From: an uncultured Mollicutes bacterium
GTDB taxonomy: Bacteria; Bacillota_I; Bacilli_A; RF39; UBA660
Direction of reading: 5' to 3'
Assembly: GCA_900543055.1 (NCBI GenBank)
Contig: UQQI01000001.1
Location: 14,350-78,349 of the forward strand
DNA length: 64,000 nucleotides
The position numbers and the translations under genes were made by a program. This document shows positions 1 to 64,000 of this stretch, in pieces. The notes below the pieces were generated by a model that searched no databases, was not told where the DNA came from, and worked only from the letters and a program-made list of their open reading frames with translations. How positions within the stretch are numbered: position 1 is the first letter of the stretch; each line of letters opens with the position of its first letter.

Positions 1-1
1 C

Positions 2-205
2 CATTTAAATGATTCAATAAAACTTTGGTTAAATGATATGGCAGATTGGAAAGAATTCCCAGAACAATTCCCAGAAATTGCAAGAGAGGGAGTAGAAGAA
101 TCTTTAAAAAACAGACCAAAAGAAATTGGAAATACAGATGAGTCCCTTGCAGAATATAGAGATAAAATGCTAATTGAAATATTAAAATTACATAATAAAC
201 TATAG
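2..205 (+). CDS. Partial CDS: C-terminal fragment of an unknown protein, with the frame open to the window edge
   Basis: Frame is open from position 2 to TAG at 203-205. The sequence is protein-like (…MADWKEFPEQFPEIAREGVEESLKNRPKEIGNTDESLAEYRDKMLIEILKLHNKL). I recognise no motif. Confidence 0.3.
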   Translation, partial: HLNDSIKLWLNDMADWKEFPEQFPEIAREGVEESLKNRPKEIGNTDESLAEYRDKMLIEILKLHNKL

Positions 206-214
206 GGAGGTAAT

Positions 215-1228
215 ATGAAATATCCAAAATTCATAAAGGAAAACGATACAATAGGAATAATTGCGCCATCTGCAGGAGCATATGATATAAAAAAGAAAAA
301 TAAGTTTATAAATGCTAAAAAGAATATAGAAGAAAAAGGTTTTAAAGTAAGTTTGTCAAAATATTTATATACCTGTGAAAAAGGAAGAAGCACAAATAAA
401 TTTAATAGAGCAGAAGAAATAAATGAAGTAGCAGAAAATGAAAACATAGACTTAATTTTAGCAGCAACAGGAGGAGACTTTTGTTTAGAAATATTACCAT
501 ATGTAGATTTTGAAAAATTAAGCAAGTGTAATAAGTATGTAGCAGGCTTTTCTGATCCAACGTGTATTTTATTTCCATTAACTACAAAGTATGATGTCGC
601 AACTATATATGGGCAAAACTTTAGTCCTTTTGGAATGGAAAAACTTCATAAGGCGCAAGAAGACTTTATAAATATTATAACAGGTAAAAAACTTGAAGAA
701 GAAAACTATGATTTATATGAAGATGGATATCAAGAGACAACTACAGGATTAGAATTCTATAATTTAACTAAAAAGGTTGAATGGGAAACATTAAATAATA
801 AAGATGTTAATGTAGAAGGTAGAATAATAGGAGGATGTCTTGATATAATTTCTGAACTTTCTGGAACAAAATATGACGGGACAAAAAAATTTATAGAAAA
901 ATATAAAGATGATGGAATTATTTGGTACTTTGATAATTGTGAATTAAATCTAGACGCAACTATCAGAGTGCTTTGGAAACTAAATGAACTTGGATATTTT
1001 AAATATACAAAAGCTATTATATTTGGTAGATTTGGATGTGAAGAAAGTTATTATGGCTATAATAATAAGACTTGTTTAGAAGATAGCATCTTAAATGAAT
1101 TAGATATTCCAATAATATATAATGCTGATATTACACATAAGTCACCATGTCTAACTATTATTAATGGTAGTATCGCAACTGTTTCTGTAAAAAATAATCA
1201 AGGAAAAATAAAATTTAAATTAAAATAA
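215..1228 (+). CDS. LD-carboxypeptidase (peptidase S66, LdcA/MccF-like)
   Basis: RBS GGGAGG lies upstream of ATG 215. N-terminal GIIAPSAG and GFSDPT motifs, and the length (337 aa), are typical of the S66 family. Confidence 0.75.
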   Translation: MKYPKFIKENDTIGIIAPSAGAYDIKKKNKFINAKKNIEEKGFKVSLSKYLYTCEKGRSTNKFNRAEEINEVAENENIDLILAATGGDFCLEILPYVDFEKLSKCNKYVAGFSDPTCILFPLTTKYDVATIYGQNFSPFGMEKLHKAQEDFINIITGKKLEEENYDLYEDGYQETTTGLEFYNLTKKVEWETLNNKDVNVEGRIIGGCLDIISELSGTKYDGTKKFIEKYKDDGIIWYFDNCELNLDATIRVLWKLNELGYFKYTKAIIFGRFGCEESYYGYNNKTCLEDSILNELDIPIIYNADITHKSPCLTIINGSIATVSVKNNQGKIKFKLK

Positions 1229-1728
1229 AAATACTAGTAAGTGTAAAACTTATCTAGTATTTTTGAATTATTTTCTTCTTGTAAAAATATTTAAGTATTT
1301 TCTTTCTTTTGAATTGCACCTAAAGCCTCAAGCACAGTCATTAAAGATATGTATCCAGCAGATAATTTGTGAGATAAATCATTTATAAAATTGTACCTCT
1401 CTTGAGTTTTAGTAAATCCATTAATGTATTCAGATATTTTATTTAGATTGTTATTTGAAGATAAAATAGATGATACAACTTTATATAAGTCACTATCCGT
1501 GTCTTTTGCATTACCAAAGAATCTATAAAAATCAAGTGATTTTCCATCTCCTTATTATTCATCTTTTTCTTCTTTATTGTTTTCTTTTTTATTTATATCA
1601 AACATCTCCTAAAAATAAGTATATCTATAAAAAAAGGAATATTGCAATGATATTACAAATAAAAAAAATTACAAAAAAATACATAGCAAAAATTAATAAC
1701 ATGGTATACTTAATTATAGGAGGTACAT

Positions 1729-2559
1729 ATGTATAAAATATTAAGAAATGAGAAAATAAGTGAAAGTAGTTATTTATTAACTATAAAATGCCCTATAGTT
1801 ATAAAAAATGCCATGCCGGGACAATTTATTATAGTTATGTCTAAAGAGGATAGTGAAAGAATACCATTAACAATTTATGATTATAATTTAGAGAATGGTA
1901 CCTTAGATTTAATATATCAAGTTGTAGGAGCATCAACTAAAGAACTATCAGAAAATAAAGACGCAGTATTTGCAATTACAGGACCATTAGGTAAACCTAA
2001 TGAGATATGTAAAAACTATGAAGAATACAAAGGAAAAAGAATTGTATATGTAGCAGGAGGAGTAGGAATAGCACCAGTATATCCACAAGTAAAATATTTA
2101 AAAGAAAAAGGTTTCATTATTGATGTTATATATGGAGCAAGAAGCAAAGATTTATTACTTATAAAAGATAAAATAGAACATGTTGCAAGTAAAGTTTATT
2201 ATGTAACAGACGATGGAACATATGGGGAAAAGGGATTTGTTACAGATGTTTTAAAACAACATATTAATGAATATGATATCTGTGTTGCAATTGGACCGGT
2301 AATAATGATGAAAAATGTTGCAGAATTAACTAAAGAATATAATTTAAAAACAATAGTTAGTATGAATCCAATAATGGTAGATGGAACAGGTATGTGTGGA
2401 GCGTGCCGCTGTGAAGTAGAAGGAAAGCCAAAATTTGCTTGTATTGATGGACCAGAATTTGATGGACATAAGATAAACTTTGATATTGCATTAAAAAGAA
2501 TGAATATTTATAAAAAAGAAGAGGAAGAACTAATTGTTAAGGAGGAGCAATGTGATTAA
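1729..2559 (+). CDS. nfnA: PyrK/sulfide dehydrogenase-like FAD/NAD-binding subunit with a C-terminal 2Fe-2S cysteine cluster (NfnA-like)
   Basis: RBS GGAGG. Ferredoxin-NADP reductase fold motifs and a C-terminal CGACRC…C cluster. Overlaps the downstream GltD-like gene, as in nfnAB operons. Confidence 0.7.
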   Translation: MYKILRNEKISESSYLLTIKCPIVIKNAMPGQFIIVMSKEDSERIPLTIYDYNLENGTLDLIYQVVGASTKELSENKDAVFAITGPLGKPNEICKNYEEYKGKRIVYVAGGVGIAPVYPQVKYLKEKGFIIDVIYGARSKDLLLIKDKIEHVASKVYYVTDDGTYGEKGFVTDVLKQHINEYDICVAIGPVIMMKNVAELTKEYNLKTIVSMNPIMVDGTGMCGACRCEVEGKPKFACIDGPEFDGHKINFDIALKRMNIYKKEEEELIVKEEQCD

Positions 2560-3919
2560 TTTAGAAAAAGTGCCAATGAGAACACAAAGTCCCGAAATAA
2601 GAAATAAAAACTTTGAAGAGGTAGAACTTGGATATAACGACGAAGAAGCAGTAGAAGAGGCAAATAGATGTTTAAATTGCAAAATACCAAGATGTGTACA
2701 AGGCTGTCCAATAAATATTAAGATACCAGAGTTTATAAGTGCTATCAAAGAAAAAGACATAGGAAAAGCCTATAAAATCATAAGTGAATCTTCATCATTA
2801 TCAGCAATTTGTGGAAGAGTATGTCCTCAAGAAAAACAATGTGAAGGAAAATGTGTTAGAGGAATAAAAGGAGACGCTATAGCAATAGGAGCATTAGAAA
2901 GATATGTATCTGATAAGGCTTTGATAAATGATATGCAATGTGAATCTATAAAGGAAAAAAATAATAAAAAAGTTGCAATCATAGGAAGTGGACCGGCTGG
3001 TTTAGCATGTGCATCTGAATTAATAAGGAATGGCTTTAGTGTTGTTATATATGAATCACTTCACAAAGCTGGTGGAGTATTAACTTATGGTATTCCAGAA
3101 TTTAGATTACCTAAAGAAATAGTAAATAAACAAATTGATAACTTAAAAAAACAAGGTGTAAAAATAAAATTAAATATACCGGTTGGAAATGCAATTACTA
3201 TAAATGAATTGAAAGAAGAATATGATGCAATATTTATTGGAACTGGAGCAGGTATTCCTAAATTTATGGGAATAGAAGGAGAAGATGCAAATGAAGTGTT
3301 TTCTGCAAATGAGATATTAACTAGAATAAATCTTATGAAAAGTTATAAAGATAGTTCAAAAACTCCGATAAAAAAGTCAGGTATTGCCTATGTAATAGGT
3401 GGAGGCAATGTTGCAATGGATGCAGCAAGGTCATTAAAAAGACTTGGAATTGAGACACACTTAATGTATAGAAGAAGTGATGAAGAGTTACCTGCTAGAA
3501 AAACTGAAGTTAAACATGCTAAAGAAGAAGGAATTATTTTTGATATTTTAAAAAATCCGAAAAGAATTATTAAAGATGAAAATAATAGTGTTATAGGAAT
3601 TGAATATGTTGATATGGAACTGGGAGAGGCAGGAGAAGACGGAAGAAGAAAAGTAACAGAAATAGAAGGGTCAAATAAAACAATAAGATGTAACATGGTA
3701 ATTATGGCATTAGGTACATTACAAAATCATGAAGCATTGAAGAAATCTAATATAAAATTGAGTGATAAAGGATTAATTGTAGTTAATAATTTTGAAACAT
3801 CCGAAAGCGATATATATGCTGGAGGAGATGCTGTAACTGGAGCGGCAACAGTAATACTTGCTATGGAAGCAGGAAAAAAAGCAGCAGAACAAATAATGGA
3901 TAAGTGTAAAGAAATATAA
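2552..3919 (+). CDS. nfnB: Glutamate synthase small-subunit-like NADPH oxidoreductase (NfnB/GltD family)
   Basis: Two 4Fe-4S Cys motifs (CxxCxxxC…CP). Rossmann motif GSGPAGLACA and a second GGGNVAMD motif. RBS AAGGAGGAG precedes GTG 2552; the ORF track gives TTG 2534 as an alternative start. Confidence 0.75.
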   Translation: MINLEKVPMRTQSPEIRNKNFEEVELGYNDEEAVEEANRCLNCKIPRCVQGCPINIKIPEFISAIKEKDIGKAYKIISESSSLSAICGRVCPQEKQCEGKCVRGIKGDAIAIGALERYVSDKALINDMQCESIKEKNNKKVAIIGSGPAGLACASELIRNGFSVVIYESLHKAGGVLTYGIPEFRLPKEIVNKQIDNLKKQGVKIKLNIPVGNAITINELKEEYDAIFIGTGAGIPKFMGIEGEDANEVFSANEILTRINLMKSYKDSSKTPIKKSGIAYVIGGGNVAMDAARSLKRLGIETHLMYRRSDEELPARKTEVKHAKEEGIIFDILKNPKRIIKDENNSVIGIEYVDMELGEAGEDGRRKVTEIEGSNKTIRCNMVIMALGTLQNHEALKKSNIKLSDKGLIVVNNFETSESDIYAGGDAVTGAATVILAMEAGKKAAEQIMDKCKEI

Positions 3920-3935
3920 AATAAATAAAAAAACA

Positions 3936-3964
3936 TTTACAATAAAATTTTTAAATGCTATATT
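3936..3964 (+). promoter_or_regulatory. Sigma-A-type promoter, TTTACA-N17-TATATT, driving the WXG100-like operon
   Basis: -35 TTTACA at 3936-3941, 17-nt spacer, -10 TATATT at 3959-3964. Lies about 75 nt upstream of ATG 4041. Confidence 0.5.
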
Positions 3965-4040
3965 CAAATTGTAACAGGGTAAGGTTTTCTTGCGAGTGTT
4001 ATATATAATTTTAGTTTTATCGAAAGGTGGTGTTCATTTA

Positions 4041-4331
4041 ATGAACGGAGTAAGTCAAGATAGTGAAGCACTAAGACAAGATGCTAACTATATTAATGAA
4101 ATGGCAGAAACATTTAAAAGTCAATATGAACAATTATTTCAAGAAATGGAAGCAAATTTGAGTGCAGATGCAAATGAAAGTATTGCATGGTGGGGACCTC
4201 AAGCAGGGTTATTTTTAAATAACTTTAATAAGAAAAAAGAGGATTTTAATAATGCATATAAAAATGTAACAAGTATGGCAACAAATCTAGAAGAACAAGC
4301 ACAAGCTTGGGATACTTTTGAAAACGCTTAG
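4041..4331 (+). CDS. WXG100 (ESAT-6-like) family small helical protein, 96 aa
   Basis: RBS AAAGGTGG precedes ATG 4041 (the ORF track start at 3990 is less likely). About 100 aa, predicted helix-turn-helix with a central SIAWWGPQAG motif matching the WXG hairpin motif of T7SS substrates such as S. aureus EsxA (ANWEGQA). Confidence 0.6.
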   Translation: MNGVSQDSEALRQDANYINEMAETFKSQYEQLFQEMEANLSADANESIAWWGPQAGLFLNNFNKKKEDFNNAYKNVTSMATNLEEQAQAWDTFENA

Positions 4332-4348
4332 TATATAGGAGGAAAAAA

Positions 4349-4660
4349 ATGGCAACTAAATCAGGAATGAATTATGATAAGGTAGAAAAACTTATCGAAT
4401 ATTTAGATTCACAAAAGACATCTATTATCAATAATTTAACAGACTTAAGTAATGAAGCTCCATCTAAAATTGCAGCTCATTATTCTGGACAAGCAGCGGA
4501 AACATATAAGAATACATTAACTAATGTTATTACTAAAATAACTGAAACATTAGATACAATGATTGCTGAACTTAAAACAAATACACAACAAAAACAAGAC
4601 GATTATGCTGCACAAGATGCTAAGTTGCAAGACTCAGCAGATGTTGGTATTTCTGCTTAA
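4349..4660 (+). CDS. Second WXG100-like small helical protein (YxG variant), 103 aa
   Basis: RBS GGAGGA precedes ATG 4349, tightly coupled to the upstream gene. Central HYSGQAAE motif sits where a WXG motif would. All-helical, low-complexity composition typical of EsxB/Lap-like partners. Confidence 0.5.
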   Translation: MATKSGMNYDKVEKLIEYLDSQKTSIINNLTDLSNEAPSKIAAHYSGQAAETYKNTLTNVITKITETLDTMIAELKTNTQQKQDDYAAQDAKLQDSADVGISA

Positions 4661-4670
4661 TAGGAAATTA

Positions 4671-4736
4671 TAAGAAATTCATAGTAATTTCTTATTAGTG
4701 TGGGTTAATTATACTTAGCCCTTACTAATAAGAAAT
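4671..4736 (+). promoter_or_regulatory. Intergenic stem-loop with a duplicated left arm, giving alternative pairings, between the second WXG-like gene and the 276-aa gene
   Basis: Perfect 9-bp stem TAAGAAATT (4671-4679) / AATTTCTTA (4686-4694) with a 6-nt loop. A second copy of TAAGAAATT at 4728-4736 could compete for the same right arm. A longer alternative pairing is CTTATTAGTG (4691-4700) / TACTAATAAG. Confidence 0.4.
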
Positions 4737-4751
4737 TAAAGAGGTGATAAT

Positions 4752-5582
4752 ATGAATGTAGCAGAAGATCAAATGCTAGATATAGATGATGTTATTAATG
4801 AGACATGTCCACTAACAGAATATACTTTATACGCAACAGAAATTAGTAAATCAAACATAGGAACTATAAATTCATTAAAAGACATATTTAACGGAGAAGG
4901 AACTTTACCTAGTCAAACAACATCAATATTAGATGAGATAGATCCAACATTAAGTAAAACTAACTCTCAAAGATTCTATAGTGGTCAAACTGCACAAACT
5001 CAAATAACTAATGTTTCAGAAACTTCAGAACATTTACAAAATTTAAAATCATCCGTAGATAGTATTAATGTTGATGCAATATCAGCTACAATTGATTCAT
5101 ATAATGAGCATTTATCTAACTTAAAAAGAGATAGTAGAAAAAAATTGCTAGAAACTGCAGCAGACGCTTTTAATGAAAAAAAAGTTGAATGGGAAGGCTT
5201 TCCAAAAACAAAAACATATAAAACGGATGGGGATATATCCTATGTTGGACCAATATATGATGATGAGTTTAATAATTGTAATGAAACAGATACTGAAATT
5301 TATGAATATGATGTTGTTGAGAGTAGTTCTACTCCTGAAGACATTAAGGATAATAATGGTATGGTTATGTCAACAATTTATCATAATTCAATAACTTATA
5401 AAATTCACAAGTATAAACGAATCAAATACTGGAATTACTTTAAAATAATTAATTCACCAAAGGATCCAACTTTTGAACAAATTGAACAATTATTTAATAA
5501 AGTTGGTGAACCTTTACCATATGATCCTAGTAAAATTAATGGAGATGTAGGAAAAGCTAATGAATGGGGAATTAATTGGTAG
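4752..5582 (+). CDS. 276-aa hypothetical protein whose N-terminal helical region carries a WXG-like YSGQTAQ motif and an LXG-like L-x-D-x-F-x-G-x-G stretch; putative T7SS substrate or effector
   Basis: RBS AAGAGGTGA precedes ATG 4752. LKDIFNGEGT (residues about 42-51) resembles the LXG-domain motif of B. subtilis YeeF (LSDSEFSGKGA). RFYSGQTAQTQ repeats the YSGQ motif of the preceding gene. No signal peptide. Confidence 0.45.
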   Translation: MNVAEDQMLDIDDVINETCPLTEYTLYATEISKSNIGTINSLKDIFNGEGTLPSQTTSILDEIDPTLSKTNSQRFYSGQTAQTQITNVSETSEHLQNLKSSVDSINVDAISATIDSYNEHLSNLKRDSRKKLLETAADAFNEKKVEWEGFPKTKTYKTDGDISYVGPIYDDEFNNCNETDTEIYEYDVVESSSTPEDIKDNNGMVMSTIYHNSITYKIHKYKRIKYWNYFKIINSPKDPTFEQIEQLFNKVGEPLPYDPSKINGDVGKANEWGINW

Positions 5583-5597
5583 GACAGGAGAGAAAGT

Positions 5598-7355
5598 ATG
5601 AGTAATAGAACATATAATGAAGATGAATTAAATAGATTAGTAGAAAATTCATCAAAAATATCTCAAAATTTAGAAGCAATTTCAAACGACACAACATCAT
5701 ATTACGATAAAATCGACTCTAGAATTCTTAGAAAATTTAGTGATACCTTTTCTCAAATAAATAATTATAATGGGAAAATACAAGATGATATAGATAACAT
5801 AGATACATATGGAAATTGGTTAAGTCAAACATTAGACGATTATACAGGAACACGTAATAATGTAGAAGGCATGACTCCGGACTTAAGTGACATCAGTGCA
5901 GATGTTGGAGATACATCATTAGGAGAAGGAGATGCATCATTAAAAGACTTATCTTCAATTTCATCTATTATAGAATCTACAGTTGGTGGATTAGGCTCTG
6001 CAGATAAAGCAGAACAATTTCCTCTTGATCCAGAGGCTTGGAAAAATTTATCTGGATCAGAAAAAGAAGTAATTGTAAAAAAATTAAAAGAACTAGGATT
6101 TACAGATGAAGAAATAAATAATATTAAAGACGGAAAAGTTTCAGTTGATAAAGTTAAGTTAGAAGAACTAGCAAGTCAACTTGAAAAATTATATAAATTA
6201 GATCCAAGCATAAGACAAAAATTAAAAGATTTGTATGGATTTGATATTTTTAATGATGATGGAACAGTAAACAAAGAAAAATTAGCAATCGCTATGCTTA
6301 TGGATGCTAAAAATCCAAACGACCAATATGATTTAAAAAAACTACTAACAAAATTAAATGCTAGTACATCAACAGGTAATAGTAGTAATAAGAGTACAAC
6401 TGGTAATGTAACAAAGGTAGTTGCAAATGATATAGGTGGTTCTAGTCAAACAACTAGTACAATAGCAGGAGCAGCTGCAGGACTTGGAGCAACAGTTGCT
6501 GCAGTTGGAGGAACTACTTCGAAAGCTACAGGATTAGCAGCTAGTGCAGAAGAAGAGGCACTTGCAGGAGATAAATCATCAGACTCATCAAATGCTTCTA
6601 GTAAAAATTCAAGTCTTTTGGACGGATTAAAATCAGAAATGAATCATGTAATAAACAGTATAAAACCATCAGGAAACATTTCTACAAAACAAGGAAATGC
6701 CGCTATTATTGCAGGAGCAGGTCTTGGAACAGTATCACTAGCAGGTGGAGGAATAATGGCTGGTAAGAAAATTATGATGTTAGTATTCAAACCAGAACAT
6801 TTTACAAATTTATCTGAAGTCATAAAAGATACACTTTTAAATACTTTTAAAGCATTAAAATTTACGGAAGAAGAATTAGATTTATTTATGACATCAAATT
6901 TGAAGATAAAAGCATCACTAATTGATGATATAATTACAGCAATTAAGAAAGCTAGTGAATTAGATCCTGAATTAAATTCAAAAATAAAGCAAGTTTATAA
7001 TTTTAGTGTGTTTACAGAAAGTAATAAAATTAGTAAATATTTAATATTAATGATAATGTTAATTGATGGAAAGAAAATTGGTGACCAATATAATATCTAT
7101 GATATATTAAATCCAATATTAGCAGAAACTGATTATGTAAATTACACATATCAAGGTGTATCTTTACAAGATATTGTAGTAAAGGAAAAAGAAGAAAAGA
7201 AAGAATCAGATAAACAACAAAAAGAAGAAGCAAAACAACCAGAAATAAATGCTAATAAAGAAGAAATTTTAGATGAAAACGAAGATAGTAAAACATCAAC
7301 TACAAGTACATCTTCAGTAGAATCATGGCTAAAAGAAATGGGAATTGACTCATAA
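5598..7355 (+). CDS. 585-aa hypothetical protein: helical N-domain, two homologous ~100-aa repeat domains flanking a Gly/Ala/Ser/Thr-rich glycine-zipper region, and a Lys/Glu-rich tail
   Basis: RBS GGAGAGAAAG precedes ATG 5598. Internal repeats at residues about 150-255 and 400-510 share LDP…K.K..Y.F..F…L.I.ML.D.K…DQY. Glycine-zipper (GxxxG) runs IAGAAAGLGATVAAVGG and AAIIAGAGLGTVSLAGGGIMAG lie between them. The C-terminal tail is KEKEEKKESDKQQKEEAK. Confidence 0.6.
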   Translation: MSNRTYNEDELNRLVENSSKISQNLEAISNDTTSYYDKIDSRILRKFSDTFSQINNYNGKIQDDIDNIDTYGNWLSQTLDDYTGTRNNVEGMTPDLSDISADVGDTSLGEGDASLKDLSSISSIIESTVGGLGSADKAEQFPLDPEAWKNLSGSEKEVIVKKLKELGFTDEEINNIKDGKVSVDKVKLEELASQLEKLYKLDPSIRQKLKDLYGFDIFNDDGTVNKEKLAIAMLMDAKNPNDQYDLKKLLTKLNASTSTGNSSNKSTTGNVTKVVANDIGGSSQTTSTIAGAAAGLGATVAAVGGTTSKATGLAASAEEEALAGDKSSDSSNASSKNSSLLDGLKSEMNHVINSIKPSGNISTKQGNAAIIAGAGLGTVSLAGGGIMAGKKIMMLVFKPEHFTNLSEVIKDTLLNTFKALKFTEEELDLFMTSNLKIKASLIDDIITAIKKASELDPELNSKIKQVYNFSVFTESNKISKYLILMIMLIDGKKIGDQYNIYDILNPILAETDYVNYTYQGVSLQDIVVKEKEEKKESDKQQKEEAKQPEINANKEEILDENEDSKTSTTSTSSVESWLKEMGIDS

Positions 7356-7368
7356 ATCAAAATTAAAG

Positions 7369-7396
7369 GAAATACAAAAAAGTATTTCTTTTTTTC
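7369..7396 (+). terminator. Rho-independent terminator closing the four-gene operon
   Basis: Stem GAAATAC/GTATTTC with an AAAAAA loop, followed by a run of seven T. Confidence 0.55.
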
Positions 7397-7509
7397 ACAG
7401 AATTTGTGGAAAAAAGAAAATTACTGTAATCAACAATATATGTGAAAAAACATATTTGCGACAAATAAAAAAAAGTAATATAATATACAGGGAAAAAGGA
7501 GCGATATAT

Positions 7510-8640
7510 ATGATATATTTAGATTATGCATCCGCAACTCCTGTGGATAAAGAAGTATTAGATGTTTATAATGAAACTAGCAATAAATATTATGCTAATC
7601 CGAATTCAATACATCCTTTAGGAATAAAGTCAAAAGAAAAATTAGATACTACAACGAAAGAAATTGCACACTTGTTAAATGTCGAAAAAGAAGAAATAAT
7701 TTATACAAGTGGAGCAACTGAGTCAAATAATTTAGTAATAAAAGGAATTGCTAATAGATATAAAAACTATGGTAAACATTTACTATTAAGTTCATTAGAG
7801 CATCAATCATTAATAGCTCCTGCAACAAAGCTTCAAGAACAAGGTTTTGAAGTAGAATTAATACCTGTAGATTCAAAAGGTAGAGTTGATTTAGAAGAAT
7901 TAAAATATCTACTAAGAGATGATACAATTCTTGTAAGTGTTACATCAGTGGACTCTGAACTCGGAATTATTCAACCAATAAATGAGATTGGAGCACTATT
8001 AAAAGAATATAAGCACTGTATATTTCACACAGATGCTTCTCAAGCTATTGGTAAGATTGATTTAAATTTAGAAAATGTTGATTTAGTAACAATAGCACCA
8101 CATAAATTTTATGGACTTAACGGAACTGGATTATTGATAAAGAAAAAAGGTATTGAACTATCTCCAATAATAGATGGGGGAAGATCAACTACAGTATATA
8201 GAAGTGGAACACCTGTACTTCCTGAAATAACAGCACTTTGTAAAGCACTACAAATTGCATTGAATAATCAAAAGGAAAGAATAGAATATGTGGAAAGATT
8301 AAATAATGTAATAATAGAAAAATTAAAAAGTTATAAAAATATTCATATAAATTCAAATGAGTATTCAATAAAAAACATTATAAATATTAGTATAAGTGGA
8401 ATAAAATCAACAGAATTTGTGGATTACATGGGAAAAAATAACATATGTATTTCAGCAAAAACATCATGTTGTCCAGTAGAGACACCATCAAAATTAGTTT
8501 ACGCCTTAACAAAAAGTAAAGAATTATCAACAACGTCACTTAGAATAAGTCTTTCACATTTAACCACGAAAGAAGAAATAGATGAATTTATAAAAATATT
8601 TGATAAAGGATATAGGGAGTTTTTAAATGGAAAAATATAA
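7510..8640 (+). CDS. Cysteine desulfurase (class V aminotransferase, NifS/IscS-like)
   Basis: RBS AAAAAGGAG precedes ATG 7510 (MIYLDYASATP…). PLP-lysine motif TIAPHKFYGLNGTG. C-terminal SAKTSCC active-site-like cysteine. The ORF track start at 7345 is probably too far upstream. Confidence 0.7.
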   Translation: MIYLDYASATPVDKEVLDVYNETSNKYYANPNSIHPLGIKSKEKLDTTTKEIAHLLNVEKEEIIYTSGATESNNLVIKGIANRYKNYGKHLLLSSLEHQSLIAPATKLQEQGFEVELIPVDSKGRVDLEELKYLLRDDTILVSVTSVDSELGIIQPINEIGALLKEYKHCIFHTDASQAIGKIDLNLENVDLVTIAPHKFYGLNGTGLLIKKKGIELSPIIDGGRSTTVYRSGTPVLPEITALCKALQIALNNQKERIEYVERLNNVIIEKLKSYKNIHINSNEYSIKNIINISISGIKSTEFVDYMGKNNICISAKTSCCPVETPSKLVYALTKSKELSTTSLRISLSHLTTKEEIDEFIKIFDKGYREFLNGKI

Positions 8641-9457
8641 AGAAATTGAAAGAAGTATAATAAAAACATATAGAAAAGATATTTGGTCAAGGTTTATAAA
8701 GGCAGTAATTGATTATCAACTAATAAATGAAGGAGACAACATCATGGTATGTATTAGTGGAGGAAAGGACTCATTTTTACTTGCTAAATGTATACAAGAG
8801 TTACAACGCCATGGTAAATACAAGTTTAATGCTCACTACGTAGTAATGGACCCAGGATATAATGAATACAATCGTTCTTTTATTGAAGATAACGCAAAAA
8901 TATTAAATGTACCAGTAGAATTTTTTGAAAGTGACATTTTTGACGTTGTTGAAAAAATGGATTCAAAAAGTGCTTGCTACATGTGTGCTAGAATGAGAAG
9001 AGGATTCCTATACAAGAAAGCACAAGAATTAGGATGTAATAAAATAGCTCTCGGTCATCAATTTGATGATGTAATCGAAACAACACTTCTATCAATGTTT
9101 TATGCATCAGAAATAAAAACAATGCTTCCAAAACTTCATTCTGATAATTTTGAAGGAATTGAATTAATAAGACCACTATATTTAGTAAAAGAGCAATCTA
9201 TAATTACTTGGAAAAAACATAATGAATTAACATTTATAAATTGTGCATGTAGATTTACAGAAGGATGTTCATTAATAAATGATGGAACAAGTAAAAGAAA
9301 AGAAGTAAAAGAATTAATAAAAAGACTAAAAAGAACTTCTCCAAATATAGATGAACATATATTTAAAGCACTTGATAATATAAGTATGGATTGTATCTTA
9401 GGATGGAGAAATGGAAAAGACCATCATTCATTCTTAGAGAAATATGATAAAAAATAA
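8627..9457 (+). CDS. ttcA: PP-loop ATPase of the TtcA/TtuA tRNA thiolation family
   Basis: PP-loop CISGGKDS. CxxC (SACYMCARMRR) and a second Cys pair (NCACRF). Pairing with the adjacent cysteine desulfurase fits tRNA sulfur transfer. Confidence 0.65.
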   Translation: MEKYKEIERSIIKTYRKDIWSRFIKAVIDYQLINEGDNIMVCISGGKDSFLLAKCIQELQRHGKYKFNAHYVVMDPGYNEYNRSFIEDNAKILNVPVEFFESDIFDVVEKMDSKSACYMCARMRRGFLYKKAQELGCNKIALGHQFDDVIETTLLSMFYASEIKTMLPKLHSDNFEGIELIRPLYLVKEQSIITWKKHNELTFINCACRFTEGCSLINDGTSKRKEVKELIKRLKRTSPNIDEHIFKALDNISMDCILGWRNGKDHHSFLEKYDKK

Positions 9458-9458
9458 A

Positions 9459-9487
9459 AAAGGAGCCAAACTAAAGCTCCTTTATCT
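9459..9487 (+). terminator. Putative terminator after the ttcA-like gene
   Basis: Stem AAGGAGC/GCTCCTT with a 9-nt loop. The downstream U-tract is weak. Confidence 0.35.
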
Positions 9488-9630
9488 ATATACAGAGGAT
9501 CTTCACACTACATAGTGAACCTTCCTCAATAATAATATATGTAAAAACAAAAAAATAATACATGTTTTTGTAAAGTTGAATAAAAAATATAAAATATGAT
9601 AAACTATTGTTAATAGATAGGAGAATAAAT

Positions 9631-10729
9631 ATGGAACTAAAAGAACAAAGAAAATCACTTGAAATAAATTTAGAAACAATAACTAACTTATGGAGGTCAC
9701 TTTGACATCGATACAAAAATAAAGAAAATAGAAGAACTTCAAAAACAGACAGAAAACCTTAATTTTTGGAATGACCGCGAAAATGCTGAAAAAGTACTAA
9801 GAGAATTAAATGATTTAAAAGATACAGTCAATAAAGTATCATCTATAAAAGAAGATATAAATAGTAACTTAGAAGTAATAAATCTACTTGAATTAGAAGA
9901 AGATAATGACTTATATAATGAAGTTATATTAAATTCAGAAAAAATAAATAAAGAAACAGAAGAATTAAATAAATTATTACTTTTAAGTGGGCCATATGAT
10001 AAAAATGATTGTATTTTAGAAATACATCCTGGAGCTGGTGGTACAGAGTCATGCGATTGGGCTAATATGCTATATAGAATGTATACAAGATACTGTGAAA
10101 ATCATAATTACAAAATAACAATACTTGATTACCAAGCAGGTGATGAAGCGGGGATAAAAAGTGTATCTCTATTAATAAAAGGTATAAATGCTTATGGTTA
10201 TTTAAAAAATGAAAAAGGGGTTCACAGACTTGTAAGATTATCACCTTTTGACTCTAACAATAGAAGACATACATCATTTGCATCAGTAGAAGTTACACCA
10301 GATATTGATAAAGATGTTGATGTAGAAATAGATGATAAAGATTTAAAAATTGATGTATATCGTTCAACAGGAGCAGGAGGGCAAGGAGTAAATACAACAG
10401 ACTCAGCAGTAAGAATTACACATTTACCAACAAAGATTGTAGTTACATGTCAAAATGAACGAAGCCAAATTCAAAATAAAGAACAAGCAATGAGAGTGTT
10501 AAAAAATAAGTTATTGTTATTAAAAATGGAAGAGCAAGAACAAGAATTAAATAAAATTAAGGGAGAACAAATGAATATAAACTTTGGCTCTCAAATAAGA
10601 AGTTACGTAATGCATCCATATTCAATGGTAAAGGATCACAGAACAAATAAAGAAACAAGCAATGTTTCAAAAGTACTAGATGGAGATATAGACGAATTTA
10701 TAGAAGAAAATTTAAAAAAGGGGCTATAA
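9631..10729 (+). CDS. prfB: Peptide chain release factor 2, with a programmed +1 ribosomal frameshift at CTT TGA C (TGA at 9703-9705)
   Basis: ORF0 (ATG 9631, MELKEQRKSLEINLETITNLWRSL) ends at an in-frame TGA that is preceded by the internal SD-like GGAGG and the canonical CUU UGA C slippery site. The +1 frame continues (DIDTKIKKIEELQ…) into the RF2 C-terminal ORF with the GGQ motif (RSTGAGGQGVNTTDSAVRITHLPT). Confidence 0.9.
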
Positions 10730-10730
10730 T

Positions 10731-11612
10731 ATGAATATATTTTCTAAAAATAGAGATTTAAAATTTGTAAATTATATTAATAAAAAAACATATAAAAAAA
10801 GACTTCTTCAGTTTATTACAGGTTGTTTTATAATATCTGTTGCTTATAATATGTTTATTGCACCAAATGATTTAGTACCCGGAGGAGTAGGCGGAATAGC
10901 TATTATCATAAATAACCTATTTGGAATAAATAATGCTTTGTCAGTTTTAATATTAAATATAACATTATTAATAACTAGTTATTTCTTACTTGGAAAAGAA
11001 AAAACAAAAGCATCTATTTTAGGTTCGATACTATTTCCAATATTTATAAGTTTAACTGAATATATACATGTTTATTTTCAATTAGATACTTCAAAACTAT
11101 TATTAAATGCTATTTTTGGAGGAATGTTATATGGTTTTGGAGCAGGACTTGTATTTAAAGCAGGATTTACAACAGGTGGAACAGATATTGTTAATCAAAT
11201 AATTTCTAAATATTTTAAAACAAGTCTTGGAAAAAGTATGCTATTTAGTGATGGACTTATAGTATTATGTTCAGGTCTATTCTTTGGGATAAATAGTATG
11301 CTATATTCTATAATAATATTATACATAATAAGCTTAATGTCAGATAGAGTAGTACTTGGAACTTCTGATAATAAAATGTTTTATATAGTAACTAAGAAAG
11401 ATGAAGAAGTAAAAGAATTTATTTTAAAATATTTAAATCATGGAGTAACAATATTTAAAGGAAAAGGTGGCTATAGTAAAAATAATGAGAATGTTTTAAT
11501 GGCAGTTCTTCCTACAAAAGATTATTACAGATTAAAAGAAGGAATAAATGAAATTGATAAAGATGCCTTCTTTATAGTAACAGACTCTTATGAAGTATTT
11601 GGAGGAGAGTAG
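10731..11612 (+). CDS. YitT family membrane protein (DUF161 plus C-terminal DUF2179)
   Basis: Multi-TM N-terminal region with a GGxGG motif (VPGGVGGIAII) and a C-terminal DUF2179-like domain (KGKGGYSKNNENV…FFIVTDSYEVFGG). Confidence 0.65.
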   Translation: MNIFSKNRDLKFVNYINKKTYKKRLLQFITGCFIISVAYNMFIAPNDLVPGGVGGIAIIINNLFGINNALSVLILNITLLITSYFLLGKEKTKASILGSILFPIFISLTEYIHVYFQLDTSKLLLNAIFGGMLYGFGAGLVFKAGFTTGGTDIVNQIISKYFKTSLGKSMLFSDGLIVLCSGLFFGINSMLYSIIILYIISLMSDRVVLGTSDNKMFYIVTKKDEEVKEFILKYLNHGVTIFKGKGGYSKNNENVLMAVLPTKDYYRLKEGINEIDKDAFFIVTDSYEVFGGE

Positions 11613-11613
11613 T

Positions 11614-12471
11614 ATGGAAAATATTTTAGATGTGATAAGAAAAAAGAAACAATTATATAGAATAATTTTAATGGGAGCATCCCTTTTCTTGAGTGCAATT
11701 TTATATAATGTATTTTTATTACCATTAAGTTTAGTAACCGGAGGAACACAAGGTGTTGCAACAATTACACATTATCTATATGGTATAAATCCTGCCACAA
11801 TGCTTTTCTTATTATCACTTGCTTGTGCAATATTAAGTCTTATGTTCTTAGGAGTAAAAAGAACAGCAGGAACATTAGTAGCAAGTATAGTTTATCCACT
11901 TCTTGTACAGTTAACCTCCCCATTAAATGGATTAATAGATGCAGAAAACATAGACATGTTATTAATGGTTTTATTTGCTGGAGTAATAAGTGGAGTTGCG
12001 AATGGACTAATGTATAAAACAGGCTATAGTAATGGAGGTTTCCCAGTAATAAGTCAAATTCTTTTTGAAGAAAAACAAGTACCAATAAGTAAATCTTCCC
12101 TAGCAATAAATGTATCTATTGTTTTAGTTGGAGCTTACTTTTTTGGAATAACTAATGCCCTATACGCAATCATATTCTTATATATAAATGGTATTGTATT
12201 AGATAAAGTATTACTTGGAATATCTAACAATAAAGCTTTCTACATAATTACAAGTAAAGATGATGAAATAAAAGAATATATTATAGAAACGCTAAAACAC
12301 AATGTAACAACCTTTGAAGTAAAAGGTGGTTTCTTAGATAAGAATAGAAAAGTAATGTTAACTGTTATTCCTTCAAGAGAATATTACAGGGTTACAGAAG
12401 GTATAAAAGAAATAGATAAAGATGCTTTCTTTGTAGTAACAGATTCATATACTGTAGAGGGAGCTAAATAA
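11614..12471 (+). CDS. YitT family membrane protein, tandem paralog of the preceding gene
   Basis: RBS GGAGGAG precedes ATG 11614. Same architecture (VTGGTQGVATI … VKGGFLDKNRKV … FFVVTDSYTVEG). Confidence 0.65.
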   Translation: MENILDVIRKKKQLYRIILMGASLFLSAILYNVFLLPLSLVTGGTQGVATITHYLYGINPATMLFLLSLACAILSLMFLGVKRTAGTLVASIVYPLLVQLTSPLNGLIDAENIDMLLMVLFAGVISGVANGLMYKTGYSNGGFPVISQILFEEKQVPISKSSLAINVSIVLVGAYFFGITNALYAIIFLYINGIVLDKVLLGISNNKAFYIITSKDDEIKEYIIETLKHNVTTFEVKGGFLDKNRKVMLTVIPSREYYRVTEGIKEIDKDAFFVVTDSYTVEGAK

Positions 12472-12489
12472 CGTAAAACAGGATGTAAA

Positions 12490-12519
12490 GTAAGGTTAAA
12501 GAATAGCCTTACTTTTTTT
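12490..12519 (+). terminator. Rho-independent terminator after the YitT pair
   Basis: Stem GTAAGG/CCTTAC with an 11-nt loop, followed by TTTTTTT. Confidence 0.5.
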
Positions 12520-12532
12520 ATGTCAAAATATA

Positions 12533-12541
12533 TGTTATAAT
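12533..12541 (+). promoter_or_regulatory. Extended -10 promoter element (TGtTATAAT) upstream of ftsE
   Basis: TGTTATAAT at 12533-12541. The -35 element is weak (T-rich). Confidence 0.35.
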
Positions 12542-12569
12542 TAAATAACTAAGGTGGTGATAAAGGTAG

Positions 12570-13268
12570 ATGGATTTAATAAGAGTAAAAAATGTCGAAA
12601 AAAAATATAAAAATGGAGTAACAGCCATCTATGATTTAAACTTAGCGATAGAAAAAGGATCGTTTGTCTTTGTAATTGGAGGATCGGGTAGTGGAAAATC
12701 AACACTAATAAAAATGCTATATAGAGAAGAAAAACCGACAAAAGGACAAGTAATAGTAGGAGGCCTTGATGTTGCAAAACTTAGAAATTCTAAAGTATAT
12801 AAATTACGAAGAAAACTAGGTATTGTATTTCAAGATTATAGATTGTTACCAAAGTTAACAGTATATGAAAATGTTGCATTTGCTTTAGAGTGTATTGGTG
12901 AGAAAAAAGATATTATTAGAAAAAAAGTATTAAAAGCTTTGGAAGATGTAGGACTAAAGAATAAGGTTCACAACTATCCAGATCAATTATCAGGAGGAGA
13001 ACAGCAACGTGTTGCAATAGCACGTGCGATTGTAAATAACCCAAAGTTATTATTGTGTGATGAACCAACAGGAAACTTAGATCCAGAAAAAAGTATGGAA
13101 ATAATGAAAGTTCTAGATGATATTAATAAAAACAGAGGCACAACCATTATTATGGCAACTCATGATAAAGATATAGTTAATAAAATGAAAAAACAAGTGT
13201 TAACATTAAAAGATGGACACTTAGTAAACTATAAACAGAAAGGAACATATAATAATGAAAGCGCTTAG
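12570..13268 (+). CDS. ftsE: Cell division ATP-binding protein FtsE
   Basis: Walker A GGSGSGKST, signature LSGGEQQRVAIARA, Walker B LLLCDEPTGNLD. 232 aa, immediately upstream of ftsX. Confidence 0.85.
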   Translation: MDLIRVKNVEKKYKNGVTAIYDLNLAIEKGSFVFVIGGSGSGKSTLIKMLYREEKPTKGQVIVGGLDVAKLRNSKVYKLRRKLGIVFQDYRLLPKLTVYENVAFALECIGEKKDIIRKKVLKALEDVGLKNKVHNYPDQLSGGEQQRVAIARAIVNNPKLLLCDEPTGNLDPEKSMEIMKVLDDINKNRGTTIIMATHDKDIVNKMKKQVLTLKDGHLVNYKQKGTYNNESA

Positions 13269-14154
13269 AATGTTAACAAGAAGCATAAGAGATGCTTTTA
13301 AAAGTGTAGTAAGAAACTTTAGTTTGTCTCTAGCATCAATTTCCTGTATAACGATAACTCTAATAATAGTTGCTCTAGCAATAATAGCGTCATTTAATGT
13401 TGATAATTTTACTAAAGAAATAGAAAAAGATATGACTATAGTTGTATTTATGGATAATGAATCAACAGACGATGATATAAAAGACGCAGAAACAAGAATA
13501 AAGAAGTTATCAAACGTAGAAAAATATACATACCAATCTAAAGTAGATGTAAAAGAACAAATGCAAAGTGAGTCAGATGTATTCAAAGCAGTTCTTGATG
13601 AATGGGATGAAGATGAGTCTCCATTAAAAGACACATTACAAATAAAGGTAAAGGATGTCACAAAAATAAAAGATACTGCAAATAAAATAAAAAATATGGA
13701 CCATGTATCAGTGGTAAGATATGGTGAGGGTTATGTAGATAAAATGGTAACAGCATTCTCATCAATTGAAAAAGTAACTTATGGTATAGTTGTTGCCTTA
13801 ATAGTAGTAACAATATTCTTAATTATAAATACTATTAAATTAACAATATCAGCAAGACATAGAGAAATAGAAATAATGAGAGTTGTAGGAGCAAGTAACA
13901 TTTCAATAAAAATTCCATTTATTATTGAAGGAATGATATTAGGACTATTTGGTTCAATAGTACCAGTACTAGTGACAACTTATGGATATTTAGCTTTCTA
14001 TAAACATTTCGATGGATATCTATTCTCAGAATTAATAAAATTAATTACACCAGAACCATTTATATATCAAACATCATTAATAGTAATAGTAATCGGAGTA
14101 CTAGTTGGTATGGTAGGTAGTGCTAGTGCTGTTAGAAAGTACTTAAAAATCTGA
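13255..14154 (+). CDS. ftsX: Cell division permease-like protein FtsX
   Basis: One N-terminal TM helix, an extracellular domain, then three C-terminal TM helices. Overlaps ftsE. Typical ftsEX arrangement. Confidence 0.8.
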   Translation: MKALRMLTRSIRDAFKSVVRNFSLSLASISCITITLIIVALAIIASFNVDNFTKEIEKDMTIVVFMDNESTDDDIKDAETRIKKLSNVEKYTYQSKVDVKEQMQSESDVFKAVLDEWDEDESPLKDTLQIKVKDVTKIKDTANKIKNMDHVSVVRYGEGYVDKMVTAFSSIEKVTYGIVVALIVVTIFLIINTIKLTISARHREIEIMRVVGASNISIKIPFIIEGMILGLFGSIVPVLVTTYGYLAFYKHFDGYLFSELIKLITPEPFIYQTSLIVIVIGVLVGMVGSASAVRKYLKI

Positions 14155-15314
14155 TGACAAAAAGATTAAAAAACTTCTTTGTAATATTACTTCTTGTATC
14201 AATAAGTACACTACCGCTTAATGCAAAGGCAGTAACATTACAAGAATATGAAAATGAAGTTGCTAAATATCAAGCACAAATAAATGAAAAAAAAGCTCAA
14301 CTTGCTAAAAACAATGAAACAATAGCAAGTGTTCAAGCTAAAATAAAATATTATCAGTCACAAATTACAAAAAATGAAGAAGAACAACAAAAATTACAAG
14401 AAGAAATTGATAAATCAAATGAAGAAATTAAGAAAAAAACTGCTGAGTCAAAAAAACTAGTTGAATATTATCAAATTTCTAATGGAAGTAATACATACTT
14501 TGAATATATCTTTGGAGCAACTTCAATAACTGATATGATATATAGAATGTCTGTAGTAGAACAATTAACTGATTATAATGATAAAATTATGAAAGAATTA
14601 AACAAGTTAATTGAAAAAAATAAGAAAAATCAAGTTGATTTAAAAAATAAAAAAGAAGAATTAAAAAAATTAAAAGCAAATCAAGAAACTGAACAAAAAA
14701 AGATTGAACAAGATAGTAAGAATATTGAAGGAACAATTCCAAATATTGAAGGAGATTTAAAAACTGCACAAGCAAGAGTTACATATTATAAAAATAAAGG
14801 ATGTAAATCAAGTGACAGAATTGGTGTTGATTGTGATAGACCAAAACCAGTTACTCCATCAGGAGGAGGTTCATCAGGAGGAAACATAATATCAGCTAAT
14901 GGATTTACATTCCCAGTAAGTGGAGGACATATTTCACAAAGTTATGGAAATAGAGGTCATAAAGGTGTAGATATTGGAAAAGGCTGTGGAGCACCAATAA
15001 AAGCAGTAGCAGCAGGAAGAGTTTACTATGTAGGAAATACCTTGGATAATTATGGAGCAAAAATGGTAATAATAGTTCATAATGTAAATGGAAGGTTAGT
15101 ATTCTCACAATATGCACACTTAAGTGGATACGCAGTAAGTTCTGGACAAGATGTAAGTGTAGGTCAAACTATTGGATATATGGGTAATACAGGTTACTCA
15201 TTTGGATGTCACTTACACTTAGAAATGTCAGAAGATTATGGATGGAATTACAATTCATCATATTATACTTACATAAAACACATAATAAATCCATTCAAGT
15301 ATGTACCATATTAA
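14154..15314 (+). CDS. Secreted coiled-coil plus M23 peptidase (EnvC/PcsB-analogous FtsEX-associated murein hydrolase or activator)
   Basis: Signal peptide MTKRLKNFFVILLLVSISTLPLNAKA. About 180 aa of heptad coiled coil. C-terminal M23 motifs GHKGVDIG…AGRVYYVG…HLHLEM. Start overlaps the ftsX stop (TGATG). Confidence 0.75.
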   Translation: MTKRLKNFFVILLLVSISTLPLNAKAVTLQEYENEVAKYQAQINEKKAQLAKNNETIASVQAKIKYYQSQITKNEEEQQKLQEEIDKSNEEIKKKTAESKKLVEYYQISNGSNTYFEYIFGATSITDMIYRMSVVEQLTDYNDKIMKELNKLIEKNKKNQVDLKNKKEELKKLKANQETEQKKIEQDSKNIEGTIPNIEGDLKTAQARVTYYKNKGCKSSDRIGVDCDRPKPVTPSGGGSSGGNIISANGFTFPVSGGHISQSYGNRGHKGVDIGKGCGAPIKAVAAGRVYYVGNTLDNYGAKMVIIVHNVNGRLVFSQYAHLSGYAVSSGQDVSVGQTIGYMGNTGYSFGCHLHLEMSEDYGWNYNSSYYTYIKHIINPFKYVPY

Positions 15315-15323
15315 AAATAAATT

Positions 15324-15354
15324 GAATATTTAGGAAACTAAATATTCTTTTTTT
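15324..15354 (+). terminator. Rho-independent terminator after the ftsEX-M23 operon
   Basis: Perfect 10-bp stem GAATATTTAG/CTAAATATTC with a GAAA loop, followed by TTTTTTT. Confidence 0.65.
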
Positions 15355-15363
15355 CTATATAAA

Positions 15364-15392
15364 TTAAAAAATATAAAGAAATAAGGTATAAT
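15364..15392 (+). promoter_or_regulatory. Promoter TTAAAA-N17-TATAAT
   Basis: -35 at 15364-15369, -10 TATAAT at 15387-15392. Lies upstream of the 15410 gene. Confidence 0.4.
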
Positions 15393-15409
15393 ATAAATAG
15401 AGGTGCAGT

Positions 15410-15766
15410 ATGATTAAAATTCTAATAATTGTTTATATAACATCTTTTTATTTATCATTACCGGGTTTCTTTAGTAAAGCAGGATATAATTCTTTATCTG
15501 GTTTAATACCAATCTATAATTTATATATTTTATTCCAAATATTAGAAATAAAACCAATTACCTTAATAATTATAAGTTTAGGCTTAATATTTTCCTCAGA
15601 TAGAGCTTATTTTGGAACACTATTATTTATATTTATTCCTTTTATGTTAGCAGATGCTTATGATAAAGGTAAAGTCATAGGATTCCTTTGTTTCCTATTT
15701 CCATTTATATTTTACCCATTACTTGCTTATTTTATAGGAACTTATAGATATGACATGGAGGATTAG
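15410..15766 (+). CDS. Small hydrophobic membrane protein of unknown function (118 aa)
   Basis: RBS-like AGAGGTG. Three or four predicted TM helices. I recognise no motif. Confidence 0.4.
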   Translation: MIKILIIVYITSFYLSLPGFFSKAGYNSLSGLIPIYNLYILFQILEIKPITLIIISLGLIFSSDRAYFGTLLFIFIPFMLADAYDKGKVIGFLCFLFPFIFYPLLAYFIGTYRYDMED

Positions 15767-16660
15767 ATGAGATATTTTAAGAGAAATAAAATTTTTACTA
15801 TAATATTAATTGTAATATCGGTATTTATTTATACAAATTACACAAGAATAATAGAACCAAATCCAAAGATTAATAGAAAAAGCAGTTTATACGTAAATGA
15901 TATATACATGTCGGATGGTAGAATATATAATAATTATTTAAATAAAAGTGAGAAAACGGCCTATAATACATTATTAAAAATAACAAAACAAAGAAAAACA
16001 TCAGAAAAAATAATAAAACAAGAAGATGAGACATTAGATAAATTAATTAGTGATTATACTACAGCAAACCAAGCAATTTGGATAGAACATCCGGAATTAA
16101 TAAGTTATGCAACGTTTTCTTATCGATATAGAGATGATTCAAACTATATAGAATTATCTCCAATATATGCGATTAACAATCCGATAGAAGAAGAAATAAA
16201 CACTTTGTTAATAGAAAGAAAAATTGATAAAATAAAACAAGCAACAAAAAATATGTCTGATTTAGAAAAAATAAAGTACGTTTATGAGTGGATTGGAGAC
16301 AACGCCTATTATGATAAACTATTTACTGGAAGTTCTAAGAATCAATCTATATATAATGTTTTTATAAAAGGAAATGCAGTTTGCGCTGGTTTTGCCAAAA
16401 CAAGTCAAGTAATTTTTCAAAATATAGGTATTGAATCTATGATTATAACAGGATATTCGACAGGAAATCATATGTGGAACGTAATTAAATACAATGGAAA
16501 ATACTATTATTATGATTCAACCTATGCTGCGAGTATAAGAGATAAAACAAATAAAAATTATTATGATGGCTTAAAACAAGATAAAATGAATTACTATACT
16601 ATCGATTATGCAAATTGGTATCCAAAAATTGAAACTGAAAATGCATTATATAAAAAGTAG
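15767..16660 (+). CDS. Membrane-anchored transglutaminase-like cysteine protease domain protein
   Basis: N-terminal TM anchor. Transglutaminase core Cys-His-Asp arrangement (NAVCAGFAKT … GNHMWNV … YYYYDST). Confidence 0.55.
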   Translation: MRYFKRNKIFTIILIVISVFIYTNYTRIIEPNPKINRKSSLYVNDIYMSDGRIYNNYLNKSEKTAYNTLLKITKQRKTSEKIIKQEDETLDKLISDYTTANQAIWIEHPELISYATFSYRYRDDSNYIELSPIYAINNPIEEEINTLLIERKIDKIKQATKNMSDLEKIKYVYEWIGDNAYYDKLFTGSSKNQSIYNVFIKGNAVCAGFAKTSQVIFQNIGIESMIITGYSTGNHMWNVIKYNGKYYYYDSTYAASIRDKTNKNYYDGLKQDKMNYYTIDYANWYPKIETENALYKK

Positions 16661-16668
16661 GTGGTAAA

Positions 16669-17124
16669 ATGAATAATAAATTAGAAAGATTTATAGAAGC
16701 ACAAGAAAAATCTTATGAAGAAGCTTTAAAAGAAATTAAAAATGGCAGAAAAGAAACTCATTGGATGTGGTATATTTTCCCACAAATTACTGGTTTAGGT
16801 ATGACTTATATATCAAATTATTATTCAATAAAAAGTATTGAAGAAGCAGAAGAATATTTAAAAAACATACAACTAAGAACAAACTTAGAAGAAATAACAA
16901 AGGAACTTTTAAAATTAAAAACAAATGATTCAGAACAGTTATTAGGACCAATTGACTCATTAAAATTAAAATCTTCAATGACTCTATTCGACTATATTGA
17001 ACCAGATACAATATACAATTTAGTTTTACAAAAATACTATAGTGGAGAAAAAGACAATAAAACATTAGAAATACTAAGTAAAATGTCAAAAGAAAAAGTA
17101 AATATATTAAGGAGAAATCAATGA
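16669..17124 (+). CDS. DUF1810 family protein
   Basis: HWMWYIFPQ motif characteristic of DUF1810. 151 aa. Confidence 0.55.
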   Translation: MNNKLERFIEAQEKSYEEALKEIKNGRKETHWMWYIFPQITGLGMTYISNYYSIKSIEEAEEYLKNIQLRTNLEEITKELLKLKTNDSEQLLGPIDSLKLKSSMTLFDYIEPDTIYNLVLQKYYSGEKDNKTLEILSKMSKEKVNILRRNQ

Positions 17125-17760
17125 ACCTGCTAGAACTAATAAATAAAACAAAAAATATAATATCTGATGATTCTTATAAAAAATATGCTAAATACTATGA
17201 TTTAACTGAACCAACTGATAACGCATTTAATGATAAGATAGATATAATTTATGATTTAATTATAAATAAAAAATATGACGATATAGAAATTATCGCAAAA
17301 GAAAGTAACTGTACCTTAGAAGAATGTGTAATGAAAATTCGCTATTTAAAAAATAAAAGACTAATTGGTGACTATTATATCGATATAAACTAAAAGAAAA
17401 TAAGACAATGTTCAGAAAGTGATGAGAAACTTTTAGAAGAATATTCAAAATTTTTATATTATCAACATTTACAAATAGACGAAATAGCATTAAGATATCC
17501 AACAACAACATTTAATAACCTTGAACAGATAAAAGAAAAAATATATAATGACATAGCGTATCTTTATAACAAAGGTCTATTAAATGGAATAAAGTTAAAT
17601 AATGTTGATAAATCAATATCATATTATACTATTGATAAAAGAAAAAACAGTTTAGAATTAAAGACTATTAATTGTCCAAATTGTGGAGCAATTAATGAAC
17701 TTAATAAGTATAGTAAAGTAAAATGTGAGTATTGTGGAACAATAATTGAAGATAACAAAT
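17121..17760 (+). pseudogene. ORF interrupted by a single in-frame TAA (17391-17393). The 90-aa N-part and the 122-codon start-less C-part end in a CxxC…CxxC zinc ribbon
   Basis: The same reading frame continues protein-like after the TAA (KKIRQCSESDEKLLEEY…INCPNCGAINELNKYSKVKCEYCGTIIEDNK) with no ATG/GTG/TTG start before the next stop at 17758-17760. Confidence 0.45.
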
Positions 17761-17839
17761 AATTAATAAACAATAATTATATATATTTTTTATTTATTTT
17801 CTAATAATATGTAAAGAATAAATATGTAAGGAGGTAGTT

Positions 17840-19792
17840 ATGTTTAAATTAGTATCTAAGTATAAGCCAAGCGGAGATCAACCACAAGCAATAGATAAAT
17901 TAGTAAAAGGTATAGAAGAAGGTAAACATGAACAAGTGCTGCTTGGAGCAACAGGAACCGGAAAAACATTTACAATAGCAAATGTAATAGCAAGAACTAA
18001 TAGGCCTACCCTTGTTTTAGCACATAATAAAACTCTTGCAGGACAATTATATAGTGAATTAAAAGAATTGTTCCCTGAAAATAGAGTAGAGTATTTTGTT
18101 TCATATTATGACTACTATCAACCAGAAGCATATGTTCCATCAACTGATACATATATTGAAAAAGACTCATCAATAAATGACGAAATAGATGAATTGCGTC
18201 ATGCTGCAACATCAGCTCTTATTAGTAGAAGAGATGTAATTGTAGTATCATCTGTATCTTGTATATATGGTATTGGAGAAGTTGAAGAATATAAAAATAA
18301 AATGTTAACATTAACAGTTGGTGAAGATATCTCTCGTGAACAAGTATTAACTAAATTAGTAGATATGCTTTATGAAAGAAATGATTTTGATTTCAAACGT
18401 GGCACATTTAGAGTTAGAGGAGATACATTAGAAATAATTCCAGCCAATCAAAATACTCTTGGATTTAGAATTGAGTTTTTTGATGAAGAAATAGATAGAA
18501 TTTGTGAAATAGATACATTAACTGGAACAATTACAAAAAATATGAAAAACGTAAGTATTTTCCCAGCAAGTCATTTCGTTGTAAGTGATGAAAAACTACA
18601 AGCAGCAATTGTTAGAATAAAAAAAGAATTACAAGATCGATTAGAAGAATTAAAAAATAATAACAAATTATTAGCAGCAGAGAGATTAGAGCAAAGAACT
18701 AATTATGATTTAGAAATGTTAGAAGAAACAGGCTTTTGTTCTGGAATAGAAAATTATTCTGCACCAATGGCTGGACGAACTCCAGGAGAAACGCCAACTA
18801 CATTAATGGATTTCTTCCCAGATGACTATCTTTTAGTGGTTGATGAATCACATGTAACACTACCTCAAGTTAGAGGTATGTATAATGGAGATAGAGCAAG
18901 AAAAATGAATTTGGTTGACTATGGCTTTAGATTACCTAGTGCACTAGATAACAGACCTTTAAAATATGAAGAATTTGAAAAGAAAATAAATCAAGCTATA
19001 TATGTGTCTGCAACACCTGGTGATTTAGAATTAGAACATACCAATAATCAATATGTAGAACAAATAATAAGGCCAACAGGTTTATTAGACCCAACAATTG
19101 AAGTTAGAAAAACAGAAGGACAAATAGATGACTTAGTTGGAGAAATTAATGAAAGAATAAATAAAGATGAACGTATTCTTATAACAACATTAACCATAAG
19201 AATGGCTGAAGAGTTAACTAACTATTTAAAAGAACTTGATATTAAAGTTGCATATTTACATAGTGAAGTAAAAACGTTAGAAAGAATGCAAATAATTCAC
19301 GATGTAAGAGCAGGCAAATATAATGTATTAGTTGGAATAAATCTTTTAAGAGAAGGACTAGATATCCCAGAAGTATCTCTAATTGCAATACTAGATGCTG
19401 ATAAGGAAGGATTCTTAAGAAGTAATAGAAGTCTTATTCAAACAATAGGAAGATGTGCAAGAAATGCCAATGGTCATGTTATAATGTATGGTGATAAAAT
19501 AACTGATTCTATGCAACAAGCAATAGATGAAACAGCAAGAAGAAGAAAAATTCAAGAAGAATATAACAAGGAACACGGAATAATTCCACAGACAATAAAG
19601 AAAGAGATAAGAGAAGTAATCTCAAATACAGATACTAAAGAAAGTAAAGGTAAGAAAAAACTTACTAAGAAGGAAATTGCTAGAAATATCGAAAATGTAG
19701 AAGAAGAAATGCGTGAAGCAGCAAGAAATCTAGATTTTGAAAGGGCAATGGAACTTAGAGATATCTTATTTGAAATGAAATCAAATTTATGA
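17840..19792 (+). CDS. uvrB: Excinuclease ABC subunit B
   Basis: RBS AAGGAGG. Helicase motifs GATGTGKT and DESH. C-terminal UvrB/UvrC interaction domain. 650 aa. Confidence 0.95.
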
Positions 19793-20622
19793 AAAAGTTT
19801 AGAAAAATATATATAGAAATAACTAATGTATGTAATTTAAAGTGCTCATTTTGTAGTGAGGTAACAAAAAAAAGAAGATTTATGACAAAAGATGAATTTG
19901 AACTTATTCTTAAAAAAATAAATAAGTACACGGATTATATTTATTTGCATGTAAAAGGAGAACCACTACTTCATAAAGATATCATAGAGTTTATTAATAT
20001 GGCATCAAAATATAATATAAAAGTAAATCTAACAACTAATGGAACATTATTTCCAAATATTGCTGAGCAATTAGGTAAATTAAGTGCTCTACATAAAATA
20101 AATTTTTCTCTTCATTCAGAAAATAATTTAGAAAATTATCTAGAAAATATCTTTGAAAATATTAAGTATTTAAAAAAAGATACAATTGTAATTTATAGAT
20201 TATGGACTCTAAATAATAATAAATTATATAATAAGTCACAAAAAATAGTGGAAAAAATAAAAAAATATTATAATTTACCACAAGAAACTGTTGAAAAAAT
20301 AGAAAATGAAAGCAATATAAAGATAAATTCCACAATATATGTTGATAAAGATAATGAGTTTTCATGGCCTAAAGAATCAAATTATCAAAGTAATGGCTAT
20401 TGTTATGCATTAAAAACTCAAATAGCAATATTATGTGATGGAACAGTAGTACCATGTTGTCTAGACTCAAATGGCAAAGTTCCATTAGGAAATATCTACA
20501 CAGAAGATTTAGAAGAAATAATAAATAGTGAAAAATACCAAAAATTAAAAAAATCTTTTCAAGATAGAAAGCCATGTGAAGATTTATGTAAATCATGTAC
20601 ATTTAAAGAAAAGTTCAACTAA
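19789..20622 (+). CDS. Radical SAM protein with a C-terminal SPASM/twitch-like Cys cluster (277 aa), function unknown
   Basis: CNLKCSFC (CxxxCxxC) at residues 15-22. C-terminal [11 protein letters not shown]…C…CKSC. ATG overlaps the uvrB stop (ATGA), implying translational coupling. Confidence 0.7.
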
Positions 20623-20663
20623 AAACATACCAAAATTATTTTGATATGTTTTTATAAAAAAGC

Positions 20664-22082
20664 TTATTTAAAGAACACAGTATTATAATCAATAAATCTA
20701 TTCTTACTATACTCATAATCGATTTTTTTATCTTTTAAATTATAAGCTTCAAGTAGTTTATTTTTTAATAATTCTTCATTACCTTCGTTAAAATATTCAA
20801 GCGGAATAACAATACCATTTTCCTTATCAACAACATTCAATTCATGAATTGCTGGAATATCTGTAGTAATAATCTTAGTTTTAGAACATAATGCTTCAGT
20901 TAAAGAATAAGAAAGAGCTTCCGTTCTACTAAATTGAACTAAATAATCACTATCAGATATATAATCAATTACATTAGTAACACAATTTCTAAATATAAGA
21001 CCACCTTGGTTTGCTTCAACAATATCAGTAAATACACTCCATGTATATGGAATTTTTTCTTTATCTAAAATGCTTGCTGCTTTCTTGATTCTATCCATTC
21101 CTTTTTCTGGAGCATTTCTAATTGCAGAAATTAGTCTCATATGAGGTTTAATTTTTTTCTTATCATAAGTAAATGGATTGTATATATATTCAATATTATT
21201 TGTTGGAAAATAACCATAAGCAGTATCTCTAGCAATTTTAGAAACTGCAATATACCTATCATATATATCATCAACAAACCTAGCAGATGCCTCGTAGTCA
21301 GCCATATTGCCATGAATAAAAATACAAGACTCTTTTAAAGTATAAATATTAATAGGGTAAAAATAAGTTGAATATGTAGTTACCAAACTATCACAAATAT
21401 AGTCAATATCTTCATCTAGTTTTACACAACTAAAATATTCTTCAAATCTCTTCTTAGTAACTTCATTAATTTCTGTATATATAATTGTTATTGGATACTC
21501 AGAAAAAGCCTTTCCAATTTCGTTTAACCAAGTTACATAACCGTTAAACATTCCATTACAAAAAGCACCAACATAAACAATATTTTTATAGTAAACACTT
21601 TGTCTTCTATTTACCATATTTAAGATATTATAAAATTCCCCATCTTTATTATGAAAATATAAAACATTAGAAATATTAGTACGATTTACAAAAATATCAT
21701 TAAATCCAGTAAAATTATTTCTTATTAATTCAATTAATTTATTCTTATTAAAAACAAAATTCCATATATATGAATTTTTCTTTGGAACTTTACTATTTAA
21801 ATCATATTCATCAGTCCTAACTTTAAGTTCACGAACGTAATCATAATTAATTCTATAATTTATAAAACAAGAATCAAATTCATTAAATTTAATTTTATCT
21901 AAAATTCTACTGAAATAATCATCTGAAATATTATCTTCGCTATCAACAAAAGATATATAACTACCACGTGCATTAAAGATATCTTCCAATTTATTAAATC
22001 GTATTATTTCGACTTCATCACGGATATCTTTAATAAATAAATCTTCATTACCTAAAATAAAAGTTGTTAAAATCTTATTCAA
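20664..22082 (-). CDS. Glycosyltransferase (472 aa): GT-B/GT4-like C-terminal domain with an EX7E motif and an N-terminal GT-A-like fragment
   Basis: C-terminal FSRTEALSYSLTEAL (E-x7-E, as in GT4). N-terminal FVDSEDNISDDYF resembles the GT2 DxD region. Convergent with the radical SAM gene. Confidence 0.55.
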   Translation of the reverse strand: MNKILTTFILGNEDLFIKDIRDEVEIIRFNKLEDIFNARGSYISFVDSEDNISDDYFSRILDKIKFNEFDSCFINYRINYDYVRELKVRTDEYDLNSKVPKKNSYIWNFVFNKNKLIELIRNNFTGFNDIFVNRTNISNVLYFHNKDGEFYNILNMVNRRQSVYYKNIVYVGAFCNGMFNGYVTWLNEIGKAFSEYPITIIYTEINEVTKKRFEEYFSCVKLDEDIDYICDSLVTTYSTYFYPINIYTLKESCIFIHGNMADYEASARFVDDIYDRYIAVSKIARDTAYGYFPTNNIEYIYNPFTYDKKKIKPHMRLISAIRNAPEKGMDRIKKAASILDKEKIPYTWSVFTDIVEANQGGLIFRNCVTNVIDYISDSDYLVQFSRTEALSYSLTEALCSKTKIITTDIPAIHELNVVDKENGIVIPLEYFNEGNEELLKNKLLEAYNLKDKKIDYEYSKNRFIDYNTVFFK

Positions 22083-22157
22083 ATTACCACATCCTAATAA
22101 TAATATAGCATATTTTTATTTAAAAAGTTTATTTACATTAATAAAAATAAGATTTTG

Positions 22158-22166
22158 TGGTATAAT
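22158..22166 (+). promoter_or_regulatory. Extended -10 (TGgTATAAT) of the uvrA promoter
   Basis: TGGTATAAT lies 18 nt upstream of ATG 22184. No GAAC-N4-GTTC LexA box is visible. Confidence 0.4.
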
Positions 22167-22183
22167 ATGCGAGAGGTGTTTAT

Positions 22184-24997
22184 ATGGATAAAATTATAGT
22201 AAAAGGTGCCAGAGAAAATAATTTAAAAAATGTAAATATAGAACTTCCTAAAAATAAAATGATAGTTATGACAGGTTTATCAGGAAGTGGAAAAAGTTCA
22301 CTTGCTTTTGACACGATTTATGCAGAAGGTCAAAGAAGATATGTAGAAAGTCTATCTGCTTATGCAAGACAATTTTTAGGTGGTTCTGAAAAGCCAGATG
22401 TTGATTCGATTGAAGGATTATCTCCAGCTATTAGTATTGATCAAAAAACAACATCTAATAACCCACGTTCTACTGTAGGAACAGTAACAGAGATATATGA
22501 TTATCTAAGACTATTATTCGCAAGAGTTGGTACACCATATTGTCCAAATCATAATATTCCAATATCTTCACAAAGCGTAGAAGAAATGACAAATAAAATT
22601 ATGGAATATCCACTTGGAACAAAAATGGTTATATTATCTCCTGTAGTACATGGAGAAAAAGGTACTCATAAAGATTTGTTTGACAAATTAAGAAAAGAAG
22701 GTTATGTAAGAGTACGTGTAAATGGAGAAATATATGATTTAGGTGAAGAAATTACTCTTGAAAAAAATATTAAGGATAAAATTGATGTTGTAATTGATAG
22801 AATAGTATTAAAAGAAGAATCAAGGAGTCGTTTATTCGAAGCAATTGAACAAGCGACAAAATTATCAAGCGGAAAAGTAGTAATTCAAATATTAGGTGAA
22901 AATAAAAAGGAAATAGTTTTTTCCGAACAATTTGCATGTCCTCATTGTGAATTTAGTCTACCTGAGTTAGAACCAAGACTATTTAGTTTTAATGCTCCAT
23001 ATGGTGCTTGTCCAGATTGCAAAGGATTAGGAATAAAATTACAAATTGACCCAGACTTAGTAATACCTGATAAGAGTTTATCAATTAATGAAGGATGCAT
23101 CAAAACACTTAGTGATGATCAAGAAAATATGGACTACAAAAAACTAGAGTGTGTTTGTAAACACTATAAAATTGATATGGATAAACCATTCAATAAACTA
23201 ACTAAAAAACAAAAAGAAATGATTTTATATGGATCAGATGAAATAATACATTTTAACTATCAGACAAAAAGTGGAAATATTATGAATTCAAAAAACATCT
23301 ATGAAGGAATTATAAATAATCTTCAAAGAAGATATATGGAAACAAGTTCAACTTGGATTAGAGAATGGCTTGAAAATTACATGATTGAATATGAATGTGA
23401 TACATGTAAAGGTGCAAGATTAAATGATGATGTATTACAAGTAAAAGTTGGAAATAAAAATATTCATGAAGTAACTTGTATGAGTATAAAAGAGTTAATT
23501 ATATTCTTTAAGAATTTAAAATTATCAAAAGAAAAAACTGAGATAGCAAGATTGATATTAAAAGAAATAGAAGACAGATTAAATTTTTTACAAAATGTTG
23601 GCCTTGAATATTTAACTTTAAGTAGAAGTGCTGGAACATTATCAGGAGGAGAAGCACAAAGAATCAGATTAGCTACTCAAATAGGTTCACACTTAACAGG
23701 TGTATTATATGTATTAGATGAACCTAGTATTGGACTACATCAAAGAGACAATGAAAAACTGATAAATTCGATGCTTGAGATGAGAGATTTAGGAAATACA
23801 CTAATTGTTGTAGAACATGATGAAGATACAATGCGAGCATGCGATTATTTGGTCGATATTGGACCAGGAGCTGGAGATAAAGGTGGAACAGTAGTTGCCT
23901 GTGGAACACCAGAAGAAGTAATGAAAAACGAAAAAAGCATTACTGGACAATATTTAAGTGGTAAAAAAAGAATAGAAGTCCCAGAAAAGAGAAGAAAAGG
24001 AAATGGTAAATTTATAAAAATAAAAGGTGCCGAAGAACACAACTTAAAAAATATAGACGTAGATATTCCTTTAGGAACATTCACTTGTATTACGGGAGTA
24101 TCTGGAAGTGGAAAATCCTCTCTAATTAATGAAATACTTGTAAAAAAAGTTTCTCAAGAGTTATATCATAGTAAAGAAAAGCCAGGAAAACATAAGAAGA
24201 TATTAGGAATAGATAACTTGGACAAAATAGTTGCTATTTCTCAAAATCCAATAGGAAGAACACCTAGATCAAATCCAGCTACATATACTGGAGTATTTGA
24301 TGATATAAGAACATTATTCACAACAACAAAAGAAGCAAAAATGTATGGTTTTGAAAAAAATCGTTTTTCATTTAATGTAAAAGGTGGAAGATGTGAGGCT
24401 TGTCGTGGAGATGGTGTTAAAAAAATAGAAATGCACTTTTTACCAGATGTATATGTTCCTTGTGAAGTTTGTCATGGAACACGTTATAATCAAGAAACAT
24501 TAAACATAAAATATAAGGGAAAGAATATTGCAGAAGTACTTGATATGAGAGTTTCTGAAGCATTAAAATTTTTTGAAAATGTACCAAAAATAAGTCATAA
24601 ATTACAAGTTTTAGAAGACGTTGGACTAGGATATATAAAATTAGGTCAAAGTGCTCCAACATTATCAGGAGGAGAAGCAGAACGTGTAAAATTAGCAAAA
24701 GAACTTCAAAGAAAAGCAACAGGAAAAACATTGTTTGTTTTAGATGAACCAACAACAGGATTACACACTGATGATATCAAGCGTCTTCTTGCAATTCTAC
24801 AAAAAATAGTAGATAATAAAGATACTGTGGTAGTAATTGAACACAACCTAGACGTTATAAAAGTGTCTGATTATATCATAGATTTAGGTCCTGAAGGTGG
24901 AGATGAAGGTGGTAATATTGTTGCTACTGGAACACCAGAGGAAATTGCAAAAGAAAAAGGCTCATACACAGGACAATTTCTAAAGAAAATGCTATAG
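22184..24997 (+). CDS. uvrA: Excinuclease ABC subunit A
   Basis: Two ABC modules (GLSGSGKSSLAF and GVSGSGKSSLIN, with LSGGE signatures), zinc-finger Cys pairs. 937 aa. Confidence 0.95.
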   Translation: MDKIIVKGARENNLKNVNIELPKNKMIVMTGLSGSGKSSLAFDTIYAEGQRRYVESLSAYARQFLGGSEKPDVDSIEGLSPAISIDQKTTSNNPRSTVGTVTEIYDYLRLLFARVGTPYCPNHNIPISSQSVEEMTNKIMEYPLGTKMVILSPVVHGEKGTHKDLFDKLRKEGYVRVRVNGEIYDLGEEITLEKNIKDKIDVVIDRIVLKEESRSRLFEAIEQATKLSSGKVVIQILGENKKEIVFSEQFACPHCEFSLPELEPRLFSFNAPYGACPDCKGLGIKLQIDPDLVIPDKSLSINEGCIKTLSDDQENMDYKKLECVCKHYKIDMDKPFNKLTKKQKEMILYGSDEIIHFNYQTKSGNIMNSKNIYEGIINNLQRRYMETSSTWIREWLENYMIEYECDTCKGARLNDDVLQVKVGNKNIHEVTCMSIKELIIFFKNLKLSKEKTEIARLILKEIEDRLNFLQNVGLEYLTLSRSAGTLSGGEAQRIRLATQIGSHLTGVLYVLDEPSIGLHQRDNEKLINSMLEMRDLGNTLIVVEHDEDTMRACDYLVDIGPGAGDKGGTVVACGTPEEVMKNEKSITGQYLSGKKRIEVPEKRRKGNGKFIKIKGAEEHNLKNIDVDIPLGTFTCITGVSGSGKSSLINEILVKKVSQELYHSKEKPGKHKKILGIDNLDKIVAISQNPIGRTPRSNPATYTGVFDDIRTLFTTTKEAKMYGFEKNRFSFNVKGGRCEACRGDGVKKIEMHFLPDVYVPCEVCHGTRYNQETLNIKYKGKNIAEVLDMRVSEALKFFENVPKISHKLQVLEDVGLGYIKLGQSAPTLSGGEAERVKLAKELQRKATGKTLFVLDEPTTGLHTDDIKRLLAILQKIVDNKDTVVVIEHNLDVIKVSDYIIDLGPEGGDEGGNIVATGTPEEIAKEKGSYTGQFLKKML

Positions 24998-25007
24998 AGG
25001 TGAGAAT

Positions 25008-25433
25008 GTGCAAGTAGTTATAAATGAAAAAAATAAACTTAGACTAAATAAATTTTTAGATTGGTTATTGTATTTTATAGGATATACAATTGTATTTATT
25101 TTAGTTACAACATTATTTAAAAGTATCCATATCGATAAAAATCACTTTATACTCTGGTCGACGATAATTGTATTTATAGTTTATCTATTAAATAAAACAA
25201 TAAAACCAGTTTTAGTAACATTAACTATTCCAATAACAGGAATAACACTAGGATTATTTTATCCTTGTATAAATGTATTTTTACTAAAGTTAACGGATTG
25301 GATATTAGGACCACATTTTCAAATAACCAATTTATTTGTTGCAATTTTTGCAGCAGTATTATTGTCAATTACCAACTTTATCATGGAAGAAATAATCAAA
25401 ACTATAATTAACAAGGTGAAAACTCATGAATAA
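25008..25433 (+). CDS. DUF360/YvlD-like 4-TM membrane protein (phage-holin-4 superfamily)
   Basis: 141 aa, four TM helices, LT.P…TLGLF…IN..LL motif pattern. Confidence 0.4.
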   Translation: MQVVINEKNKLRLNKFLDWLLYFIGYTIVFILVTTLFKSIHIDKNHFILWSTIIVFIVYLLNKTIKPVLVTLTIPITGITLGLFYPCINVFLLKLTDWILGPHFQITNLFVAIFAAVLLSITNFIMEEIIKTIINKVKTHE

Positions 25434-26220
25434 AATATTTCTTGATTTAGGAATAGTTCAAATAAAATGGTATTCACTATTTATATTTATAGCCATGCTA
25501 GTAGCAAGTATATTAATTTATAGAGAAGCAAGAAGAAAAAAAATAGATGATGACACACTATTTAATATGATATTCTATGGAATAATAATTGGAATTTTAG
25601 GAGCAAGATTTTATTACGTCTTATTTAATCTAAATTATTATTTAAAGTATCCATTAGAGATTCTTATGATTTGGAATGGAGGACTTGCGATACATGGAGG
25701 TTTATTAGCAGGATTATTATTCATGGCATATTATTCTAAGAAACATAAAATTAATATTTTAGGAATTTTAGATATATTAGTAGTAGGAGTAATAATTGCT
25801 CAATCAATTGGTAGATGGGGAAACTTCTTTAACCAAGAAGCATATGGTGGAGTAATTTCTTTAAGTACATTGAAAAGTATGCATCTTCCACAATTTATAA
25901 TTGATGGTATGTATATTGATGGTGCCTATAGAACACCAACATTTCTCTATGAATCATTCAGTTCATTATTATGTTTTATAGTTTTAATATTACTAAGAAA
26001 AACAAAAAAAATACATACTGGACAACTTACAGGCATGTATTTATCGTGGTATGGTATTGAAAGATTTTTTATAGAAGGATTAAGAACTGACTCATTAATG
26101 CTTGGGAATATAAGAATAGCCCAATTAGTTTCATTATTATTTTTACTATCAGGAATAATTTTAATAATATATAGTTATAAGAAAAATAAAAAATACATTG
26201 ATGATAAAATTATGATATAA
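25426..26220 (+). CDS. lgt: Prolipoprotein diacylglyceryl transferase
   Basis: Lgt signature regions (GILGARFYYV…HGGLLAGLL…GRWGNFFNQEAYG). Confidence 0.85.
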   Translation: MNKIFLDLGIVQIKWYSLFIFIAMLVASILIYREARRKKIDDDTLFNMIFYGIIIGILGARFYYVLFNLNYYLKYPLEILMIWNGGLAIHGGLLAGLLFMAYYSKKHKINILGILDILVVGVIIAQSIGRWGNFFNQEAYGGVISLSTLKSMHLPQFIIDGMYIDGAYRTPTFLYESFSSLLCFIVLILLRKTKKIHTGQLTGMYLSWYGIERFFIEGLRTDSLMLGNIRIAQLVSLLFLLSGIILIIYSYKKNKKYIDDKIMI

Positions 26221-26234
26221 ACAAGGAGGAAAAA

Positions 26235-27188
26235 ATGTATAAAAAAGTAGTAGTATTAGGTGGAGGAACAGGAATTTCATATTTATTAAAAGGTTTAAAA
26301 GACTTCCCAGTAGATATAACAGCAGTAATAACTGTATCAGATAATGGAAGATCGACTGGAAAATTAAGAGAAGAGTTCCATACACCAGCAGTAGGAGATA
26401 TTAGAAAAGTTATTACAAATTTATCTCAGATAGATCAGCCAATTAAAGATATGATGTCATATAGATTTAAAACTTCAAGTGATTTAGATGGGCATGCAGT
26501 AGGAAACCTTATTTTAACTGCAATGTTAGATATAACTGGTTCACTAAAAGATTCAATTGCACAATTAAGTAAACTTCTTGATGTAAGACACAAAGTGTTA
26601 CCAATATCAGAAGATTGTGATTTAACATTAATGGGACTTGATAAAGAAGGAAACATAATTGAAGGAGAAGAACAAATAACTGCAGCACATCGTCAATTTG
26701 AAAAGATTTTTTATAAGAAGGAACCTAAAGTATTACAAGAAGTACTTAATGCTTTAAAAGAAGCAGATTTAATAATATTTAGTATGGGAAGTTTGTATAC
26801 AAGCGTTTTACCAAATATTATTTGCAAAGAAGTAGAAGATGTTTTGAATGAAACAAAGGCCCCAATAATGTATACATGTAATATTGTTACACAACCAGGA
26901 GAAACAGATAATTTTACAGTAGGAGATCATGTAAAACTTTTAAATAGATATTTAGATAAGAAAAAAGTAGATGTAGTAATTGCAAACAATGCAAAAATAG
27001 AAGAAGAAATAGCGAAAAGATATGAAAGCCAAGAACAAAAAGACCCAGTTTTAATAGATTATGAAGAATTAGAAAAAATTGGTGTAGAACTAATTGAAGA
27101 TAACTTATTAACAATAGATGACAACACCCTAAAACATGATAGTTTAAAACTTAGTTCTTTAATATTTTCATATCTAATGAGAAAGTAA
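26235..27188 (+). CDS. yvcK: YvcK/UPF0052 family protein (CofD-like gluconeogenesis factor)
   Basis: N-terminal VVVLGGGTG. Immediately upstream of whiA, as in the Firmicutes yvcJ-yvcK-whiA locus. Confidence 0.75.
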   Translation: MYKKVVVLGGGTGISYLLKGLKDFPVDITAVITVSDNGRSTGKLREEFHTPAVGDIRKVITNLSQIDQPIKDMMSYRFKTSSDLDGHAVGNLILTAMLDITGSLKDSIAQLSKLLDVRHKVLPISEDCDLTLMGLDKEGNIIEGEEQITAAHRQFEKIFYKKEPKVLQEVLNALKEADLIIFSMGSLYTSVLPNIICKEVEDVLNETKAPIMYTCNIVTQPGETDNFTVGDHVKLLNRYLDKKKVDVVIANNAKIEEEIAKRYESQEQKDPVLIDYEELEKIGVELIEDNLLTIDDNTLKHDSLKLSSLIFSYLMRK

Positions 27189-28129
27189 TGTCATTTACAG
27201 TAAAAATAAAAGAAGAAATATCTAATATAAAAAGTACAAAATCTGAAATAATAGCAGAATTATCTGGATATATAAGAAATAATGGAATATTTCAAGATAA
27301 CAAAGTAACATTAAATACAGAAAATAAATTTTTGGTTGATAGAATATCAAATTTTATACAAGTAATTACAGATATTAATCCTCAAGTAGAAATAATAGAA
27401 AACCTAAATTTTAGTAAAAAAGAATTATATCAAATAACAATAGAAAACAATTTAGATAAGATGCTAAAAGAATTAGGAATATATAACGAAAAAAATGAGT
27501 ATCTTCCAGTAGTCCCAACATATATAGTTGGTGCAAATGAAGAAATAAGAGCATATCTTAGAGGTGTTTTTTTCGCATCTGGTAGTATCAATGACCCAAA
27601 AACATCAAGATATCATTTAGAAATTCTTGTCACTGAACCAGAAGAAGCAGTATTTGTTCAAAAACTACTAAATATATTTGACTTAAATGCTAAAATATTA
27701 AATAGAGAAAAAGGCTATATGATATACATAAAAGAAGCCGAAAAAATAAGCGATTTTATAAAGATTCTTGGAGCAAACAATGCTGTAATGTATTATGAAA
27801 ACGTAAGAATTTATAGAGATCAAAAAAATAAAACAAATCGTTTAAACAATATGGAACAAGCAAATATTGACAGAGTATTTGAAACAGCAAACGAACAACT
27901 TAGACAAATAAAGATAATTGAAGACAACAATGGAATGGATTTACTAGATGATAGAACAAAACTTGCAGTAAGATATCGTAAAGAGTATCCTGAAACATCA
28001 TTAAAAGAACTAGCAGAAATAATTACATTAGAAACAGGAAAATCTTTATCTAAATCAGGAATAAACCATAGATTTAGAAAAGTTAGAGAACTTGCTGCTT
28101 CATTTGAAAAAATGAATAAAAAATATTAA
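27188..28129 (+). CDS. whiA: DNA-binding protein WhiA
   Basis: 313 aa. LAGLIDADG-like N-domains and a C-terminal HTH (KSLSKSGINHRFRKV). Conserved synteny with yvcK. Confidence 0.8.
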   Translation: MSFTVKIKEEISNIKSTKSEIIAELSGYIRNNGIFQDNKVTLNTENKFLVDRISNFIQVITDINPQVEIIENLNFSKKELYQITIENNLDKMLKELGIYNEKNEYLPVVPTYIVGANEEIRAYLRGVFFASGSINDPKTSRYHLEILVTEPEEAVFVQKLLNIFDLNAKILNREKGYMIYIKEAEKISDFIKILGANNAVMYYENVRIYRDQKNKTNRLNNMEQANIDRVFETANEQLRQIKIIEDNNGMDLLDDRTKLAVRYRKEYPETSLKELAEIITLETGKSLSKSGINHRFRKVRELAASFEKMNKKY

Positions 28130-28157
28130 ATCATTCTTTAAAGAGTGATTTTTTTTA
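28129..28157. terminator. Bidirectional rho-independent terminator between convergent whiA and the clpP-like gene
   Basis: 8-bp stem AATCATTC/GAGTGATT (one G-U pair) with a TTTAAA loop. T8 downstream on + and an A-run upstream. Confidence 0.5.
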
Positions 28158-28721
28158 TAAAACTTTGTCAATTAATCCATACTCACAAGCTTCACCTGCT
28201 GACATATAAAAATCTTTTTTTATATCATTTTCAATTTTTTTAATACTTTTTTTGGTATTTTTAGATAATATTTTATTTAACTTTTTTTGTAATTCAATTA
28301 TTCTATCAGTAGAATCTTTAATATTATTTGTACATCCTTCAAAACTACTTAGCACTTGATGTATCATAATATTTGTATTTGGAAGAGAATATCTTTTTCC
28401 AACAGTACCACTAGAAAGTAAAAATGCTCCCATGCTGGCTGCAGTACCAATACCTAATGTACAAATATCGCTACGTACTAAATTCATAGTATCATAAATT
28501 GCTAATCCACTAGACACACTACCACCAACAGAATTTATATATAAATAAATATCATCGTTTGATACAGAATCTAAATATAACAATTCCGCAATTACAATAT
28601 TACTAATATCATCATCAATTACACCACTTATAAATATTATTCTGTTATCTAATAACTTAGAATATAAGTCTAATCCAAGATTTTTTTTCTCATTGTCAAA
28701 TACAACCGGTATTAAATTCAT
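28155..28721 (-). CDS. clpP: ClpP-family serine protease subunit (188 aa from the MNLIPVV start)
   Basis: Strongly resembles the B. subtilis ClpP N-terminus (MNLIPTVIEQ…YSRLLKDRII). Ser (GTAASMGAFLL) and His (MIHQ) of the triad are present. The ORF-track start at 28823 adds 34 implausible residues. Confidence 0.65.
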   Translation of the reverse strand: MNLIPVVFDNEKKNLGLDLYSKLLDNRIIFISGVIDDDISNIVIAELLYLDSVSNDDIYLYINSVGGSVSSGLAIYDTMNLVRSDICTLGIGTAASMGAFLLSSGTVGKRYSLPNTNIMIHQVLSSFEGCTNNIKDSTDRIIELQKKLNKILSKNTKKSIKKIENDIKKDFYMSAGEACEYGLIDKVL

Positions 28722-28824
28722 TAAATCACCCATTATAAATATAGTGTCAAATAAAAAAAATATGCATATTATATTAGTATGAAGTATGTTATACTTTATA
28801 TGATAAGATGAAGGGGTGAACATT

Positions 28825-30480
28825 ATGATAGAAACAGTAAATGTTACTATTAATGATAAGAAATATAAGTATAGTAAAGATGTAACATTATTAGAAATAT
28901 ATAAGGAACATCAAACAGAATTTAAATATCCAATAATTCTTGCTAGAGTAAATAACAGATTAAATGAATTATCTTCAAAAATAAAAGAAGATTCAATAGT
29001 AGAATTTATTGATTTAACTTCACCAGAAGGAAATAGAGCACATGTAAACGGATTAGTGTTTATGCTTTTATATGCAGTAAAAAAACTATATGGAAAAACT
29101 GCTAATATAACTGTTCAACATTCACTAGATAAAGGTATTTATATTCAAACAAGCTTTAAACTAACAGAAGAAAAATTAGAAAAAATAAAAATATTGATGA
29201 AAGAAATAGTAAAAAAAGATTTACCGATTACAAAAGTAACAATTGATAGAATTGAAGCAATGAAGTATTTTATAGAAATCGGTAATCAAACTAAAGCAGA
29301 TACACTAAAATATAATACAGATAACTATATTACTTTATATAGATTAGGTAGTATATATGATTATTTCTATAATAAGATGCCACCATCAACTGGAAAATTA
29401 AAAGACTTTGATTTAACTTATATAAAAGATAATGGATTTACCTTGAGATTCCCAACTGTCTATATAAATGATAAAATAAAGAAATATGAACATCATCCAC
29501 ATATGTTTGAAGTTTTTGCAGAATACAAGGAGTGGGCAAAATTAATTGGAGTAAAGAATTCAGTAGATTTAAATAAAGTAGTATCAACAGGAAAAATAAG
29601 TGATTTAATAAAAATAGATGAAACACTACAAAGTAATAGGTTATTAAATGTAGCTAAGGCTATAAATACAAGAAAAAATAAAGTAAAAGTAGTATTAATG
29701 GCAGGTCCATCTTCATCAGGAAAAACAACAACATCAAGAAAACTATGCATGTATTTAAAAAGTTTTGGACTAGAGCCACAAACTATAGGTATGGATGATT
29801 ATTTTGTAGAAAAAGAAGAAACACCAAAAGACATAAATGGAAATTATGATTTTGAATGTTTAGAAGCAATAGATTTAAAATTATTTGATAAAGTTATTTC
29901 AGATTTACTAGAAGGAAAAAAAGTAAAACTTCCAACTTATAATTTTGGATTAGGAAAAAAAGAATATCATAATGAAATGCAATTAGGTGATAAAGATATT
30001 TTAATTATCGAAGGAATCCATGCATTAGATCCTAAAATTCTTTCTAACATAAGTAGAGAAAAGAAATTTAAAATATACATTTCACCATTAACAGAATTAA
30101 GTATAGATGACCATAATCGTATTCCTACAACAGATAATAGACTTTTAAGAAGAATAGTTCGTGATAATAGAACAAGAAATTATAGTGTTGAAAAAACAAT
30201 TAAACAATGGCCTAGTGTAAGACTTGGAGAAGAAAAATATATATTTCCATATCAAGATGAAAGCGATGCTACAATAAACTCAGCAGCAATTTATGAAATT
30301 GGAGTTTTAAAGACTTATGCTGAACCATTATTATATTCTGTTGAAAGTGACTCCCCATGCTATGAAGAAGCAAAAAGATTAATAAACTTCCTACGCTCTT
30401 TCTTACCTATACCATCAGAATCAATTCCACAAGATGCGGTAATTAGAGAGTTTATTGGAGGAAGCTATTTTCATGAATAG
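28825..30480 (+). CDS. TGS-domain plus uridine kinase-like P-loop NTPase fusion protein (ThrRS-N/uridine kinase family)
   Basis: RBS AAGGGG precedes ATG 28825. N-terminal TGS/ThrRS-like domain. C-terminal P-loop LMAGPSSSGKTTTSRKL with a PRK/uridine kinase-like fold. 552 aa. Confidence 0.6.
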   Translation: MIETVNVTINDKKYKYSKDVTLLEIYKEHQTEFKYPIILARVNNRLNELSSKIKEDSIVEFIDLTSPEGNRAHVNGLVFMLLYAVKKLYGKTANITVQHSLDKGIYIQTSFKLTEEKLEKIKILMKEIVKKDLPITKVTIDRIEAMKYFIEIGNQTKADTLKYNTDNYITLYRLGSIYDYFYNKMPPSTGKLKDFDLTYIKDNGFTLRFPTVYINDKIKKYEHHPHMFEVFAEYKEWAKLIGVKNSVDLNKVVSTGKISDLIKIDETLQSNRLLNVAKAINTRKNKVKVVLMAGPSSSGKTTTSRKLCMYLKSFGLEPQTIGMDDYFVEKEETPKDINGNYDFECLEAIDLKLFDKVISDLLEGKKVKLPTYNFGLGKKEYHNEMQLGDKDILIIEGIHALDPKILSNISREKKFKIYISPLTELSIDDHNRIPTTDNRLLRRIVRDNRTRNYSVEKTIKQWPSVRLGEEKYIFPYQDESDATINSAAIYEIGVLKTYAEPLLYSVESDSPCYEEAKRLINFLRSFLPIPSESIPQDAVIREFIGGSYFHE

Positions 30481-30568
30481 TCCACAACTATCTGTGTAAA
30501 AAACACTCAAAAATAAAACTATAAGCAATTATTGTGGAAAAGAACAGCAAAAATAGAAAAACATATAA

Positions 30569-30597
30569 AAAATATCCATAATATGTGGATATTTTTA
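30569..30597. terminator. Imperfect inverted repeat AAAAATATCCA-N7-TGGATATTTTT (bidirectional terminator and/or operator) upstream of gap
   Basis: 11-nt arms flanked by an A-run and a T-run. Lies between the uridine-kinase-like gene end and the gap promoter region (TTGACA at about 30599). Confidence 0.35.
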
Positions 30598-30683
30598 TTT
30601 GACATATTTACAACTAAAACTTCTTGAATATATTGAAACAAAAAAGAGAAAAATATATAATGAAATCATAGGAGGATTGAAAA

Positions 30684-31688
30684 ATGATAAAAGTAGCAAT
30701 CAATGGATTTGGAAGAATCGGAAGATTATGTTTCCGTTTAATGGAAGAAAATGAGGAGTTCGAAGTAGTTGCAATTAACGACTTAACAGACGCAGAGCAA
30801 TTAGCTTATTTATTAAAATATGATACTAATCATAGAAATTATAGAATTGATGAAATCACAAGTGATGGAGATTATATTGTAATTGGAGATAGAAGAGTAA
30901 AAGTATATTCTGAAAAAGACCCAGCAATGTTACCTTGGAAAGATTTAGATATTGATGTAGTATTTGAATGTACAGGTTTATTCACATCTGAAGAAAAAGC
31001 AATGGCTCACATAAATGCAGGAGCAAAACATGTAATTATATCTGCACCAGCAAAAGGAGATATAAAAACAATAGTTTATAATGTTAATCACGAAACTTTA
31101 ACTGGAGATGAAAAAATTATTTCTGCTGCATCATGTACTACAAACTGTTTAGCACCAGTAGTAGACGTACTTGATAAAGAATTTGGAATAAATAAGGGAT
31201 ATATGACGACAGTTCACGCATATACTAATGACCAAGTTACTTTGGATGTTGCTCATAAAAAAGGAATAAATGCTCGTCGTGGAAGAGCTTGTGCTGCAAA
31301 TATAGTACCAACATCAACAGGTGCTGCATCAGCAATAGGTAAAGTATGTCCTAACTTAGATGGCAAACTAGAAGGAACTGCAATGCGTGTTCCAGTACCA
31401 ACAGGCTCAGTTGTTGACTTAGTATTAGAATTAGGAAGAAATACAACTACAGAAGAAATAAATGAAGTATTAAAGAATGCACAAAATGAAACATTAAAAT
31501 ATACAGAAGATCCAATTGTCTCTAGTGATGTAATTGGAAGACGTTGCGGTTCATTAGTAGATGGACAATTAACAAGTATTGTAGAAGTAGATGGAAAACA
31601 ACTTGTTAAAGTAGTTTCTTGGTATGATAATGAAATGTCATATACTGCACAAATGGTAAGAACTGCAAAGTACTTAATGACAAAATAA
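30684..31688 (+). CDS. gap: Glyceraldehyde-3-phosphate dehydrogenase
   Basis: NGFGRIGR N-terminus, SCTTNC active-site cysteine motif. 334 aa. Confidence 0.95.
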   Translation: MIKVAINGFGRIGRLCFRLMEENEEFEVVAINDLTDAEQLAYLLKYDTNHRNYRIDEITSDGDYIVIGDRRVKVYSEKDPAMLPWKDLDIDVVFECTGLFTSEEKAMAHINAGAKHVIISAPAKGDIKTIVYNVNHETLTGDEKIISAASCTTNCLAPVVDVLDKEFGINKGYMTTVHAYTNDQVTLDVAHKKGINARRGRACAANIVPTSTGAASAIGKVCPNLDGKLEGTAMRVPVPTGSVVDLVLELGRNTTTEEINEVLKNAQNETLKYTEDPIVSSDVIGRRCGSLVDGQLTSIVEVDGKQLVKVVSWYDNEMSYTAQMVRTAKYLMTK

Positions 31689-31710
31689 GGGATAATATTC
31701 CCTTTTTTTT
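31687..31710 (+). terminator. Stem-loop with a U-tract between gap and pgk (partial terminator or processing site)
   Basis: AAGGGA-TAATAT-TCCCTT followed by T8. Confidence 0.5.
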
Positions 31711-31754
31711 GATTTAAATTAATGTTATACTGAAATAGATAGGAGAATTAGCCA

Positions 31755-32927
31755 ATGAAAACAATAAAAGATATAGATTTAAATGAAAAAAAAGTATTAA
31801 TAAGATGCGATTTTAATGTACCAATTAAAGATGGAAAAATAGTAGACGACACAAGAATAGAAGGTGCCCTACCTACAATAAAATATGCTATTGAACATAA
31901 TGCAAAAGTAATATTATTATCACATCTTGGAAGAGTTAAAGGACAAGAAGATTTAGAAAAAAATGACTTATCACCAGTTGCAGAATGTTTATCAAAAAAA
32001 TTAGAAAAAGATGTATTATTTAGTGAAAATACAAGAGGAGAAGAGTTAGAAGCAACAATAGATAGTATGTTACCAGGTGATGTGTTACTTATTCAAAATA
32101 CAAGATATGAAGATTTAAATGGGAAGAAAGAAAGTAAAAACGACCCTGAATTAGGAAGATATTGGGCCTCTTTAGGAGACGTGTTTGTAAATGATGCTTT
32201 TGGAACTGTCCATAGAGCTCATGCTTCTAATGTAGGAATTTCATCAAATATGGAATCATGTATTGGATTCTTAATAGAAAAGGAATTAAAAGCACTTAGT
32301 ATTTTAGAAGAGCCAACTCATCCTTTTGTTGTAATATTAGGTGGAGCCAAAGTATCAGATAAAATCGGTGTAATTGAAAATTTATTAACAAAAGCAGATA
32401 AAATATTAATAGGCGGAGGAATGGCATTTACATTCTTAAAAGCAAAAGGTTATGAAATTGGAAAATCATTGTTAGATGAAGAAAATATAGACTTTTGTAA
32501 AAAAATGTTAGAAAAATATTCTGAAAAAATAGAATTACCAGTAGACTTTGCTGTGACTAATGAATTTACAAATGAAGAAGACTATAGAGTAAAAATGGCT
32601 GATGAAATAACAAAAGATGAAATGGGCTTAGACATTGGTGAAAAAACAGTAGAAAAATATGAAAATATATTAAAAGATGCTTCAATTGTTATATGGAATG
32701 GACCTCTTGGAGTATATGAATTTGATAAATACAAAAAGAATACAGATGTATTATTAAAATACGTAGTTGAAAACAATATAAAAACAATTTTAGGTGGAGG
32801 AGACATTGTTGCAGCTGCAAGTAATGCAGGTTATAAAGATAAAGTATATCATGCATCTACTGGAGGAGGAGCAACACTTGAATATTTAGAGGGAAAAGAA
32901 TTACCAGGAATAGAAGCAATTAAGTAG
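31755..32927 (+). CDS. pgk: Phosphoglycerate kinase
   Basis: MKTIKDIDL…RCDFNVP N-terminus. 390 aa. Conserved PGK motifs. Confidence 0.95.
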   Translation: MKTIKDIDLNEKKVLIRCDFNVPIKDGKIVDDTRIEGALPTIKYAIEHNAKVILLSHLGRVKGQEDLEKNDLSPVAECLSKKLEKDVLFSENTRGEELEATIDSMLPGDVLLIQNTRYEDLNGKKESKNDPELGRYWASLGDVFVNDAFGTVHRAHASNVGISSNMESCIGFLIEKELKALSILEEPTHPFVVILGGAKVSDKIGVIENLLTKADKILIGGGMAFTFLKAKGYEIGKSLLDEENIDFCKKMLEKYSEKIELPVDFAVTNEFTNEEDYRVKMADEITKDEMGLDIGEKTVEKYENILKDASIVIWNGPLGVYEFDKYKKNTDVLLKYVVENNIKTILGGGDIVAAASNAGYKDKVYHASTGGGATLEYLEGKELPGIEAIK

Positions 32928-33434
32928 GTGAGAAGGTTGAATAGTGAGAGACTATTTTTAGTAGATCCATATGATGAAGATCATATGAAATTAGTAGAAG
33001 ATTTTGAAAAAGAAAACGAAATTCATACTATGACTGTAGAAAATGCAAAGAAAATACAACAAGTCCCAAGAGAAGAATATGAACAACATAAAAAACTTTC
33101 AAATGAAGTAAGAGAATCTTTATTTTTAGAATCTTCTTCTAAAATAAAAGATATATGCTACATTGAAGGAGAAAGAGATATAAAAACATGTAATATTTCT
33201 TTTCCTCCAATAAAAACAAAATTAAAAAACAGAAGATTAATTTCACTTGCTACAGATTATTCAATTCATACACTAGGAATGAAAGAAATATTCATAAAAA
33301 CAGCATCAAATGATAGAAATATGATAGAAAATCTAGAAGCAAAAGGCTTCGAAAGTCTAGGTGAAGAAAAAGGAAATGTTATATATTTAAAAGAAACAGA
33401 AGATACTTTAAACAATCAAAGGAAACTAGCATGA
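32928..33434 (+). CDS. Hypothetical cytosolic protein (about 165 aa), start uncertain (GTG 32928 or TTG 32937)
   Basis: Protein-like ORF inserted between pgk and tpiA. No motif recognised. Confidence 0.35.
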   Translation: MRRLNSERLFLVDPYDEDHMKLVEDFEKENEIHTMTVENAKKIQQVPREEYEQHKKLSNEVRESLFLESSSKIKDICYIEGERDIKTCNISFPPIKTKLKNRRLISLATDYSIHTLGMKEIFIKTASNDRNMIENLEAKGFESLGEEKGNVIYLKETEDTLNNQRKLA

Positions 33435-34429
33435 ATATATTAAAAGAAATAAAGAAAAATACACTAGTTTTATTGTTAATTACAATAATTGTATTATATG
33501 TAATATTAAAAGATGATTGGTTAAACATATCAAAAGCATTGACAACAATGGATGTAAAATATTTAATATTAGCTGTTATAGTATTTTTAATATCTGTTTC
33601 ATTAAAGGGAATAGCTAATTACTTAATTGTAAATGATAAGAAAAAAATCAGTGTAAAGGAAGCAATTAAACATAATTTCATAACACAATTTTTTAACGGA
33701 ATTACACCATTCTCAACAGGTGGACAACCTATGGAAATATATATGCTTACAGAACATGGTATTTCCTTACCAAAAGCCACAAACTATACAGTCCAAAGCT
33801 TTATCTTTTATCAAATTGCCTTAGTAATATGTGGAGCACTTGCTGTGACTTATAACTTTATATTTAAAATATTTCCTAAAGTAACATTCTTAAAGTACCT
33901 GGTATTATTGGGATTTGCTATAAACATATTTGTAGTAGTAATATTACTTTTAGTAGCAAATTCAAAAAAAACAACACAAAAGTTAAGTAATCTATGCAAA
34001 AAATCTTGCAAAAAATTAAAGATAAACGGAAAAGATGAAGAGATAGAAACTAAATTTGAAGATTTATATAACGGATTTAAAGAATTGTCAAAAAATAAAA
34101 AGTTATCCATAATTGGTATTTTCTTAAATATTTTAAGTTTGGGATTCTTATATTTAATACCTTTATTTGTTTTGTTTAGTATGGGTGACTTTACAAGTCT
34201 AAATATTGCAGACACAATAACTGCATCAGCCTATATCTATTTAATCGGAGCATTTGTTCCAATTCCAGGAGCAAGTGGTGGCATAGAATATGGATTTACT
34301 CAATTTTATGGTAATTTCATAAAAACAGGAACATTATCTGCAGTTTTATTGATTTGGCGCTTTATAACATATTATTTAGGTGTTATAATAGGTGCATTAA
34401 TTTTCAGTTTGGAAAAGAAGGTGAAATAA
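33431..34429 (+). CDS. Polytopic membrane protein, UPF0104/lysylphosphatidylglycerol-synthase-TM (flippase-like) family
   Basis: 332 aa, about 8 TM helices, basic-residue-rich loops. Translationally coupled (TAATG) to the downstream GT4 gene, a recurrent glycolipid-synthesis pairing. Confidence 0.45.
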   Translation: MNILKEIKKNTLVLLLITIIVLYVILKDDWLNISKALTTMDVKYLILAVIVFLISVSLKGIANYLIVNDKKKISVKEAIKHNFITQFFNGITPFSTGGQPMEIYMLTEHGISLPKATNYTVQSFIFYQIALVICGALAVTYNFIFKIFPKVTFLKYLVLLGFAINIFVVVILLLVANSKKTTQKLSNLCKKSCKKLKINGKDEEIETKFEDLYNGFKELSKNKKLSIIGIFLNILSLGFLYLIPLFVLFSMGDFTSLNIADTITASAYIYLIGAFVPIPGASGGIEYGFTQFYGNFIKTGTLSAVLLIWRFITYYLGVIIGALIFSLEKKVK

Positions 34430-35664
34430 TGCGTATTGGTATATTTTCAGAAACATATACTCCATATATTAGCGGTTTAGTTACAAGCGAAGTTATGCTA
34501 AAAAAAGCCTTAGAAAAACAAGGTCATGATGTATATGTAGTAACAGCTAACATTGAAAGTTTTAAATATGAATATGATGAAAAAGAAAAAATATTAAGAA
34601 TACCAGGACTACCAACTGGAATATATGATTCAAGACTAACTAGTATTTATCCAGTAAAAGCAGTTAAAAAAATTAGAAGTTGGAATTTAGATGTTATACA
34701 TTCACAAACAGAGTTTGCAATAGGAACATTCGCAAGATTAATTGCTAAACAATATAATATTCCATTAGTTCATACCTATCATACAATGTATGAAGATTAT
34801 ATTCATTACATAACAAAAGGTTATTTTCAAAAATCAAGTAAAAAATTATTAGAATACTTTACAAAGTTTTATTGTGATACAACTGCAACAGAATTAATCG
34901 TACCAACAACAAAAACTTATAAATTATTTACAGAAAAGTATAAATTTGAAAAAAATATTCACATAATTCCAACTGGAATTGAAGTAGAAAGATTCTTTAA
35001 GGAAAATATAAAAGAAGATGATGTAAGCGATTTAAGAAAACGCCTAAAATTAAATAAAAAAGACTTTATAATATTATTTGTAGGAAGATTGGCAGAAGAA
35101 AAAAACGTTGAATTTTTAATTTATGCACAACAGGAACTAGTAAAAAAATCTAAAAATATAAAATTAATAATTGTAGGTGACGGTCCAGATAAAGAAAAAT
35201 ATGAAAAATTAAGTAATAAACTTGGATTATCCGATAACATTATTTTTACAGGAAAGGCCGCTTGGGATGATATGCCATACTACTACCATATATCAAATGT
35301 ATTTGCTACAGCATCAAAAACAGAGACACAAGGTCTAACAATAATAGAAGCAATGGCGTCAAATGTTGTACCAGTTTGTATGAATGATGAAGCATTCCAA
35401 AGCATGGTAACAGAAGAATTAAATGGATTATTCTTTGAAACAAAGGAAGAATATGAAAAAAATATTATTAGATTATATGAAAATCCAAAGGAACTACAAA
35501 GATTTGATAAACAGGCAAGAATTCAGGCAGAACATTATAGCTCTAAAAATTATGCTGATAGAGTTATAGAAGTATATAATAGAGCAATCAAAGAAAAACA
35601 AGAAGAAAATAGATTTGGAGTTTTCTCAAAAATATATAAAAGTATTAAAAAGAGGTTTAAATGA
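34429..35664 (+). CDS. GT4 (GT-B) glycosyltransferase, diacylglycerol glycosyltransferase-like
   Basis: N-terminal MRIGIFSETYTPYISG, typical of MGS/GT4 lipid glycosyltransferases. E-x7-E region (TETQGLTIIEAMAS). 411 aa. Confidence 0.65.
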   Translation: MRIGIFSETYTPYISGLVTSEVMLKKALEKQGHDVYVVTANIESFKYEYDEKEKILRIPGLPTGIYDSRLTSIYPVKAVKKIRSWNLDVIHSQTEFAIGTFARLIAKQYNIPLVHTYHTMYEDYIHYITKGYFQKSSKKLLEYFTKFYCDTTATELIVPTTKTYKLFTEKYKFEKNIHIIPTGIEVERFFKENIKEDDVSDLRKRLKLNKKDFIILFVGRLAEEKNVEFLIYAQQELVKKSKNIKLIIVGDGPDKEKYEKLSNKLGLSDNIIFTGKAAWDDMPYYYHISNVFATASKTETQGLTIIEAMASNVVPVCMNDEAFQSMVTEELNGLFFETKEEYEKNIIRLYENPKELQRFDKQARIQAEHYSSKNYADRVIEVYNRAIKEKQEENRFGVFSKIYKSIKKRFK

Positions 35665-36365
35665 TAATAGCATTAAATAACAAGTCAAATTTAGAAAAAA
35701 ATAGATTTAGAGAATATCAAAAAGAACTTTCAACAATAAATACGTTTAACAAAATGATTGTGTGTCCCACTTTTTTGAATATAAGCAACTATAATTTAAA
35801 TAATTTTTCATTAGGGGCTCAAAATGTAAGTATTAATGATAATGGAGCATATACTGGTGAAATATCAGCAAGTCAATTAAAATCATTTGGTGTAGAATAT
35901 GCAATAGTAGGACACAGTGAAAGAAGACAATACCAAAAAGAGACAAATGACGAAATAAATAAAAAAGTAAACAACTTATTAGAAAATGATATTATTCCAA
36001 TATTATGTATTGGAGAAACTAGAGAAGAAAGAGAATCAGGAAAAGTTAAAGAGGTGTTAATCAAAGAATTACTAACAGCAGTTGAAAATGTCAATGATGA
36101 AGATAAAGAAAAAATAATTATTGCATATGAGCCAATTTGGGCAATTGGAACAGGGATAATTCCAACCAATAGTGAAATAGAGGAAGTTTTTCAATTAATT
36201 AAAAAAAATTTTCCCAAAAATAAGGTACTCTATGGAGGAAGTGCAAATGAAAAAAACATAGATATCTTAAATCAGTGCAAAATAATAGATGGTTATTTAT
36301 TAGGTGGAATAAGTCTAAAACCAGATAAATTAAAAATATTTCTTTCGAAACTAGAAAATAGGTAA
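35661..36365 (+). CDS. tpiA: Triosephosphate isomerase
   Basis: Catalytic N-x-K (LNNKSN), GHSERR, AYEPIWAIGTG. 234 aa. Confidence 0.85.
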   Translation: MIIALNNKSNLEKNRFREYQKELSTINTFNKMIVCPTFLNISNYNLNNFSLGAQNVSINDNGAYTGEISASQLKSFGVEYAIVGHSERRQYQKETNDEINKKVNNLLENDIIPILCIGETREERESGKVKEVLIKELLTAVENVNDEDKEKIIIAYEPIWAIGTGIIPTNSEIEEVFQLIKKNFPKNKVLYGGSANEKNIDILNQCKIIDGYLLGGISLKPDKLKIFLSKLENR

Positions 36366-36377
36366 GTTTTAAGAATC

Positions 36378-36400
36378 GACAAAACTTGTCTATTTTTTTT
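36378..36400 (+). terminator. Weak terminator after tpiA
   Basis: GACAA-AAC-TTGTC stem followed by TATTTTTTTT. Confidence 0.35.
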
Positions 36401-36466
36401 CTTTATCTTTTTAATTCGATAGTATATAATTAAGATACGTGGTAAAAAGAATAAAGAGGAGAAATT

Positions 36467-37243
36467 ATGAATAAAATAAAATTATTAATTATTGATGATA
36501 ATAAAAATTTAGTAGATATGATAAGAGAGTACTTTAAAGATAATAAGAAAATATCAGTTAATTACGTAGCTGAAGATGGAAAGTATGGAATAGATATTAT
36601 TGATAAACATTCGGATAATATAGATATAATCTTACTAGATTTAGTAATGCCAAGAGTAGATGGGGTTGAAGTTTTAGAATATCTTAAGAAAAATAATATA
36701 AATAAAAAAATTATTGTTCTTACATCTTATAATACACAAGAAATGATTAGAAAAGTATCTGAACTTGGTGCTTGTTACTACATATTGAAACCATTTGAAT
36801 TAAGTCATCTAAAAGCAAAAATAGAAAGTGTGTATGCTAGTCACAGTAATCCAAATGAAAGTGTTGACCTGTTTCAAAACAATTTACAAATCTCAATTTC
36901 AAAAACACTTCATGAACTTGGAGTTCCATCACATGTTAAAGGATATCAATATATTAGAGAAGGAATAACACTAGTATTTAAAAATCCAGAATATATAGGT
37001 GGAATAACAAAAGAATTATATCCAGCAATTGCAAAAACATTTGATTCAACTGCATCTCGTGTAGAAAGAGCAATTAGACATGCAATTGACATTAGTTGGA
37101 CAAGAGCAAATTGGGATTATATGGTAGAATTATTTGGATACACAATAGACATAGAAGGTGCAAAACCGACAAATTCAGAGTTTATAGTAACAATAGCAGA
37201 CAAACTAAGATTAGAATATAACACTCCAATAAGACAATCATAA
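36467..37243 (+). CDS. spo0A: Stage 0 sporulation protein A (response regulator with a Spo0A-C DNA-binding domain)
   Basis: Receiver domain (LIIDDN…LLDLVMP) plus the characteristic Spo0A C-terminal domain (ISKTLHELGVPSHVKGYQYIREGI…TASRVERAIRHAI). Confidence 0.85.
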   Translation: MNKIKLLIIDDNKNLVDMIREYFKDNKKISVNYVAEDGKYGIDIIDKHSDNIDIILLDLVMPRVDGVEVLEYLKKNNINKKIIVLTSYNTQEMIRKVSELGACYYILKPFELSHLKAKIESVYASHSNPNESVDLFQNNLQISISKTLHELGVPSHVKGYQYIREGITLVFKNPEYIGGITKELYPAIAKTFDSTASRVERAIRHAIDISWTRANWDYMVELFGYTIDIEGAKPTNSEFIVTIADKLRLEYNTPIRQS

Positions 37244-37246
37244 AGG

Positions 37247-37275
37247 CTAGAAATAGTCTTTTTTATTTGACAAAT
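37247..37275 (+). terminator. Terminator after spo0A
   Basis: AGGCTA-GAAA-TAGTCT stem (one G-U pair) followed by TTTTTTATTT. Confidence 0.4.
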
Positions 37276-37329
37276 ATATTATAAAAAATGTATACTTAAT
37301 TTATGAAATATGTGAGGTGAAGACAGTAA

Positions 37330-38607
37330 ATGGAACGAAAAATCGAGAAATTTTTAAAGAAATGGAAAGATGATTCTATGAAAAAACCATTAATTTTATT
37401 TGGTTCAAAACAAATAGGAAAGACATTTTCTGTACTTGACTTTGGAAAAAAAGAATATAAAAATATGATTTATTTTAATACTGATAATAATAAAGAAATT
37501 ATAAATCTATTTACAAAGGAAAAATCAACAGAAAAATTAATTTTAAATCTTTCATTAATATCTGGAGAGACAATTTTAAAAGAAGATACATTAGTAATTT
37601 TAGATAATCTTACAAATAATGAAATTGCAAAAGGATTAAAAATCTTTGGAAGTGAACATAGCAAATATAATATAATTGCTATTACTTCAAGAAAAGAAAA
37701 AATAAATGAATTTAAAGCCGAAGAGTTACAATTTAAAAGTATGAATGAAATGGACTTTGAAGAATTTTTATGGGCACATGATGAAAAAAATCTTGCTAAT
37801 CTAATTAAAGAATCATTCAACAAAAGAAAGACTTGCGCTTTTCATAAAGTTGCATTAGATTTATTTCAAGAATATTTAGTATCAGGGGGACTTCCAGAAG
37901 TGGTAAAAGCATCTATTGCAGGAGCAACTGAGTATGAGTTAGACGCGATAAAGCAAAAAATAATAGATGTGTATAAAAAAGAAGTTGCTCTAAATAATAT
38001 ATTAATCGATATTCCAAGAGGAATAGAAGTAATAGATTCGTTACCAGAACAATTGAAAAAAGAAAACAAAAAATTTCAATATGGTGTAATTGGATCAGGA
38101 AAAAGAGCAAAAGAATATGAAAGTTCAATTAATTATTTAGTAAATAACCAACTGGTATATAGAAGCTATAAGGCTAAAGATATAAAGGGAGTATTAAGCA
38201 GTTGCAAAGACTTAGATAGTTTTAAATTATATGTAATAGATGAAGGATTACTTTATACCATGCTTCACTTAAATTATAAACAGTTTGCATCAAATGAGAA
38301 TATAAAAGAAATATTATATGAAAATCATATCGCAAAAACATTATCAGATAATGGCTTTGGGCTATATTACTATCAATCAGAGGGAAAAGCAGAAGTAAAT
38401 TTTGTTGTTCAAAATAGAATGGGACAAATAATACCAATAGAATTAACAACAAAATCAAATTCAAAAGCAAAGTCATTATCAGTTTTTATGAAAAAATTTA
38501 CAGTTAAAGAAGGATATAGAATTACAGAAAATAATTTTCAAACAAAGAAAGATATTAGATATATACCAGTTTATGCAACATTTTGCATAGATAATTTTAC
38601 AGTTTAG
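37330..38607 (+). CDS. AAA+ ATPase with a DUF4143 domain
   Basis: Walker A GSKQIGKT. The approximately 425-aa architecture is typical of the AAA_14/DUF4143 family. Confidence 0.6.
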   Translation: MERKIEKFLKKWKDDSMKKPLILFGSKQIGKTFSVLDFGKKEYKNMIYFNTDNNKEIINLFTKEKSTEKLILNLSLISGETILKEDTLVILDNLTNNEIAKGLKIFGSEHSKYNIIAITSRKEKINEFKAEELQFKSMNEMDFEEFLWAHDEKNLANLIKESFNKRKTCAFHKVALDLFQEYLVSGGLPEVVKASIAGATEYELDAIKQKIIDVYKKEVALNNILIDIPRGIEVIDSLPEQLKKENKKFQYGVIGSGKRAKEYESSINYLVNNQLVYRSYKAKDIKGVLSSCKDLDSFKLYVIDEGLLYTMLHLNYKQFASNENIKEILYENHIAKTLSDNGFGLYYYQSEGKAEVNFVVQNRMGQIIPIELTTKSNSKAKSLSVFMKKFTVKEGYRITENNFQTKKDIRYIPVYATFCIDNFTV

Positions 38608-38667
38608 GCGTTAAAATATAACGTTTTTTCTTTTATCTTTTTTCTAAAGTAGTATAATATAGGCGAG

Positions 38668-39888
38668 GTGAGAATAGTGGCAGAAAGAATAATTTTTCAT
38701 ATAGATGTAAATAACGCATTTCTTTCTTGGACTGCTGTTCAATTACTTGAGGAAGGATATAATATTGATATAAGAACAATTCCTGCTATTATTGCGGGTG
38801 ATGAAAGTAAAAGACACGGAATAGTACTAGCAAAAAGTCCAATTGCAAAAAAATATGGAATTGTAACTGCAGAAACTATTTATCAAGCTAAAATGAAATG
38901 TCCGAATTTAAAAATATTTAGTCCAAATCATGAAATATACCAAAGAAAATCAAAACAACTAATGAACTATTTAAAAACATTTACTCCAATTATGGAACAG
39001 TTCTCGATTGATGAATGTTTTCTAGATATGACAGGAACAAAGTATTTATATACCAATCACCTAGAATTAGCATACAAAATAAAAGATGAAATAAAAGAAA
39101 AATTTGGGTTTACTGTAAATGTTGGAATTGGAAATAACAAGTTATGTGCAAAAATGGCAAGTGACTTTGAAAAACCAGATAAAGTACACACACTATTAAA
39201 AAGTGAAATAAAAGAAAAATTATGGCCGTTACCAGTAAATGATTTATTTATGTGTGGAAAGAAAACATCCATCGAACTAAATAAAATGAATATATACACG
39301 ATTAAAGATTTAGCAGAATACGATTTTCAAAAATTAGAAAAAAAGTTTAAAAGTCAAGCAAAATATTTAAAACAAGCTGCTTGGGGAATTGATGAGTCAA
39401 AAGTAGAAGAAAGAAAAGACAAACGTCAAAGTATAAGTACAACAAGAACACTTCCGCATGATGAAGAAAATAGAGAAAAATTAAAAGAAGTGCTTTTTGT
39501 GCAAACTGAAGATGTATGCAGACAATTAAGAGAACAAAATTTATACGCATCAACAATAGCAATTATATATAAGGATAAATATTTTAAATCAACAACTGTT
39601 CAAGAACAACTAGAAAATGCAACAGATAATACCAAAGAGATTTTAAAGAAAATTAATAGTTTATTTGAAAAAAGTTATAATAACATTCCAGTTAGATTAA
39701 TAGGAGTTAGACTTGCAAATTTAACAAAATTTAAAAATACACAAGTATCTATATTTGATACAGAAATTGACAATAACTCTAAAGAAGAAAGCATCCAAAA
39801 GACTGTAGATAAAATAAATAAAAAATTTGGTTCAAGTTTAATTATGCCGGCTTCTATAAAAAAATTACAAAAAAATGAAGAAATATAA
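38668..39888 (+). CDS. dinB: Y-family DNA polymerase IV
   Basis: IIFHIDVNNAFLS (catalytic D-x-N-x-F), palm/fingers motifs and a little-finger domain. Start is GTG 38668 or 38677. Confidence 0.8.
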   Translation: MRIVAERIIFHIDVNNAFLSWTAVQLLEEGYNIDIRTIPAIIAGDESKRHGIVLAKSPIAKKYGIVTAETIYQAKMKCPNLKIFSPNHEIYQRKSKQLMNYLKTFTPIMEQFSIDECFLDMTGTKYLYTNHLELAYKIKDEIKEKFGFTVNVGIGNNKLCAKMASDFEKPDKVHTLLKSEIKEKLWPLPVNDLFMCGKKTSIELNKMNIYTIKDLAEYDFQKLEKKFKSQAKYLKQAAWGIDESKVEERKDKRQSISTTRTLPHDEENREKLKEVLFVQTEDVCRQLREQNLYASTIAIIYKDKYFKSTTVQEQLENATDNTKEILKKINSLFEKSYNNIPVRLIGVRLANLTKFKNTQVSIFDTEIDNNSKEESIQKTVDKINKKFGSSLIMPASIKKLQKNEEI

Positions 39889-39949
39889 TACAAATGTCGA
39901 AAAAAAAACAAAGAATTCTTTGAAAAATAAGAAAAAGGTTAAAAAAGAC

Positions 39950-39978
39950 TTGCAAAAATAGCACTCATCCGTTATAAT
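39950..39978 (+). promoter_or_regulatory. S10 operon promoter TTGCAA-N17-TATAAT
   Basis: -35 at 39950-39955, -10 at 39973-39978. Confidence 0.55.
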
Positions 39979-40100
39979 TTAATACGTGTGACTGCTTAGA
40001 TGTGCGAGGTTGCTGATACACCAGGTTAAGTTGATAATTGGTTATTGGGTTATTCGTACGGAGCAAGTCTATACTAGATATAGGCGAGAGGAGGATTTTA
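39979..40100 (+). promoter_or_regulatory. Structured 5' leader of the S10 operon (probable L4-autoregulation-type leader)
   Basis: About 120-nt GC-enriched leader (…GTGTGACTGCTTAGATGTGCGAGGTTGCTGATACACCAGG…) between the promoter and rpsJ. In other bacteria L4 regulates the S10 operon through such a leader. Confidence 0.35.
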
Positions 40101-40412
40101 ATGTCAACAGAAAAAATTCGTATAAGAATTAAAGCATATGATCACAGAATTCTTGATAATGCTGCTAAGAAAATTGTTGAAACAGTAAGAAGATCTGGTG
40201 GGGAAATCTCTGGTCCAGTACCACTTCCAACTGAAGTTGAAAAATTCACAATTTTAAGAGCTGTACACATAAACAAAGATTCTCGTGAACAATTCGAGAT
40301 GCGTACACACAAAAGACTTATTGATATCAAAAATCCAAGCAAGGAAACTATTGATGCATTAGCTCATTTAGATTTACCAAGCGGTGTAGATATCGAAATC
40401 AAAACTAAATAA
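40101..40412 (+). CDS. rpsJ: 30S ribosomal protein S10
   Basis: RBS GAGGAGGA. Start [15 protein letters not shown]. Confidence 0.95.
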
Positions 40413-40425
40413 TGGAGGAAAAGTA

Positions 40426-41145
40426 ATGAAAGGAATCTTAGGTAAGAAAATCGGAATGACTCAAGTATTTACTAAAGAAGGTAAATTAATTCCGGTAACT
40501 GTTATTGAAGTTGAACCAAATGTTGTAACTCAAATTAAAACAGTTGAAAAAGATGGATATGATGCAATTCAACTTGGTGCTCAAACAATTAGAGAAAAAT
40601 TAAGCAACAAGCCAGAATTAGGTCATGTAAAGAAAGCTAACACAACACCTAAGCGCTTCTTAAGAGAAATTAGAGGAGTTAATGTTAATGATTACACATT
40701 AGGTCAAACTATTGGTGTAGACATTTTCGAAGCAGGGGAAATTGTTGATGTTACTGGAACAAGTAAAGGTAAAGGTTTCCAAGGTGTTATTAAACGCCAT
40801 AACCAATCAAGAGGTCCTATGGGACATGGTTCTCAATACCACAGAGGTGTTGGTTCTCTAGGTACAATGTTACCAATGCACGTACTTAAAGGAAAGAAAA
40901 TGCCTGGTCAAATGGGTAATGTTCAAAGAACAGTTCAAAATCTTGAAGTTGTATCAATTGATACAGAAAATAGCGTAATTTTAGTTAAGGGTAATGTTCC
41001 TGGTCCAAAAAAATCATTAGTAATGATTCGTACTGCAGTTAAAAAACCAACTGTAAAAAAAGAAGCTGCTAATTTAGTAAATTATGCTGAAAAAGCTGCT
41101 GAAGTTGCAGAAGAAACAACAACTGAAGAAACAACAGAAGAATAA
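40426..41145 (+). CDS. rplC: 50S ribosomal protein L3, with an acidic C-terminal extension
   Basis: [15 protein letters not shown]. About 30 extra C-terminal residues (…[15 protein letters not shown]). Confidence 0.9.
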
Positions 41146-41208
41146 AATCATCACAGTTATATAATAAGGAAAGAAAATTTTATAAAGTGATGAAAGGAGG
41201 AATCGTAG

Positions 41209-41835
41209 ATGAAAAAAGTAGAACTTTTAAATCTTAAAGGTGAAAAAGTAAAGGACATTAATTTAAATGAAGAAATATTTGGAATTACGCCAAACAAAAA
41301 CGTTTTAACAGATGCAATTATTTTATCAATGGCATCATTAAGACAAGGAACACATAAAACTAAAAATCGCTCAGAAGTTTCTGGTGGAGGAAGAAAGCCA
41401 TGGAGACAAAAAGGAACTGGACATGCACGTCAAGGTTCAATTAGAGCTGTACAATGGGTAGGTGGAGGAAATTACGGAACTCCAGTACCAAGAGATTATA
41501 GTAAAAAACAAAACCGTAAAGAAAGACAAATAGCTATTAAATCAGCTTTAGCTGAAAAAGTTGCAAATAACGAATTATTAGTTTTAGAAAATTTAAATAT
41601 TGCAACTCCAAAAACTAAAGATATGATTAATGTATTAGAAACATTAAAAATAGCTGATAAAAAAGTATTATTAGTTGTAAAAGAATTTGATGAAAATTTA
41701 ATTCTTGCATCAAGAAATTTAAAAAATTTAGTATTAATTTTAGCAGATGAAATTAATGTATTAGATATCGTAGGTACTGATGTGATGGTAGTTACAGAAG
41801 ATGCCTTAAAATTTATCGAGGAGGTGCTTAAATAA
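41209..41835 (+). CDS. rplD: 50S ribosomal protein L4
   Basis: Conserved L4 sequence. Confidence 0.9.
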
Positions 41836-42119
41836 TGAAAGATACTAAATATTTAGAAATAATTAAAGCACCAGTTGTTACTGAAAAATCAGAAGCAGCA
41901 AAAAGCGAAGGAAAATATACTTTTAAAGTTGATCCAAAAGCAAATAAGATTGAAATAAAAGAAGCAATTGAAAAAATCTTTAATGTTAAAGTTACTTCAA
42001 TTAGAACAATCAATGTAAAACCAAAGAAAAGAAGAGTTGGTCGTTATACTGGATTAACTAATCGTTCAAAAAAAGCAATTGTTACACTTGCAGAAGGACA
42101 AACAATTGATCTTGGTTAG
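41835..42119 (+). CDS. rplW: 50S ribosomal protein L23
   Basis: Conserved sequence and operon order. Confidence 0.9.
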
Positions 42120-42135
42120 AAGGAGGAAATAAATT

Positions 42136-42966
42136 ATGGCAATCAGAAATTATAAACCTACTACACCAGGACGTAGAAAGATGAGTGCATTAGTAAATGA
42201 AGTATTAACTACTAGCACTCCAGAAAAATCACTTTTAGTTACTATAAAGAAAAACAGTGGTCGTAATAATCAAGGTAAGATAACAGTTCGTCATCAAGGT
42301 GGCGGCGTTAAAAGAAAATATCGTATCATTGATTTTAAAAGAAATAAATTAAACGTACCTGGAACAGTAGCAAGTATTGAATATGATCCAAACAGAACTG
42401 CAAATATTGCATTAATCAATTATGCAGATGGAGAAAAAAGATACATCATTGCTCCTAAAGGATTAGAAGTTGGAGCAACAATTGAATCTGGAGAAAATGC
42501 AGATATTAAAGTTGGTAATGCATTACCAATTATGAGTATTCCAGTAGGTACAATGATTCATAATATTGAATTACGTCCTGGAAAAGGTGGAGAATTAGCA
42601 AGAAGTGCTGGTGCTTCAGCTCAAATCCTTGGTCGTGAAGGAAATTATGTTATGATTCGTTTATCAAGTGGAGAACAAAGAAAAGTGTTAGGAACTTGCT
42701 ATGCAACAGTTGGTGTAGTTGGAAATGAAGATGCATCACTTGTTAAAATAGGAAAAGCTGGTCGTAAACGTCATATGGGTATCAGACCAACAGTTCGTGG
42801 TTCAGTTATGAATCCAAATGACCATCCACATGGTGGTGGTGAAGGACGTGCTCCAATCGGACGTAAGGCACCAATGACACCTTGGGGTAAACCTGCACTT
42901 GGATTAAAGACACGTAAGAAAAAACAATCTGACAAGTTCATAGTACGTCGTCGCAATAGTAAATAG
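42136..42966 (+). CDS. rplB: 50S ribosomal protein L2
   Basis: [14 protein letters not shown]. Confidence 0.95.
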
Positions 42967-42983
42967 GAAAGGATGATTAAAAA

Positions 42984-43250
42984 ATGGCAAGAAGTTTAAA
43001 AAAAGGGCCTTACGTATTCGAAAGATTATTAAAAAAGGTTCAAGAATTAAATAAGTCTGGAAAAAAAGAAGTCATTAAAACATGGTCACGCCGTTCCACT
43101 ATTTTTCCTGATTTTATTGGACACACATTTGCAGTACATAATGGAAAAGAATTTATTCCAGTTTATGTAACTGAAGATATGGTTGGACATAAGTTAGGTG
43201 AATTTGCATTAACACGTAAATTTGGTGGACATGGTTCAGACAAAAAATAG
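42984..43250 (+). CDS. rpsS: 30S ribosomal protein S19
   Basis: [11 protein letters not shown]. Confidence 0.95.
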
Positions 43251-43275
43251 AAATAATGACTAGGAGGTTAGAAAT

Positions 43276-43611
43276 ATGGAAGCAAAAGCAATTGCTAAAG
43301 GTCTTCGAGTATCACCTATCAGAGCAAGATTAGTTGCTGATATGATTCGTGGTAAAAGTGTACAAGAAGCATTAAACATTTTAATTAATGTTAATAATAA
43401 ATCAGCAAGATTAACTAAAAAAGTTTTAGATTCTGCTATCGCAAACGCTGTTAATAATAATGGTGCAGATGCTGCTACACTTTATGTTAAAGAAGCAAGA
43501 GTAGATGCTGGTCCTGTTATGAAACGTCACTTTTTTGATTCACGTTCACACATAGGACATAGAAATCACAGAACTAGTCACATTAATATAGTAGTGGCTA
43601 CAAAAAACTAA
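43276..43611 (+). CDS. rplV: 50S ribosomal protein L22
   Basis: Conserved sequence and operon order. Confidence 0.9.
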   Translation: MEAKAIAKGLRVSPIRARLVADMIRGKSVQEALNILINVNNKSARLTKKVLDSAIANAVNNNGADAATLYVKEARVDAGPVMKRHFFDSRSHIGHRNHRTSHINIVVATKN

Positions 43612-43626
43612 TAAGGAGGTAACAAA

Positions 43627-44277
43627 ATGGGACAAAAGGTAAATCCTAATGGACTTAGACTTGGTATCAATAAAGACTGGGAAGCTAAATGGTATAGTAA
43701 TAATAAAGACTTCTCTAAGTATTTAGATAAGGATATTAAAATCCGTGAATATTTAGAAAAGAATTTAACTAATGCTGGAATTGCCAAAGTTGAAATTGAA
43801 AGAAATACTAAGAAAACAGAAGTTGTTATCCATACTTCAAAGCCAGGTGTTATGATTGGACACGGTGGAGAAGAAATTGAAAAATTAAAGAAACAACTTT
43901 CAAAGGTTGCAGGTGAGAATGTACAAATCTCAATCGCTGACATTAAAAAAGTAGATTTAAACGCTCAATTAGTTGCAGATAATATTGCAAACCAAATTAC
44001 TAATAGAGCATCATTCCGTATGGCTCAAAAAAGAGCAATTAGAAATGCTATGAAAGCTGGAGCCAAAGGAATAAAAACAAGTGTATCTGGACGTTTAGGT
44101 GGAGCAGATATGGCTCGTAGTGAAGGATATACAGAAGGAACTATTCCTCTACATACATTAAGAGCAGATGTTGATTACGCTACAAGTGAAGCTGATACAA
44201 CATTCGGAAAAATAGGTGTAAAGGTATGGATATATAAAGGAGAAATCCTAAATAAAAAGGCTAAGGGAGGTAATTAA
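43627..44277 (+). CDS. rpsC: 30S ribosomal protein S3
   Basis: [13 protein letters not shown]. Confidence 0.95.
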
Positions 44278-44278
44278 T

Positions 44279-44710
44279 ATGTTAATACCGTCAAGAACAA
44301 AATATCGTCGTGTTCATAGATTACCTTACGAAGGAAGATCACGTGGAAATAGAGAATTACATTTCGGTGAATATGGACTTCAAGCAAAAGAAGGTGCTTG
44401 GATTACAGCAAACCAAATAGAAGCTGCTCGTGTAGCTATGACTCGTTACATGAAACGTGGTGGAAAAGTTTGGATAAATATCTTCCCACATATGCCATTA
44501 ACTAAAAAGCCTATCGGTACAAGACAAGGTAAAGGTAAAGGTAATGTTGAAGGATGGGTTGCAGTAGTTAAGGAAGGAAAAATAATGTTCGAAATAGCAG
44601 GTGTTGATGAAGCAACTGCACGTGAGGCATTAAGACTTGCTTCTCATAAACTACCAGTAGCAACAAAATTTGTAAAAAAAGAAAATGGTGGTGAATCAAA
44701 TGAAGGTTAA
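44279..44710 (+). CDS. rplP: 50S ribosomal protein L16
   Basis: [14 protein letters not shown]. Confidence 0.95.
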
Positions 44711-44894
44711 AGAGATTAGAGAATTATCAACTGAAGAAATCAACAAAAAATTAGTTGAAGCAAAAGAAGAACTATTCAATTTACGTTTTCAACAAGCAAC
44801 AGGTAATTTAGAAAAACCTTCTAGAATTAGAGATTTAAGACACACCGTTGCAAGAATGAAAACCGTTCTAAAAGAACGTGAGATTAACGAATAG
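44700..44894 (+). CDS. rpmC: 50S ribosomal protein L29
   Basis: Start at [10 protein letters not shown]. Overlaps the end of rplP. Confidence 0.85.
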
Positions 44895-44905
44895 GAGGAT
44901 ATAAA

Positions 44906-45166
44906 GTGGAAAAGAAAGTAAGAAAAGAATTAGTTGGAAAAGTAGTAAGCGCAACTAATGATAAAACAATTAGTGTTTTAGTTGAAACTTATAAAAACCA
45001 TCCGTTATATCACAAAAGAGTTAAAAGCTCAAAGAAATATTGTGTACATGATGAAAAAAATATAGCAAAAGTTGGAGATACTGTTCGTATAGTAGAAACT
45101 AGACCATTATCAAAAACTAAACATTTCTATTTAAAAGAAATAGTAAAAGAAGCAGTTATTATTTAA
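44906..45166 (+). CDS. rpsQ: 30S ribosomal protein S17
   Basis: Conserved sequence and operon order. Confidence 0.9.
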
Positions 45167-45193
45167 CGCTTAGATGAGAAGGAGGAATAATCT

Positions 45194-45562
45194 ATGTTAC
45201 AACAAGAAAGCCGTATGAAGGTTGCTGACAACTCTGGTGCACGTGAATTATTAGTAATCCGTGTATTAGGTGGAAGTAAAGTAAAAACAGGTAACATTGG
45301 TGATGTAGTAGTTGGAACAGTTAAAAGCGCAATCCCTAACTCACCAATTCCAAAAGGAAAAGTTGTAAAAGCAGTTATCGTTCGTAGTCGTCAAGGCGTT
45401 CGTCGTGAAGATGGAAGTTACATTAAGTTCGATGACAATGCTTGTGTTATCATTCGTGATGACAAGAGTCCAGTAGGAACTCGTATCTTTGGACCAGTAG
45501 CAAGAGAACTTCGTGATAAAGATTACATGAAAATTGTTTCTTTAGCAAAAGAAGTACTATAA
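45194..45562 (+). CDS. rplN: 50S ribosomal protein L14
   Basis: [16 protein letters not shown]. Confidence 0.95.
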
Positions 45563-45575
45563 GAGGAGGATAAAT

Positions 45576-45887
45576 ATGAACTTTAAAGTAGGAGATGAAG
45601 TTGTAGTTATCACTGGTTCTGATAAAGGTAAAACAGGAAAAATCGTTAAAACATTAAGAAACGAAAATAAAGTTATCGTTGAAGGTGTACATATGGTTAA
45701 GAAACATCAAAAACCAACTGGTACTGAAACAGGTGGAATTATTGAAGTTGCTGCACCAATCAATGCATCAAATGTTATGATAGTTGATCCTAAAACTAAA
45801 AAAAGAACTAGAATTGGACATACAACTGATGAAAAAACAGGTAAAAAAATAAGAATAGCAAAAAAATCAAACGAAAAAATTGATTAA
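45576..45887 (+). CDS. rplX: 50S ribosomal protein L24
   Basis: Conserved sequence and operon order. Confidence 0.9.
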
Positions 45888-45904
45888 TTGGAAGGAGGGT
45901 AATT

Positions 45905-46444
45905 ATGAACCGCCTAAAAGAGAAATACTTAAATGAAGTAGTTCCAAGTTTAAAAGAAAAATATAATTATAAGTCAATAATGGAAGTTCCAAAATTAGAA
46001 AAAGTTGTTATTAATATGGGTGTTGGTGATGCAACTACAAATTCTAAATTATTAGAAGCAGCAGTTCATGATTTAACATTAATTTCTGGACAAAAACCAG
46101 TAGTAACAAAAGCAAAAAAATCAATCGCTGGATTTAAAGTAAGAGAAGGTCAAGCTATTGGTTGCAAAGTAACACTAAGAGGAGATAATATGTATAACTT
46201 TATTGATAAGTTAATCACTATCTCATTACCAGGTGTTAGAGATTTCCGTGGAGTTAGTCCAAAAGCTTTCGATGGTAGAGGAAACTATACAATGGGAATT
46301 AAAGAACAATTAATTTTTCAAGAAATTAATTACGATGATGTAGTAAAAGTACGTGGAATGGATATCGTTTTCGTAACTACAGCACGCACAAATGAAGAAT
46401 CATTCGACTTATTAAATGGACTTGGAATTCCTTTTAAAAAGTAA
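45905..46444 (+). CDS. rplE: 50S ribosomal protein L5
   Basis: Conserved sequence and operon order. Confidence 0.9.
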
Positions 46445-46460
46445 AAATGGGAGGAATATT

Positions 46461-46646
46461 ATGGCAAAGAAAAGTATGATAGTAAAGGCTAATAGACCAC
46501 AAAAATATAAAGTACGTGAATATACAAGATGTTCTCGTTGTGGTCGCCCACACGCAGTTATGAGTAAATTCGGAATCTGCCGTATTTGCTTCCGTGAATT
46601 AGCTTATAAAGGACAAATACCAGGAATTAAAAAATCAAGTTGGTAA
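46461..46646 (+). CDS. rpsZ: 30S ribosomal protein S14 type Z (zinc-binding, 61 aa)
   Basis: [12 protein letters not shown]… with CSRCGRP…CRIC. Confidence 0.9.
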
Positions 46647-46666
46647 TTGGAAAGGAGGAAATTATA

Positions 46667-47068
46667 ATGGCAGTAGTAACTGATACAATTGCAGATATGC
46701 TAACAAGAATTCGTAACGCTAACCAAATGCGTTATGAAGAAGTAAAAGTTCCAGCTTCTAATATTAAAAAAGAAATCGCAAAGATTTTAAAAGAAGAAGG
46801 ATTTATAAAAGATTATAAGATTGACAGTGATAATACTCAAGGTACTATTATCTTAACTCTTAAATATACTGATAAGAAAGAAAGAGTTATCACTGGTTTA
46901 AAGAGAATTTCCAAACCAGGACTTCGTGTATATGCAAAAAATGATGAAATTCCAAAAGTTTTAAATGGCTTAGGAATCGCAATCATTTCAACATCTAAAG
47001 GAATTATGACAGATAAAGAAGCTCGTAAACAAAATATAGGTGGAGAAGTTCTAGCTTATATTTGGTAA
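46667..47068 (+). CDS. rpsH: 30S ribosomal protein S8
   Basis: [18 protein letters not shown]. Confidence 0.9.
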
Positions 47069-47097
47069 TATAATAATAAATATAAGGAGGTGTCGTT

Positions 47098-47628
47098 ATG
47101 AGCCGTATTGGAAATCGTATTATTACAATTCCAGAAGGAGTTACTGTTGAAAATGTTGATAACGTTGTAACTGTTAAAGGACCAAAAGGAACATTAACAC
47201 AACAAATGTTAAAAGACATTACAATGAAGGTTGAAGGAAACCAATTAACTTTTGAACGTCTTAACGAAAGTGCTAAAGCAATGCATGGAACAATGAATGC
47301 CTTAGTAAAAAATATGATTGTTGGTGTAACTGAAGGTTATGCTAAAGGGTTAGAAATCGTTGGTGTTGGTTATCGTTTCAATGTACAAGGTAAAAAATTA
47401 GTAATCAACGCTGGATATTCACATCCAGTAGAAATGGAAGTACCTGAAGGACTTACAGTTGAATCAGTAAGTAACACAGAAATAACTGTAAAAGGTATTG
47501 ATAAGATGTTAGTTGGAGAATTTGCAGCTAATATTAGAAAAGTAAGACAACCTGAACCATATAAGGGAAAAGGTATCAGATATAAAGATGAACATATTCG
47601 TCGTAAAGAAGGAAAGAAAGCTGCTTAA
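47098..47628 (+). CDS. rplF: 50S ribosomal protein L6
   Basis: Conserved sequence and operon order. Confidence 0.9.
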   Translation: MSRIGNRIITIPEGVTVENVDNVVTVKGPKGTLTQQMLKDITMKVEGNQLTFERLNESAKAMHGTMNALVKNMIVGVTEGYAKGLEIVGVGYRFNVQGKKLVINAGYSHPVEMEVPEGLTVESVSNTEITVKGIDKMLVGEFAANIRKVRQPEPYKGKGIRYKDEHIRRKEGKKAA

Positions 47629-47652
47629 TAAGTAGGAAGGGAGAAAAGTTAT

Positions 47653-48015
47653 ATGATTAAAAAAGAATCTCGTAATAAAATGCGTGAATCTCGTCACGAA
47701 AGAGTTCGTAAGACATTAATGGGAACAAGCGCTATACCAAGATTATGTGTATTCCGTTCAAACACTGGAATTTACGCACAAATCATAGATGATGAAACTA
47801 GAACTACTCTTGTATCAGCTTCCTCATTAGATAAAGATTTAAAAATTGAAAATGGAAGTAATGTAGAAGCAGCTAAAGTTGTAGGTAAGGCAATCGCTGA
47901 AAAAGCTACAAAAGCTAAAATTACAAAAGTAGTATTTGATAGAGGTGGATACCTTTATCATGGACGTGTTAAAGCTTTAGCAGAAGCTGCACGTGAAAAC
48001 GGATTAGAATTCTAA
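47653..48015 (+). CDS. rplR: 50S ribosomal protein L18
   Basis: Conserved sequence and operon order. Confidence 0.9.
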
Positions 48016-48027
48016 TAGGAGGGTAAT

Positions 48028-48534
48028 ATGCAAAAAAGAAATGACTCTAAAGAAAAACAATTCGAAGAATTAGTAATTGATGTTAAAAGCGTTGTTAAAG
48101 TTAACAAAGGTGGACGTCAAAGAAGATATTCTGCAACAGTTGTTATTGGAGATCGTAAAGGTAAAGTTGGATTAGGTATTGGAAAAGCAAATGAAGTACC
48201 TGATGCAATAAAAAAAGCATTACAAGATGCAAACAAGAATATTATCACTATTCCTCTAATCGATGGAAGAACAGTTGCTCATGAAGCAATTGGTAGAGCT
48301 GGAGCTGCTAGAGTTATCATCAAACCTGCTGCTGCAGGTACTGGTGTTATCGCCGGTGGATCAGTTCGTGCAATCCTTGATTTAGCAGGAGTTCGTGATG
48401 TTGTTTCTAAATCACTAGGAGCAAGAACTAAATTAAATATGGCAAGAGCTGCAATGAATGCGTTAAAGTCAATGAAGACTGCAGAAGAAGTTGCTGCACT
48501 TCGCGGAAAAACAGTAGAGGAGATATTAGGATAA
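48028..48534 (+). CDS. rpsE: 30S ribosomal protein S5
   Basis: Conserved sequence. Directly abuts rplO with no rpmD in between. Confidence 0.9.
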
Positions 48535-48977
48535 TGAAGTTACATGAATTAGAAAAAAATATCGGTGCTACTCATGCAAAGAAACGTGTAGGACGTGGAT
48601 CAGGTAGTGGTCTTGGTAAAACAAGTGGTCGCGGACAAAAAGGACAAAAAGCACGTAGTGGTGGTAGTATCAACCCAGTATTTGAAGGTGGACAATTACC
48701 ATTATATAGAAGAATCCCTAAGAGAGGATTTAAGAACGCTAAGTTTAGAACTGTTTATGCAACAATTAACGTAGAAGACTTAAACGTTTTTGAAGATGGA
48801 ACAGTAGTTACACCAGCATTATTAAAAGATACTGGTTTATTAAAAAAACAATTAGATGGAGTTAAAGTACTAGGTAATGGAAAATTAGAAAAGAAAATTA
48901 CTATTCAAGCTTCTAAATTTTCAGCTAGTGCATTAGAAAAGATTAAAGAGGCAGGAAGTAAAGCTGAGGTGATCTAA
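48534..48977 (+). CDS. rplO: 50S ribosomal protein L15
   Basis: [15 protein letters not shown] motif. Confidence 0.9.
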
Positions 48978-48978
48978 T

Positions 48979-50250
48979 ATGTTTAAAATAATGAAGGAAT
49001 TATTTACTTCAGAAAACAAAGATCTACGACACAGAATTTACTTCACTTTGGTAGCATTAACAATATTTATATTAGGATGCTCAATTAGAGTTCCAGGAAC
49101 TGATGATTTAACTAGTAACTTAGGTTTTCTAGAATTGATGAATACAATCGGTGGTGGAGCATTAAAAAATTTCTCAATATTTGCATTAGGAGTTATGCCA
49201 TATATTACAGCGTCAATTATAATGCAACTATTACAAATGGATATTATTCCATACTTTACAGAACTTAGAAAACAAGGACATACAGGAAGACAAAAGATAA
49301 ACCAAATTACAAGATATTTAGGTATAGCTTTTGCTTTCATTGAAGGTTATGCCTTTTCCTTTGCTTTCATCGGTAAAGGTTCAAGTCCAATGCAATATAT
49401 GTATATTGCAACAGTGTTAACTGCTGGAACTTCCTTACTAATGTGGATGGGTGACCAAATAACACAAAAGGGTATAGGAAATGGTCTAAGTTTAATAATT
49501 ATGTCAGGTATCATAGCAACATTGCCTCAAATGTTTATAACAGCATTTACAAATCTTGTAACATTTACAGGAACTGCACAAGTTATAACATTAGGAATTG
49601 TTAAGTTTTCATTATTTGTACTTGTATATTTTGCAATAGTAATTGGAATGATATTTGTTCAAGAATCAGAAAGAAGAATCCCAATACAATATGCTAATAA
49701 GTCAACAAGCGCTTATGGAAATGCACAAAGTTTTATGCCAATAAAATTAAATTCAGCAGGAGTTATACCAGTAATTTTTGCATCAAGTTTATTATCTATT
49801 CCAAGCATTATTGCACAGGTAATAAAAAATGATAACTTTTCTGTTATTGTTCAAAAATACTTAACATATACTACTCCAGTTGGATTCATATTATATGTAA
49901 TATTTATCTTCTTCTTTGCTTACTTCTATACCTTTATTCAATTAAAGCCAGATGAATTTGCAAAGAACTTACAAGATAATGGAGGATATATTCCTGGGAT
50001 TAGACCTGGAGATGAAACTAAGAATTATTTAAGTAAGATCTTATCAAGATTAACAATACTTGGAGCAACATTCTTAACAGTAATTGCAGGACTACCAATT
50101 ATATTTTCAAAATTAACAAGTCTACCAACATCAGTAACTATTGGTGGAACAGGATTGTTAATTGTAGTTGGTGTCGCTCTTGAAACTTACAAACAGTTAG
50201 AGGGAAGTATACTAACTAGAAGCTATAAGAGAGGATATAGTAGAAGATAA
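48979..50250 (+). CDS. secY: Preprotein translocase subunit SecY
   Basis: 10-TM architecture, conserved position after rplO. Confidence 0.95.
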   Translation: MFKIMKELFTSENKDLRHRIYFTLVALTIFILGCSIRVPGTDDLTSNLGFLELMNTIGGGALKNFSIFALGVMPYITASIIMQLLQMDIIPYFTELRKQGHTGRQKINQITRYLGIAFAFIEGYAFSFAFIGKGSSPMQYMYIATVLTAGTSLLMWMGDQITQKGIGNGLSLIIMSGIIATLPQMFITAFTNLVTFTGTAQVITLGIVKFSLFVLVYFAIVIGMIFVQESERRIPIQYANKSTSAYGNAQSFMPIKLNSAGVIPVIFASSLLSIPSIIAQVIKNDNFSVIVQKYLTYTTPVGFILYVIFIFFFAYFYTFIQLKPDEFAKNLQDNGGYIPGIRPGDETKNYLSKILSRLTILGATFLTVIAGLPIIFSKLTSLPTSVTIGGTGLLIVVGVALETYKQLEGSILTRSYKRGYSRR

Positions 50251-50903
50251 TGAAAAATATTATGTTTATAGCACCACCTGCTGCAGGAAAAGGCACACAA
50301 GCTGAACTTGTTGTTGAAAAGTATGGTATTCCTCACATATCAACTGGAGATATTTTAAGAGAAATATCAAAAGAAGATAATGAAATTGGAGAATATGTTG
50401 CTGAAACATTAGCAAGTGGAAAGCTAGTAAAAGATGAAATTACATATCAATTAATCGAAGAAAGATTAAAAAAAAATGATTGTAAGAATGGTTTCATAAT
50501 TGATGGTTTTCCAAGAAATTTAGACCAAGCTTACGAATACGATAAAATCCTTGGAAGATTAGGATATGAAGTAGGTAATGTAATTTTAATAAAAGTAGAC
50601 AAAGAAACACTTGAAAAAAGAATTGTAGGACGAAGAATCTGTGAAGACTGCAAAACAATTTATAATATAAATTATGAAAGTAGTTCACCACAAGTAGATT
50701 CGGTATGTGATAATTGTGGCGGTAAACTTTATCAAAGATCAGATGATAATCTTGAAGCTTTCGATACTAGATATCAAATGTACATTGAAAAGACTGAACC
50801 AATTGTTGAACACTACAAAGAAAAAAAAGTTTTAATAGAAGTAGATGGTAATGATACCGTTGAAAATATATTTAAAAAAATTGATAAAATAATAAGAGAT
50901 TAA
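50250..50903 (+). CDS. adk: Adenylate kinase, zinc-binding lid type
   Basis: P-loop GPPAAGKGTQA-like (APPAAGKGTQAE). Lid CEDC…CDNC. Confidence 0.9.
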   Translation: MKNIMFIAPPAAGKGTQAELVVEKYGIPHISTGDILREISKEDNEIGEYVAETLASGKLVKDEITYQLIEERLKKNDCKNGFIIDGFPRNLDQAYEYDKILGRLGYEVGNVILIKVDKETLEKRIVGRRICEDCKTIYNINYESSSPQVDSVCDNCGGKLYQRSDDNLEAFDTRYQMYIEKTEPIVEHYKEKKVLIEVDGNDTVENIFKKIDKIIRD

Positions 50904-51024
50904 TGTATCAAAAATCAGTATCTGATATATAAGAAGGTATATTAAATACCTTCTTAAAAGGATACAAATTCCATCGCTCTATAAAAACTGCCGATGGATA
51001 AATAATTGACAGGAGAGTGAAAAG

Positions 51025-51240
51025 ATGGCTAAGGAAGATACAATTGAAATTGAAGGTAAAGTTCTTGAAATTATTCCAGGAGGAAAATTCAAAGTTCAAT
51101 TGGAAAATGGACACATTGTGGAAGCTCACGTTTCTGGTAAAATACGAATGAACTATATTCGCATCTTAGCAGGAGATACCGTAATGATAGAACTATCGCC
51201 TTATGATTTAACACGTGGGCGTATTACCTATCGTAAATAA
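51025..51240 (+). CDS. infA: Translation initiation factor IF-1
   Basis: [15 protein letters not shown]… S1-like. 71 aa. Confidence 0.95.
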
Positions 51241-51254
51241 TAGGAGGGAAAAAT

Positions 51255-51368
51255 ATGAAAGTTAAAGCATCAGTTAAACCAATATGCGAAAAATGCAAAG
51301 TTATTAAGCGTAAAGGAAAAATTAGAATTATTTGTGAAAACCCAAAACACAAACAAGTTCAAGGATAA
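51255..51368 (+). CDS. rpmJ: 50S ribosomal protein L36 (37 aa; below the ORF-track length cutoff)
   Basis: RBS GGAGGGAAAAAT precedes ATG 51255. [37 protein letters not shown] matches L36. Confidence 0.9.
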
Positions 51369-51387
51369 TTTATAGGAGGTGTATTAA

Positions 51388-51756
51388 ATGGCACGTATTA
51401 AAGGTGTAGACATTCCAAATGACAAGCATATCTGTATTTCATTAACTTACATTTATGGAATTGGAAGAAGTCTTGCAAAACAAATTTTAAAAGAAGTTGA
51501 AATTGATCCAACTACAAAAACAAAAGATTTATCACAAGATGATTTAATTAAAATTCGTGATGAAATCAACAAACATTTAACTGAAGGTGACTTACGTCGT
51601 GAAGTAAGTATGAATATTAAGACAAAAATGGAAATTAATTCATACGAAGGAAGTCGTCATAAAAAAGGATTACCTGTAAGAGGACAAAGAACTAATCGTA
51701 ATGCTCGTACTCGTAAGGGTAAAGGTAAAACTGTAGCAAACAAAAAGAAAGCTTAG
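51388..51756 (+). CDS. rpsM: 30S ribosomal protein S13
   Basis: [10 protein letters not shown]. Confidence 0.95.
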
Positions 51757-51797
51757 TTAATTAGTTAAAGGATAAATATTTAAAGGAGGTAAGACTT

Positions 51798-52181
51798 ATG
51801 GCTTATAAGACAAGAAAGAAAAAAGTTAAAAAGAATGTTCCTGAAGGTATTGCTCATATTCATTCAACATTTAATAATACAATCACTACAATTACAGATA
51901 AAGATGGAAATGTAATTAGTTGGGCATCATCTGGAGCAATCGGTTTCAAAGGAAGTAAGAAATCAACTCCATTCGCTGCAGGAATGGCTGCTGAAGCTGC
52001 TGGAAAAGCTGCATTCGATATGGGTATGCGTAAAGTTGAGGTTCGCGTTAAAGGTTTAGGTCCAGGTCGTGAAACTGCAATTCGTTCATTACAAACAGCT
52101 GGTCTAGAAGTAACATCAATCGTTGACGTTACACCAATTCCACATAATGGATGCCGTCCACCAAAACGTCCTCGTGGATAA
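51798..52181 (+). CDS. rpsK: 30S ribosomal protein S11
   Basis: Conserved sequence and operon order. Confidence 0.95.
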
Positions 52182-52226
52182 TAAATAGAATATAAGTTGT
52201 GAAAAAAGTAAAGGGAGGTTAGTTTC

Positions 52227-53177
52227 ATGTTACAATTTGAAAAACCAATTTATAAAATAACTGATTCTGTAGAAAGTAATTTTTATGGAAAATTTGAATT
52301 AGAACCATTAGAAAGAGGTTTTGGTACTACAATTGGTAATGCATTAAGAAGAGTTATGTTGTCATCTCTTCCAGGAAGTGCAATCAGTAGTATTAAAATT
52401 GATGGAGTTCTTCACGAATTCCAAACAATAGATGGGGTTTATGAAGATGTAACTACTATCATCTTAAATTTAAAAGGTATAGTATTTAAAAATCATTCAA
52501 ATGAGGCAAAAGTTGTACGTATTAATACTACAAAAGAAGGAGAAGTAACTGCTGCTGATATCGAGCATGATGCTGATATTGAAGTAATTAATAAAGATAA
52601 AGTAATTTGTACTTTATCAAAGGGTGCTTCTTTCAACATGGAAATGACTGTTACAAATGGTCGTGGATATGTTAGAAGCGAAGATAACAAGAAGATACAT
52701 GATATTAAACAAGTTGGAGAAATTGCTATCGACTCTATTTATTCTCCTATTGAAAGAGTTTCATATGAAGTTGGAAATGCTCGTGTAGGACAAGATGAAA
52801 GTTATGACAAATTAACTTTAGATGTATGGACAAATGGTTCAATTAAACCAGAAGAAGCAATTGCATTAGCATCAAGAATCTTAATTGAACATTTAGAAAT
52901 TTTAACTGACTTATCATCAATTGCTGATGTAAGTGGTATGATGATTGAAAAAACAGAAGATCCAAAAGTTAAAGCATTAGAAACATCTATTGAAGACTTA
53001 GATTTCTCTGTTAGAGCATATAACTGCTTAAAGAGAGCTGGAATTCATACATTACAAGATCTTGTAAATAAGAGTGAATCAGATATGATGAAGATTCGTA
53101 ATTTAGGTAAAAAATCTCTAAAAGAAGTATTAGACAAAATTAGAGATATGGGCTTAATCTTACGTGATGATGACTAA
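52227..53177 (+). CDS. rpoA: DNA-directed RNA polymerase subunit alpha
   Basis: Conserved N-terminal domain and C-terminal domain (alpha-CTD). 316 aa. Confidence 0.95.
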   Translation: MLQFEKPIYKITDSVESNFYGKFELEPLERGFGTTIGNALRRVMLSSLPGSAISSIKIDGVLHEFQTIDGVYEDVTTIILNLKGIVFKNHSNEAKVVRINTTKEGEVTAADIEHDADIEVINKDKVICTLSKGASFNMEMTVTNGRGYVRSEDNKKIHDIKQVGEIAIDSIYSPIERVSYEVGNARVGQDESYDKLTLDVWTNGSIKPEEAIALASRILIEHLEILTDLSSIADVSGMMIEKTEDPKVKALETSIEDLDFSVRAYNCLKRAGIHTLQDLVNKSESDMMKIRNLGKKSLKEVLDKIRDMGLILRDDD

Positions 53178-53194
53178 AATAAGGAGGAGTAACT

Positions 53195-53572
53195 ATGGCA
53201 TATAGAAAATTAGGTTCAGATAATAAACATAGAAGAAGTTTATTAGCTACATTAACAAAACAAGTAGTTTTAAATGAATCAATTACAACTACAGAAACTA
53301 GAGCTAAAGAAGTACGTAAGTTTGTTGATAAAATGATTACTTACGGAAAAAAAGGTGATTTAGTTTCTCGTCGTAAAGCATTAGCTTTTTTACACAATGA
53401 CAAGAAAGTTGTTGACAAAATATTTAATGACTTAGCAAAACGCTATGAAAATCGTAATGGTGGTTATACACAAATCTTAAAATTAAATGAAAGACGTGGA
53501 GATAACGCTTTAATGGTTATTTTAAGATTAGTTGATGAAACTAAACCTGAAGAAAAAAAGGAAGATAAGTAA
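53195..53572 (+). CDS. rplQ: 50S ribosomal protein L17
   Basis: Conserved sequence and operon order. Confidence 0.9.
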
Positions 53573-53581
53573 TTATCTTAT

Positions 53582-53611
53582 AGCAAGTATACTAAAATAC
53601 TTGCTTTTTTA
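53582..53611 (+). terminator. Rho-independent terminator ending the alpha operon
   Basis: 9-bp stem AGCAAGTAT/ATACTTGCT, 6-nt loop, followed by TTTTTT. Confidence 0.65.
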
Positions 53612-53723
53612 TGTAAAATCATTTTATTTGCAGTATAATATAAAGTATTCTTTTTTATACGTTAATATATGTATAGAAAAAATATACACAATTTGATATA
53701 ATAAAAAAGAAACAGGTGATTTT

Positions 53724-54479
53724 ATGAAAGCTTTAATTACAGGGGCATCTTCGGGAATAGGACTTGATATGGCAAGATATCTAGCAACTAAAAAATGTGA
53801 ATTAATTCTAGTTTCTAGAAATAAAGAAAAACTAGAAGAAATTCAAGAAACACTACCAACGAAGGTAACAATAATAGTAGCTGATTTATCACAAGAACAA
53901 AGGGTAAAAGAACTTTATGCCTTTGCAAAAAAAGAAAATATTGACATACTAATAAACAATGCTGGACTAGGAGACTTCGGTCCATTGACAGACACAGATT
54001 TAACCAAAGATTTAGAACTAATAAATACAAACATAAAAGCGGTTCATATATTAACAAAATACTTTGTTAAAGATATGGAAAAGAGAAACACAGATACATA
54101 TATACTAAACGTTGCATCTTCAGCGGCATTCCAACCAGGACCGTTAATGAGTACTTATTATGCCACTAAATCATACGTATATCAATTGACAGAAGCATTA
54201 TATTATGAGGAGAAAAAGAAAAAAACAAAGGTACATGTGTCAGTTTTGTGCCCTGGACCAGTAGCAACAAACTTTAATGACGTAGCAGGAGTAAAATTTT
54301 CTGTAAAACCATTAACAAGTGCTTATGTTGCAAGATATGCAATAGATGAAATGCTAAAAAATAAAATGCTAATAATACCAGGTTTTAAAATGAAATGTGC
54401 TAAATTTTTTAGTAGATTTGTATCAGATAAATTTTTATTAAGAATTATTTATCGAGTACAAAAAAGAAAGGCCAGCTAA
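53724..54479 (+). CDS. Short-chain dehydrogenase/reductase (SDR) family oxidoreductase
   Basis: TGASSGIG Rossmann motif, NNAG, and Y-x3-K (YYATKSYV) catalytic motif. Confidence 0.75.
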   Translation: MKALITGASSGIGLDMARYLATKKCELILVSRNKEKLEEIQETLPTKVTIIVADLSQEQRVKELYAFAKKENIDILINNAGLGDFGPLTDTDLTKDLELINTNIKAVHILTKYFVKDMEKRNTDTYILNVASSAAFQPGPLMSTYYATKSYVYQLTEALYYEEKKKKTKVHVSVLCPGPVATNFNDVAGVKFSVKPLTSAYVARYAIDEMLKNKMLIIPGFKMKCAKFFSRFVSDKFLLRIIYRVQKRKAS

Positions 54480-54520
54480 TAGTTGGCTTTTAAAAACACA
54501 ATACAGGGGGAAGTGAGATA

Positions 54521-55306
54521 ATGGAAGTAATACTTAATATTAATGATTTAAAATATAAAAACTTATTTGAAAATTTAAGTATTTATATTGAAAAAGACAA
54601 GATTACAACTATCTCAGGTGCAAATAATTGTGGGAAAACAACACTATTAAGAATTTTAACAAGACAAGTAAAAACAGAAAATAATATAGTCTTATATGGA
54701 AAGAATATAAATGAATATAAATTTGAAGATTATATTAGATATATAAGATGTGTGATACCAAAAGAAATAATTTTTATAGAAAATAATTTAGAAGAAGAAA
54801 TGTATTTTCAATCAGAACTTCCAGGTAAAGATAAAACAATATTTATAAACTATATAATAAAAGGTCTAAAAATAAGAAGAATGATTAACAAAGAAATAAA
54901 AACATTATCAACAAATGAAATAGTATTAGCCCAAATTGCTTTAGCCCTAGTTAATCATCCACAAATACTTTTATTAGACAATATAGATAATTATCTTGAA
55001 GTAAAAGAATTAGAAAATGTTTATAATTTTTTAAGAGACTTTAGAGAAAAGTTTGGTTTAACAGTAGTAATGACAACTTTAGATTTAAATCAAAGTTTAT
55101 ACTCTGATTACTTATATATAATTGGAGAAAAGAAAATATTACTATCCGGAGAACCAATCACCATATTACAAAGAGATAATATTATAAATAAGACAGGATT
55201 AAGCTTGCCATTTATGGTAGATTTATCAGTGAAACTTAGAGATTATGATCTAATCAGCAACATTAATTTAGATAAAAACAGGATGATAAATGAAATATGG
55301 AAGTAA
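54521..55306 (+). CDS. ECF-transporter-type ABC ATPase homolog with degenerate catalytic motifs (EcfA-like pseudo-ATPase)
   Basis: Walker A intact (GANNCGKTT). The Q-loop is absent. Signature LSGGQ is replaced by LSTNE. Walker B LLLDNID lacks the catalytic Glu. The H-loop His is absent. Confidence 0.55.
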   Translation: MEVILNINDLKYKNLFENLSIYIEKDKITTISGANNCGKTTLLRILTRQVKTENNIVLYGKNINEYKFEDYIRYIRCVIPKEIIFIENNLEEEMYFQSELPGKDKTIFINYIIKGLKIRRMINKEIKTLSTNEIVLAQIALALVNHPQILLLDNIDNYLEVKELENVYNFLRDFREKFGLTVVMTTLDLNQSLYSDYLYIIGEKKILLSGEPITILQRDNIINKTGLSLPFMVDLSVKLRDYDLISNINLDKNRMINEIWK

Positions 55307-56088
55307 AGTTTAAAGGATATAAATGTAAAGATAATAGTTTAGACTTCACTATAAAAGAAAAAGAAGTAAATGGAATATGTGGAAAAAACTATGAAAATTT
55401 AATTAATATCATTAAATTAAAAAATTCATATAAAGGAAAAATAATAATAAATGATATCGAATTAAATAAAGATAATATTAACACTTTTAAAAATAAAATT
55501 AATGTTGTAAAAGAAGAAATAGAAGACTCAATTTATATACAAACAGTATATGACTTATTAAAATATGAAATAGAACGAAGAAAATTATCTATAAAAAATC
55601 CAGAAAAGAAAATATATGATTCATTAAAAATAGTAAATTTAGACAAAGAGTTATTAGAAAGAAATATATACACACTATCATCATCTGAAAAGAAATTTAT
55701 CCAATTAGCAATCTCACTTTTATCTAATCCTGATATGATAATTTTAATAGAACCATTTAAATTTTTAGATATGAAAAATGAAAAAAGAATAATGATTTTA
55801 TTAAATAAAATTAGAGAACAGTATAAAAAAACAATTGTAATTGTTACTAATAATACAAATATTATTTTTAAATATACAACTCATACTATAATATTTAAAG
55901 TAGATAAAATATTAGTAGAAGGAGATACTAAAGATATATTTCAAAGGGTAGACTTTTTAAGTAGGAATAAAATAAACATTCCAGAAATTGTTGAATTCAC
56001 TTATTTAGCTAAAAAGAAAAAAAATGTAAGTATTGATTATCATAGTGATATAAGAGATATTATTAAAGATATATATAAACATGTATAG
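55297..56088 (+). CDS. Second EcfA-like ABC ATPase homolog with all nucleotide motifs degenerate
   Basis: Walker A reads GICGKNYE (no GKS/T). Signature reads LSSSEKK. Walker B reads ILIEPFKF. ABC-like length and position (upstream of truA), but predicted non-catalytic. Confidence 0.5.
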   Translation: MEVKFKGYKCKDNSLDFTIKEKEVNGICGKNYENLINIIKLKNSYKGKIIINDIELNKDNINTFKNKINVVKEEIEDSIYIQTVYDLLKYEIERRKLSIKNPEKKIYDSLKIVNLDKELLERNIYTLSSSEKKFIQLAISLLSNPDMIILIEPFKFLDMKNEKRIMILLNKIREQYKKTIVIVTNNTNIIFKYTTHTIIFKVDKILVEGDTKDIFQRVDFLSRNKINIPEIVEFTYLAKKKKNVSIDYHSDIRDIIKDIYKHV

Positions 56089-56098
56089 GAGGAGTAAT

Positions 56099-56830
56099 AT
56101 GCGTTTTCTAATTAAATTTTCATATGATGGTACAAATTATTGTGGCTATCAAAAACAGCCAGGATTAGTAACTATAGAAGGAAAAATGGAGGAAGCTTTA
56201 ACAAAAATAAATAATGGTAAAAAAACATCTATTACAGCGACTGGTAGAACGGATAAAAAGGTCCATGCATTAGCTCAATATGCACATGCTGATATAGATG
56301 TTAACATAACTGAAAATAAGCTAAAAAGAGCGCTAAACAGCAATATCCCAGATGATATACATGTAATAGAGACAAAAATAGTAGAAGATAATTTTCATGC
56401 TAGATATAACGTAAGAGAAAAAACATATAAATATATTATAAATTTAGGTGAATATAATCCAATAGAAAGAAATTATGTATTTCAATACAATTATAAATTA
56501 GATATAAAAGCAATAAGAGAAGGAATAAAATATTTTGAAGGTACGCATGACTTTAGAGCTTTTGTAACAGATAACAAAGAAAAAGAAAACTGTATTAGGA
56601 CAATTTCATTAACAAATATAGAAGAAAAAGATAACAAATTAGTAATAACATTCAAAGGAGACGGTTTTTTAAGGTATCAAGTAAGAAACATGGTAGGAAT
56701 ATTAATCAAAATAGGTGAAAATAAAATTAGTCCGTCTAAAGTAAAAGAAATATTAGAAAGTAAAGATAGAACAAAAGCCGGAAAGACTGCACCAGCAGAA
56801 GGCTTATACTTAGTAGATGTTAAATATTGA
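56099..56830 (+). CDS. truA: tRNA pseudouridine(38-40) synthase
   Basis: RBS AGGAGG precedes ATG 56099. MRFLIKFSYDGTNYCGYQKQP…RTDKKVHA catalytic Asp motif. Confidence 0.9.
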   Translation: MRFLIKFSYDGTNYCGYQKQPGLVTIEGKMEEALTKINNGKKTSITATGRTDKKVHALAQYAHADIDVNITENKLKRALNSNIPDDIHVIETKIVEDNFHARYNVREKTYKYIINLGEYNPIERNYVFQYNYKLDIKAIREGIKYFEGTHDFRAFVTDNKEKENCIRTISLTNIEEKDNKLVITFKGDGFLRYQVRNMVGILIKIGENKISPSKVKEILESKDRTKAGKTAPAEGLYLVDVKY

Positions 56831-56884
56831 CATTGAAAAAATAATATATTATTATAATAAATATTCTAAAAAAGGGGGATAAAA

Positions 56885-57217
56885 ATGATAGGGACTTATA
56901 TAGACTTAGGGTCAATGACAAGTTTAATGTCAGCAGGTTCAACTACTGTATCAACATCATCAACTACAGATCATAATATTACTCCTGATGAATTAACTAC
57001 AACATTGTCATTATCAACAACTACAGCCGCATCATCACCATCATCACCATATAACACAATAGTTATGGACACGACACAAAGATATGTAGAATCACTATCG
57101 GATGATGAATTAATGAGATTTAGTGAATTAGTAGATGCGAAGCTTAATGATAATTCTTTTGAAAATAACAAGTTAATAGCCAAGCAAGAAGACATACCTA
57201 AAGTAAAAACTAAATAA
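56885..57217 (+). CDS. Ser/Thr-rich small protein (110 aa) with a conserved acidic C-terminal helix (YVESLSDDELMRF…LNDN); paralog of the 58076 gene
   Basis: Strong RBS AAGGGGGAT. N-terminal DLGSMTSLMSAGSTTV, then a Ser/Thr tract, then an acidic helix. No TM helix or signal peptide. Confidence 0.5.
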   Translation: MIGTYIDLGSMTSLMSAGSTTVSTSSTTDHNITPDELTTTLSLSTTTAASSPSSPYNTIVMDTTQRYVESLSDDELMRFSELVDAKLNDNSFENNKLIAKQEDIPKVKTK

Positions 57218-57311
57218 GAAAATTTTGGGAAAAATACAAAATAATCAACAAGTGTTGATTTTTTTTTAATATTTTGTTATAATATAGCCACATTGAAAGA
57301 TGTAAGGGGTT

Positions 57312-58079
57312 ATGGTTATGGATAAGAAAGAAAAAAAGAGATTAAAAAGATACATGCAAATTCACGAAATATTGGGAGCTGGAACATTTAAAAAGTTTGT
57401 TTTATTTCTTGAAAGAGTAAAATTTAAATATGGTAAGAAATTTTTTCCTAACTTTCAAAAAAATTATGAAAAATATATAGATTTAAGAACAAAGAGAGCA
57501 CTGGAAAAAGCTAAAACTGCTGAAGAAAGAAAACATATAAAAGAGCAAGCACTATTTTCAAAATTAGATATGCGTAAAGAAATAAATCAAGAAAAAAATA
57601 GAAATTATCATTTAGATGAAAAAAGACCTAAAGAAACATTATCATATCTAGAATGGAATAAAGGTGTACATAAACGTAGCTTAATAAAGAATTTTGCAGT
57701 AATTGGAGCATTATCTGCAGCGACAGTTTTAGGCTATAACTTTATAGTGCCACTCATTGTATTTGAATCGATATGTGCTTTAATTAATTTTCAATGTGTT
57801 AATCTTCAAGATTATAATATTTGCAGATATAAAATTGCAGAAGAATCTCTTGTAAAGTACGCAGAACGTACAAAGAAGAAAAAAATAGAACAATATAGTG
57901 ATGCAGCAGAATTGATATATGATTCTATTACAAAAGCAGATGATAAAATTCCAACAATTGATGAAATTGTTGCTAATTCAAAAAATAAAGAACAACTATA
58001 TCAATTAAAAGCATACTTAGAAGAAAATGAAAAAAGACGTAAACTACAAAATAGTGAAAATAAGGGGGTAATAAAATGA
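57312..58079 (+). CDS. Hypothetical membrane-associated protein (255 aa): basic N-terminus, central hydrophobic helices, C-terminal coiled coil
   Basis: RBS AAGGGG. Hydrophobic segment NFAVIGALSAATVLGYNFIVPLIVFESICALINF. Lies between the two paralogous small genes. Confidence 0.45.
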   Translation: MVMDKKEKKRLKRYMQIHEILGAGTFKKFVLFLERVKFKYGKKFFPNFQKNYEKYIDLRTKRALEKAKTAEERKHIKEQALFSKLDMRKEINQEKNRNYHLDEKRPKETLSYLEWNKGVHKRSLIKNFAVIGALSAATVLGYNFIVPLIVFESICALINFQCVNLQDYNICRYKIAEESLVKYAERTKKKKIEQYSDAAELIYDSITKADDKIPTIDEIVANSKNKEQLYQLKAYLEENEKRRKLQNSENKGVIK

Positions 58080-58381
58080 GTTTAATATCAACATTAGGAA
58101 TAACTACATTAGGAGGAGCATCAGTAGGAACAACAGTATACACAATAGATGATAATGGAATAAATAAAGGTAAGAGAAATCAAGTACTAGCAACTACTTT
58201 AACATCAACTGCTTCAGTAATTGCAAGTGAAGCAGTAAGTCAACGTGGTATTAAAGAAATACACGAAAAATACTCACAGGCATATATTGATTCGTTAACT
58301 GATGAAGAATTAGAAGTAGCTTTACAACAAGTAAATTTACTTTTAAATGACATGGACGAAGAAACAACAAAAACTATATAA
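58076..58381 (+). CDS. Ser/Thr-rich small protein (101 aa), paralog of the 56885 gene (YIDSLTDEELEVALQQVNLLLNDMDEE)
   Basis: Identical RBS style (AAGGGGGTA). N-terminal TLGITTLGGASVGTTV aligns with DLGSMTSLMSAGSTTV of the 56885 gene. C-terminal motif Y-[VI]-[ED]-SL-[ST]-D-[DE]-EL…LNDN/LNDM is shared. Confidence 0.5.
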   Translation: MSLISTLGITTLGGASVGTTVYTIDDNGINKGKRNQVLATTLTSTASVIASEAVSQRGIKEIHEKYSQAYIDSLTDEELEVALQQVNLLLNDMDEETTKTI

Positions 58382-58499
58382 AATAAAGAAAAAGTATTGA
58401 TTTTTAATACTTTTTTTAGTATAATTACAATCGGTACATTCAAATCCCCACATAAATTAGACTGTGGGAAAGTCTAATTTAAGTAAAAGGAGAAAAATT
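58382..58499 (+). promoter_or_regulatory. Structured leader upstream of rplM (L13 leader-type autoregulatory RNA candidate)
   Basis: Inverted repeats CCCACATAAATTAGACTGTGGG and TTAGACT…AGTCTAA lie immediately upstream of the rplM RBS. Confidence 0.35.
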
Positions 58500-58931
58500 A
58501 TGACAAGTTATATGCAAAAAAAAGAAACTGTAGAACGTAAATGGTATGTAATTGATGCTGAAGGAAAGTCTTTAGGTAGAGTAGCTTCTTTAGCAGCAAC
58601 TTACTTACGTGGAAAAAACAAGCCAACTTATACACCACATATTGATTGTGGAGATTATATCGTTATTGTTAACGCACAAAAAGTTAACTTAACTGGTAAC
58701 AAATTAGAAAACAAAATGTATTATAATCACTCAATGTATACAGGTGGTTTAAGAGAAAGAACTGCTAAAACTATGAGAGAACAATACCCCGTTGAAATGA
58801 TGGAAAGAGCTGTAACAGGAATGTTACCTCATAACAGATTAGGTAGACAAATGGCAAAGAAGTTATTTGTTTATGCAGAAAGTGAACACAAGCACGAGGC
58901 TCAAAAGCCAGAAGTACTTGAAGTTAAATAG
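58500..58931 (+). CDS. rplM: 50S ribosomal protein L13
   Basis: RBS AAAGGAG precedes ATG 58500. [30 protein letters not shown]. Confidence 0.9.
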
Positions 58932-58943
58932 GAGGGTAAAGTA

Positions 58944-59369
58944 ATGGCAAAAGAAAAGAAGAATGTATATACTGGAACTGGACGTAGAAAGTCAAGTGTA
59001 GCAAGAGTTACATTAACTCCAGGAAAAGGAAAAATCACAGTTAATGGTAGAGATGTAAGAGAATACTTCCCTTCAGAAATCTGTGTAATGGATTTAAGTC
59101 AACCATTAGTATTAACTAATACAACTGAAATGTTTGACGTTGATGCTAAGGTTAATGGTGGAGGATTTCAAGGACAAACAGGAGCAATTCGTTTAGGAAT
59201 TACAAAAGCTTTATTAGATTATGATAAAACTACTCCAGCTGACTCAGAAAATAGTTTTAGAAAAACTCTTAAAGTAGCAGGAATGATAACAAGAGATTCA
59301 CGTAAGAAAGAACGTAAGAAACCAGGATTAAAGAAAGCACGTCGTGCTCCACAATTCTCAAAACGTTAA
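58944..59369 (+). CDS. rpsI: 30S ribosomal protein S9
   Basis: [12 protein letters not shown] … C-terminal RRAPQFSKR. Confidence 0.9.
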
Positions 59370-59379
59370 TATACAGTTC

Positions 59380-59406
59380 AAGAAGCTATATGCTTCTTTT
59401 TTGTTT
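59380..59406 (+). terminator. Rho-independent terminator after rpsI
   Basis: Stem AAGAAGC/GCTTCTT with a TATAT loop, followed by TTTTTTGTTT. Confidence 0.6.
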
Positions 59407-59631
59407 ATAATAAATTTTCTTTATGAATTTATGGAAACGTCATATAGCATATTCTCAAACAGATAAGTATTATGAAAAAATATAAATAAACAAAAAATTG
59501 ACTGAAAATAATAAAGAATTAATCAAAAAATACCTCCCAATTCTAATAGTGTATTCTTGTCATAATTAAAATGAGGTATTAAAGCTAACTAAATAGAGAG
59601 AAATCTCTATTTTTTTGCAAAAAAATATTTT

Positions 59632-60021
59632 ATGCATATAATATACCAGGAGGTTTATATGTTTAACGTAGATTATTTAAAACAATTATTAATTATTTCA
59701 ATAGCACTTAGTACAATAACCTGTGCATTTATTCAAAAAACAAAAATGTTATTTAAAAGTAGTAAATATATTGAATATTATTCATTCCTTGTTAATATGT
59801 TAGTAAGTGTAATTTTTTGTATTACATTTACTGATATAAAATTCCCTAATAGCTTATGGATAGGACTATTTTCTTTCCTAGGCGCCGATTCTCTATATAA
59901 ATCACTAGAAGGAAAAATATCTTCCCACAAAGATATAATAAATAAAAAAAAGATTACCATACCTGAAGAAAATATAATAAATAAGGAGGATGAAAATGGA
60001 AAAACCAATATTCCCAAGTAA
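59632..60021 (+). CDS. Small 3-TM membrane protein (129 aa), holin-like by size, topology and context
   Basis: RBS AGGAGG. Hydrophobic helices plus a charged C-terminal tail (KDIINKKKITIPEENIINKEDENGK). Overlaps the start of the downstream M23 peptidase gene. Confidence 0.4.
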   Translation: MHIIYQEVYMFNVDYLKQLLIISIALSTITCAFIQKTKMLFKSSKYIEYYSFLVNMLVSVIFCITFTDIKFPNSLWIGLFSFLGADSLYKSLEGKISSHKDIINKKKITIPEENIINKEDENGKTNIPK

Positions 60022-60691
60022 ATATATGAGAATAACTCAGGGATATAATATTGGAACTCATAAAGATTCATTCGCAATAGATAATGCTGACAAAGATAGT
60101 GGAATAAGTAATATATATGCCCCATTTACTGGTATAATAAAAAAGATATATCAAAATGATGCGAACGAAGTATGGTTAGAAAGTACTGATAAGGTAGAAT
60201 ATCCAGATGGAACAATTGACTATATGAATATTATGTTTGCTCATTGTAATGATATAAGTAATCTTTTTGTTGGAAAAATTATAAAACAAAATGAAGCATT
60301 TTATAAGGAAGGAACAAAAGGTAATGTAACAGGGAATCATTGTCATATAGAATGTGGAAAAGGAAGGTTTACTGGAACTGGATGGCATAAAAATAATGCA
60401 GGATATTGGAGTATCAATAATGGAAAAAGACCAGAAGAATGTTTATGGATAGATGATAGTATTAATATTTTAAATAGTAATAATTATAACTTCAAAAAAA
60501 TACCCACAAACTCTGTGGATAATAAAAGCAACAATGTGGATAAAAATAATGATAAAGCACCAGAAAAAAAAGAAATTTCCACAACTATTGTGGAAAAAGA
60601 AATTTTTAATTTCAAAGCACCTAAAACAGATTTATATGGAGTATACCTAAATAAAGATGAAATACTAATTATAAAATCTATCCAAGTATAA
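59996..60691 (+). CDS. M23 family (lysostaphin-like) metallopeptidase domain protein without a signal peptide (about 231 aa)
   Basis: RBS AAGGAGGA precedes ATG 59990/59996. Divergent first motif GTHKDSFAID, APFTGIIKKI, and HxH motif GNHCHIE. The C-terminal approximately 90 aa is Asn/Lys-rich with no recognisable cell-wall-binding domain. Confidence 0.5.
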   Translation: MEKPIFPSKYMRITQGYNIGTHKDSFAIDNADKDSGISNIYAPFTGIIKKIYQNDANEVWLESTDKVEYPDGTIDYMNIMFAHCNDISNLFVGKIIKQNEAFYKEGTKGNVTGNHCHIECGKGRFTGTGWHKNNAGYWSINNGKRPEECLWIDDSINILNSNNYNFKKIPTNSVDNKSNNVDKNNDKAPEKKEISTTIVEKEIFNFKAPKTDLYGVYLNKDEILIIKSIQV

Positions 60692-61430
60692 ATTCAAGTA
60701 ACATCATAAAACTAAATCCTATAATTGTCAATAAGGCCATTAGGTCTTTTTTTTCACTTCTTTGACATTCTGGAATAATTTCTAAAACAATAACATAAAG
60801 CATTACAGAAGAAGCAATTGCTAAAATAACAGGCAAAATACTTTTAATTTGTAATACTAGTAAATAACCAATAATAGCAGCAATAGGTTCAACAATACCA
60901 CTAAGTACTCCAAACAAAAATGATTTGTTCTTAGAAAGTCCGGCTTTATTAAGCGGAAAAGTAATCGCTGCTCCTTCTGGAAAATTCTGTAATGCAATAG
61001 CAATAGTCAAACTAATAGCAGCCATAATACTAGAACCACCAAATGCAACACCTACAACCATACCTTCAGGAATATTATGAAGTGTAATTGATGTAAATAA
61101 TAAAAAACACCTTTTCAAATTATATTCAGTTTCCATATGATCAAGTTTTTCAAGTAATTTATTTGAAATATATATAAATAATCCACCTATAATAAAACTT
61201 ATAATAACAATAAATACATTTTTAGTTGAATTAATTGCAGGTAATAATAAAGAGAAAAAAGCAGCTGAAATCATAATTCCAGAAGATATAGAATTTATTC
61301 CATCAAAAACACTTTGTTTAATATTTTTACAAAGAAGTACTAAGGAAGCTCCTGCACTAGTAAATATAAAACAAATAATACCAGCAATTAACACCTGAAT
61401 TATAGGATTTAAATAAAAAAAATAATTCAT
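60678..61430 (-). CDS. ZIP family metal cation transporter
   Basis: Eight TM helices. Metal-binding motif HNIPEGMVVGVAFGG. Start is Met 61445 or 61430. Confidence 0.65.
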   Translation of the reverse strand: MNYFFYLNPIIQVLIAGIICFIFTSAGASLVLLCKNIKQSVFDGINSISSGIMISAAFFSLLLPAINSTKNVFIVIISFIIGGLFIYISNKLLEKLDHMETEYNLKRCFLLFTSITLHNIPEGMVVGVAFGGSSIMAAISLTIAIALQNFPEGAAITFPLNKAGLSKNKSFLFGVLSGIVEPIAAIIGYLLVLQIKSILPVILAIASSVMLYVIVLEIIPECQRSEKKDLMALLTIIGFSFMMLLEFILG

Positions 61431-61489
61431 TAAACATATCACCACTATAAAATATGCCTAATAAATTATTATGTTAATTTTATAAAGAA

Positions 61490-62056
61490 TTAGTTATCAC
61501 TATAAATAAACTTTTTTATACCATCATAACTTAATTTTTCAATCAAATTACAAATATAATCTACACTCTCATCAAAATCATTTTTCACCCAATAATTAAT
61601 AATACCAAGAGCACCATTAAATATAAAAACAGAAGCGTATGAAATATCTTCATCATCTAATTTAGGAAATTTACTTTTCCATCTTACGTAGCAATTATTA
61701 TATGTAATTTCCAAAATCTCATTTAGAAATGAACCGGTATTATTATTTATACTAAATATAATTTTAGTAAGTTTTTTTTCTTTAACTAACGTTTCTAATA
61801 ATCCCTTAGTATAAGTAGAGACAGAACTTTTATCTGAATTAGTTTTTATAGATTCTCTTAAACACTCTACAAATTCATCTTGTATTTTATCGAATAAATC
61901 AAATACATCTAAATAATATCTATAAAAAGTTGCTCTATTTATATCAGAAATTCTACATATTTCACTAACTGTTATTTTATTTAATTCTTTTTCTTCTAAA
62001 AGATTTAAAAATGTCTCTTTAATAATCTTTTTAGTATATCTAATTCTTCTATCCAT
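61490..62056 (-). CDS. TetR/AcrR family transcriptional regulator
   Basis: N-terminal HTH (ITVSEICRISDINRATFYRYY). 188 aa. Confidence 0.7.
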   Translation of the reverse strand: MDRRIRYTKKIIKETFLNLLEEKELNKITVSEICRISDINRATFYRYYLDVFDLFDKIQDEFVECLRESIKTNSDKSSVSTYTKGLLETLVKEKKLTKIIFSINNNTGSFLNEILEITYNNCYVRWKSKFPKLDDEDISYASVFIFNGALGIINYWVKNDFDESVDYICNLIEKLSYDGIKKFIYSDN

Positions 62057-62228
62057 AAGTATCTCCTTAAATTACAATTTAATATAAAATAATTTATTAA
62101 ACATAACTATTTAGAAATGTTTAACTAATACCATTTTATAAAAAATTGTTGATTGAATATATATCAATATAAAATATATAATACATTTGTAAAATATTCA
62201 ACACATGTTTAATAAAAATGGAGGATTT

Positions 62229-63941
62229 ATGAATATATTTAAAAAGAAAAAAGAAGTTTACGAGAATGCCTGGGATAAATATTATGATAAAGATAAGAGA
62301 AATATATCTATACCTAACATCTCCATATATGATTATTTTGAAAGAACAACCATAAATCATGAGTATGACTCAGCAATAAACTATTTTGGAGAAAAAACAA
62401 GCTATATAGAATTAATAAGTAAAATCGATTTATGTGCAAAATCACTTGCAAGTATTGGAATAAGAGAAAATGATGTAGTAACAATATGTCTACCAAATGT
62501 TCCTGAAGCAATTATTTCGTTTTATGCTGTAAATAAAATAGGCGCAATTGCTAGTATGCTACATCCACTATCATCTGAAGAAGAAATAAAAGATTCCCTT
62601 ATTAAAACAAAATCAGTATGCTTATTTCTACATAATGCATCTTATGAAAAAGTAGAAAATATAATTGACTCAACGAAAGTATATAAAACAATATTAATAT
62701 CTCCTAGAGACTCAATGCCATCACTATTAGGCTTAGGTTATCTTCTTACAAAAGATTTAAAAGTAAAAATTCCTAAAAATACAGAAAAATTTATGTATTG
62801 GTATAATTTCTTAGAAAAAGGTAATTTATATAATAAAGATGTTTTTATAAGAAGAACAAAAGAAAATGATGCAGTTATACTTCATAGTGGAGGTACAACA
62901 GGTACGCCAAAAAATATAGTTTTAACGAACGGAAATATCAATGCTATCATGGAACAAGCTAAAATAATATTTAATGATATTGGACCAGGAGATAAATTTT
63001 TGTCTATCTTACCAATGTTCCATTGCTTTGGACTCGTTGTAAATATATGTTGTCCATTAATGTTTTCAGCAGAAGTAATTTTAATTCCACAGTTTGATGC
63101 AAAAAGATTTGATAAACTAATTAGAAAATATCAACCTAATATTTTATTAGGAGTTCCAACCTTATTTGAAGCACTAATAAAAAATCCATATATGCAGGGA
63201 TTAGATATGTCTAATATCAAATATGTAGTAAGTGGAGGTGATACTTTAAGCATAGAAAAAAATGAAAAAGTAAATAAATTCTTAAAAGAACATAATAGTA
63301 AAGCACATATTATACAAGGTTATGGTATGACAGAAACAACAGGTCCAGCAACTTTTGGTGCGAAAGGTTCCGATAAGCTTGGTTCAGTTGGAATACCTCT
63401 TCCTGGAAATAAAGTAAAAATAATTAATAGAGATACAATGGAAGAAGTAAATACAAAAGAAATTGGTGAAATATGTATATCAGGCCCAACTGTAATGTCA
63501 AGATATCTTAATAATAGAGAAGAAACAAATGCAATAATAAAAAAACATCCAGATAATATAGAGTGGGTTCATACAGGTGATTTAGGATATATAGATGAAG
63601 ATGGAGTATTATTTTTTCTTCAAAGACTAAAAAGAATGATTATTTCATCAGGATATAACGTTTATCCTTCACATATTGAAGAAATCCTACAGAAAAATGA
63701 ACTTATTGAAGAAGCCGGTGTTATAGGAATACCACACCCATATAAAATACAAGTACCAAAAGCATACATTGTATTAAAGAAAAATATAACTGATGAGGTA
63801 GAGGCAATTAATAAAATAAAAAAATATTGTGAAAAAAATTTATCAAAGTACATGATTCCTAAATATTTCGTAATAAGAAAAGAATTACCAAAAACTCTCG
63901 TTGGAAAAATTAATTATAAAGAGCTAGAGAAGGAACAATAA
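62229..63941 (+). CDS. AMP-dependent synthetase/ligase (acyl-CoA or aryl-CoA ligase family)
   Basis: RBS GGAGGA precedes ATG 62229. AMP-binding motif LHSGGTTGTPKNIVLTNGN, YGMTETTG, and GDLGYIDEDG. Divergent from the TetR gene. Confidence 0.75.
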   Translation: MNIFKKKKEVYENAWDKYYDKDKRNISIPNISIYDYFERTTINHEYDSAINYFGEKTSYIELISKIDLCAKSLASIGIRENDVVTICLPNVPEAIISFYAVNKIGAIASMLHPLSSEEEIKDSLIKTKSVCLFLHNASYEKVENIIDSTKVYKTILISPRDSMPSLLGLGYLLTKDLKVKIPKNTEKFMYWYNFLEKGNLYNKDVFIRRTKENDAVILHSGGTTGTPKNIVLTNGNINAIMEQAKIIFNDIGPGDKFLSILPMFHCFGLVVNICCPLMFSAEVILIPQFDAKRFDKLIRKYQPNILLGVPTLFEALIKNPYMQGLDMSNIKYVVSGGDTLSIEKNEKVNKFLKEHNSKAHIIQGYGMTETTGPATFGAKGSDKLGSVGIPLPGNKVKIINRDTMEEVNTKEIGEICISGPTVMSRYLNNREETNAIIKKHPDNIEWVHTGDLGYIDEDGVLFFLQRLKRMIISSGYNVYPSHIEEILQKNELIEEAGVIGIPHPYKIQVPKAYIVLKKNITDEVEAINKIKKYCEKNLSKYMIPKYFVIRKELPKTLVGKINYKELEKEQ

Positions 63942-64000
63942 ATATTGTTCTTTTATATTGTAAAAAAAATAAAAAAAAGATATAATAAAATATATAATTA

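Follow-up and report, generated by a model that had tools for sequence, protein, structure and literature searches.

A conserved four-gene cassette of uncultured gut Bacilli encodes WXG100-like proteins and a repeat protein, a candidate cargo set for a type VII secretion system encoded elsewhere

Results

The window, the 64-kb stretch of DNA analyzed here, carries four co-oriented genes, as an earlier note on this DNA had described; all features given below lie on the forward strand. The first two genes encode WXG100-like proteins: g1 (4041–4331; 96 aa) has a conserved A-W-[WFYS]-G-P turn, and g2 (4349–4660; 103 aa) combines a turn of the form Y-[ST]-G-x-A-A with a Y-x-x-x-D/E motif in its C-terminal part. 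They are followed by the lineage-restricted g3 (4752–5582; 276 aa) and by g4 (5598–7355; 585 aa), in which a predicted hairpin, repeat modules and a hydrophobic stretch are combined. The intergenic spacers are 17 nt (g1-g2), 91 nt (g2-g3) and 15 nt (g3-g4) long. The start of g1 was placed at the ATG behind the ribosome-binding site AAAGGTGGTG (4023–4032); the mechanical ORF list begins at a TTG at 3990. The motifs quoted in the earlier note were all found: AWWGPQAG in g1, HYSGQAAE in g2, and FYSGQTAQ and LKDIFNGEG in g3. So were the flanks it had named, nfnAB and a tRNA-thiolation pair, as nfnAB-like genes lie upstream of the operon and a cysteine desulfurase and a TtcA-like gene lie downstream. 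Because the GC content of the operon is 28.9%, compared with 28.0% in the window, no compositional anomaly is apparent.

A promoter-like site at 3936–3964 consists of a −35 TTTACA, a 17-nt spacer and a TG-extended −10 TATATT (score 10/12). Taken by itself, the match carries little weight, because shuffled sequence is expected to give just as many such sites as the region has. Support for it comes, instead, from conservation: the −35, the TG-extended −10 and the leader are kept 5' of g1 across loci with unrelated upstream genes. Hence, the site is the cassette's own candidate promoter and appears to travel with it. The sequence of the leader segment (3970–4003) is conserved, and a weak hairpin is predicted; evidence for structure is, however, weak (12 pairs in RNAalifold, only two with compensatory changes, −5.8 kcal/mol). 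At the other end of the operon, an intrinsic-terminator-like hairpin with a T-run (7365–7396; 11-bp stem at 7365–7392) upholds the terminator that had been proposed: its dG is −9.4 kcal/mol (z −4.3), and none of 200 shuffles folded equally well. The scanner overlooked it because the stem is AT-rich, with fewer than three G-C pairs. The operon described in the earlier note, with four genes between a promoter-like site and a terminator-like hairpin, is thereby confirmed as real.

The spacer between g2 and g3 harbors an RNA element (4672–4738) made of a 23-bp hairpin (4685–4738; dG −28.8 kcal/mol, z −5.5) and an upstream AAGAAATT at 4672–4679 that can form an alternative pairing with the 5' arm. 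The hairpin has no U-tract and is followed by the g3 ribosome-binding site (4739–4747). Each of the 11 loci that were folded has a hairpin here, and RNAalifold gave 23 pairs, seven of them with compensatory changes. The sequence of the arm is conserved across genera and occurs nowhere but at that site; an Rfam scan gave no family match. The element probably sets different levels for the small and the large proteins.

In direct family scans, g1 matched Pfam WXG100 with an E-value of 0.049 and NCBIfam ESAT6_2 with 0.001, while g2 matched Pfam WXG100 with 3e-5 (24.6 bits; cut-off 27.3) and NCBIfam WXG100_ESAT6 (TIGR03930) with 1e-5. Both proteins stay under the Pfam and NCBIfam curated cut-offs. 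Their family profiles, however, consistently match solved EsxA/ESAT-6 structures over the full length: that of g1 matches EsxA of S. aureus (E 2e-3) and Geobacillus (E 8e-3), and that of g2 matches EsxA of T. curvata (E 5e-5) and S. aureus (E 1e-4). Comparison of g1 with g2 by hhalign gave a probability of 66%. In the family alignments, g1 retains the W-x-G-P turn, and the Y-x-x-x-D/E motif of g2 (YAAQD, aa 86–90) is kept in nine of 10 cassette homologues. Altogether, these similarities support the view, already held in the earlier note, that g1 and g2 are WXG100-superfamily hairpin proteins. Of the family matches which that note had anticipated among the four proteins, WXG100 similarity was found (g1 and g2), while the Pfam and NCBIfam scans matched none of the four to LXG, DUF3130 (Lap1) or DUF3958 (Lap2).

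The g3 protein comprises a helical region (aa 34–143), a long beta-hairpin (aa 182–222) and a conserved LPYD near the C-terminus. An L-x-D-x-F-x-G-x-G stretch in g3 had been likened to the LXG motif; this assignment was not supported, as the motif is not conserved among g3 homologues. Furthermore, the g3 family profile matched neither WXG100, LXG nor solved structures, and profile comparison detected no relation to any T7SS family. In g3-like proteins of other species, the helical core is conserved and lies C-terminally, behind N-terminal extensions that vary and can reach ~650 aa; g3 of the window has neither an extension nor a recognizable enzymatic domain. Because g3 lies invariably directly 5' of g4 and is duplicated jointly with it (a second, short g3'-g4' pair is found in L012 and L013), g3 is probably a cognate partner of g4, either a co-substrate or a chaperone.

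The g4 protein opens with a predicted helical hairpin (5598–5873; aa 1–92; AF2 pLDDT 83–91) with invariant D40, R42 and W74, in line with the helical N-domain described earlier. The hairpin is EsxA-sized (~90 aa) and appears to be weakly related to g2 (62% probability by hhalign) and to the LXG domain of TelA (8GMH; profile E 4.8e-4). However, none of the 57 g4-family members scanned matches LXG in Pfam. Two copies of a module of ~110 aa follow, one at 6018–6359 (aa 141–254; KLKELGFTDEEI ... YGFDIFNxDGTxNxxKL ... DxYDL; jackhmmer E 4e-49) and a divergent one at 6786–7112 (aa 397–505; jackhmmer E 2.5e-30), both with a pLDDT of ~90 in AF2. Relatives of g4 carry from zero to six copies. The module matched no Pfam family, its sole PDB match was a 26-aa HhH-like stretch of topoisomerase V, and structure comparison found no neighbors. 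It is a novel helical module.

Between the module copies lies a Gly/Ala-rich hydrophobic stretch (6699–6767; aa 368–390; AAIIAGAGLGTVSLAGGGIMAGKK) with K/R residues after it. Its Kyte-Doolittle value is 1.61 over 19 aa. Across the g4 family, the stretch has a median G+A fraction of 0.48, 72 of 107 members contain GxxxG, and the mean K/R count is 3.1 after the stretch versus 1.6 before it. AF2 did not build it as a helix. The stretch could serve as a membrane segment or a glycine zipper; in the g4 subfamily of the window, the same module flanks it on both sides, and a simple N-out/C-in topology fits poorly with this arrangement. The linkers of g4 are of low complexity and rich in S/T/P/G/N, a composition common in extracytoplasmic stalks. 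The protein ends in SWLKEMGIDS, with a W-L-x-x-x-G-I motif (7326–7346) whose W577, L578 and G582 are near-invariant in the subfamily alignment; the pattern is present in 51 of 107 family members, and in the other subfamily the motif is longer (DWLYGLGIGLAAAG). A signal-peptide-like hydrophobic N-terminus was found in only one of 143 g4-family representatives, a 145-aa fragment; this fragment apart, the family has no Sec signal peptide. By these features, g4 looks less like a classical LXG toxin than like an undescribed repeat protein with a putative membrane segment.

The order g1-g2-g3-g4 is common to more than 25 loci of uncultured gut Bacilli ("Mollicutes/Tenericutes" MAGs), among them L003, L004/5, L007, L009–L013, L015, L016 and ~15 metagenome loci. 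Different genera carry it as a single copy in synteny, and the chromosomal neighborhoods in which it occurs are of at least four kinds. The cassette is a real conserved unit and appears to be vertically inherited. Comparison with a 94%-identical relative gave dN/dS values of 0.06–0.25 (0.06 for g1), which marks the operon genes as true coding sequences that are subject to purifying selection. Across genera, the cassette proteins share 29–42% identity, compared with 51–90% for the neighbor genes (65–90% except PcsB). They are fast-evolving yet constrained, as expected for exported proteins.

In none of the four neighborhood types does a membrane immunity gene lie behind g4, which extends to homologs what the earlier note had stated for the window. 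The effector-island picture drawn there is, however, doubtful. [quoted passage not shown] A polymorphic toxin is disfavored because no immunity gene is found and the cassette appears to be vertically inherited.

No T7SS core gene, EssC included, was found in the 64 kb: the largest ORF does not exceed 937 aa, and phmmer searches of the window with lineage EssC, YukD-like and accessory queries returned nothing at E ≤ 1. ORF sizes and phmmer thus agree with the claim that ess core genes are missing from the window. In relatives, the picture is different. The L016 cassette is located 3.5 kb upstream of an EssC cluster that comprises a 101-aa gene, a WXG100 gene scoring above the Pfam cut-off (28.9 bits), a 163-aa gene, a 1518-aa EssC (FHA and FtsK_SpoIIIE, E 5e-41) and an 83-aa gene. 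The layout is the same in L049, L050 and L051 (~3.5 kb between cassette and cluster); L016, L049 and L051 hold a separate EssC-adjacent WXG pair in addition to the cassette. In L039, a T7SS-associated coiled-coil gene lies directly 5' of a WXG pair and a g4-like gene. In L016, L020 and L021, the WXG100 genes adjoining EssC are homologous to g2 (E 1e-24 to 1e-28).

The lineage contains ~95 EssC clusters with 58–70% identity. These loci are minimal: EssC is accompanied by a coiled-coil gene, a YukD-like gene of 83 aa and a single variable gene, and some loci, such as L017, have no adjoining WXG100 gene. Most cassette loci have no EssC within 10 kb. The abundant EssC P0310 comes from a species other than that of the window. 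The suggestion of an orphan module serviced by a distant T7SS fits these relatives, given the linkage in L016 and L049–L051 and the g2 homologues beside EssC.

Discussion

We favor the view, with a probability of roughly 0.55, that the cassette is a self-contained cargo set for an EssC-type (type VIIb-like) secretion system encoded at another place in the chromosome. Candidate T7SS substrates are nearly always found beside one or two small WXG100-related genes (PMC11217815), and Lap proteins, which have a WXG100-like fold, bind a helical targeting domain (PMC9600955, PMC10801868). In this view, g1 and g2 would pair with each other and with the N-terminal hairpin of g4, possibly also with the helical part of g3; g1 would contribute the W-x-G turn and g2 the Y-x-x-x-D/E "export arm", and EssC would recognize the resulting helical bundle. 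The cargo would be g4, with its hairpin followed by low-complexity linkers, helical modules and the hydrophobic stretch with its lysines. A T7SS route is suggested by the lack of a Sec signal peptide in the g4 family. The most economical reading is that the N-terminal part of g4 is exported and that the hydrophobic stretch then anchors the protein in the producer's membrane or enters another one. We infer complex formation, export, topology and module function from these features. Observations that count against this reading are the lack of EssC in the window and the different species origin of P0310, the sub-cut-off scores of g1 and g2, the absence of EssC within 10 kb in most loci, a g3 that has no detectable T7SS relatives, and a hydrophobic stretch that has modules on both sides and is not modeled as a helix by AF2.

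An unlikely alternative is that g4 is an antibacterial, membrane-permeabilizing T7SS toxin of the TelE/TspA type, with a helical targeting domain and a glycine-zipper segment; it would be exported with the help of g1 and g2 as Lap-like targeting factors, and g3 would stabilize or neutralize it. The WXG/LXG-like hairpin with its weak match to TelA LXG, the Gly/Ala-rich stretch with frequent GxxxG, and the fast evolution of the cassette proteins would suit such a toxin, as would a small-small-accessory-large order like that of the telE operon (bioRxiv 10.64898/2026.03.12.711312). However, the known examples have adjoining immunity genes (TipE; DUF443/TsaI, PMC9600955), whereas the operon stops at its terminator with no membrane immunity gene 3' of g4. 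The toxin is also hard to reconcile with a single-copy, syntenic locus that is not a variable island, with a conserved cargo behind a variable N-terminal domain, with the absence of LXG matches in the family, and with dN/dS values below 0.3.

We find it about as improbable that secretion is not involved at all, and that the cassette encodes a cytoplasmic or membrane-associated helical complex (for instance, an envelope, division or stress scaffold) in which most of an anchored g4 would face the cytoplasm and the WXG100 likeness would reflect only a shared helical-hairpin fold. Housekeeping neighbors, seemingly vertical inheritance and the distance of most loci from EssC are compatible with this idea; so are the sub-threshold WXG100 scores, structural neighbors that are generic hairpins, and one module copy on the K/R-rich side, cytoplasmic by the positive-inside rule. 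It does not explain, however, why the cassette repeatedly adjoins EssC clusters in one clade, why EssC-adjacent WXG100 genes belong to the g2 family, or why the W-x-G and Y-x-x-x-D/E motifs are kept; divergence far faster than that of neighboring cytoplasmic proteins and stalk-like linkers also speak against it. Still less probable, in our opinion, is that the genes encode machine parts, with g1 and g2 as the central EsxA-type pair of a T7SS whose locus is split and g4 with g3 as a lineage-specific, membrane/wall-spanning replacement for EsaA/EssB-type proteins. Minimal EssC loci, such as L017 with no WXG100 gene, a core single-copy cassette, and the single hydrophobic segment and long linkers of g4, reminiscent of envelope-spanning components, would agree with that role. 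Yet L016, L049 and L051 already hold a WXG pair beside EssC, the number of g4 copies and modules varies oddly for a machine part (with g3'-g4' in L012/L013), and g4 opens with a substrate-like hairpin, not with a signal or an anchor.

As a putative cargo set, the cassette can be compared with several known systems. Like EsxA/EsxB (PF06013, TIGR03930), g1 and g2 form a tandem pair of ~100-aa proteins with full-length profile similarity, and g2 homologues adjoin EssC. The W-x-G turn is shared by g1, whereas g2 has Y-S-G; in addition, both proteins score under the cut-offs, and their genes lie apart from EssC and share an operon with those of two larger proteins. The earlier note had compared the gene order with that of Lap1-Lap2-LXG modules, and the order does agree: in Streptococcus intermedius TelA–D, Lap1/Lap2 (or Lap3/Lap4), two small helix-turn-helix proteins, are encoded 5' of a larger protein with a helical targeting N-terminus (PMC9600955, PMC10801868). 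One small partner has an export-arm-like motif in each case (Y-x-x-x-D/E in g2, FxxxD in Lap1), and the profile of the g4 N-terminus has a weak match to the LXG domain of TelA. The likeness fails, however, in the DUF3130, DUF3958 and LXG family matches, in the toxin domain and in the immunity gene; the LXG domain spans ~200 aa, compared with ~90 aa in the g4 hairpin, the cassette has an extra partner gene (g3), and its locus is core and syntenic, with a cargo more conserved than the N-terminal domain.

The membrane-active T7SSb effectors TelE (Streptococcus gallolyticus) and TspA (Staphylococcus aureus) resemble g4 in combining a helical targeting N-terminus with a glycine-rich hydrophobic C-terminal segment. 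The telE operon encodes two binders of the LXG domain (N-domain) and, as a third, one binder of the central region (bioRxiv 10.64898/2026.03.12.711312). TelE and TspA differ from g4 in their adjoining membrane immunity proteins (TipE; TsaI/DUF443, PMC9600955) and in lacking folded repeat modules. Some g3-like proteins recall, in layout alone, "reverse" T7SS substrates such as the lipase TslA (cited in PMC11217815), with a C-terminal helical core and N-terminal extensions; g3 of the window, unlike TslA, has no extension or recognizable enzymatic domain. The RefSeq-based survey of T7SS variants c–j (Garrett, Higginson and Palmer 2024, PMC11217815) names neither this uncultured gut Bacilli lineage, its minimal EssC locus, nor the g3 and g4 families. 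The lineage shares with those variants an EssC-type ATPase with FHA, a small YukD-like protein and WXG100 genes. Although the substrates proposed here are mostly unlinked from EssC, they resemble those of the c–j variants in being flanked by one or two small WXG100-related genes.

Gene Organization and Conservation

The four co-oriented open reading frames claimed at 3936-7396 are present in the ORF list. All lie on the forward strand: g1 (4041-4331; 96 aa, counted from the ATG behind AAAGGTGGTG), g2 (4349-4660; 103 aa), g3 (4752-5582; 276 aa) and g4 (5598-7355; 585 aa). The spacers measure 17 nt between g1 and g2, 91 nt between g2 and g3, and 15 nt between g3 and g4. On the same strand, a promoter-like site (3936-3964) is made of TTTACA and a TG-extended TATATT separated by 17 nt. 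Such sites are no more frequent in the region than expected from shuffling; the -35, the TG-extended -10 and part of the leader are conserved 5' of g1 despite the different upstream genes found among loci. The g1 leader (3966-4040), kept across these loci as TTGTAACAGGGTAAGG...TTTCTTGC..GTGTTATA, is predicted to form a weak hairpin with few compensatory changes. The terminator proposed behind g4 is supported by folding: a forward-strand hairpin at 7365-7396 has an AT-rich 11-bp stem followed by a T-run (dG -9.4 kcal/mol, z -4.3), and it was overlooked by the scanner because the latter demands three G-C pairs.

Comparison with a relative (the species representative CAKOZD01, 94% nucleotide identity) yielded dN/dS ratios of 0.06 for g1, 0.14 for g2, 0.21 for g3 and 0.25 for g4, with values of 0.02-0.13 in neighboring genes. 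Across genera, the g1-g4 proteins are 29-42% identical, compared with 51-90% for their neighbors (65-90% if PcsB is set aside). Because of these ratios and identities, we regard g1-g4 as genuine genes that evolve rapidly under constraint.

Iterative searches of the ORFs from all fetched loci (designated L003-L051) recovered the order g1-g2-g3-g4 in L003, L004/5, L007 (CAKOZD01), L009-L013, L015 and L016, as well as in around 15 metagenome contigs. The cassette resides in at least four different kinds of neighborhood: between nfnAB and ttcA-prfB (the window, L007, L011, L015, L023), between a two-component system and CmpB (L004, L010, L029), between an Rce1-like gene and rbfA-infB-nusA (L003, L012, L013, L042), and between pheT and nusB-xseAB (L016, L049, L051). 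A mobile-element origin was rejected, as there is no GC anomaly (28.9% in the cassette, 28.0% in the window) and no integrase nearby; the sole transposase/IS element near a cassette is found in L004, and it is missing from the sister locus L010. The prfB gene of the window (release factor 2; 9631-10729) shows a classical +1 programmed frameshift: its short ORF ends in CTT TGA C (9700-9706), and the +1 frame is open at 9704-10729.

In three loci a second pair, g3'-g4', lies directly upstream of g1 (L012, 6272-7890; L013, 6271-7904; L042, 5682-7312), which indicates that g3 and g4 act as cognate partners. The g4' protein, of about 297 aa and without the repeat module described below, consists of an N-terminal hairpin, a Gly/Ala-rich segment, an acidic linker and a second Gly/Ala-rich motif. 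This composition suggests that hairpin, Gly/Ala-rich segments and acidic linker make up the minimal core of the g4 family.

The exact g4 protein is present on human-gut-type metagenome scaffolds, and near-identical proteins come from MAGs labeled 'Bacilli bacterium' or 'Mollicutes bacterium' by NCBI. When species-representative genomes and metagenomes were scanned, the g4 module was restricted to uncultured Bacilli, 'Tenericutes', 'Mycoplasma', Erysipelotrichaceae and Bacillales MAGs and to gut or rumen-type metagenomes. The host has a cell wall, judging from the Spo0A, FtsEX/PcsB and LD-carboxypeptidase encoded in the window. The pgk, tpi and spo0A genes are found at 31755-37243; the occurrence of spo0A in MAGs labeled 'Mollicutes' or 'Tenericutes' indicates that such labels are loose for this lineage.

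Relatedness of g1 and g2 to WXG100 Proteins

The earlier note expected matches to WXG100, DUF3130, DUF3958 and LXG families. The first of these appeared below curated thresholds. For Pfam WXG100 (PF06013), g2 scored 24.6 bits (E 3e-5; cut-off 27.3) and g1 14.3 bits (E 0.049); for the NCBIfam model WXG100_ESAT6 (TIGR03930), g2 scored 25.7 bits (E 1e-5; cut-off 44.85), and g1 matched ESAT6_2 with an E value of 1e-3. The other expectations were not borne out: neither DUF3130/TIGR04197 (Lap1) nor DUF3958 (Lap2) matched g1 or g2 at E<=10 in Pfam and NCBIfam, and LXG (PF04740) matched neither g3 nor g4 at the same threshold, nor was it among the families matched by 57 members of the g4 family. Scans of g1-g4 against Pfam, NCBIfam, PHROGs and PADLOC returned nothing related to phages or defense, the sub-threshold WXG100 matches of g1 and g2 being the only ones.

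Family profiles gave full-length matches to solved structures. The g2 profile matched EsxA of T. curvata (5e-5), EsxA of S. aureus (1e-4) and ESAT-6 (9e-3), while the g1 profile matched EsxA of S. aureus (2e-3) and of Geobacillus (8e-3). The two families are also related to each other (hhalign probability, 66%). The turn A-W-[WFYS]-G-P of g1 is kept in 10/10 cassette homologues; in g2 the turn is Y-[ST]-G-x-A-A in place of W-x-G, so that only g1 carries the W-x-G turn. Near its C-terminus, g2 harbors a Y-x-x-x-D/E motif (YAAQD, aa 86-90), kept in nine of the ten cassette homologues. An export-arm motif of the same form has been discussed for T7SS substrates (PMC9600955, PMC10801868).

The g3 Protein

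An AlphaFold2 model of g3, built on 14 sequences, has a pLDDT of 80 and a pTM of 0.67 and shows helices at 34-143, a long beta-hairpin at 182-222 and a short C-terminal helix. No solved structure was matched by the g3 family profile, and fold searches returned no neighbor for the beta part. In profile comparisons, neither g2 (7.5%) nor the g4 N-domain (20%) was significantly related to g3. Homologues keep the FYSG segment. The stretch LKDIFNGEG, which had been likened to the LXG motif, lost support, as its conservation ends at close relatives.

The family is small, with only 18 clusters among 5.8 billion proteins. In other species, g3-like proteins bear long and variable N-terminal extensions, up to a total of 928 aa, and the conserved core stays C-terminal. 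In L033 (3009-5795, 928 aa) and L037 (3752-5470, 572 aa), the extension that precedes the core is rich in Thr, Asp and Gly and looks beta-structured.

Domain Structure of g4

The AlphaFold2 model of g4, computed from a 44-sequence alignment, contains an N-terminal hairpin (helices 8-38 and 48-92, pLDDT 83-91) and two all-helical copies of a module (aa 140-259 and 394-545, pLDDT around 90); the remaining linkers are disordered. In the N-domain family, D40, R42 and W74 are invariant and L-x-G is absent. The N-domain aligns with g2 (hhalign probability, 62%; BLAST of g2 against g4, E 0.004), and the 90-aa hairpin weakly matches residues 110-185 of the LXG domain of the effector TelA (8GMH; E 4.8e-4). 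In size, the hairpin is like EsxA and unlike an LXG domain, which spans about 200 aa.

The repeat module, of about 110 aa, is recognized by the signatures KLKELGFTDEEI and YGFDIFNxDGTxNxxKLAxAxLMDxKxxxDxYDL. Its copy number among g4 relatives ranges from 0 to 6. No Pfam family corresponds to it, fold searches revealed no structural neighbor, and Foldseek found no significant match in the PDB. The sole PDB match of the module, to an HhH-like part of topoisomerase V, spans just 26 residues and was discarded. Judged from the motif, its DxFNxDGTxN loop, which a helix follows, might be of the EF-hand or dockerin type. Scattered Pfam matches in the 57 g4-family members (e.g., CoaE in 7) were judged spurious, as they are short, helical and repeat-inflated. 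Throughout the family, which comprises 144 representatives at 50% identity, the C-terminal modules are conserved; they matched no toxin family.

Between the two modules lies a Gly-rich hydrophobic segment, AAIIAGAGLGTVSLAGGGIMAG / AAIIAGAGLGTVSLAGGGIMAGKK (aa 368-391). In 107 full-length members of the family, the segment of highest hydrophobicity has a median G+A fraction of 0.48, with GxxxG present in 72 of them; K and R residues average 3.1 after the segment and 1.6 before it. A hydrophobic, signal-peptide-like N-terminus was seen in 1/143 family representatives, and that one is a 145-aa fragment. The C-terminal end of g4 carries a conserved W-L-x-x-x-G-I motif, which in the other subfamily is extended to a second Gly/Ala-rich segment, DWLYGLGIGLAAAG.

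A Conserved Hairpin between g2 and g3

The spacer between g2 and g3 contains an RNA element on the forward strand (4672-4738) with a 23-bp hairpin at 4685-4738. The 101-nt region folds with a dG of -28.8 kcal/mol (z -5.5), each of the 11 loci folded has a hairpin here, and RNAalifold predicted 23 pairs, 7 of them with compensatory changes. The hairpin arm TAATTTCTTATTAGT was found at the g2-g3 site only, and it is kept across genera though the flanking proteins are just 30-40% identical. Upstream of the hairpin, AAGAAATT provides an alternative pairing partner for the 5' arm. No U-tract follows the stem, and no Rfam family was matched. The element probably determines how much of the small proteins is made relative to the large ones, and it could serve as an RNase III target, as a protein-binding site or as a translational switch.

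Association with EssC

The window lacks ess core genes, as the earlier note had stated: queries with EssC (the T7SS ATPase), YukD-like and accessory proteins of the lineage had no match within its 64 kb, and no ORF is longer than 937 aa. The connection comes from relatives. In L016, an EssC cluster lies 3.5 kb downstream of the cassette, beyond nusB-xseA-xseB, and consists, in this order, of a 101-aa gene, a WXG100 gene, a 163-aa coiled-coil gene, a 1518-aa EssC (FHA and FtsK_SpoIIIE domains, E 5e-41), an 83-aa gene and a 394-aa gene. The WXG100 gene is a homologue of g2 and, at 28.9 bits, scores above the Pfam cut-off. Cassette and EssC also share one contig in L049, L050 and L051, arranged as in L016. 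After iteration, the WXG100 genes adjoining EssC in L016, L020 and L021 were all found to be g2 homologues (E 1e-24 to 1e-28). In L039, the coiled-coil gene stands immediately before a WXG pair that is accompanied by a g4-like gene.

EssC homologues with 58-70% identity fall into about 95 clusters; NCBI names one of these EssC. Their loci in this lineage are small and embedded among housekeeping genes. Minimal EssC loci occur within housekeeping operons in L017-L019 (8271-14837) and L021 (8692-16294); in one example, dnaJ-rsmE is followed by a 384-aa gene, a 124-aa gene, EssC, an 83-aa gene and then serS-fmt. Identity of the 83-aa protein between species is 58-73%, and no Pfam family matches it at E<=0.01. 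In L016, EssB, EsaA and EssA families were not recognizable at the same threshold.

The abundant EssC cluster of L017-L019 (P0310) was considered as the machine of the window's own species and rejected. The window has pgk, tpi and spo0A genes of its own, at identities of only 52%, 32% and 61%, which places the cluster in a different species. The further EssC loci examined all come from other species, and none from that of the window. Large ORFs beside g4-like genes in L036 and L041 turned out to encode GH94/glucoamylase-type proteins, not EssC. The Erysipelotrichaceae locus L014 was uninformative.

A large T7SS locus was observed in L020 (7058-21650; GCA_947629115.1). It encodes four proteins of 394-429 aa that share a C-terminal helical domain (ASTT..P..EN) and whose N-terminal halves look esterase- or lipase-like by eye; pairs of helical proteins (about 207-230 aa and 119-128 aa) are also present, and the locus ends in an 83-aa YukD-like gene and a WXG pair. 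The locus may be one of 'reverse' TslA-type substrates with Lap-like partners.

Discussion

The reading that we favor, with a probability of roughly 55%, is that the cassette is a T7SS substrate cassette usually unlinked from the genes of the machine. In such an arrangement, g1 and g2 would be WXG100-type partners, g4 would be the cargo, endowed with an EsxA-like targeting hairpin, and g3 would act as the cognate partner of g4. Candidate T7SS substrates generally have one or two small WXG100-related genes beside them (PMC11217815). The substrate-cassette reading agrees with this pattern and with the Lap-LXG bundle model (PMC9600955, PMC10801868).

What kind of cargo g4 might be is a different question, and the classical picture of a toxin is a poor match: an immunity gene is lacking, the locus is a core, syntenic one, and it is the cargo that is conserved and the N-domain that varies. 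The terminator comes straight after g4, before any downstream gene, and the genes beyond are unrelated housekeeping genes in the four contexts, none of them conserved. This arrangement bears upon the idea that g4 is a membrane-active protein akin to the glycine-zipper toxins TelE and TspA, with which it shares a Gly-rich hydrophobic segment. Those toxins are, however, encoded alongside a cognate membrane immunity protein that is absent at g4 loci, and we deem a role of this sort improbable. Somewhat better placed, though still less likely than not, is the proposal that the cassette represents the core, vertically inherited, non-toxin cargo of a minimal T7SS in small-genome gut Bacilli. Here g4 would be a surface protein devoid of signal peptide: its glycine-rich segment would anchor it in the membrane of the producer, its N-terminal part (the EsxA-like hairpin and the novel, possibly Ca-binding modules) would be exported, and the g2-g3 hairpin would govern stoichiometry. 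A self-anchored surface protein exported by the T7SS may be the most interesting option still standing, and if true it would constitute a route to build the cell surface not described for Bacillota. In the g4 subfamily of the window, modules lie both before and after the hydrophobic stretch, a feature that none of the readings considered here accounts for.

Whatever the function, three protein families without an entry in Pfam, NCBIfam or the literature (g3, the g4 N-domain and the 110-aa module) are described, together with a conserved RNA element. The substrate-cassette reading also illustrates that 'orphan' WXG100 operons distant from essC can be tied to a secretion system via relatives. 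As these observations concern uncultured organisms, their practical value is bounded.

The T7SS of Bacillota is known mainly for EsxA-type proteins and for polymorphic LXG toxins with immunity genes. [quoted passage not shown] It would add a different class of cargo that is conserved and immunity-less, combines a membrane segment with repeat modules, travels with a private WXG100 pair, and is carried by abundant uncultured bacteria of the human and animal gut.

Follow-up and report, generated by a model that had tools for sequence, protein, structure and literature searches.

Organisation and conservation of the operon

Positions 4041-7355 of the window (the whole 64-kb stretch of DNA analysed) carry four genes on the forward strand, which encode two ESAT-6-like proteins and two larger uncharacterised proteins, a content that looks like cargo of a type VII secretion system (T7SS). 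The operon is conserved in low-GC gut bacteria, and genes 1 to 3, which bear a recurrent motif, are its front part. The features of the locus are as follows.

3936-3964, forward strand: promoter-like site TTTACA-17-TGnTATATT upstream of gene 1, from a consensus scan (10/12 matches, extended -10 TG)
4041-4331, forward strand: gene 1, 96 aa, WXG100-like small helical protein with W50-x-G52 and a C-terminal W90xxFE94 (profiles, orthologues)
4349-4660, forward strand: gene 2, 103 aa, divergent WXG100 (EsxB-like) protein with Y45-x-G47 and Y86-x-x-x-D90, the latter at 4604-4618 (profiles, PDB)
4685-4738, forward strand: conserved 23-bp RNA hairpin in the spacer between genes 2 and 3 (fold, kept in relatives)
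4752-5582, forward strand: gene 3, 276 aa (AlphaFold2 model, family of 80 representatives, conservation profile)
5598-7355, forward strand: gene 4, 585 aa, always directly following gene 3 in the contexts examined

Shine-Dalgarno sequences are present for all four genes. When related loci were retrieved with the gene 4 alignment as query, the order of genes 1 to 4 was found to be kept at L001/L005, L002, L003, L009, L012, L016, L021/L022, L023, L026, and L029, which represent at least eight different neighbourhoods. Assemblies with the cassette include CAKOZD01 (L001), GCA_965319355.1 (L002), and those with locus tags PUG33_ and SPJ74_. The cassette is single-copy and highly conserved within the species (>120 clusters at 95-99% identity), and the genes around it have housekeeping, cell-wall, or sporulation functions, such as murB, spoIIGA-sigE-sigG, an amidase gene, ltaS, and rbfA. 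Those located 3' of gene 4 vary with the context and are unrelated housekeeping genes (cysteine desulfurase, rbfA, cmpB, rpmB, glycosyltransferase). No immunity-like gene follows gene 3 or gene 4 in the contexts examined, gene 3 always being followed by gene 4. No relative of gene 4 turned up in a scan of viral contigs, so nothing points to an origin in phages or defence systems. Searches with PADLOC and PHROGs models produced no meaningful match.

A motif shared by genes 1 to 3

The first-pass annotation of this DNA had reported WXG-type motifs in three consecutive proteins, and all three are found where it had placed them: WWGPQAG in gene 1 (W50-W-G52-P-Q-A55-G, nt 4188-4208), HYSGQAAET in gene 2 (H44-Y45-S-G47-Q-A-A-E-T, nt 4478-4504), and FYSGQTAQT in gene 3 (F75-Y76-S-G78-Q-T-A81-Q-T, nt 4974-5000). 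Gene 2 appears to be a divergent WXG100 protein and gene 3 is predicted to have a WXG100-like hairpin, whereas gene 1 is a probable partner of gene 2, on weak evidence.

The recurrence could in principle be due to chance in helical, compositionally biased proteins that share neither ancestry nor function, as would fit the 11 columns over which genes 2 and 3 resemble each other in shallow alignments and the non-significant similarity between genes 1 and 2. We nonetheless regard chance as highly improbable. YSGQ occurs only twice in the ~19,400 residues of the window's open reading frames of at least 100 aa, both times in the adjacent genes 2 and 3, and three of the nine occurrences of the loose pattern [WYF]xGxxA in these reading frames (0.46 per 1000 aa) fall in genes 1 to 3. 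Furthermore, the motif cores, [WY]-x-G-x-x-A, are kept in every family across deep divergence, in orthologues as distant as 20-35% identity; the genes that bear them are always neighbours, and deeper profiles lengthen the alignment to 58-79 columns. Chance resemblance through compositional bias, which the first-pass annotation had named as a possible refutation, therefore does not explain the recurrence.

The proposed relationship between genes 2 and 3 fared less clearly. With diverse alignments, hhalign matched residues 8-67 of gene 2 with residues 32-98 of gene 3 (E 2.5e-4, probability 43%), over 58 columns and with the two motifs in register. Shallow alignments were limited to 11 columns (E 0.038) and BLASTP gave an E value of 0.014, so that homology is plausible, not proven.

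A divergent WXG100-type protein and its probable partner

Judged by its sequence, gene 2 appears to encode a genuine, divergent member of the WXG100 superfamily. It matches PF06013 (E 3.1e-5, 24.6 bits for a gathering score of 27.3) and TIGR03930 (E 9.6e-6, 25.7 bits for a threshold of 44.85), and precomputed Pfam annotation of its orthologues reads 'WXG100 (weak)'. The best PDB matches of the family profile are all WXG100 proteins, namely the EsxB-type chain 4lws_A of Thermomonospora curvata, aligned over the full length (E 1.9e-4), Staphylococcus aureus EsxA (5.9e-4), and 4i0x_B (4e-3). Y45-S-G47 aligns with the W-E-G of 4lws_A, tyrosine replacing tryptophan in 6/6 orthologues, and Y45, G47, A49, and A50 are invariant in six sequences with identity down to 20%. 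Near the C-terminus, Y86-A-A-Q-D90 aligns with the YxxxE of 4lws_A; YxxxD/E is present in 6/6 orthologues and Y86 is invariant. A YxxxD/E motif is the mark of T7SS substrates such as EsxB, and it is found after the putative hairpin of gene 2, on one partner of the pair.

Gene 1 is a probable partner of gene 2, to judge from its WxG, its size, and its adjacency, which amount to weak evidence. It fails to match the WXG100 family models, with E values of 0.049 for PF06013 (14.3 bits), 0.16 for TIGR03930, and 0.001 for the NCBIfam model ESAT6_2 (19.3 bits, far below the cut-off of 100), and its profile yields no significant WXG100 match in the PDB (4lws_A, E 0.42). W50, G52, and A55 are invariant in five sequences with identity down to 32%, as are W90, F93, and E94.

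The two genes thus resemble WXG100/ESAT-6 pairs such as EsxA-EsxB (PF06013, TIGR03930) in being adjacent, in encoding proteins of about 100 aa each, in a probable helix-turn-helix with [WY]-x-G at the turn, and in the YxxxD/E near the C-terminus of one partner. They differ from such pairs in that both score below curated thresholds, gene 2 has tyrosine for tryptophan, gene 1 is barely detectable, and a secretion ATPase gene is absent from the 64-kb window. Neither matches the models of the Lap targeting proteins (DUF3130/TIGR04197, DUF3958, DUF5344, DUF5082; Pfam/NCBIfam, E up to 10), although both may be analogous to them in function. Genes 1, 2, and 3 all lack a signal peptide or hydrophobic segment.

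Gene 3 combines a helical and a beta-rich domain

4851-5177, forward strand: helical domain of gene 3, residues 34-142 (AlphaFold2 model)
4959-4994, forward strand: signature loop T70-N-S72-x-x-F-Y-x-G78-x-x-A81 (conservation profile)
Residues 143-262, forward strand: beta-rich C-terminal domain, ending in ExxFxxxGxxLPYD (AlphaFold2 model)

In the AlphaFold2 model of gene 3 (pLDDT 82.6, pTM 0.68), FYSG is predicted to lie in loop 70-78, between helices 52-69 and 79-103, in keeping with the earlier proposal that the YSGQ motif sits at a helix-helix turn. This loop is the best conserved segment of the entire protein (A81 96%, G78 85%, Y76 75%, and F75 73% among 52 family members), and the signature of the family as a whole reads TNSxxFYxGxxA ... 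YNxxLxxLK ... LPYD. The C-terminal module had been put at about 150 aa; it is instead about 130 aa long, the helical part reaching residue 142.

The first-pass annotation had taken this architecture for that of a polymorphic T7SS effector, in which a WXG100-like hairpin would target a C-terminal effector region. The predicted position of the motif at the turn of the hairpin and the profile link with gene 2 agree with such a model, as do the faster evolution of the beta domain relative to the helical domain and the extra N-terminal extensions of some homologues. However, the homologues of gene 3, which form 80 clusters at 50% identity, have a single architecture, from the helical domain through ExxFxxxGxxLPYD, with P256 and Y257 of this last motif present in 96% of family members; the C-terminus is thus homologous family-wide, and it is N-terminal rather than C-terminal parts that vary. 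The beta domain is unmatched in Pfam, NCBIfam, PADLOC, and the PDB, toxin families included, and Foldseek with the model returned nothing significant (best E 0.12 in the PDB and 0.08 among viral structures). Only P167, Y221, and I224 of this domain reach 70% conservation, none of its residues being a candidate for catalysis, and no immunity gene follows. We therefore consider a polymorphic effector very unlikely, and on the family alignment this model already appears largely refuted.

Gene 3 does not match PF04740 (LXG; E up to 10) and neither do 52 of its relatives (E up to 0.01); the same 52 relatives and gene 3 are without a match to DUF4176, the model of Lcp chaperones, from which gene 3 also differs by its length of 276 aa and its combination of helical and beta domains.

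Gene 4 carries a hairpin, a new repeat, and a hydrophobic segment

5619-5867, forward strand: N-terminal alpha-hairpin of gene 4, residues 8-90 (AlphaFold2, profiles)
6045-6353, forward strand: new helical repeat domain, residues 150-252 (AlphaFold2)
6699-6767, forward strand: glycine-zipper hydrophobic segment, residues 368-390, followed by KK (Kyte-Doolittle)
6807-7115, forward strand: divergent second copy of the repeat, residues 404-506 (AlphaFold2)

Gene 4, which the first-pass annotation had overlooked, resembles an effector more than the rest of the set does. In addition to the domains above it contains a Ser/Thr/Gly-rich linker. Its hydrophobic segment is Gly-rich (AGAGLGTVSLAGGGIMAG), and the Kyte-Doolittle maximum is 1.61 at residue 370. 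The AlphaFold2 model has domain confidences of 74-91 in its folded parts, the putative membrane segment not being confidently modelled. The helical repeat is about 75 aa long and is present in one to five copies per homologue, here with one copy either side of the hydrophobic segment; this placement is awkward for a purely extracellular role. Two identities were considered for the repeat and rejected: dephospho-CoA kinase, its best match, was judged spurious (E 0.0076 over 29 residues), so that no Pfam or PDB entry matches the repeat, and a dockerin or EF-hand, guessed from the string DGTVN, is contradicted by key acidic positions that are not kept and by the absence of any matching model.

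The N-terminal hairpin is weakly linked to WXG100 and LXG proteins. The best PDB match of its profile is the LXG domain 8gmh_B (E 2.3e-4, best stretch 0.018), in a search where coiled-coil noise reaches E ~1e-3, while hhalign aligned it with the gene 2 family over 79 columns (E 2.1e-4); hhalign probabilities for the links of genes 3 and 4 to WXG100/LXG are below 50%. Foldseek with the gene 4 model found the EsxB hairpin of Bacillus anthracis (TM 0.60-0.68, E not significant). PF04740 is not matched by gene 4 (E up to 10) or by eight gene 4 N-termini (E up to 1).

These features invite comparison with the LXG operons of T7SSb, which include Lap and Lcp genes, as described for TelA/TelC of Streptococcus intermedius and the TelE operon of Streptococcus gallolyticus (gallo_0559-0565). 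Under such a model gene 4 would encode an LXG-like toxin that forms pores by means of its glycine zipper; gene 3 would serve it as a chaperone, and genes 1 and 2 as Lap targeting factors. In the order and sizes of its genes the cassette agrees with the TelE operon, where LapE1, LapE2, and a chaperone precede a toxin of 514 aa whose glycine zipper occupies residues 458-480. In addition, an LXG domain is the best PDB match of the gene 4 N-terminus, and the hydrophobic segment is Gly-rich. Nevertheless, the cassette matches no LXG, DUF3130, DUF3958, DUF5344, DUF5082, or DUF4176 model, the gene 4 hairpin spans about 85 aa as against about 200 aa for an LXG domain, and gene 4 bears a new helical repeat. 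LXG toxins have variable C-termini and cognate immunity genes, whereas genes 3 and 4 each stay homologous over their whole length within their own families, the cargo is conserved instead of polymorphic, and no immunity-like gene lies 3' of gene 4, where the downstream genes differ in every context. Most gene 4 homologues, moreover, have clusters of lysines on either side of their hydrophobic segments, as ordinary membrane anchors do. A TelE-like toxin is, on balance, an unlikely identity for gene 4.

Relationship to type VII secretion

The 64-kb window contains neither an EssC-type ATPase gene nor any other T7SS core gene, and of the contexts examined only L021, from a relative, has one less than 10 kb from the cassette. 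There, the cassette (3873-7884) is followed by a gene for a WXG100 protein (11537-11851; 28.4 bits, above the Pfam gathering score) and, from 12432, by an FHA + FtsK/SpoIIIE (EssC-type) ATPase gene that includes a transmembrane stretch and runs past the contig end. Cassette and ATPase are 4.5 kb apart and are separated by xseA and by a gene which, read by eye from its sequence, we take to be nusB-like; since these housekeeping genes stand between them, the link may be a coincidence, the chance of which, over the contexts examined, we put at roughly 5-10%. The idea that genes 3 and 4 belong to the apparatus of a new kind of T7SS was rejected, as they are not adjacent to an ATPase in any other context.

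L021 shares with T7SSc-j, the novel T7SS variants of Bacillota, a low-GC host in which a WXG100 gene stands beside one for an FHA + FtsK/SpoIIIE ATPase, and as in these systems the candidate substrates adjoin one or two small WXG100-related genes, which is a general rule for T7SS substrates (Garrett, Higginson and Palmer, 2024; PMC11217815). Mollicutes-like Bacilli are not mentioned in that paper (PMC11217815), and searching the literature for T7SS or WXG100 in RF39 or Mollicutes yielded no relevant publication.

Two readings of the whole cassette remain to be weighed. The one we prefer, with about an even chance, is that genes 1 to 4 form one operon for a set of T7SS substrates. In its favour are the WXG100 affinity and YxxxD/E motif of gene 2, the predicted position of the gene 3 motif at a turn, the profile links of gene 2 with gene 3 and with the N-terminus of gene 4, the constant gene order, and the ATPase at L021. 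Against it stand the lack of a core gene in the window and the scores of genes 1 and 2 below curated WXG100 thresholds. The other reading, unlikely in our estimation, is that the four WXG100-like hairpin proteins (the ESAT-6-type pair, the TNSxxFYxGxxA family, and a membrane protein with YGFDIFNxDGT repeats) would make up a conserved complex with an envelope or developmental function in low-GC, small-genome, Mollicutes-like Bacilli, which would dispense with an EssC ATPase and be inserted or assembled by another route. The single copy and within-species conservation of the cassette, its position among housekeeping, cell-wall, and sporulation genes, and the absence of T7SS genes next to it everywhere but at L021 would fit such a complex, and in Streptomyces the effect of EsxA/EsxB on sporulation is partly independent of the secretion ATPase. 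On the other hand, gene 2 retains the YxxxD/E export-type motif, the L021 relative owns a T7SS ATPase near the cassette, and T7SS substrates are commonly encoded apart from the apparatus. Gene 4, furthermore, has a large N-terminal part without a signal peptide, yet also a Ser/Thr-rich linker of the kind typical of exported proteins.

If the cassette is indeed a T7SS substrate operon, the products of genes 1 and 2 may pair as an EsxA/EsxB-like heterodimer, and they or their hairpins could bundle with the hairpins of genes 3 and 4, in the way that Lap proteins bundle with LXG domains. An EssC-type ATPase whose gene lies elsewhere in the genome would then receive the resulting complexes. Gene 4, despite having no signal peptide, would be exported, its glycine-zipper segment holding it in the membrane with helical repeats outside, and gene 3 would act as a co-substrate or specific adaptor, not as a toxin. 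Because the cargo is conserved and not polymorphic, we think it more likely that it serves the producer at its surface or envelope than that it acts as an antibacterial toxin.

Most work on T7SS has dealt with pathogens and with competition mediated by toxins. The operon described here is widespread, conserved, non-polymorphic, and WXG100-linked, and belongs to abundant uncultured low-GC gut and rumen Bacilli; two of its protein families and one repeat domain have no match in the family libraries scanned. Were it T7SS cargo, it would suggest a housekeeping or host-facing role for T7SS in commensals with reduced genomes, and would add to the known substrates two families whose signature motif is clear enough to be used for genome mining. 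Should the genomes that carry it lack EssC, ESAT-6-like proteins would function outside type VII secretion.

Non-coding features of the operon

Some Mollicutes read UGA as an amino acid, but this was ruled out here, prfB being intact with its classical frameshift site. The promoter-like site upstream of gene 1 is a candidate only, because such sites are no more numerous here than in shuffled sequences. The RNA hairpin between genes 2 and 3 was unmatched in an Rfam scan of 3900-7500, whose sole match was a spurious snoRNA, and no T-run follows it; it stops just 5' of the gene 3 ribosome-binding site. The 101-nt spacer that contains it (4655-4755) has an MFE of -28.8 kcal/mol (z -5.45), and the hairpin is preserved at four related loci, with two compensatory pairs.

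A Conserved Four-Gene Cassette With WXG-Type Motifs

Four closely packed genes, each with a Shine-Dalgarno sequence, make up a cassette at 4041-7355:

4041-4331, forward strand: g1, 96 aa
4349-4660, forward strand: g2, 103 aa
4752-5582, forward strand: g3, 276 aa
5598-7355, forward strand: g4, 585 aa

We read the cassette, found in uncultured Mollicutes-like Bacilli, as a likely substrate operon linked to WXG100 proteins, in which two families without annotation and a new repeat domain are encoded. The motifs reported in g1, g2, and g3 by the first-pass annotation were all found precisely as described. YSGQ is restricted to g2 and g3 among the ~19,400 residues of window ORFs, and three of the nine occurrences of the looser [WYF]xGxxA fall in the neighbouring g1-g3. 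The motif cores are kept in orthologues (W50, G52, and A55 in g1; Y45, G47, A49, and A50 in g2; F75, Y76, G78, and A81 in g3). The motif feature is real and under selection.

The g2 protein scores just below threshold against PF06013 (24.6 bits, threshold 27.3) and under the model threshold against TIGR03930 (E 9.6e-6). The best PDB matches of a profile of six g2 orthologues are WXG100 structures, namely the T. curvata EsxB-type chain 4lws_A over the full length (E 1.9e-4), S. aureus EsxA (E 5.9e-4), 4i0x_B (E 4e-3), and ESAT-6 (E 0.04), with h-Y-S-G-x-A of g2 aligned to h-W-E-G-D-A, and Y86-x-x-x-D90 to the YxxxE of 4lws_A. In type VII secretion (T7SS), one partner contributes WxG and the other YxxxD/E to the composite export signal; YxxxD/E is present in all six g2 orthologues. 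For g1, E-values against WXG100-type models (0.049 and 0.001) are far under the cut-offs and its profile has no significant match in PDB; its WxG is invariant, its size is as expected of WXG100, and its position adjoining g2 is fixed, which weakly suggests a WXG100-like protein.

Gene 3 Defines a Family of Single Architecture

Neither g3 nor 52 relatives match any family in Pfam, NCBIfam, PADLOC, or PHROG, and g3 has neither a sequence nor a fold match in PDB. Its AlphaFold2 model (pLDDT 82.6, pTM 0.68) comprises helices at residues 34-47, 52-69, 79-103, and 107-142, then a domain rich in beta structure (strands 152-159, 182-199, and 205-222), and a helix at 241-250. FYSG (75-78) is predicted to lie in the loop joining helices 52-69 and 79-103, in agreement with the turn proposed earlier. 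This loop, T70-N-S72-x-x-F-Y-x-G78-x-x-A81, is the best conserved segment of the protein, with S72 invariant in 52 sequences. Comparison of g2 with g3 gave E 0.014 over 42 residues by BLASTP, 11 columns at a probability of 1.4% with shallow profiles, and 58 columns (g2 8-67, g3 32-98; E 2.5e-4, probability 43%) with more diverse ones; sequence support for a WXG100-like hairpin in g3 thus depends on alignment depth.

An exhaustive profile search delineated a g3 family of 80 cluster representatives, which share LYA (26-28), the TNSxxFYxGxxA loop, YNxxLxxLKxxxRxxLL (117-133), and a C-terminal ExxFxxxGxxLPYD. The beta domain is least conserved (mean top-residue frequency 0.23), with few residues kept family-wide and, in the family conservation profile, none pointing to a catalytic site. 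Variable extensions, with which family members reach lengths of as much as 562 and 928 aa, are N-terminal and never C-terminal. The first-pass annotation had proposed a WXG100-like hairpin followed by a C-terminal region, after the logic of polymorphic T7SS effectors. That interpretation is partly supported: the WXG-type hairpin is present, but all 80 representatives have one architecture, and this single family is not a polymorphic toxin.

Gene 4 Carries a Hairpin and a Helical Repeat

The g4 gene, overlooked in the first-pass annotation, always has g3 directly 5' of it in the loci that carry it. Its model begins with an alpha-hairpin (helices 8-38 and 48-90, pLDDT 74-79), in which D40, R42, F51, and T78 are invariant among eight aligned sequences and W74 is found in seven. 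The top PDB match of the N-terminal profile is the LXG domain of 8gmh_B, at E 2.3e-4 where coiled-coil noise reaches ~1e-3. Alignment of the hairpin with the g2 family extends over 79 columns, at E 2.1e-4 and a probability of 46%. Of the model's 12 Foldseek matches, seven are EsxB chains from B. anthracis, with TM 0.60-0.68 and E-values short of significance. These three results link the hairpin to WXG100 or LXG domains.

A Ser/Thr/Gly-rich linker is also present, as is a hydrophobic glycine-zipper segment (368-390, Kyte-Doolittle 1.61) followed by lysines; most homologues have, in addition, an acidic loop and another segment rich in Gly. A helical repeat of ~75-100 aa, with the core YGFDIFNxDGT[VI]NxxKLxxAxxxD, occurs in one to five tandem copies in g4 homologues, including those of the related loci L012, L016, and L021, and in a separate 245-aa protein adjoining a WXG100 pair in another, L019. 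In g4 itself, one copy spans residues 150-252 (nt 6045-6353) and a divergent one residues 404-506 (nt 6807-7115). The repeat, a new and previously unannotated domain, has no counterpart in Pfam or PDB.

Genomic Context Across Related Loci

The g1-g2-g3-g4 order is kept in loci whose proteins share only 20-40% identity with the window's, and flanking genes vary. GC content is 23-33% across all loci.

Genes flanking the cassette in the window and in related loci on other contigs (L handles)
Window, L001, L005: gltD ... iscS (in the window, a gltD-like oxidoreductase gene upstream and a cysteine desulfurase gene downstream)
L002, L009: Rce1-like ... rbfA
L003: two-component system ... cmpB
L012, L016: amidase ... 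glycosyltransferases and ltaS
L021: pheT-frr ...
L023, L026: murB ... rpmB, spoIIGA-sigE-sigG
L029: cassette on a short contig
L011: a 537-aa g3 homologue that lacks the small genes; its neighbours are uvrC and a gene of 348 aa without annotation, on a contig with sporulation genes

In the spore-forming relatives L023 (13022-19036) and L026 (13113-19226), the cassette is flanked by murB and spoIIGA-sigE-sigG. Interspersed with the sigma factor genes are four others of 284, about 590, about 530-560, and 80 aa, which have no annotation and no Pfam match.

Among the loci compared, T7SS apparatus is seen in L021 only. There, the cassette is followed by genes for a 391-aa exported protein, a presumably NusB-like protein (judged by eye), and XseA. 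Next come another pair of small genes, one of whose products scores 28.4 bits and so exceeds the WXG100 gathering score, then a gene for a coiled-coil protein of 150 aa, and lastly an ORF of >884 aa with the FHA, transmembrane, and FtsK/SpoIIIE domains that are the signature of EssC. At least one cassette-bearing relative therefore owns a T7SS, near the cassette and not contiguous with it. The T7SS locus of this low-GC, small-genome relative (11214-15083) comprises the WXG100 pair, the coiled-coil gene, and the ATPase gene, cut by the contig end. In the window, no FtsK/SpoIIIE-type ATPase was found among the largest ORFs scanned, the longest ORF of the window being UvrA (937 aa).

A Model for the Cassette

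The best-supported model is that of a T7SS substrate operon. The g1 and g2 proteins would pair in the manner of EsxA and EsxB, the YxxxD/E signal residing in g2, and the larger g3 and g4 proteins could bundle with them through their WXG100-like hairpins, by analogy with the bundling of LXG domains and Lap proteins. In gene order, the cassette parallels the TelE operon (Lap, Lap, chaperone, and an LXG protein of 514 aa that has its glycine zipper in the C-terminal part). In contrast to that operon, the cassette has no immunity genes, its g3 and g4 are conserved and not polymorphic, it matches no Lap, LXG, or DUF4176 model, its g3 has a new helical-plus-beta architecture, and its g4 bears a new repeat. 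Because of these five differences, conserved exported or membrane-anchored cargo is favoured over an antibacterial toxin. A TelE-like toxin operon and a cassette acting independently of T7SS are kept as rival models.

Spacer Hairpin and Other Features of the Window

The g2-g3 spacer contains a 23-bp RNA hairpin (4685-4738) that ends just 5' of the g3 ribosome-binding site and is not followed by a T-run. The 101-nt spacer folds at -28.8 kcal/mol (z -5.45). The hairpin recurs in four related loci, and two of its pairs are compensatory. Upstream, TAAGAAATT (4672-4680) could alternatively pair with the 5' arm. The hairpin may set the g1g2 to g3g4 expression ratio.

Window GC is ~27%, and the closest named relative is L001 (CAKOZD010000001.1), from an uncultured Bacilli MAG of a Hadza gut sample, whose g3 is 86% identical; near-identical copies elsewhere are labelled 'Bacilli bacterium' or 'Mollicutes bacterium'. 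A 739-aa protein without a Pfam match is encoded in L005 (4431-6650, reverse strand) between S66 peptidase and pyrK-like genes, and measures 752 aa in L001; its gene is absent at the matching place in the window (1229-1728), so the insertion varies among strains. The remaining window genes are housekeeping genes (prfB, yitT, ftsEX, uvrBA, pgk, and others). Release factor 2, of which the ORF list holds just the 220-aa downstream part, is split across two frames (prfB, about 9632-10729) and has a programmed +1 frameshift site of the classical kind, CTT TGA C at 9700, with GGAGG ahead of it. This confirms that the Mollicutes-like organism reads UGA as stop.

Follow-up and report, generated by a model that had tools for sequence, protein, structure and literature searches.

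The genes analysed lie in a 64,000-nucleotide stretch of DNA from an uncultured Mollicutes bacterium (hereafter the window), in which a gene for a radical SAM enzyme (rSAM) and a gene for a glycosyltransferase (GT) are located between uvrB and uvrA. The features of this region are as follows (positions in the window).

17840..19792, plus strand: uvrB (650 aa), upstream gene of the transcription unit, assigned by the NF003673 equivalog and Pfam domains
19789..19792, plus strand: ATGA overlap of the rSAM start codon with the uvrB stop codon, read directly in the sequence
19789..20622, plus strand: radical SAM enzyme of the twitch type (277 aa) from an uncurated family, assigned by Pfam, likeness to BtrN and an AlphaFold model
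19831..19854, plus strand: CX3CX2C motif (C15, C19, C22), the predicted site of the SAM-binding 4Fe-4S cluster, from the family alignment
20392..20601, plus strand: twitch domain (aa 202-271) with invariant C205, C223, C224, C267 and C270, from the alignment with BtrN
20620..20654, no strand assigned: AT-rich hairpin separating the stop codons of the two convergent genes, candidate terminator for both directions, from RNA folding
20664..22082, minus strand: two-domain GT (472 aa), lineage-specific accessory gene, assigned by Pfam and a structural model
20895..20921, minus strand: EX7E motif (E388..E396) of the GT4 domain, both Glu invariant in 40 family members
21618..22082, minus strand: N-terminal truncated GT2 (GT-A)-like fragment of the GT (~155 aa) with a DxD-like 'DSED', from PF00535
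22097..22124, minus strand: promoter-like site 5' of the GT gene (TTTAAA-16-TATTAT, 9 of 12 matches)
22138..22166, plus strand: promoter-like site 5' of uvrA (TTAATA-17-TATAAT, 10 of 12 matches plus TG) with an extended -10, TGgTATAAT
22184..24997, plus strand: uvrA (937 aa), assigned by the NCBIfam NF001503 equivalog

Both repair genes match their equivalog models over the full length, with 1079.8 bits for uvrB (NCBIfam NF003673, cutoff 743) and 1567.4 bits for uvrA (NF001503, cutoff 1147), and the uvrB product carries the Pfam domains UvrB_inter, UvrB, and UVR. The rSAM and GT genes interrupt an otherwise Bacillus-like uvrB-uvrA pair. The adjacency of these two genes, which the initial annotation had taken to be the normal case, reflects the uvrBA operon of Bacillus-type Firmicutes and is not a rule for bacteria in general. 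The layout itself was described correctly: the 277-aa reading frame starts with an ATG placed over the uvrB TGA, and the 472-aa GT gene is convergent with it at a distance of 41 bp, the intergenic gaps in the interval being 41 and 101 bp. The translational coupling proposed from the overlap also holds up in comparison, as 16 of 20 uvrB-linked junctions show a 4-8 nt overlap or a 1-nt gap. Coupled junctions span uvrB identities down to 72% and rSAM identities down to 41%, and the pair is also kept in L012 and L062, where the downstream position is no longer taken by uvrA. We infer that rSAM is co-translated with uvrB; it would be made from the uvrB message via termination-reinitiation at the ATGA, so that its expression would follow nucleotide-excision repair.

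The hairpin between the convergent stop codons folds with -9.6 kcal/mol (z = -3.3 versus shuffles); since a scan for G+C-rich terminators did not pick it up, we regard it as a putative terminator. The extended -10 site before uvrA suggests that uvrA may be transcribed apart from uvrB-rSAM here. The promoter-like site upstream of the GT gene is a consensus match only, of a kind that is not enriched over shuffles. No LexA or Cheo box was found upstream of uvrB or uvrA. All ORFs with a length of 20 aa or more in the interval were examined, and every one falls inside or antisense to a long gene; in line with the initial annotation, there is no free-standing small ORF or precursor peptide among them.

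The rSAM protein matches the Pfam families Radical_SAM (PF04055, 63.3 bits, cutoff 29.5) and SPASM (PF13186, 63.4 bits, above cutoff). The CxxxCxxC motif noticed earlier is present as C15, C19 and C22 and is invariant in 91 of 91 and 86 of 86 family sequences. A SPASM/twitch-like cysteine cluster had also been described for the C-terminal region, which indeed holds seven cysteines (C205, C216, C223, C224, C263, C267 and C270), but only five of them are conserved; C216 is a cysteine in 22 and C263 in 7 of 91 sequences. The pattern is CX12GX4C (C205-X12-G218-X4-C223), followed solely by CX2C (C267-X2-C270). SPASM domains are defined by the seven-cysteine motif CX9-15GX4C-gap-CX2CX5CX3C-gap-C and two auxiliary clusters (PMC6231123). 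The CX2CX5CX3C half is absent from rSAM, and the family lacks the seven-cysteine motif. Because C216 and C263 are not conserved, the domain is twitch-type and not a seven-cysteine SPASM domain, with cysteines for no more than one auxiliary cluster, so that the twitch part of the earlier description stands. The match of the Pfam SPASM model despite the missing motif indicates that this model does not separate SPASM from twitch domains.

Twitch domains are truncated SPASM domains, in which a beta-hairpin is followed by helix alpha2' and one auxiliary cluster is ligated by one cysteine before the hairpin, one after it and two after alpha2' (PMC6231123). The AlphaFold model of rSAM (pLDDT 95.4) has alternating strand and helix elements across residues 6-189, a hairpin of strands 211-214 and 219-221, and a helix at 248-258. 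C205 precedes the hairpin in this model, C223/C224 follow it, and C267/C270 come after the helix, so that hairpin, helix and cysteine placement all agree with the twitch definition. The radical SAM core starts at about residue 8 of 277, so that an N-terminal RiPP recognition element (RRE) is absent. As judged from its sequence and its predicted structure, rSAM is a compact BtrN-like twitch enzyme with one predicted auxiliary cluster.

The family to which rSAM belongs is large, conserved, uncurated and so far uncharacterised. Its proteins of ~280 aa form 420 clusters at 50% identity (E<=1e-30), and homologues at E<=0.001 amount to 16939 representative clusters; among the 150 representatives listed, nearly all have a length of ~230-330 aa and align with the query over almost its whole length. 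An alignment of 91 sequences, in which all context types are represented, has 44 positions with a conservation of 93% or more, and these include the polar and aromatic non-cysteine residues Y8, E10, N16, H54, H62, N84, S107, H109, R137, W139, W193 and D226. Such conservation in the alignment across context types suggests one conserved function. The pI of the family is near neutral (group means 6.9-8.8), and thus nothing marks it as a nucleic-acid binder. R137 is the sole near-invariant basic residue, which argues against a nucleoside triphosphate as substrate.

Classification with HMMs, the check that the initial annotation had proposed, placed rSAM in no housekeeping or other curated family. 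Its best NCBIfam match has 75.5 bits versus a cutoff of 380, and no family member reaches any NCBIfam cutoff; proteins from the clades with nth, mutY or ttcA described below likewise stay under the housekeeping cutoffs. Partial sub-cutoff matches comprise a tungsten-cofactor maturase, PqqE, SkfB and sactisynthases. A PFL/NrdG-type activase was rejected (NrdG2, 35.6 bits versus a cutoff of 131), the curated models of the twitch/SPASM small-molecule enzymes SpeY, BlsE, DesII, AbmM, MoaA and anSME are all missed by wide margins (e.g., MoaA with 59-67 bits versus 231-325 and BlsE with 46 bits versus 400), and QueE is not among the best 25 of 51 NCBIfam families matched. The match to the anti-phage protein pVip (PADLOC, 44 bits) covers the generic N-terminal ~105 residues only (profile positions 2-105 of 257).

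In other lineages, further DNA-repair genes adjoin rSAM. In a subclade nested inside the uvrB clade, 9 loci have nth upstream, and in L089 and L070, sister sequences that have diverged deeply, recG directly adjoins the start of rSAM. Additionally, mutY follows immediately after rSAM in at least 13 loci of the Oscillospiraceae type and in L105-L107, with rSAM and mutY reading frames that overlap or nearly abut. The resulting rSAM-mutY-(tdk)-rSAM2 block is constant while its upstream flank changes three times. We found no literature on a radical SAM gene linked to uvrB, and the lack of a known precedent, as first noted, still applies. In roughly half of the loci sampled, which make up the 'other' clades, rSAM has neither a DNA-repair neighbour nor a recurrent partner; 176 Pfam families were counted among 149 flanking ORFs there, none of them in more than 4. 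None of the 149 flanking ORFs from other lineages belongs to a recurrent peptide, protease or transporter/exporter cassette.

The recurring repair neighbours hint at a so far undescribed role in handling DNA damage. Because separate clades have brought the gene into operon-like contact with uvrB, recG, nth and mutY(+tdk), a substrate related to DNA damage or nucleosides appears the most likely class; candidates would be a DNA lesion, a damaged nucleoside released by excision, or a nucleotide precursor that has suffered damage. On the basis of gene context, we tentatively propose, at somewhat less than an even chance, that rSAM is a two-cluster oxidoreductase co-expressed with DNA-repair genes and that its substrate may belong to this class.

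It is quite conceivable, though also short of an even chance, that rSAM is a housekeeping twitch enzyme with no link to DNA repair, either an oxidoreductase for a sugar, cyclitol or cofactor or an RNA-modification enzyme, which would have come to lie behind uvrB, nth, recG or mutY by chance, through insertion into conserved operons with good expression, and would then have been kept there by synteny. The uvrB clade is embedded in an ancient conserved Firmicute block (ftsEX-M23-uvrB-...-uvrA-lgt-yvcK-whiA), so that its persistence could be inertia. The absence of a LexA or Cheo box and the near-neutral pI count in the same direction, as do the lack of a universal partner, the heterogeneous 'other' clades, a family member in a Gram-negative-type context (L104), and the tight coupling, in one lineage, to a PP-loop ATPase of the TtcA-like, tRNA-thiolation type. 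The structural neighbours BtrN, BlsE, SpeY, DesII and AbmM are moreover dehydrogenases of sugars or cyclitols and enzymes of nucleoside sugars. However, three or four different repair genes are found repeatedly as operon-like partners, in clades separate from each other, moves within the low-GC clade ended beside another repair gene (nth, recG), and the mutY-containing block stayed intact while its flanks changed. Repair genes make up 3 (4 with nth) of ~13-14 distinct tightly coupled same-strand partner types, for which a rough binomial estimate of our own with a 3% background gives p ~0.008-0.01; when every distinct placement is counted, ~4 of ~44 are repair genes versus 4-5% expected, which is not significant and speaks against a repair role.

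The partners Nth and MutY are 4Fe-4S proteins, and sufS-nifU lies immediately upstream at one mutY-linked locus. An accessory factor for these Fe-S glycosylases, or for Fe-S handling, that does not act on DNA or nucleosides is nevertheless very unlikely. In the clade of the window itself, the partners UvrB and RecG have no Fe-S cluster, the sufS-nifU flank is one of three flank types only, and the maturation of simple 4Fe-4S proteins by a radical SAM enzyme is not known to us.

The GT gene starts with TTG, in line with the N-termini of its homologues. Its product matches PF00534 and PF13692 (GT1/GT4) above cutoff, and in the model (pLDDT 90.1) residues ~160-472 adopt a two-Rossmann GT-B/GT4 fold with TarM, BshA, PglA, GtfA and SdgB as neighbours; the fold, the PF00534 match and the EX7E motif reported earlier together identify a GT4 domain. 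It has in common with TarM, BshA, PglA and GtfA/SdgB the GT-B fold, EX7E and Pfam GT1 matches, but differs from GT4 retaining enzymes in its extra truncated GT2-like domain, and its identity to any solved glycosyltransferase is only 11-17%. The N-terminal fragment weakly matches positions 76-132 of the 168 of PF00535 (17.9 bits versus a cutoff of 23.3), and PF00535 is above cutoff in the homologues P0316 and P0367 (27.1 and 26.1 bits); the fragment is a truncated and probably non-catalytic remnant.

The adjacency of rSAM and GT in the window and in its three closest relatives (L001-L003), together with solved enzymes nearest to rSAM that act on sugars or aminocyclitols, would fit a two-gene cell-surface glycan module inserted into uvrBA, with a sugar-modifying rSAM. 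We consider this highly improbable, and the comparative data largely refute it. The two genes are convergent and are therefore not co-transcribed. The GT is found beside rSAM only in L001-L003; the slot is empty or filled by unrelated genes in L004-L006, L012, L016 and L030, and the GT is absent from all other clades, while rSAM stays. Homologues of the GT (41-54% identity) occur at four unrelated loci without an rSAM neighbour. Its family is narrow, with 143 matches restricted to uncultured Bacilli, orders of magnitude fewer than the rSAM clusters at E<=0.001. Of the 53 ORFs with 150 aa or more, only 4 are on the minus strand, the GT gene being one of them. It is an unrelated accessory gene inserted antisense in a variable slot between rSAM and uvrA, and the functional coupling to it suggested by the initial annotation finds no support. 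Related genomes commonly have the insertion behind uvrB but no GT, as that annotation had foreseen as an argument against its reading; the enzyme is not, as it had also considered, a member of a known housekeeping family.

The other function proposed there, a maturase of the SPASM type that acts on a ribosomal peptide or a protein cofactor, has a similarly slim chance, as the Pfam SPASM match, the weak partial matches to maturase families and the fold neighbours SkfB, SuiB and anSME are set against maturase NCBIfam matches far below cutoff (e.g., the 75.5 versus 380 bits given above), a twitch instead of a seven-cysteine pattern, a length of 277 aa that with a core from residue ~8 leaves no room for an RRE, the lack of a precursor ORF in the interval, and the lack of recurrent peptide, protease or exporter genes in any clade.

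For the proposed two-cluster oxidoreductase, analogy with BtrN suggests a reaction in which the CX3CX2C-bound cluster would reductively cleave SAM to a 5'-deoxyadenosyl radical, which would then abstract hydrogen (one atom) from a small substrate that has stayed constant in evolution. A fully cysteine-ligated auxiliary 4Fe-4S cluster (C205, C223 or C224, C267, C270) might accept the second electron, such a redox role being again modelled on BtrN, and the net reaction would be an oxidation (dehydrogenation) or a related rearrangement.

A further-reaching and rather unlikely proposal is that the family represents, next to spore photoproduct lyase (SPL), a second type of radical SAM enzyme for DNA damage, namely an oxygen-sensitive, two-cluster enzyme that processes or reverses a lesion handled by nucleotide- and base-excision repair. 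Among the candidate lesions could be radical-derived ones favoured under anoxia, such as 5',8-cyclopurines or 5,6-dihydropyrimidines, or their excised nucleosides. If true, anaerobic Firmicutes would be the hosts of such an enzyme, and the repeated placement in operons with uvrB, nth, recG and mutY-tdk would be explained. SplB, found in Firmicutes like the rSAM family, is to our knowledge the only established radical SAM DNA-repair enzyme and thereby provides a functional precedent. SPL has neither a twitch domain nor an auxiliary cluster, and no relationship to rSAM is detectable, as SPL occurs neither among the 13 sequence matches from the PDB (E<=0.01) nor among the Foldseek top 50 from the PDB.

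The top fold matches of rSAM are all radical SAM enzymes. SpeY, BlsE, DesII, AbmM, MoaA and anSME share with it the architecture of a core plus auxiliary cluster (E 1e-11 to 1e-7), and the substrates of several are sugars or nucleosides. However, anSME has two auxiliary clusters, unlike the twitch pattern of rSAM, and MoaA has an open iron site and conserved Arg residues for GTP, which are not seen in rSAM. The closest solved structure is BtrN, the 2-deoxy-scyllo-inosamine dehydrogenase of butirosin biosynthesis (PDB 4M7T/4M7S), both by sequence (E 4.3e-12, over core and C-terminal domain) and by fold (Foldseek E 3.7e-13, TM 0.73 on BtrN length). Both are compact single polypeptides of ~250-280 aa that combine a partial TIM-barrel core with a twitch domain. 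Residues 166-236 of BtrN align with the rSAM twitch domain, and all four C-terminal cysteines of BtrN, whose auxiliary cluster is ligated by four cysteines (PMC10337720), correspond to invariant cysteines of rSAM. Membership in the BtrN family (DOIA dehydrogenase) was rejected at an identity of only ~18% and with no aminoglycoside biosynthetic genes in any of ~100 loci examined. Unlike BtrN, the rSAM family has an extra invariant cysteine in the CC pair 223/224, and it is widespread in housekeeping regions of gut Firmicutes, whereas BtrN belongs to a specialised antibiotic cluster.

The interval between uvrB and uvrA has the contents described in the initial annotation, with a radical SAM gene (rSAM) starting at the uvrB stop and a convergent glycosyltransferase gene (GT):

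17840-19792, plus strand: uvrB, full-length NCBIfam equivalog match, 1079.8 bits
19789-20622, plus strand: rSAM, 277 aa; Pfam Radical_SAM (63.3 bits) and SPASM (63.4 bits), both above cutoff
20664-22082, minus strand: GT, 472 aa; GT1-family Pfam matches above cutoff; EX7E motif
22184-24997, plus strand: uvrA, full-length NCBIfam equivalog match, 1567.4 bits

The ATG of rSAM overlaps the TGA of uvrB, with the start at 19789 (junction sequence …aatttATGAaaaag…). GT converges on rSAM and is separated from it by 41 bp, the intergenic gaps of the interval being 41 and 101 bp. The GC content is 0.21-0.27 in the insert and 0.26-0.32 in uvrB and uvrA, and base composition changes without a sharp break. 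The interval contains no free-standing small ORF, since all ORFs of 20 aa or more are inside or antisense to a long gene; likewise, no evident precursor ORF had been seen initially. We found an AT-rich hairpin between the convergent stops of rSAM and GT (-9.6 kcal/mol, z -3.3) and an extended -10 promoter-like site upstream of uvrA, which suggests that uvrB-rSAM, GT and uvrA form three separate transcription units in the window. The window stems from an uncultured gut Bacilli MAG or from a very close neighbour of it; across the region, the proteins of the close relative L001 are 95-99% identical to those of the window.

The window as a whole (1-64000) shows an extreme orientation bias, with 49 of 53 ORFs of at least 150 aa on the plus strand. 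Rfam and tRNA scans of the full 64 kb gave no tRNA, rRNA or riboswitch, and no further Rfam family, above threshold. Four 276-aa ORFs were considered as a repeated element, which was rejected because they are mutually unrelated. At 17121-17771 (plus strand), orf90 stops at an in-frame TAA (17391-17393). When read on past this codon, its product is collinear with a 216-aa ORF of L001 that carries ACA (Thr) at the same position and has a CPNCG…CxYCG zinc ribbon at its end. By this comparison, the window copy of orf90 is either split, or a pseudogene through a nonsense mutation, or the product of an assembly error.

To place the insert in context, we compared neighbourhoods in 6 loci from reference genomes, 80 from metagenomes and several contigs that were retrieved through protein identity. 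A genome-collection search with the single rSAM sequence gave close relatives only, and the broad survey is one of metagenome contigs. Besides the window, uvrB lies directly upstream of rSAM in 19 loci, at identities down to 41% for rSAM and 72% for uvrB, and the pair is kept where uvrA is not downstream (L012, L062). The uvrB-rSAM coupling is old and tight. The initial annotation had proposed translational coupling; the overlap was confirmed, and a comparably close junction, with the genes overlapping by 4 or 8 nt or lying 1 nt apart, is present in 16 of the 20 cases. In the lineage of the window, rSAM is thus predicted to be translationally coupled to, and probably co-translated with, uvrB. 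One of the remaining junctions has an ambiguous start and three contain an extra gene for 219-239 aa. Members of this insert family at L005 (3923-4582) and L016 (5274-5993) share 31% identity and match nothing in Pfam or PADLOC; in L019 this position is taken by another, different insert of 225 aa.

The comparison upheld the uvrB side of the insert in those 19 other loci and left the glycosyltransferase side restricted to the three closest relatives (L001-L003). As a protein, GT fits the bidomain description initially given. Its model (pLDDT 90.1) contains a complete GT-B/GT4 fold at residues ~160-472, with TarM, BshA, PglA, GtfA and SdgB as fold neighbours, and both Glu of the EX7E motif are invariant in the family. 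The N-terminal domain of ~155 aa aligns with just the central part of the GT2 profile, below threshold in the window and above it in two homologues. The homologue P0285 (678 aa) is 60% identical to GT over the full 472 aa and has an extra, complete C-terminal GT2 domain (residues 484-598), one segment of which is 36% identical to the truncated N-terminal domain of the window protein.

The proposed module of rSAM and GT was not borne out. The slot of GT is filled by an unrelated 357-aa plus-strand ORF in L004, by nothing in L005, by small ORFs in L006, and in L012 and L030 by a 93-aa ORF with another gene behind it, which in L012 is Band_7/NfeD. With 143 matches, the GT family is small, and homologues with 41-54% identity occur at four unrelated loci, usually as the sole gene on their strand; in the window, just 4 of the 53 ORFs are on the minus strand, GT among them. 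GT is therefore a passenger, that is, an independent, mobile accessory gene that is not tied to rSAM, and the gap between rSAM and uvrA has the behaviour of a hotspot for insertions. The 357-aa ORF of L004 (6849-7922) has no Pfam or PADLOC match. PADLOC models run on rSAM, GT and four variable-slot genes gave only a generic N-terminal pVip match in rSAM, and nothing in these results marks the variable slot as a defence island. In L098, from another Bacilli lineage, a GT homologue (1644-2351) has the gene of an M23 peptidase on one side and, on the other, several clustered small genes (113, 360 and 223 aa), beyond which follow an rve integrase gene and, further on, uvrB. This gene order is consistent with a region around uvrB that is prone to insertions. 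In L100 (3444-7857), a GT homologue with 44% identity is flanked by two TED (thioester) domain surface proteins, which hints that the GT family may glycosylate surface adhesins.

Three further DNA-repair genes were found in contact with rSAM. In 9 loci of a subclade nested in the uvrB clade, the order is dnaD-nth-rSAM-asnB, with Nth confirmed by Pfam. In L089 and L070, two deeply diverged sister sequences, the end of recG is exactly the start of rSAM. A separate, high-GC clade of Oscillospiraceae or Ruminococcaceae MAGs has mutY (HhH-GPD and NUDIX_4) directly downstream of rSAM in at least 13 metagenome loci and in L105-L107, with reading frames that overlap or nearly abut. There, mutY is usually followed by a thymidine kinase gene (tdk) and then by a second radical SAM gene that is PflA-activase-like and without a curated family. 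Its place downstream of mutY-(tdk) is kept throughout the Oscillospiraceae block (L040 8518-9384, L066 8513-9382, L105 6927-7796, L106 7484-8353); its product of 289-290 aa has an N-terminal CxxCPxxC and a PflA/NrdG-activase-like core and reached no NCBIfam family. The sole match in the phage collection was L107 (MT835673.1, "Bacteriophage sp.", UNVERIFIED), a 22-kb record of 63% GC with rSAM-mutY, whose MutY is 66% identical to that of L044. A phage origin is unlikely: most probably, the contig comes from a bacterium of Oscillospiraceae type and was filed as phage in error. In one lineage (L013-L015), the rSAM homologue is coupled to a TtcA-like PP-loop ATPase whose gene overlaps its start. 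The window itself encodes a TtcA-like PP-loop ATPase with SGGKDS and CxxC motifs (8627-9457, plus strand), ~10 kb from rSAM and 31% identical to that protein. One context of the family looks Gram-negative.

How strong the link to repair appears depends on how these contacts are counted. Over all distinct placements, ~4 of ~44 are repair-linked, which is not a significant enrichment over the expected 4-5%. Among ~13-14 types of tightly coupled same-strand partners, 3 (uvrB, recG, mutY), or 4 with nth, are repair genes; a rough binomial estimate of our own, phylogenetically uncorrected and with a 3% background, gives p ~0.008. From gene neighbourhoods, rSAM may act on a DNA-damage- or nucleoside-related substrate, a tentative reading that is somewhat short of probable. 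In its strong and specific form, in which rSAM chemistry provides a new activity in DNA repair, it seems improbable. A housekeeping enzyme without connection to repair is an equally serious possibility. The uvrB clade sits inside a conserved Firmicute block (ftsEX-M23 peptidase-uvrB-…-uvrA-lgt-yvcK-whiA), so that synteny by itself could preserve the uvrB-rSAM pair. About half of the loci have no recurrent neighbour, with 176 Pfam families among 149 flanking ORFs and none in more than 4. Moreover, the pI of the family is near neutral, where a basic pI was sought as a sign of nucleic-acid binding, and no LexA/Cheo box (GAACN4GTTC, 1 mismatch) lies upstream of uvrB or uvrA, the count across the window being at chance level. 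Against a housekeeping role, however, relocations in the low-GC clade landed beside other repair genes, and the mutY block stays intact though its upstream flank turns over between yidC-jag, sufS-nifU and dnaK-dnaJ-PHP-rpiB-DUF4015. In full-text literature searches, a linkage of a radical SAM gene to uvrB, mutY, nth or recG was described nowhere.

The family of rSAM is widespread, large and well defined, with no curated model and no published description in the literature searched. When 1.84 billion representatives were searched exhaustively with HMMER, 16939 matched with E ≤ 0.001, 420 of them with E ≤ 1e-30; among the best 150 of these 16939, almost all have ~230-330 aa and align almost end to end. 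Source names are only "radical SAM protein" or "SPASM domain-containing protein", and are absent or generic in distant members. The HMM classification proposed earlier assigned rSAM to no housekeeping or curated family: the best NCBIfam score was 75.5 bits against a cutoff of 380, in the N-terminal core only, and members from three other clades likewise remained below the cutoffs. No characterised member was found in full-text searches. Across all context types, 44 positions are at least 93% conserved, which argues for one constant substrate and not for lineage-specific natural products.

The initial reading of rSAM as a SPASM maturase did not stand up. rSAM carries CNLKCSFC (C15/C19/C22) and a Cys-rich C-terminus. 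When 86 representatives with 34-57% identity to rSAM were aligned, C15, C19, C22, C205, C223, C224, C267 and C270 proved invariant, while C216 and C263 are not conserved (Cys in 22/91 and 7/91 sequences). The seven-Cys SPASM motif is CX9-15GX4C-gap-CX2CX5CX3C-gap-C, and a twitch domain is a truncated SPASM domain that binds one auxiliary cluster (PMC6231123). The C-terminus of rSAM reads C205-X12-G218-X4-C223 and then just C267-X2-C270, i.e. the first half of the SPASM motif plus CX2C, which departs from the seven-Cys definition and fits that of a twitch. The radical SAM core starts at about residue 8, which leaves no space for a RiPP recognition element. With a twitch-type domain and no peptide partner, the maturase annotation is wrong.

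Radical SAM enzymes without assigned function are abundant in gut anaerobes. The most interesting part of this locus is an uncharacterised, widespread twitch family that occurs with uvrB, nth, recG and mutY-tdk, and not a maturase with a glycosyltransferase; two tempting annotations, "SPASM maturase" and the rSAM-glycosyltransferase "module", are thereby corrected. The recurring operon-like contact with four different DNA-repair genes provides a concrete, testable functional lead. Should the link prove functional, bacterial DNA repair or nucleotide sanitation under anoxia would gain a new enzymatic activity; should it not, the locus warns that shared function does not follow from being translationally coupled to a repair gene and in deep synteny with it.

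To our knowledge, spore photoproduct lyase is the only radical SAM chemistry in bacterial DNA repair or nucleotide sanitation under anoxia, and it was in neither the PDB sequence matches nor the 50 best Foldseek matches of rSAM. The closest solved protein by sequence is BtrN, the butirosin-pathway dehydrogenase (PDB 4M7T/4M7S; E 4.3e-12, C-terminal domain included), whose four C-terminal Cys align with C205, C223, C267 and C270. BtrN is also the best PDB Foldseek match to the confident AlphaFold model of rSAM (pLDDT 95.4; E 3.7e-13, TM 0.73 on BtrN length), followed by BlsE, SkfB, MoaA, SuiB, anSME, SpeY, DesII, AbmM and viperin. In the model, C205 precedes a β-hairpin (strands 211-214 and 219-221), C223/C224 follow it, and C267/C270 come after helix 248-258; this predicted ligand topology is the same as that of the fully Cys-ligated auxiliary cluster in BtrN. 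Taken together, the Cys pattern, the matches to BtrN and the missing room for a recognition element identify rSAM as a compact twitch radical SAM enzyme that resembles BtrN and belongs to an uncharacterised family.
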